Below the pieces are notes generated by a model. That model saw nothing but the letters and a program-made list of their open reading frames with translations. It had not been told where the DNA came from and did no database searches. Of a DNA stretch of 15,227 nt, positions 1 to 15,227 are shown one piece after another. The stretch's first letter is position 1. Each line of letters begins with the position of its first letter. The position numbers were made by a program, and so were the translations under genes. The DNA comes from Promethearchaeota archaeon (GTDB lineage: Archaea; Asgardarchaeota; Lokiarchaeia; Sigyniarchaeales; SOKP01), in the NCBI GenBank assembly GCA_048939015.1, contig JBHLPW010000090.1:1-15227 (forward strand), written 5' to 3'.

Positions 1-74
1 AAATTGAGAAGAAACATTTTTATTCTGGAACGGGACAATATTAATATAATAGATATTCATAAGAGCGAGCCAAT

Positions 75-278
75 TTGAAGAAGAAATTAGTCTGTAGTGA
101 ATGAAAATATTGTCTCACTATTCAAGAACAAGCCTTAGGAAAATGTCCCAAATGTGGTTTAAGTAATCTGACCGGGATGACGTATATCTTTAAAACATTA
201 GATCCACAAACAATTAAAATATTATGCTTTATATTCATTCATATCTTTTTTAGAAAAATTGGAAAATTGGAGCTTTAA
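75..278 (+). pseudogene. Small zinc-ribbon-like ORF with an in-frame TGA at a Cys position (pseudogene or possible selenoprotein)
   Basis: TTG at 75, with GAGCGA at 63-68, reads (M)KKKLVCSE*KYCLTIQEQALGKCPKCGLSNLTG... to TAA at 276-278. TGA at 102-104 occupies the second Cys position of a CxxC...CPxCG pattern. Not in the ORF track. Confidence 0.35.
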
Positions 279-340
279 AAGCTAAAAAGAATGGTAAAAA
301 AATAGGGTTTAATTATCAGTAATGAATTCCTTTAGTTTTA

Positions 341-1078
341 TTATTTTTGTCTCATTATATCTTCAAATTCTTTTTCTGAGATAAATCCTTTATGCATTAA
401 TATATGTCTAATATCTTTTAATAATTTAGGTACGCGAACCGCATCTAACATCTGAGTTTCCAATGCTTGATTTCTGGATTCTAAATCTACAATTTTCTTT
501 TCGTTATTTTCAATTTTTTCTTCATACTTTTGCTTAATAGTATCAAGTTCACTAGATTTCTTAGCTAAATTTTCTTCAGCAAATTCAAGTTTTTTTTGAA
601 ATTCCGCAATTTGTGGTTCTAAATCAATTTTTAATTGTTCTATTTCTTTTTCCTTAGTTGAAAGTTTCAATTCTAAATCCTCTTTCATTAATTGTATCTC
701 CTTTTCCTTCTCAGCAGTCATGTTTAATTTATTTTTAAATTCAAGTTCAGAATTTGTTATTTTGGTCTGTGATTCTTTTAACTTTAATTCTAATTCATTG
801 ATAATTTGCTGACTTTTATTTAGGTTATTTTCTAATTCTTCATTTTTTATCTTAAGGCTCTCAAGATTTTTGTTAAATACCTGTAACTCCTCTTTTAATT
901 TATTTAATTCTTTTGTATTTTTTTCTAAATTTTCATTGGCTTTTATAGCTGATTCTCTATAACCTAATATACTTTTTTCTAAATCATTTGTCTTTGCATT
1001 AAGATCTAGGAGATATTTACCTTCCACTTTAAAAATTTTGTCTGGTTCCTCTTCTACTTTATGCCAATCAATGCTAAT
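341..1078 (-). CDS. Long coiled-coil protein (~245 aa) with a short SHOCT-like C-terminal motif
   Basis: E/K/L-rich heptad sequence over ~190 aa, ending KGFISEKEFE. The frame stays open upstream of the track's GTG (1027) as SIDWHKVEEEPDKIFKV. A perfect SD GAGGTGA (1085-1091, minus strand) lies 6 nt before an in-frame ATT at 1078. The CDS is secure; the start is less so. Confidence 0.85.
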   Translation of the reverse strand: MSIDWHKVEEEPDKIFKVEGKYLLDLNAKTNDLEKSILGYRESAIKANENLEKNTKELNKLKEELQVFNKNLESLKIKNEELENNLNKSQQIINELELKLKESQTKITNSELEFKNKLNMTAEKEKEIQLMKEDLELKLSTKEKEIEQLKIDLEPQIAEFQKKLEFAEENLAKKSSELDTIKQKYEEKIENNEKKIVDLESRNQALETQMLDAVRVPKLLKDIRHILMHKGFISEKEFEDIMRQK

Positions 1079-1548
1079 AACATTTCACCTCAAAATTATT
1101 TACCTATCTTTAATTTTTAGATTTTAAAAAGTCCATAACGATTTTTGAGTTTTATAATAAACATATTCTTAAGATTAAACTGATATTATTTGGCTAATTT
1201 AAATTTAATCTATTTATATTTGAATAAATAAACTAAGTTGGCTTTTATTAATTTACCCTATTCATCAACAAAATTTTATAAGTAAGTTAAAAGTATTGAA
1301 ATGTTTGTTTTCAACAAATTGACCATTGTAAATGAAAACTATAAAAAAAAATAATTTAAATACGTGATAAATTAGTATAGTACATAGAGAAATATTATTA
1401 TTTTATCCAAATTTTTGATAATTGAATATATAGAGCATAAAAATATATAATTTCATTGATATGATTTTGATAAAGATATTAATGAAATTTATTGATTATT
1501 TTTATTAAAAATTACATTAAAAAGAAAACTGTTAATTAGGCGATTCTG

Positions 1549-1941
1549 CTGGGCAAATTATTTGAAAATTTTTGTGTTTTAGATAAAAAGAATAATATCT
1601 TATTTGAACGTGTAAATGATCAAGAATTTTGTTCTGAATTCTTTGGACAAGTTCTAGCTGCTTTTAATGCCCTAACTCAACACATAGCAGATGGAGAGCT
1701 ATCAAATATAGAGTGGGGAGATAAATTGATAACGATAAAAAAAAAGCAAGAAATTATATTTTTAGCTTGTTGTGACAGTAATGCTAAAGAGGTAAAAGTA
1801 AATGAAGAATTAGACCTTGTATCTAAACGATTTTTAGATATTTATCCTAAAGTCCTGATAGAAGATTTTGAAGGAGATAGAAGTGTATTTTCAAATAGTG
1901 AAAAAAGATTTCTTTCAGAAATTAAATATATAATTGATTAA
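1549..1941 (+). CDS. Longin/roadblock (profilin-like fold) domain protein, ~130 aa
   Basis: The frame of track ORF 1726..1941 is open back to TAG at 1537-1539. CTG at 1549 follows AGGCGA (1538-1543). The extended protein (GKLFENFCVLDKKNNILFER...FFGQVLAAFNALTQHIADGELSNIEWGD...FEGDRSVF) aligns end to end with the 2429..2827 product. Confidence 0.75.
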   Translation: MGKLFENFCVLDKKNNILFERVNDQEFCSEFFGQVLAAFNALTQHIADGELSNIEWGDKLITIKKKQEIIFLACCDSNAKEVKVNEELDLVSKRFLDIYPKVLIEDFEGDRSVFSNSEKRFLSEIKYIID

Positions 1942-2069
1942 ATCATTAATATTTAAATTATACTTACTATTTTAAAGATTACATTAAGAAAAAAGTTTTA
2001 AATTGATAAAAACAATTAGAAAATAGTTAAAATTAATAAATAAATTCTTAAACAAATAAGGGAATCATT

Positions 2070-2402
2070 ATGGTTTTAGATTTGAATTTTTATTTTAGTT
2101 TGTTCTGTTCGATTGGAGGTATAATATTTTTCATTATTAGCCTTTTTATAGTCATTAGAATAAAACAGTTGTTCCCCGCCACAAAATTAGTTAAAAAATG
2201 GGTAATAATACAAATATTGATTGTAATATTTTTAGGGGGATACATTTTTAACATTATATTCTTAGCACTTGAAATGACACCAATTACGAACGTTATGGTT
2301 GCAATTGTTTATATCTTTGGGGGATTATTTGTTTTACTAGTTGTAAATCTGAGCTATAAGACTTATAAAGAAATTCTGATGGGTTCTAGTTCTAAAAAAT
2401 AA
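2070..2402 (+). CDS. Small integral membrane protein with 3 predicted TM helices
   Basis: Three hydrophobic segments (about aa 7-29, 44-67, 73-96), a basic first loop, and motifs W...FLGGY and FGGLFV..V.LS..T. AAGGGA precedes the ATG. Confidence 0.85.
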   Translation: MVLDLNFYFSLFCSIGGIIFFIISLFIVIRIKQLFPATKLVKKWVIIQILIVIFLGGYIFNIIFLALEMTPITNVMVAIVYIFGGLFVLLVVNLSYKTYKEILMGSSSKK

Positions 2403-2428
2403 ATCAGAAATAAAATACATATTTAAAA

Positions 2429-2827
2429 ATGTCTCCATTACTTGATGAACTATGGGTTTTTTCTAAGGCAGGTGTACCTATAGTTGATTTTTCTAAAGAA
2501 AAGAATGTTGATAAAACATTCTTAGGATTCTTTATTTCTGCGATAAAAACATTCAGTGAAAAAGTTTCAGGAAGAGAATTGAAGGGATTTAATATTGGAA
2601 ATAATAAATATACTTGTATTCACTGTTTGGAAGATCAAATTGTACTAGTATGTAGATCACCTTTAGATGTAAATAAAAAAAAAATTCAAAAGATTTGTTC
2701 AGTGATTGGTACTATGTTTGAAAAAATGTTTTCAATTGAACATATTAAAAAGTGGGATGGAGATATTTCTTTTTTTGATGAATTTCAACATAAATTAGAT
2801 TTATATTTTAGAATGAGTGATATTTAA
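2429..2827 (+). CDS. Longin/roadblock-like domain protein, 132 aa
   Basis: LWVFSKAGVPI (beta hairpin), FLGFFISAIKTFSEKV (helix), three strands, a long helix, then WDGDISFF. This order matches small Asgard longin-like proteins. Confidence 0.8.
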   Translation: MSPLLDELWVFSKAGVPIVDFSKEKNVDKTFLGFFISAIKTFSEKVSGRELKGFNIGNNKYTCIHCLEDQIVLVCRSPLDVNKKKIQKICSVIGTMFEKMFSIEHIKKWDGDISFFDEFQHKLDLYFRMSDI

Positions 2828-2995
2828 CGACTCATTGATTTGAATTCAATTTAATTTTTTCTAATATTCTCAAATATTTTTTTCTTTACATTTTTGATTA
2901 GTAAAGATTGAAATAATTGTTTTTTCATATTTTAGATATTCACTTAAATTAATAATATTGTATTTTTAATAGCTAATCTAGATCGAAAAAGCATC

Positions 2996-4336
2996 ATGGA
3001 ATTTGGAAATTTTACGGATATTTTGAAAAAACTTGCCGATAGAATAGATGAAAGAGTAGAAAATCATCCAGTACCTAAACATGTATTGTTAAATCGCATT
3101 GATTTAACTGGATTTAAAGATGTTGTAGATCAATATATGAAAAATCGCGACTTATGCAAAAAAACTTTAGATGTAAAAGGCACATGGCGATTAGATTTGG
3201 AATATGGACCACAGTTTGAAACACGATTAAAAACAGAAAGAGCAGGGGAAATTACAGTACAAATGGATGAATTAACTCTGTTTGGAGGAGGTGGTACTGC
3301 ACTCCATCCAATATCTTTATGTATGGCAGGATTTTGTGGATGTTATAGTGCAGCATATGCAAAATGGGCAGCAATGGAAGGGATTGAATTAAAAAAATTA
3401 GCAATTAGAGTTAAGGGGGATTTAGATTTCTCTTCAGTATTAAATATTGAAAAAAACATACCTATAGTCGATAATTACCAAATTGAATTATTTATTGAAA
3501 GTGATGCAAGTTATGAAACATTGTTGAGAATTTCAGAAATTACAAAAAGACGTTGTTTTTGTTATTATTGTATATCAACTTCAACCATCCCAAAAATTAC
3601 ATTAAAGAATGAAGGAAAAGCATTTCTTAATGATAATAATTCAAAATTAAACGATAAAAAAATACTTAACAGAGTAAATTTAGAAAGGTATAATGAAACT
3701 GTCAAAATTTTCAAACAGAATCGTTCATTATGTAAAAGACTTATTGAAGCGGAAGGTAATTGGAGATTAGGTGTTCAGTATGGACCCCAATTCGAAATAA
3801 AATTACCTACAGAAACAGCAGGAGAGATAACTGTCCAAACTGATGAAACAATAATATTAGGTGGGGGTGGAACATCTTTTCATCCTGTAGCACTCTGTAT
3901 TGCCGGTTTTAGTGGTGACTATGCTACTCACTTTGCAACTATTGCAGGGCTACATGGTATTGAACTTAAGAAATTAGAAATTCATTCAAAAATGAACATA
4001 GATTTAACAACTGGATTTGGTATTGAAGATGGTGTCTCTATGATCGATAATTTTGAAATTGAATTAAAGGTTGAAAGTAATGCTCCTGAACAAGAACTCT
4101 TAGAAATTGTTGAACTCGCAAAAAAAAGGGCTTTCTGCCATTATTGCTATTCAACACCAGTTTTTCCAGATATATTTGTGAGAAAAGTTATTTCTAAAGA
4201 GGAAAAACAACTATCTGAAGAACCTGCATATTTACTTGGAAAAAAAGAAGTTGTTCCAAGAAATTTAATACATATTGATGACCCACATAATATTAAGGTA
4301 AAAATTGAGCGAGATATCGCTATGAAAGAATTATAA
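2996..4336 (+). CDS. Tandem double OsmC/Ohr-family protein
   Basis: Two ~175-aa repeats offset by 192 aa, each with LNR(I/V)xL, DExxxxGGGGTxxHP, GIELKKL and a late FCxYC motif. Repeat 1 has LCMAGFCGCY and RRCFCYYC. Confidence 0.85.
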   Translation: MEFGNFTDILKKLADRIDERVENHPVPKHVLLNRIDLTGFKDVVDQYMKNRDLCKKTLDVKGTWRLDLEYGPQFETRLKTERAGEITVQMDELTLFGGGGTALHPISLCMAGFCGCYSAAYAKWAAMEGIELKKLAIRVKGDLDFSSVLNIEKNIPIVDNYQIELFIESDASYETLLRISEITKRRCFCYYCISTSTIPKITLKNEGKAFLNDNNSKLNDKKILNRVNLERYNETVKIFKQNRSLCKRLIEAEGNWRLGVQYGPQFEIKLPTETAGEITVQTDETIILGGGGTSFHPVALCIAGFSGDYATHFATIAGLHGIELKKLEIHSKMNIDLTTGFGIEDGVSMIDNFEIELKVESNAPEQELLEIVELAKKRAFCHYCYSTPVFPDIFVRKVISKEEKQLSEEPAYLLGKKEVVPRNLIHIDDPHNIKVKIERDIAMKEL

Positions 4337-6457
4337 TTTAATTTGATTTTTTATTTCCACTATTTTCTTCTCTAAAGTCATAGCTTTTATAGATTTTCCC
4401 ATACCAACTAGTTTAAGAATTAAAAGCGACTCTTCTGCACAATTTAAAGCCATTTTATTATTTAATTGCATAAAATAACATCCAGCAATATTGTTGAGAA
4501 AATCTGCTTTTGTCTTTAAATCATTAAACATTTCTGCAATTTTTTTTCCACTATTAAATGAATTCATAGCATTTGTATAATCCCTTAAATAATAATGTGA
4601 TTTTCCCAATAAATTGTGAAATTTCATTTCAATTTTAAAATCCTTTAATTCTTGGGAAATTTTAATAGCATCTATAAAATATTTTAGAGCATTTTTATAA
4701 TTTTTTTGATCTAAATGTACTTCTCCAAGTTTTGATAAGTGTCGAGCTTTTCCTTCCTTATTTTTTAATCTTTCATCATATTCTAAAGCTTCTTTGAATT
4801 TCTCCAAAGCAATCGAATAATCCCCAAATTTTTGATAAATTGTTCCAATATTGTTCAAACATATCGCTAAGTTTTTTATATTATTCAAGCGTCTGAAAAT
4901 TTTTTCTGATTTTTGGAAATATTCTAATGATAAATTAAAATTTTCAAGTTTATAATGGATTGATGCAATATTATTTGAAATCATTGCTTTCTTTTTTAAA
5001 TCGCCCAATTTTTCAGCAATTTTAATTGCTTTATCAGAATATATAAGTGCTTCAGTATAAATTTGTAATTCTTCATATATTTCAATAATGCTATTAATGA
5101 TTCTAAGTTCTTCTGTAAGATTATCAGTTTCTTCCAATATTTTCAATGCTTCCTTGTAATAGTGTAATGCTTTAGAAAAATCCTTTATTTTCTCATTAAT
5201 TTCTCCTAAATTACTTAAATAAATAATTTCTCGATCTTTATAACCTAATTCATGAGAAATTCTAAAAGCTTCTTCAAAATTTAAAATGGCTTCAGAATAA
5301 TTTCCCATTTTGAAATAAAACCATGCGATATTATTTAAAATTAGAACTTTATGATTTTGATCATCATTCTCATTAATATATTCTAATGCTCTTATGCCAC
5401 ATCTGAACGAGTCGTCATATCTATCAAAATTAAAGTATAATATATGTGGAATCAAAAATTTCATCATCATATTAGGGTCTTTAAAATTATGAAGTAACCA
5501 ATCTCTGAATTCTATAGAAAAGGCAACAGGATCAAGTTTTACGTCAATATCTATAAAACTTTTTATAAATTTTATTGAATTTACATTTACTCTAAATAAT
5601 TCAACATTTGGATTCTGATTCTTGATCTGAAAGAGAATTTTATCCACATTGTCCATCTTTATGGAAAGTCTTTCATTTTTTATAATCTCGAGAATATTAC
5701 AATTTTCTTGTTCATTTGGAACATGGTTAACCCATATGATTCTTTTCAATTTATGATATTTCTTTAAGATGGGAAGTATATCAAAATCATTTTGTCCAGA
5801 ATAGCCCAATAAAATTAAAATGGCATCATTTAACAATTTATTTAGCAAAACACCTTTATAGGGTTCAACAAAAAATAAGTCGAATTCAGATTTATAGGAA
5901 CCGATTTTTTTAATTAATGAAACAAAGTATTCCTTAGTATTTCTTTCATTTAATATATCTTTCAATGATCCATGAATTTTAAACAAAAATTTCTTCCCTG
6001 TGTTTAAATACTCAAAAATATTCTTAAATTCTTTATAATCTTTTTCAGTTATTACTGAAAAGATATGATCATTATCCTTATTTGATTGAATTAGTGCATG
6101 CTCTATTAAAAAATCAAAATTAGTTGTAATAACCACATACCCTTTGTTTATCATTTCAGCTAGAAAGAAATGAATAATATTAGGCTTCTTGCATTGTTCA
6201 AAATATTCTAATATTTTTAAATCATGATCGAATTGATTTCTAATAATCTCTAAAAATGTTTCAAATCTTAATCCCTTTAAATTAGAAATATTTTCAATTT
6301 CTGATTCTGCACATGTAAATTTTATTATTTCTTCCATCATTTTGGTACTTGATGGAAGATTAGAAGGTGGATTGATAGAACATCCAGCCCCAGCGATAAA
6401 AATATACTTTTGGCCGTCTTTTAACAACTTTTTTAATTGTAAATCTGTTTCATGCAT
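4331..6457 (-). CDS. SIR2-like (SIR2_2) domain fused to a C-terminal TPR solenoid
   Basis: Sirtuin motifs FIAGAGCS..P, ITTNFDFLIE, KIHGS and LLGYSG.NDFD lie in the first ~250 aa. About 8-9 helical repeats of ~40 aa (e.g. LNNIGTIYQKFGDYSIALEKFKEAL) run from aa ~330 to the end. Confidence 0.93.
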   Translation of the reverse strand: MHETDLQLKKLLKDGQKYIFIAGAGCSINPPSNLPSSTKMMEEIIKFTCAESEIENISNLKGLRFETFLEIIRNQFDHDLKILEYFEQCKKPNIIHFFLAEMINKGYVVITTNFDFLIEHALIQSNKDNDHIFSVITEKDYKEFKNIFEYLNTGKKFLFKIHGSLKDILNERNTKEYFVSLIKKIGSYKSEFDLFFVEPYKGVLLNKLLNDAILILLGYSGQNDFDILPILKKYHKLKRIIWVNHVPNEQENCNILEIIKNERLSIKMDNVDKILFQIKNQNPNVELFRVNVNSIKFIKSFIDIDVKLDPVAFSIEFRDWLLHNFKDPNMMMKFLIPHILYFNFDRYDDSFRCGIRALEYINENDDQNHKVLILNNIAWFYFKMGNYSEAILNFEEAFRISHELGYKDREIIYLSNLGEINEKIKDFSKALHYYKEALKILEETDNLTEELRIINSIIEIYEELQIYTEALIYSDKAIKIAEKLGDLKKKAMISNNIASIHYKLENFNLSLEYFQKSEKIFRRLNNIKNLAICLNNIGTIYQKFGDYSIALEKFKEALEYDERLKNKEGKARHLSKLGEVHLDQKNYKNALKYFIDAIKISQELKDFKIEMKFHNLLGKSHYYLRDYTNAMNSFNSGKKIAEMFNDLKTKADFLNNIAGCYFMQLNNKMALNCAEESLLILKLVGMGKSIKAMTLEKKIVEIKNQIKL

Positions 6458-6791
6458 TATAACTATCGCGTTGCATTACATTAGTGTGTATTGACAATTT
6501 TGAATAAAATCTGAAAATGTAAACGTCAATATCCTATAAATATTTTACATAAATAAAAATATTAACAAAAGAAAAAGAATGAAATTTTACTTCTTAATAT
6601 TAATCAACAGGTAATATAATTTCCAGTTCCTTGAGTTCGTTCATGAATGTTCACTTCTATTACAGTTAAAACCTTTGTTAAAGAGATATCAAGTTATTGA
6701 CCTTTTTATCTTCATAGGGTTATTAGCAATCAGAATAACTCTTACCTTAATAAATAAAGTTGAAGTATAAAAAGAACTAATCCCACTAGCT

Positions 6792-6814
6792 TAGAAATGA
6801 TCCAATCATTTCTA
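6792..6814. repeat. Perfect 10-bp inverted repeat with a 3-nt spacer
   Basis: TAGAAATGAT-CCA-ATCATTTCTA in non-coding DNA. Confidence 0.6.
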
Positions 6815-7009
6815 TTATTTATCGAATAGCATTTTTGAAGAGTTAGACTGCCTTATGTTATGCAAAAAATGAATATTATAATTTTTTTGAGTCAATATTT
6901 TTATAATAGATAAGGATTTTAGGATATAGATAAATGGATCGTGGCAATTTTAAATAATATAAAATTTATCAATTCCAATTACATTGGCTTTTCTTGTTGA
7001 GAAAGTGGG

Positions 7010-7093
7010 AATCAGCCCCTTAAATTCTAACCTCAATCACCGTTCAACCCTTCTTCAAGGAGATTTCAGGGAGCTGACCTTTTTTTTCTTTTT
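7010..7093. ncRNA. Putative structured non-coding element (long stem enclosing a small hairpin, with a flanking T tract)
   Basis: Locally GC-rich. 7012-7028 (TCAGCCCCTTAAATTCT) is complementary to 7061-7077 (AGATTTCAGGGAGCTGA). Inner hairpin CCTT-CTTC-AAGG at 7049-7060. T tract at 7080-7093. Confidence 0.45.
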
Positions 7094-7152
7094 ATAATTC
7101 TTAGAATGCCAGTATTTCAACTTAAAAATACACTGAATGAATTTAAAAATGT

Positions 7153-7410
7153 CTATTCAGAACCAAGTTGTTTGTCTAAGTCAATCACTAAAGGAACTTC
7201 TTTTTCATCCTTCATAACAACAACCTTCAAAACACCATCCTCAATTGTAGCGCTCACAGGCTCAATCTTGGATACTTTTCCCGTTGTCCTTGAATTTAAG
7301 CAAGTATGTTCCTCGTTGTAGAGATAGCATTTAGTACAGCAGAATCCAACTGGCATGTAGCCGACAATGGAACATTGATCATATGCTTCACAATTACAAT
7401 TATTACACAT
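7153..7410 (-). CDS. Small Cys-rich protein (8 Cys in the first 37 aa) with an Hsp20-like C-terminal beta motif
   Basis: MCNNCNCEAYDQC...FCCTKC...HTC followed by SATIEDGVLKVVV. ATG at 7410 is preferred, because the track's GTG at 7422 lies within an SD-like GAAGTGA. Confidence 0.8.
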   Translation of the reverse strand: MCNNCNCEAYDQCSIVGYMPVGFCCTKCYLYNEEHTCLNSRTTGKVSKIEPVSATIEDGVLKVVVMKDEKEVPLVIDLDKQLGSE

Positions 7411-7570
7411 TTTTTTTGTCACTTCTTATAAATTATTTATTAATTTTTTATAAAATTTCTTGGTTTAATATTTATTATTTATTACTAAAATAATATTATC
7501 ACTTTTCATATTTAAATCTTGTCGTTTTCCGTCATTTTTTGTTTTATTAATGATAGTTTCGCAAAATTTA

Positions 7571-7765
7571 GATCATCAAGTGCCGTTTTCAACACATAGA
7601 TGAAGATTTTGATCATACAATTTGGAGAATCATTAACATTTTCGAAAAGTGTACATAGAAACTACTAAAATCGATCATGTTGCTTATAAAAATAGAACAC
7701 ATAAAATTTGTTGGAAAAACGTAGGAATTTTCACCTGTTTTTGATCATTCTTGATCATTGGATCT
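7571..7765. promoter_or_regulatory. Cluster of five co-oriented GATCAT motifs in the divergent promoter region
   Basis: GATCAT at 7571, 7611, 7673, 7743 and 7753, plus GATCT at 7761. The copies are not all in one reading frame. Confidence 0.45.
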
Positions 7766-7922
7766 ATCGTGCTTTTTTTTTTCTGATAATATAGAGAAAA
7801 ATATTTTACTGACATTATAAGAAATACACAAGAAGCGAATTATTATGGTTGGAATTGCACTATTAAAGTGTGATTTTGATAATCTAAAACAAATTTAAAG
7901 CATTTGGTTATTGGAATTTTCT

Positions 7923-7936
7923 AAAAAATTTATTAA
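7923..7936 (+). promoter_or_regulatory. Candidate BRE/TATA promoter of the hdr operon
   Basis: AAAAAA-TTTATTAA lies ~55 nt upstream of the hdrC ATG. The AT-rich background makes this weak evidence. Confidence 0.35.
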
Positions 7937-7988
7937 ACCTCTTTTATTTTTCTAACCAACAAGTAGATGAATAAAAAAACTTTTCGAC

Positions 7989-8486
7989 ATGTCTGTAATA
8001 AATTTTGAGTTTCGAAATGAGGTATTGAAACATAATGCTTCTTTAAGTTATTGCTATCAATGTAGTACGTGTAGTGGAGGGTGCCCCGTGGCTCTAATAA
8101 CTGGGGGAAGTTATAATCCAAGAAAAATAATTGAAGAAGCTATTTTGGGATTAAAAGATAAACTAGTAGAAATGCAAGACCCTAATCCGTGGCTTTGTTC
8201 AACATGTCAAACATGTGTTGAATTATGTCCTCAAAAAGTCGAGCTTACAGAGATTTTTGCCTTAATAAAAAACGAATGTTTTAATATTGGAAAGGTTCCT
8301 GAAGCATTTATAGCTCAAGGACGAGCAGTTTTGGATAATGGAGTAGCAATACCGTATTCTAAGGCAATTCTATCGAGGAGAGAAAAATTGGGACTTCCCT
8401 CGATAAAAACAGCCTCTCAGGATGAAATAAAGAAGATATTAAAAGTTACTAATTTTGAAAACCATATTCCAAAGGAGGGAGGTTAA
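7989..8486 (+). CDS. hdrC: Heterodisulfide reductase subunit C
   Basis: Two [4Fe-4S] motifs, CYQCSTCSGGCP and WLCSTCQTCVELCP, plus NPRKII and RREKLGLP. Lies directly before hdrB. Confidence 0.95.
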   Translation: MSVINFEFRNEVLKHNASLSYCYQCSTCSGGCPVALITGGSYNPRKIIEEAILGLKDKLVEMQDPNPWLCSTCQTCVELCPQKVELTEIFALIKNECFNIGKVPEAFIAQGRAVLDNGVAIPYSKAILSRREKLGLPSIKTASQDEIKKILKVTNFENHIPKEGG

Positions 8487-8489
8487 GAT

Positions 8490-9353
8490 ATGGCTTATGA
8501 CTTATTTTTAGGATGTGTCATTCCAGCAAGATTACCATTTTTAGAAGCATCATCAAGAAAAGTATTTGAGAAACTTGGTATTAAATTAAATGATGTTGAT
8601 GGATTTAGTTGCTGCCCCGATCCTACAGGTATTGAACTTATTGATCATAAAACATGGTTAACTTTAGGAGCAAGAAATTTAAGTCTTTCAAATAACAATG
8701 GAGGAATCATATCATTTTGTTCAGGGTGTGTTGAGACTCTTAAGGGCGTCAATTATTATATTAATAAAGATCCTGAAACTAAGAATGAAGTAAATAATAT
8801 TTTAAAGAATGTTGGCAAAAAATATGACGGTAAGACAAAAGTAAAGCATTTTGCTGAGGTTCTTTATGAAAATCTTGATAAAGTAAGGGAGAGTGTAGTG
8901 CATCCTTTAACTGGATTTAGAGTAGCAATTCATTATGGATGTCATTATTTAAGACCCTCAGAAATTATTAATTGGGATGATCCTTTTGAACCTACTACAA
9001 TCGATGAGATTGTTAGAGCATTAGGAGCGGATTCGATAGACTATGAAATGAAAATGGAATGTTGTGGAAATCCACTTGAAAAATCAGATAAAGAGCTATC
9101 TTTGCAGATGATAAATAACAAATTTGAATCAATTCAAGAAGCAGGTGCTAATTGTATTACATTAGTCTGCCCTGCATGCTATCAACAATTTGATTTTAAT
9201 CAGCGGGAATTGAATAAAGAAAGAGAGACTGATTATAATTTTCCAGTATTTTATCTTTCAGAATTGGTAGCACTCGCGTTTGGGTTTAATCCTGAAGAAT
9301 TAGGATTTAATTTTCATCGAGTTCGGCCTAAAGGTTTATTAGAAGGATTTTAA
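8490..9353 (+). CDS. hdrB: Heterodisulfide reductase subunit B
   Basis: Two complete CCG domains: FLGCVIP / SCCP / CSGC and HYGCHYLRP / CCG / CPACYQQFD. Confidence 0.96.
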   Translation: MAYDLFLGCVIPARLPFLEASSRKVFEKLGIKLNDVDGFSCCPDPTGIELIDHKTWLTLGARNLSLSNNNGGIISFCSGCVETLKGVNYYINKDPETKNEVNNILKNVGKKYDGKTKVKHFAEVLYENLDKVRESVVHPLTGFRVAIHYGCHYLRPSEIINWDDPFEPTTIDEIVRALGADSIDYEMKMECCGNPLEKSDKELSLQMINNKFESIQEAGANCITLVCPACYQQFDFNQRELNKERETDYNFPVFYLSELVALAFGFNPEELGFNFHRVRPKGLLEGF

Positions 9354-9410
9354 AATTTAAAAGACGTAGAAATTAAATTTATAAATTTAAAAATAAGAAT
9401 TGGTAGAACC

Positions 9411-10505
9411 ATGGGATTAGCAGAAATAAAAACATTTGAAAATTTGCAAGATGATGTGATCTCAGCTAATAGATGTTGTGCCTGCGGTGCGTGCATAGCA
9501 TATTGCGAGAATCAAGCTTTTAATGTTATTGAGATGGATAATTATACTCCAAAGTTCAAAACGGATAAAAGTGTTGAAAATTGTAAAGAATGTGGATATT
9601 GTTATTATATTTGTCCTCAAACTGAGCCTTTATTAGACAGATTAAAAGAAATGTACTTAGTAAAGGATGAACTTGGAAATATAATTGATATTTTTGCCGC
9701 TAAAACCACTAATGAGCAGATTCAAAAAGTTGGACAAGATGGTGGAATAGTATCGACTATTTTGACCTATTTATTTGATACAAATAATATTGATGCTGCA
9801 GTAGTCTCAGAATATGACGAAAATTTTAAACCTATACCTAAAATAATATACCGCAAAGATGATTTGGTAAAATCAGCTGGTACTCGCTATTCTATTTCAT
9901 CTAACATTTTACCTTTAAAAGATTTAAATGAAATCGCAGAGGATATTATCTCCCAAAAGAAAAGAATTTATGATAGGGATCAATTGCGAATTGCTTTTAT
10001 TGGAACACCATGCCAATGTAGAGCTATTAGTAAAATGAAGCTTCTACATATTAAACCAGCACATGTTATTAGTATAGTAATTAATCTTTTTTGTTTTGAA
10101 AATTTTGATTATGATAAATTGATGGATACATTAACATCAAAAACGGCAATTAATCCTTCAGATATTAAAAAAACAAATATTAAGAAGAATTTTTTTGTCA
10201 CCTCGAAAGATGATTCTGTTAAGGAAGTAAATATTAAAGAACTTGATGGTGCTGTAAGGAATCATTGTCATGAATGTGATGAATTTGTAGGAAGATATTC
10301 AGATCTTAGTATTGGTTCCTCTGGAGCTCCTACTGGTTATTCAATGATAATTTCTCGAACTGAAAAGGGACATAATTTAATTGATTCATTACTTGCCACA
10401 GGATATATCGAACGATATATTATTCCAGCAGATCAGATTTCAGAATGGCAACCCAAAAAAATCAATTGGTTAAAAAAAATGACTTCACTAAAGGTAAAGA
10501 AATAA
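9411..10505 (+). CDS. F420-interacting FrhB/FdhB/FpoF-family flavoprotein with an N-terminal 2x[4Fe-4S] domain
   Basis: CCACGACIAYC, CKECGYCYYICP, GQDGGIVS, AGTRY, GTPCQ, LFC.ENF, CHEC.EF, DLSIGS and SRTEKG. Confidence 0.93.
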   Translation: MGLAEIKTFENLQDDVISANRCCACGACIAYCENQAFNVIEMDNYTPKFKTDKSVENCKECGYCYYICPQTEPLLDRLKEMYLVKDELGNIIDIFAAKTTNEQIQKVGQDGGIVSTILTYLFDTNNIDAAVVSEYDENFKPIPKIIYRKDDLVKSAGTRYSISSNILPLKDLNEIAEDIISQKKRIYDRDQLRIAFIGTPCQCRAISKMKLLHIKPAHVISIVINLFCFENFDYDKLMDTLTSKTAINPSDIKKTNIKKNFFVTSKDDSVKEVNIKELDGAVRNHCHECDEFVGRYSDLSIGSSGAPTGYSMIISRTEKGHNLIDSLLATGYIERYIIPADQISEWQPKKINWLKKMTSLKVKK

Positions 10506-10520
10506 AAGAAGGTGAGAAAT

Positions 10521-11825
10521 GTGGCTAAAAATTCTAAAAGTGCTCTAATTATAGGAGCGGGTATTGCAGGTATTCAAGCTGCTTTAGATTTAGGAGATAT
10601 GGGAATAAAAGTATATTTAATTGAAAAGAATCCTGTGATTGGAGGAAAAATGGCGCAATTAGACAAAACTTTTCCTACTTTAGACTGTTCAATTTGTATT
10701 CTAGCACCCAAATTATCAGAATGTTATAGACATCCAAATATTACGTTATACACACTTTCAGAAGTAAGTAATGTTGAGGGGACCAGTGGGAATTTTACAG
10801 TAGATATCTTTAAACGCGCACGTTATGTAAAGGAAGAAGCATGTACTAATTGTGGTGATTGTGCTTCAATTTGTCCTGTCAGGGGTGTACCAAACTATTT
10901 TGACGCTAATTTGAAAAATATGGCAGCAGCCTATATACCGTTTCCTTCGGCAGTTCCTCCTGTACATATAATCGATAAGAATTCATGTGTTTATTTAAAT
11001 TATGGAATTTGTGGATTATGTGCCAATAATTGTGGAGCTGAGGCAATTGATTTCTCACAAAAAGACGAAACTATAAAGATTGAAAATATTGGTTGTATAA
11101 TTGTTGCTCCTGGATATGGTTTATTGGAAGACGTCAGTCCGCTTACGAAATATGGTTACGGAAAATATAGAAATGTTGTGACCGCTTTAGAATTTGAGCG
11201 GTTAATTTGTGCTTCTGGTCCATTGGAAGGGCATTTAAAAAGACTATCAGATGGGAATGAACCTAAGAAACTTGCTTTTCTGCAGTGTATAGGGTCCCGT
11301 TCAGATAGAGATAGGCAATATTGTTCTTCTATATGTTGTATGTATACTACTAAAGCAGCAATGATTGCCTATGAACATAATAATGATTTAGAATCATATG
11401 TTTTTTATATTGATATGAGAGCAGGAGGAAAGGGATTTCAAAATTTTCTCCGCAGAGGAGCAAGTGAATATGACATTAAATATATTAAAAGTAAAATATC
11501 TCATATCGAGGTTGATGAGGATGAAAGTCCCATTATAACATATGAAGATTATGATACATCAGAAATAAAACAGATGAAAGTAGATTTAGCAATTTTAGCA
11601 ACCTGCATAATCCCATCTCCTGGAATTGAAAAGTTAGCAGATGTATTAGGAATTGAATTAAATAATTATAAGTTTATAAAAACAGATCCATTTTTACCAG
11701 TAGAAACGAGTGTAGAAGGTATCTTCACATGTGGTTGTGCTCGTGAACCAATGGATATCCCTCGTTCTGTTGCTGAAGCTAGCGGAGCAGCAGCAAGAGC
11801 AGCGGAAGTAATTAAAGGAGGTTAA
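10521..11825 (+). CDS. hdrA: HdrA-like flavoprotein, first half of a split long-type HdrA
   Basis: GAGIAGIQAALDL, MAQLDKTFPTLDCSIC, an inserted 2x[4Fe-4S] domain, QCIGSR and YCSSICCM. Lacks the RIGVFVC N-domain and the C-terminal ferredoxin. GTG at 10521 is preferred because AGGTGA at 10510-10515 is the SD. Confidence 0.93.
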   Translation: MAKNSKSALIIGAGIAGIQAALDLGDMGIKVYLIEKNPVIGGKMAQLDKTFPTLDCSICILAPKLSECYRHPNITLYTLSEVSNVEGTSGNFTVDIFKRARYVKEEACTNCGDCASICPVRGVPNYFDANLKNMAAAYIPFPSAVPPVHIIDKNSCVYLNYGICGLCANNCGAEAIDFSQKDETIKIENIGCIIVAPGYGLLEDVSPLTKYGYGKYRNVVTALEFERLICASGPLEGHLKRLSDGNEPKKLAFLQCIGSRSDRDRQYCSSICCMYTTKAAMIAYEHNNDLESYVFYIDMRAGGKGFQNFLRRGASEYDIKYIKSKISHIEVDEDESPIITYEDYDTSEIKQMKVDLAILATCIIPSPGIEKLADVLGIELNNYKFIKTDPFLPVETSVEGIFTCGCAREPMDIPRSVAEASGAAARAAEVIKGG

Positions 11826-11832
11826 AACGATT

Positions 11833-13515
11833 ATGAGTGAAAAAAAAGAAGAAGATGTTCGAATTGGCGTTTTCGTTTGTAGTTGTGGTTCAAATATTGG
11901 AGGTTTAATAAATGTTAAAGATGTGGCAGAATATGCTAAATCTCTCCCCAATGTTGTATTTACTCAAGATAATTTATATACGTGCTCAGAAACAGGATTA
12001 GCCCAGATAAAGAAGGGAATTAAAGAACATAATCTGAATCGTGTTGTTGTCGCTTCATGCACTCCAAGAACTCATGAACCTTTATTCCGTGATTGTATCA
12101 AAGAGGAAGGTGTTAATGAGTATTTATTTGAATTCGTCAATATTCGAGATCAAGATACGTGGGTTCATATGAAATATCCAGAAGAGGCATTTAAAAAAGC
12201 TAAAGACGTAATCCGTATGGGAGTAGCAAAAGCAGCTAAACTGGAAGCTCTTGAAAATATCGTGGTAGATGCAACTCCAACTGCTATGGTAATTGGAGGA
12301 GGGGTCTCAGGAATAACCGCTGCTCTTAGTCTAGCCAATCAAGGGTTTGAGACACATTTAGTAGAAAAAGATAATCAATTAGGGGGAAAATTGAATGTCC
12401 TAAATAAATTATTCCCTACAGGTCAAGATGCCACTGAACTTTTAGAAAGCTTAAAAGAAAGGATTAAAAATAACTCGAATTTAACTGTGTATACTTCTGC
12501 AAAAGTGACTAATATTGAAGGTTTTGTAGGAAATTATGAAGTAGAAGTCCAACAAAATAGTAAAACTACTAATTTAACGATAGGTGTCATCGTAGTTGCT
12601 GTTGGAGCGTCTTTATTAACACCTACTGGAAAATTTGGTTATGATGGGAAGAAGAGAATCACCCAGTATGAATTAGAAGAGAAACTTAAGAATAATGACG
12701 TTAACGCTAACAACATTGTAATGATTCAATGTGTAGGAGCTCGTAATGATGAAAGAAAATACTGTTCTAATGTTTGTTGTATGAGCGCTTTGAAAAATGC
12801 TTTATTACTTAAAGAAAAAAATCCTAATGCGAATATCACAATTTTATTTAGAGATCTGTATACTCCTGGAACTCATTATGAAGAATATTATAGAAGAGCA
12901 AGGGAAGCAGGAGTAATATTTCTGAGTTATAAACTCGAAAAGGAACCTATTGTAGAGGAAAATAACATAAAAGTATATAATGAATATATAGGAGAAGAAA
13001 TGAGTGTACCTTATGAATTATTGGTATTATCTACCCCATTGATCGCTAACGATGATAATAAAGAGCTTGCTCAAATGCTTAAGGTACCATTAGAAGAAAA
13101 TAAATTCTTCTTGGAAGCCCACGTAAAATTAAGACCTATGGATTTTGCTACTGATGGTGTTTTTATATGTGGGGCAGCAAAATGGCCAGTTGATATTACA
13201 GAATCAATAACTCAAGGATATGCAGCAGCAGGAAGAGCGAGTACAATTATATCCCATGATACTATCGAAGTAGAAGGGGCAACATCATTTCTGCCTGAGT
13301 ATAATAAGGATTTATGTACCGGATGTGAAGTTTGTATTAACGTGTGTCCCTATAAAGCGATAAGTAAGAATGAGGATGATGAGATTGAAATTACTCAAGT
13401 TCTTTGTAAAGGGTGCGGAGTTTGCGGAGCTACCTGCACCAATCATGCCATAATAATAAGACATTTTACGGATGAACAAATTTTATCTGAAATTTATGCA
13501 TTTGGAGGGAGCTAA
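11833..13515 (+). CDS. hdrA: HdrA-like flavoprotein, second half of a split long-type HdrA
   Basis: RIGVFVCSCGSNIGG, ASCTPRTHE, NIRDQ, GGGVSG, QCVGAR, YCSNVCCM, EAHVKLRP, and C-terminal CTGCEVC...CP / CKGCGVC...C. No inserted ferredoxin. Confidence 0.95.
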   Translation: MSEKKEEDVRIGVFVCSCGSNIGGLINVKDVAEYAKSLPNVVFTQDNLYTCSETGLAQIKKGIKEHNLNRVVVASCTPRTHEPLFRDCIKEEGVNEYLFEFVNIRDQDTWVHMKYPEEAFKKAKDVIRMGVAKAAKLEALENIVVDATPTAMVIGGGVSGITAALSLANQGFETHLVEKDNQLGGKLNVLNKLFPTGQDATELLESLKERIKNNSNLTVYTSAKVTNIEGFVGNYEVEVQQNSKTTNLTIGVIVVAVGASLLTPTGKFGYDGKKRITQYELEEKLKNNDVNANNIVMIQCVGARNDERKYCSNVCCMSALKNALLLKEKNPNANITILFRDLYTPGTHYEEYYRRAREAGVIFLSYKLEKEPIVEENNIKVYNEYIGEEMSVPYELLVLSTPLIANDDNKELAQMLKVPLEENKFFLEAHVKLRPMDFATDGVFICGAAKWPVDITESITQGYAAAGRASTIISHDTIEVEGATSFLPEYNKDLCTGCEVCINVCPYKAISKNEDDEIEITQVLCKGCGVCGATCTNHAIIIRHFTDEQILSEIYAFGGS

Positions 13516-13519
13516 GATT

Positions 13520-14281
13520 ATGGATTTCGAACCGAAAATATTAGGATTTTTATGTAATTGGTGTTCTTATGCAGGGGCAGATTTAGCAGGAGTTAGTAGA
13601 ATGCAATATCCACCTAATATACGAGTAATAAGGGTTATGTGTAGTGGTCGTATAGATCCTAAATTTATTTTTGAAGCACTTCGAGTTGGTGCTGATGGTG
13701 TAATTGTTTTAGGGTGTCATTTAGGTGATTGTCATTATCTTGAAGGAAATTATGAAGCCGAGAAAAAATTTGATATGACGAAACGATTCCTAAAACTAAT
13801 TAATTTTGATAATAGAGTAAGATTGGATTGGGTTTCTGCCTCTGAAGGTGCCAGATATGCTCAGGTTATTACCGAATTTACAGATCATATCAAAGCACTA
13901 GGACCATCTCCAATTGGAGGAGATAATCCTGATAAAGAAATACTTAATAAATTAAAGGCAATTGAAGATGCCGCTGCAAGTGATCGAATGAGAGCACTTG
14001 TAGGAAGAGAAAGAAAGATTACAGAACAAGAAAATGTATATGGAGAACAAATCTCCCTAGATAAATTTAATAAAGTTTTTGATTCAGCTATTATGGAAGA
14101 ATATGAACGAAATAGAATTTTAGTTTCATTAGAAGAAGATACTAAGTCTATTAAAAGTTTAGCAGCTGAATTAGAAATCGATCCGAGTGTTGTTTTAGAA
14201 CATATTGTATATTTAAAGAGTCGGGGTCAAGTTGATTTTGGAGAATTTATGGGAATAACTCCAATGTTTTATAAAATGTAA
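13520..14281 (+). CDS. mvhD: MvhD/FlpD [2Fe-2S] protein with a ~110-aa C-terminal extension (wHTH-like)
   Basis: FLCNWCSYAGADLAG, RVMCSGR, GCHLGDCHY and WVSASEG. ATG at 13520 follows GGAGG (13504-13508) and lies 4 nt after the hdrA stop. The track start at 13472 overlaps hdrA. Confidence 0.94.
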   Translation: MDFEPKILGFLCNWCSYAGADLAGVSRMQYPPNIRVIRVMCSGRIDPKFIFEALRVGADGVIVLGCHLGDCHYLEGNYEAEKKFDMTKRFLKLINFDNRVRLDWVSASEGARYAQVITEFTDHIKALGPSPIGGDNPDKEILNKLKAIEDAAASDRMRALVGRERKITEQENVYGEQISLDKFNKVFDSAIMEEYERNRILVSLEEDTKSIKSLAAELEIDPSVVLEHIVYLKSRGQVDFGEFMGITPMFYKM

Positions 14282-14292
14282 GGAGGAGAAAA

Positions 14293-15227
14293 ATGGAAAA
14301 AGTAGGAGCTGTAATGGTTGTAGGCGCTGGTATTGGGGGCTCTCAGTCAGCGCTGGATTTAGGTGATTCTGGTTATAAGGTTTATTTAATTGAGTCTTCA
14401 ACGAGTATAGGTGGTGTAATGGCTCAATTGGATAAGACTTTTCCCACAAATGATTGTGCGATGTGTATAGTCAGCCCTAAGTTAGTAGAAACGGGTAGGC
14501 ATCAGAACATTGATTTGAGTATTAATTGCGAAATTCAAGATGTTTCGGGAGAAGCAGGCAACTTTACTGTCAAAGTGAAGAAAAATTCGCTTTATATTAA
14601 TCCAGATATATGTACAGGTTGTGGAGTTTGCGGTCGTAATTGTCCAGTTGAGGCAATTGATTTATTTAATGAAGGATTAGCAAAATATCACGCCACATCT
14701 GTGAAATATCCTCAGGCAGTACCATTAGTATATGCAATTAATAAGGAATATTGTATAGGATGTGGAGTATGTGCTGGAGTATGTAAAGCTAAAGCAGTTG
14801 AATATGATCGAGACGATGAGATTGTCGATATCAATGTAGGGGCTATAATTTTAGCACCTGGTTTTGACGAATTTGTACCTCAAGCAGCTAATAAATATGG
14901 GTATGGGAAATTTAAAAATGTAGTGTCCAGTATTGAATTTGAACGTATCTTATCTGCTTCAGGACCTTATGCTGGAAAAGTTCTCAGGCCTTCTGATGGT
15001 GATATACCTGAAAAAGTTGCTTTTCTTCAATGTATAGGATCTCGAGACTATACTGGAGTAGGACAGCCTTATTGTTCTTCAGTATGCTGCATGTATACTG
15101 CAAAAGAAGCTGTAATCGCTCATGAACATCAACATGAAGTAAAACCTACTATTTTTAGCATGGATATTAGAGCCTATGGAAAAGATTTTGATAAATATAT
15201 TATTAGAGCTCAAGAAGAATATGGAGT
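14293..15227 (+). CDS. hdrA: Further HdrA-like flavoprotein (long-type N-terminus), truncated by the window end
   Basis: Not in the ORF track because it has no stop in the window. After AGGAGG it reads MEKVGAVMVVGAGIGGSQSALDLG...MAQLDKTFPTNDCAMC...CTGCGVCGRNCP...CIGCGVCAGVC...QCIGSRD...YCSSVCCM and is open to the end. Confidence 0.95.
   Translation, partial: MEKVGAVMVVGAGIGGSQSALDLGDSGYKVYLIESSTSIGGVMAQLDKTFPTNDCAMCIVSPKLVETGRHQNIDLSINCEIQDVSGEAGNFTVKVKKNSLYINPDICTGCGVCGRNCPVEAIDLFNEGLAKYHATSVKYPQAVPLVYAINKEYCIGCGVCAGVCKAKAVEYDRDDEIVDINVGAIILAPGFDEFVPQAANKYGYGKFKNVVSSIEFERILSASGPYAGKVLRPSDGDIPEKVAFLQCIGSRDYTGVGQPYCSSVCCMYTAKEAVIAHEHQHEVKPTIFSMDIRAYGKDFDKYIIRAQEEYG

What the first reader, a model, noticed from the sequence alone, without database searches (positions are those of the whole stretch)
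4331..6457. SIR2-TPR protein: candidate single-gene NAD+-depleting immune or signalling receptor
Seen: an intact sirtuin NAD-binding loop (GAGCS), the catalytic-type Asn (TTNFD) and His (KIHGS), and no Zn-binding CxxC pairs. The domain joins directly to ~8-9 TPRs with no NTPase between. Known: Zn-less SIR2 domains are NADase effectors in Thoeris ThsA, DSR1/2, Sir2-HerA, SPARSA and Avs5, and TPR arrays sense viral proteins in Avs systems. Inference: a minimal sensor-effector in which TPR binding of a viral or cellular ligand activates NADase. No other defence genes or mobile elements are in the window, so a housekeeping NAD/redox-signalling role remains possible.
Basis: partly seen in the sequence, partly recalled or inferred. 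Interest (0 to 1): 0.72.

Follow-up and report, generated by a model that had tools for sequence, protein, structure and literature searches.

The report
Asgard SIR2-TPR NAD-cleaving switch gene
An Asgard (Promethearchaeota) archaeon carries an intact gene joining a defence-type NAD-cleaving SIR2 domain directly to an eight-repeat TPR peptide-binding arm. This copy is a stably inherited gene, conserved beside a double OsmC-like redox gene, so a cellular stress switch is about as likely as a virus sensor.

Summary
Window 4331-6457(-) is an intact 708-aa ORF. It has a Zn-less SIR2_2 ("SIRim") domain with GAGCS 23-27, Asn113 and His162, and no CxxC or Walker A. This domain joins directly to one degenerate and eight regular 40-residue LGN-like TPRs.

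The modelled SIR2 domain is closest to proven defence NADases: SPARSA Z 19.5; DSR2, ThsA and KomC about 17.5; SIRT3 13.8. The family is large (647 clusters at E<=1e-30). It is nearly confined to one Asgard order, with 0-14 copies per genome and six here.

This copy does not behave like a mobile, fast-evolving defence gene:
- Its orthologue is 708-709 aa and intact in 14 of 14 species of a sub-clade.
- It always lies tail-to-tail with a double-OsmC gene, and the two gene trees agree.
- Its TPR arm is as constrained as its catalytic core (dN 0.08 each; omega about 0.15-0.2).
- Sister lineages place a 946-aa relative at the head of a ten-gene same-strand cluster ending in that OsmC gene.

No defence genes flank it, and no close relative lies on viral contigs.

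Best reading: a ligand-gated NADase whose trigger is a conserved ligand, whether cellular or viral. NADase activity is untested. The scan had already noted the five paralogues elsewhere in this genome.

The parts
4331..6457 (-). SIR2-TPR gene, 708 aa (P0001)
   Evidence: Intact ORF. Pfam SIR2_2 plus TPR families. Orthologues of 708-709 aa without stops in 13 other species.
5543..6457 (-). SIR2 (SIRim-type) Rossmann domain, aa 1-305, with an eight-stranded sheet and a helical insert at aa 37-104
   Evidence: AF2 model pLDDT 88.5, pTM 0.90. VIA-align aligns residues 1-305 to SPARSA, DSR2, ThsA and KomC at Z 17-19.5. The profile hits SPARSA Sir2 at E 1.8e-5.
6377..6391 (-). GAGCS NAD-binding loop (aa 23-27)
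   Evidence: G23 and S27 are invariant in 35 family members.
6113..6127 (-). TTNFD motif with the catalytic-type Asn113
   Evidence: T111, T112, N113 and D115 are invariant. The motif aligns to TTNFD of SPARSA Sir2 and TTNYD of SIR2-HerA.
5966..5980 (-). KIHGS motif with the catalytic-type His162
   Evidence: K160 and G163 are invariant, and H162 is present in 33 of 35 members. The motif aligns to KLHGS of SIR2-HerA.
5780..5806 (-). GYSGxxDxD motif (aa 218-226), a family hallmark
   Evidence: G218, Y219 and S220 are invariant; D224 and D226 are at least 90% conserved. The motif aligns to GYSGRDE of SPARSA Sir2.
5360..5542 (-). Linker helices plus the degenerate first TPR (aa 306-366). The wider segment aa 246-340 is the fastest-evolving part of the protein.
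   Evidence: Helices 317-324, 330-343 and 347-359. For aa 246-340, dN is 0.22 against 0.08 in the flanking domains.
4400..5359 (-). Eight 40-residue LGN/Pins-type TPRs (aa 367-686) carrying an LNNIG 'Asn' motif in helix A
   Evidence: Repeat register and helices. Foldseek best matches are LGN/Pins TPR-peptide complexes at TMt 0.74-0.81. phmmer hits GPSM2 at E 3.5e-15.
4334..4399 (-). C-terminal capping helix (aa 687-708)
   Evidence: Helix 690-707 in the model.
2996..4336 (+). Double OsmC-like gene (446 aa). It is convergent with the SIR2-TPR gene, and the 3' ends overlap by 6 nt. It is the conserved partner locus.
   Evidence: Pfam OsmC twice. NCBIfam OsmC-related (seleno)protein, 104.5 bits against a cut-off of 95. 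Adjacent to the SIR2-TPR orthologue in 14 of 14 species. Gene trees are congruent.
2429..2827 (+). rb132, a 132-aa weakly longin-like protein belonging to the conserved neighbourhood
   Evidence: 83-92% identical in the sub-clade. Found next to the 946-aa SIR2-TPR in genus g14 and G045. Fuz_longin_1 E 0.058. BLASTP E 4e-5 to the g14 longin.
2070..2402 (+). tm110, a small hydrophobic (membrane-like) protein that always lies just upstream of rb132
   Evidence: Sequence. The tm-rb132 pair is conserved across at least 9 genera.
1540..1941 (+). Longin-domain gene (about 133 aa). There is no canonical start codon before the TTG at 1726.
   Evidence: Pfam Fuz_longin_1, 27.9 bits against a cut-off of 26.1. 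Translation. Homologous to the longin gene of the g14 cluster.

Best explanation
The gene encodes a self-contained, NTPase-less NAD+ hydrolase switch.

Its N-terminal Zn-less SIR2 (SIRim-class) domain would cleave NAD+ using Asn113 and His162. The C-terminal LGN-like eight-repeat TPR solenoid would bind an extended peptide or protein in its concave groove. By analogy with DSR2, ThsA, Avs5, KomC and FAM118B, that binding would gate catalysis through an allosteric or oligomerisation step.

This copy is one fixed-specificity member of an order-restricted Asgard family. Paralogues of that family keep the SIR2 core and differ in the TPR arm.

This orthogroup is vertically inherited and uniformly constrained. 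It is chromosomally tied to a double OsmC-like redox gene and a longin/membrane gene set. Its trigger is therefore most likely a conserved ligand, and its output a regulated NAD+ drop causing growth arrest or death. I put the ligand as cellular or stress-derived slightly ahead of a conserved viral protein.

Shown: the architecture, the conserved residues, the fold class, the family distribution, the synteny and the selection pattern.
Inferred: NADase activity, ligand gating, and the nature of the trigger.
For: - The SIR2_2 domain scores above the Pfam cut-off, and there is no NTPase.
- There is no CxxC pair and no Walker A.
- Asn113 is invariant and His162 is present in 33 of 35 relatives.
- The profile matches only defence-type SIR2s significantly: SPARSA 1.8e-5, SIR2-HerA 8e-4, KomC 2.6e-3.
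- The structural ranking runs SPARSA 19.5; DSR2, ThsA and KomC 17.5-17.6; SIR2-HerA 15.7; FAM118B 14.7; Avs5 14.4; SIRT3 13.8.
- The model has eight beta-strands, matching the '7 or more' criterion for SIRims in 10.1101/2024.09.18.613514.
- The TPR arm superposes on LGN/Pins-peptide complexes at TMt 0.74-0.81.
- Across paralogues the SIR2 core stays conserved (0.76) while the TPR arm does not (0.56). Within the orthogroup both are equal (0.77 against 0.76), and helix A is more often invariant than helix B (31% against 18% of columns).
- dN is 0.08 for both domains against 0.07-0.08 for OsmC2.
- The OsmC2 pairing holds in 14 of 14 species, including one translocation of the pair as a unit. The gene trees are congruent.
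- An operon-like ten-gene cluster, with a 946-aa relative at its head and the OsmC gene near its end, occurs in G045 and genus g14.
Against: - No biochemical data exist.
- PADLOC gives only partial, weak hits (PDC-S65 1.8e-8 over about 90 residues), so this is no recognised system.
- No model coordinates were available, so autoinhibition and oligomer interfaces could not be examined.
- Convergent genes are not co-transcribed, so the OsmC2 pairing could reflect physical linkage alone.
- The tm110-rb132 pair occurs without any SIR2-TPR in other genera and among housekeeping genes. The neighbourhood therefore does not need the SIR2-TPR.
- The sister relationship of the 946-aa group to this orthogroup has only UFBoot 46.
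- Purifying selection on the sensor does not exclude sensing of a conserved viral protein.
Confidence: 0.55

Rival explanations
1. Germline-type antiviral abortive-infection sensor, DSR2-like. The TPR arm recognises a conserved structural protein of Asgard viruses. Binding releases the NADase and depletes NAD+. The six paralogues would form a repertoire of receptors with different viral targets. The neighbourhood with OsmC and longin genes would be incidental.
For: - Every experimentally characterised relative found by fold or profile search is an anti-phage or innate-immune NADase (10.1101/2024.09.18.613514).
- Copy number varies 0-6 within the genus and 0-14 within the order. 83 of 101 family genomes carry at least one copy.
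- Paralogues differ mainly in the sensor arm.
- Architectures are shuffled, with N-terminal extensions and a 3154-aa protein matching the SIR2 profile in three stretches.
- The 5' side of the gene is a synteny breakpoint with at least five different neighbours.
Against: - No defence gene lies in the window or in the g14 cluster.
- Retention in 14 of 14 species at one locus, with congruent trees, is atypical for prokaryotic defence genes.
- The TPR arm shows no accelerated evolution and no change in repeat number.
- No close relative lies on IMG/VR viral contigs, so there is no sign of mobility.
Confidence: 0.3
2. NAD-dependent protein-modifying enzyme. The SIR2 domain ADP-ribosylates or deacylates a client that the TPR arm recruits. 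One candidate client is the neighbouring double-OsmC protein, whose C-terminal tail is specific to the linked species. This would regulate an oxidative-stress response, and NAD+ would not be depleted in bulk.
For: - Linkage to the OsmC-like gene is strict.
- The OsmC2 C-terminal motif N[LI]IHIDxPHNIK is conserved in the 12 linked species aligned and differs in the two unlinked out-group species.
- From my own knowledge, not tested here: macrodomain-linked sirtuins (SirTM) ADP-ribosylate a partner in an oxidative-stress operon.
Against: - The domain lacks the Zn module of deacylating sirtuins.
- It scores far below the deacylase model: NCBIfam PRK00481 gives 25 bits against a cut-off of 221.
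- It is structurally nearer to NADases than to SIRT3.
- The tail motif may simply track phylogeny.
- No macrodomain or other eraser lies in the window.
Confidence: 0.1
3. Catalytically silent scaffold. The SIR2 fold serves only as an NAD(H)-binding or oligomerisation module on a TPR adaptor.
For: Two family members (G010, G016) have GADCS and Tyr in place of His162. This shows that the family tolerates degenerate copies.
Against: In this orthogroup and in 33 of 35 relatives, all catalytic-type and NAD-loop residues are kept under purifying selection.
Confidence: 0.05

Closest known systems
DSR2 (defence-associated sirtuin 2, Bacillus subtilis)
   Same: An N-terminal Zn-less SIR2 NADase is fused directly to a long alpha-helical repeat sensor, with no NTPase. 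Structural match Z 17.6, rmsd 3.5 A over 246 residues. It is a single-polypeptide sensor-effector.
   Different: - The DSR2 sensor is not a TPR array.
- No DSR model in PADLOC is hit.
- About 18-20% identity.
- DSR2 is bacterial and binds a phage tail-tube protein.
- This gene is Asgard-specific, LGN-type TPR, vertically inherited and OsmC-linked.
SIR2-APAZ of SPARSA (short pAgo-associated SIR2)
   Same: It is the nearest SIR2 domain by profile (8jkz, E 1.8e-5), by structure (Z 19.5) and by PADLOC Aga_SIR2 (4e-5 here; 1e-11 for the 946-aa relative). It shares the TTNFD and GYSG motifs.
   Different: There is no APAZ domain here and no Argonaute partner in the window. Its activation is guided by nucleic acid.
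ThsA (Thoeris) and KomC (Kongming)
   Same: The same SIRim fold (Z 17.5-17.6). Both are NADases gated by a ligand-binding module and by oligomerisation.
   Different: ThsA carries a SLOG domain and needs a TIR partner. KomC is a stand-alone SIR2 activated through KomB and dITP. Neither partner is present here.
Avs5 (SIR2-STAND) and eukaryotic SIRim-NACHT/NB-ARC-TPR proteins (clade A of 10.1101/2024.09.18.613514)
   Same: A SIR2 effector combined with a C-terminal repeat sensor, including TPR.
   Different: Those have a STAND NTPase between effector and sensor. Here there is none: no Walker A and no NTPase Pfam hit. Structural match Z 14.4.
Human FAM118B / SIRanc
   Same: A SIRim-class SIR2 involved in NAD+ processing (Z 14.7).
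   Different: It has no TPR arm. The profile match is E 0.064 only.
LGN/GPSM2/Pins TPR domain
   Same: An eight-repeat, 40-residue TPR superhelix. TMt 0.74-0.81, rmsd 3.4-4.2 A. phmmer E 3.5e-15.
   Different: It is a eukaryotic polarity scaffold with no enzymatic domain. The resemblance is in fold and repeat type, not orthology.
Classical sirtuins (CobB, Sir2, SIRT3)
   Same: Rossmann NAD-binding core with catalytic Asn and His (Z 13.8).
   Different: The Zn-binding CxxC module is absent. The model has eight strands rather than six. The deacylase model scores 25 bits against a cut-off of 221.

Membership tests
SIR2_2 / SIRim subfamily of SIR2 | Match to Pfam PF13289 above the gathering score | tested here: met
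   38.1 bits against a cut-off of 24.5. 41.3 bits in the genome scan.
SIR2_2 / SIRim subfamily of SIR2 | Rossmann sheet with seven or more strands and no Zn-ribbon module (criteria in 10.1101/2024.09.18.613514) | tested here: met
   Eight strands of at least 3 residues in the AF2 model. No CxxC pair. Criterion read.
SIR2_2 / SIRim subfamily of SIR2 | Conserved catalytic Asn and His and a G-A-G-x-S NAD loop | tested here: met
   N113 is invariant, H162 is in 33 of 35, and G23 and S27 are invariant. They align to the same motifs in SPARSA Sir2 and SIR2-HerA.
SIR2_2 / SIRim subfamily of SIR2 | NAD+ hydrolase activity | not testable with these tools
   This needs an enzyme assay.
DSR2 | Sequence membership (PADLOC/DefenseFinder DSR2 model) | tested here: not met
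   No DSR model appears among the PADLOC hits at E <= 0.1.
DSR2 | SIR2 fused to a helical-repeat sensor without an NTPase | tested here: met
   The resemblance is in architecture only.
Thoeris ThsA | C-terminal SLOG (or Macro) domain and an adjacent TIR (ThsB) gene | tested here: not met
   The C-terminus is TPR. No TIR is found in the window ORFs.
SPARSA (SIR2-APAZ + short pAgo) | APAZ domain and a neighbouring short Argonaute | tested here: not met
   Only the SIR2 part matches, at residues 90-163 for Aga_SIR2. No Argonaute is found among the neighbours.
SIR2-HerA | Adjacent HerA ATPase gene | tested here: not met
   The neighbours are OsmC-like, longin, Hdr and Mvh genes.
Avs5 / SIR2-STAND NLR-like | Central STAND NTPase (Walker A/B) | tested here: not met
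   No Walker A. No NACHT, NB-ARC or AAA hit.
Classical sirtuin deacylases | Zn-binding four-Cys module and a match to deacylase models | tested here: not met
   No CxxC pair. NF001752 gives 25.2 bits against a cut-off of 221.
PADLOC candidate system PDC-S65 | Full-length match to the PDC-S65 model | tested here: inconclusive
   E 1.8e-8, but only residues 87-176 against profile positions 118-201 of 592.
Asgard SIR2-TPR family (as defined here) | A roughly 330-aa N-terminal domain with GAGxS, TTNFD, K[IL]HGS, GYSGxDDFD and W242, followed by TPR_12-type repeats | tested here: met
   Alignments A1 and A2. 212 homologues, all named ones from Promethearchaeota, Lokiarchaeota or Hermodarchaeota. 647 clusters at E <= 1e-30.

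The most novel reading that the evidence does not exclude
A defence-type SIR2 NADase has been domesticated in an Asgard lineage as a vertically inherited cellular switch. Its LGN-like TPR arm would read a host signal from the linked double-OsmC, longin and membrane gene set, for example the OsmC tail under peroxide stress. It would lower NAD+ to impose dormancy or death. That would be a prokaryotic counterpart of eukaryotic NAD-cleaving signalling enzymes, such as SARM1 or SIRanc, arising in the archaeal lineage closest to eukaryotes.
Probability: 0.22. Interest if true: 0.75.

Novelty: new variant of a known kind. Interest (0 to 1): 0.52.

Why it matters
SIR2 NADases are central effectors of prokaryotic immunity and have eukaryotic immune descendants.

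An Asgard-restricted family of several hundred sequence clusters couples this effector directly to a eukaryote-like (LGN-type) TPR peptide reader, without a STAND NTPase. That family is an undescribed branch of this toolkit. A full-text search for 'SIR2-TPR' found no paper, and sources annotate the proteins only as 'tetratricopeptide repeat protein'.

This orthogroup is the most stable member found here. It has fixed length and fixed position, with its sensor under the same constraint as its enzyme. That makes it the best entry point for finding the ligand, and for testing whether such switches serve antiviral defence or cellular stress signalling in the closest archaeal relatives of eukaryotes.

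Tried and rejected
Synteny was done instead through the genome search and the fetch from genomes.
- phmmer of the N-terminal 343 aa against PDB found nothing. Only the profile search worked.
- Rfam found no RNA family in the window.
- The sigma-70 promoter and terminator scan is not meaningful for an archaeon and was not enriched.
- No RNA holder was listed among sequencing runs.
- The viral-contig scan gave only three remote hits at 27-28% identity.
- The ESM Atlas search gave only generic SIR2_2 clusters scoring 0.89.
- The first IQ-TREE run timed out. A reduced set gave UFBoot 46 for the node joining the 946-aa group to this orthogroup, so co-orthology rests mainly on position.
- Idea rejected: that the tm110-rb132 module is a conflict system with swappable effectors. 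In eight other genomes its neighbours were not SIR2-TPR, OsmC2 or cluster genes. Those scanned were housekeeping-type: rubredoxin reductase, flavodoxin, mannosidase, metallo-beta-lactamase and rRNA methyltransferase.
- Idea rejected: that SIR2-TPR paralogues recurrently neighbour longin or roadblock genes in this genome. PF19036, PF03259 and PF13774 hits lie near none of the other five paralogues, apart from one sub-threshold hit 3.9 kb from the 1835-aa gene.
- A link to eukaryotic SIRim clades D and E or to 'TPR-like' sirims could not be tested, because no eukaryotic sequences were on hand.


Full report
**What is there**

Window 4331-6457 on the minus strand is one intact 708-codon ORF. Its first roughly 305 residues match Pfam SIR2_2 above the curated cut-off (38.1 against 24.5 bits). 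Residues 340-680 match TPR_12, TPR_1 and TPR_2 strongly, and no NTPase family is hit.

There is no CxxC pair and no Walker A.

A full-length AlphaFold2 model (pLDDT 90.6, pTM 0.77) shows a Rossmann domain, then two linker helices and one degenerate helix pair. Eight regular 40-residue helix pairs (367-683) and a capping helix follow.

**Organism and family**

The genome is a 4.86-Mb, 29.8% GC assembly. The nearest homologues are annotated as Promethearchaeota, Lokiarchaeota or Hermodarchaeota MAGs, all under the name 'tetratricopeptide repeat protein'. The gene's DNA turns up in sediment metagenomes.

The genome holds six SIR2_2 genes. Pfam was run on two of them; by sequence all six carry TPR-like repeats after the SIR2 domain. 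Their lengths range from 708 to 1835 aa.

A profile of 35 N-terminal domains finds 647 50%-identity clusters at E<=1e-30 and 2590 at E<=1e-10 in 1.84 billion representatives. In whole genomes the distribution is as follows:
- 83 of 101 genomes of the same family carry it.
- In a phylum-wide sample, only 2 genomes outside the window's own family and one sister family carry it.
- Copy number is 0-6 in the genus and up to 14 in the order.
- Some members carry N-terminal additions such as E2/UQ_con, TBP-like, SEC-C, zinc ribbons or TatD. One 3154-aa protein matches the SIR2 profile in three stretches.

**Class of the SIR2 domain**

In the 35-sequence alignment the following residues are invariant: G23, S27, P31, E66, D77, N93, H96, T111, T112, N113, D115, E119, K160, G163, G218, Y219, S220 and W242. 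H162 is kept in 33 sequences. The two exceptions also have GADCS and look degenerate.

The profile matches only defence-type SIR2 chains in the PDB: SPARSA Sir2 (E 1.8e-5), SIR2-HerA (8e-4), KomC (2.6e-3), ThsA (0.055) and FAM118B (0.064). TTNFD aligns to TTNFD/TTNYD, and KIHGS aligns to KLHGS.

A domain model (pLDDT 88.5, pTM 0.90) has eight strands. Foldseek ranks DSR2, KomC, SIR2-HerA, SPARSA and ThsA first. VIA-align gives these Z scores:
- SPARSA 19.5
- DSR2 17.6
- SeThsA 17.6
- KomC 17.5
- SIR2-HerA 15.7
- FAM118B 14.7
- Avs5 14.4
- SIRT3 13.8

The preprint 10.1101/2024.09.18.613514 defines the 'SIRim' subfamily by seven or more strands and conserved NAD-pocket residues. This domain fits that definition. 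PADLOC gives only weak, partial hits (PDC-S65 1.8e-8; Aga_SIR2 4e-5), so it is not a member of any catalogued system.

**The TPR arm**

The repeats have a 40-residue period and carry an L-N-N-I-G motif in helix A. The best natural sequence and fold matches are the eight-repeat TPR domains of LGN/GPSM2/Pins, solved with extended peptides in their groove. phmmer gives E 3.5e-15. Foldseek gives TMt 0.74-0.81 and rmsd 3.4-4.2 A.

That this type of TPR binds peptides through its concave face is established knowledge of those structures. That it does so here is inference.

**Is this copy a fast-evolving, mobile immune gene?**

A strict orthologue is found in 13 other species of a sub-clade of the genus. 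It is 708-709 aa, has no stops, and is 60-83% identical. In every case it lies tail-to-tail with the double OsmC-like gene. In the window the two ORFs overlap by 6 nt at their 3' ends. Every species with a double-OsmC orthologue at 73% identity or more has the pair.

In G053 the pair has moved as a unit to the other side of the cc228...rb132 block. ML trees of the two genes recover the same two groups and the same terminal pairs.

Nei-Gojobori estimates for the two closest species are as follows:

| Region | dN | Approx. omega |
|---|---|---|
| SIR2 core (aa 1-245) | 0.08 | 0.15-0.2 |
| TPR array (aa 341-708) | 0.08 | 0.15-0.2 |
| Linker (aa 246-340) | 0.21-0.22 | 0.5 |
| OsmC gene | 0.07-0.08 | about 0.16 |
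| rb132 | 0.03-0.04 | about 0.09 |

The proportion of synonymous differences (pS) was 0.30-0.38 throughout.

In a 23-sequence orthogroup the mean majority-residue fraction is 0.77 for the SIR2 core and 0.76 for the TPR arm. Across 28 paralogues it is 0.76 against 0.56. Helix A, which lines the groove, is more often invariant than helix B (31% against 18% of columns). So specificity differs between paralogues but is frozen within this one.

The 5' side of the gene is a synteny breakpoint with at least five different neighbours. In G024 and G007 that neighbour is a 1699-aa multi-PAS histidine kinase, 18 nt upstream on the same strand. No defence genes flank the gene, and no close relative is on IMG/VR contigs.

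**A wider neighbourhood**

In the out-group lineage G045 (same genus) and in genus g14 (G112, G162, G174), a 946-947-aa SIR2-TPR heads a collinear, same-strand, short-spaced ten-gene cluster. That protein is 33-35% identical to ours. The cluster runs in this order:
1. SIR2-TPR
2. tm113
3. rb132
4. a 667-730-aa ORC/CDC6-like (weakly nSTAND5-like) ATPase
5. a PCI-like protein
6. a coiled-coil protein
7. a longin protein
8. a coiled-coil protein
9. the double OsmC gene
10. a coiled-coil protein

The window's sub-clade keeps the longin gene, tm110, rb132, the double OsmC gene and a SIR2-TPR, which now lies convergent behind OsmC. It lacks the ATPase, the PCI-like gene and the coiled-coil gene at the locus. 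The longin gene is at window 1540-1941 and has no canonical start before a TTG at 1726.

In N-terminal-domain trees the 946-aa group falls next to this orthogroup, but with only UFBoot 46. Co-orthology is therefore suggested mainly by position.

The tm110-rb132 pair is older and more widespread, found in at least 9 genera. In those other genera it lies beside no SIR2-TPR, OsmC2 or cluster gene, and the neighbours scanned were housekeeping-type. It is even present in genomes without any SIR2-TPR. So the module does not need the SIR2-TPR. Rather, the SIR2-TPR was recruited to this neighbourhood in the g1 and g14 lineages and has stayed there through two rearrangements.

The C-terminal tail of the OsmC protein carries a motif, N[LI]IHIDxPHNIK. 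It is conserved in the 12 linked species aligned and different in the two unlinked out-group species. This is a lead for a TPR ligand, not evidence.

**Mechanism**

Most likely (about 0.55), this is a ligand-gated NADase. The TPR groove binds a conserved peptide or protein, which relieves inhibition or drives oligomerisation of the SIR2 domain. The domain then hydrolyses NAD+ through Asn113 and His162.

Within that mechanism I cannot separate a conserved cellular or stress trigger from a conserved viral protein:
- For a cellular or stress trigger: vertical inheritance, OsmC/longin linkage, uniform constraint, and no defence context.
- For a viral trigger: all characterised relatives are immune effectors, the family is expanded and copy-variable, and paralogues differ in the sensor.

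Less likely alternatives are a protein-modifying enzyme acting on a TPR-recruited client such as OsmC (about 0.1) and a silent scaffold (about 0.05).

**Relation to earlier notes of this scan**

The other five paralogues in this genome were already noted and two were followed up. Those follow-ups reached the same domain-level reading and named DSR2 as the closest known system. One described its copy as an optional gene deleted repeatedly in relatives.

The present copy differs. It is the stable, fixed-length, OsmC-linked member. A lead from another note, SIR2-TPR beside longin and GTPase genes, prompted a test for recurrent longin or roadblock neighbours. That test did not support recurrence for the other paralogues.

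**Verdict**

This is a real feature and a new variant of a known kind: a SIR2-NADase sensor-effector with an LGN-type TPR sensor and no NTPase, restricted to Asgard archaea. It is of moderate interest.

The immune label is unproven for this copy. The most useful new facts are the frozen sensor, the strict pairing with the double-OsmC gene, and the ancestral-looking ten-gene cluster.

Noticed in passing
window 7989-15225 (+): An operon-like row of redox genes: HdrC-like, HdrB-like, FrhB/FdhB-like, HdrA-like (437 aa), HdrA-like (560 aa), an MvhD/FlpD-like protein with a C-terminal ArsR-type HTH, and a third HdrA-like gene cut off by the window end. It is conserved at 83-89% identity in G001. A second, more distant Hdr set (34-47% identity) flanks the cc228 side in G024, G014, G007 and G041; G277 shows an HdrB-like match on the same side.
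   Followed up: partly
window 7153-7422 (-): An 85-89-aa Cys-rich ORF (CNNCNCEAYDQC...CCTKC) lies between the SIR2-TPR gene and hdrC. It is 91% identical in G001 and not found at the locus in the other orthologue-bearing species. It has no family match.
   Followed up: partly
window 1540-1941 (+): A longin-domain gene (Pfam Fuz_longin_1, 27.9 bits) whose reading frame is open from 1540. It has no ATG, GTG or TTG before the TTG at 1726. This suggests a non-canonical start codon or an annotation trap. The ORF listing reports only the 71-aa tail.
   Followed up: partly
G000:C14:41960-43036: A single-domain OsmC paralogue (63% identical to one half of the double OsmC) lies divergently next to a 373-aa ORF with a sub-threshold longin match (24.4 bits). 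This is a second OsmC-longin adjacency in the same genome.
   Followed up: no
L021:10636-15735 (-) (G024; also G007, L025:550-2748): A 1699-aa multi-PAS histidine kinase (PAS, HisKA, HATPase_c) ends 18 nt upstream of the SIR2-TPR orthologue on the same strand in G024. G007 has a homologue in the same position. The two genes may be co-transcribed there.
   Followed up: partly
L056:3396-13812 (-) (G162); same order in L057, L061 and L046+L060: A ten-gene same-strand cluster headed by a 946-aa SIR2-TPR. It includes an ORC/CDC6-like (weakly nSTAND5-like) ATPase, a PCI-like protein, a longin protein and coiled-coil proteins, and ends with a double OsmC. None of the non-SIR2 genes matches a PADLOC model beyond coiled-coil noise.
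   Followed up: partly
L044 and L045 (G010:C152:16937-17959; G016:C12:1889-2905): Two family members, in open frames of 1182 and 1299 aa, have GADCS instead of GAGCS and Tyr in place of the catalytic His. They look like catalytically degenerate copies.
   Followed up: no
L046:7647-9335 (+) (G045): In G045 the coiled-coil gene and the double OsmC gene are fused into one 562-aa ORF. A stretch of this locus reads X (withheld or N bases).
   Followed up: no
P0098, P0038, P0085, P0143 (family members): Family members with extra domains: an E2 ubiquitin-conjugating domain (PF00179) N-terminal to the SIR2 domain, a TBP-like domain (PF00352), a TatD DNase domain (PF01026), and a 3154-aa protein matching the SIR2 profile in three stretches.
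   Followed up: no
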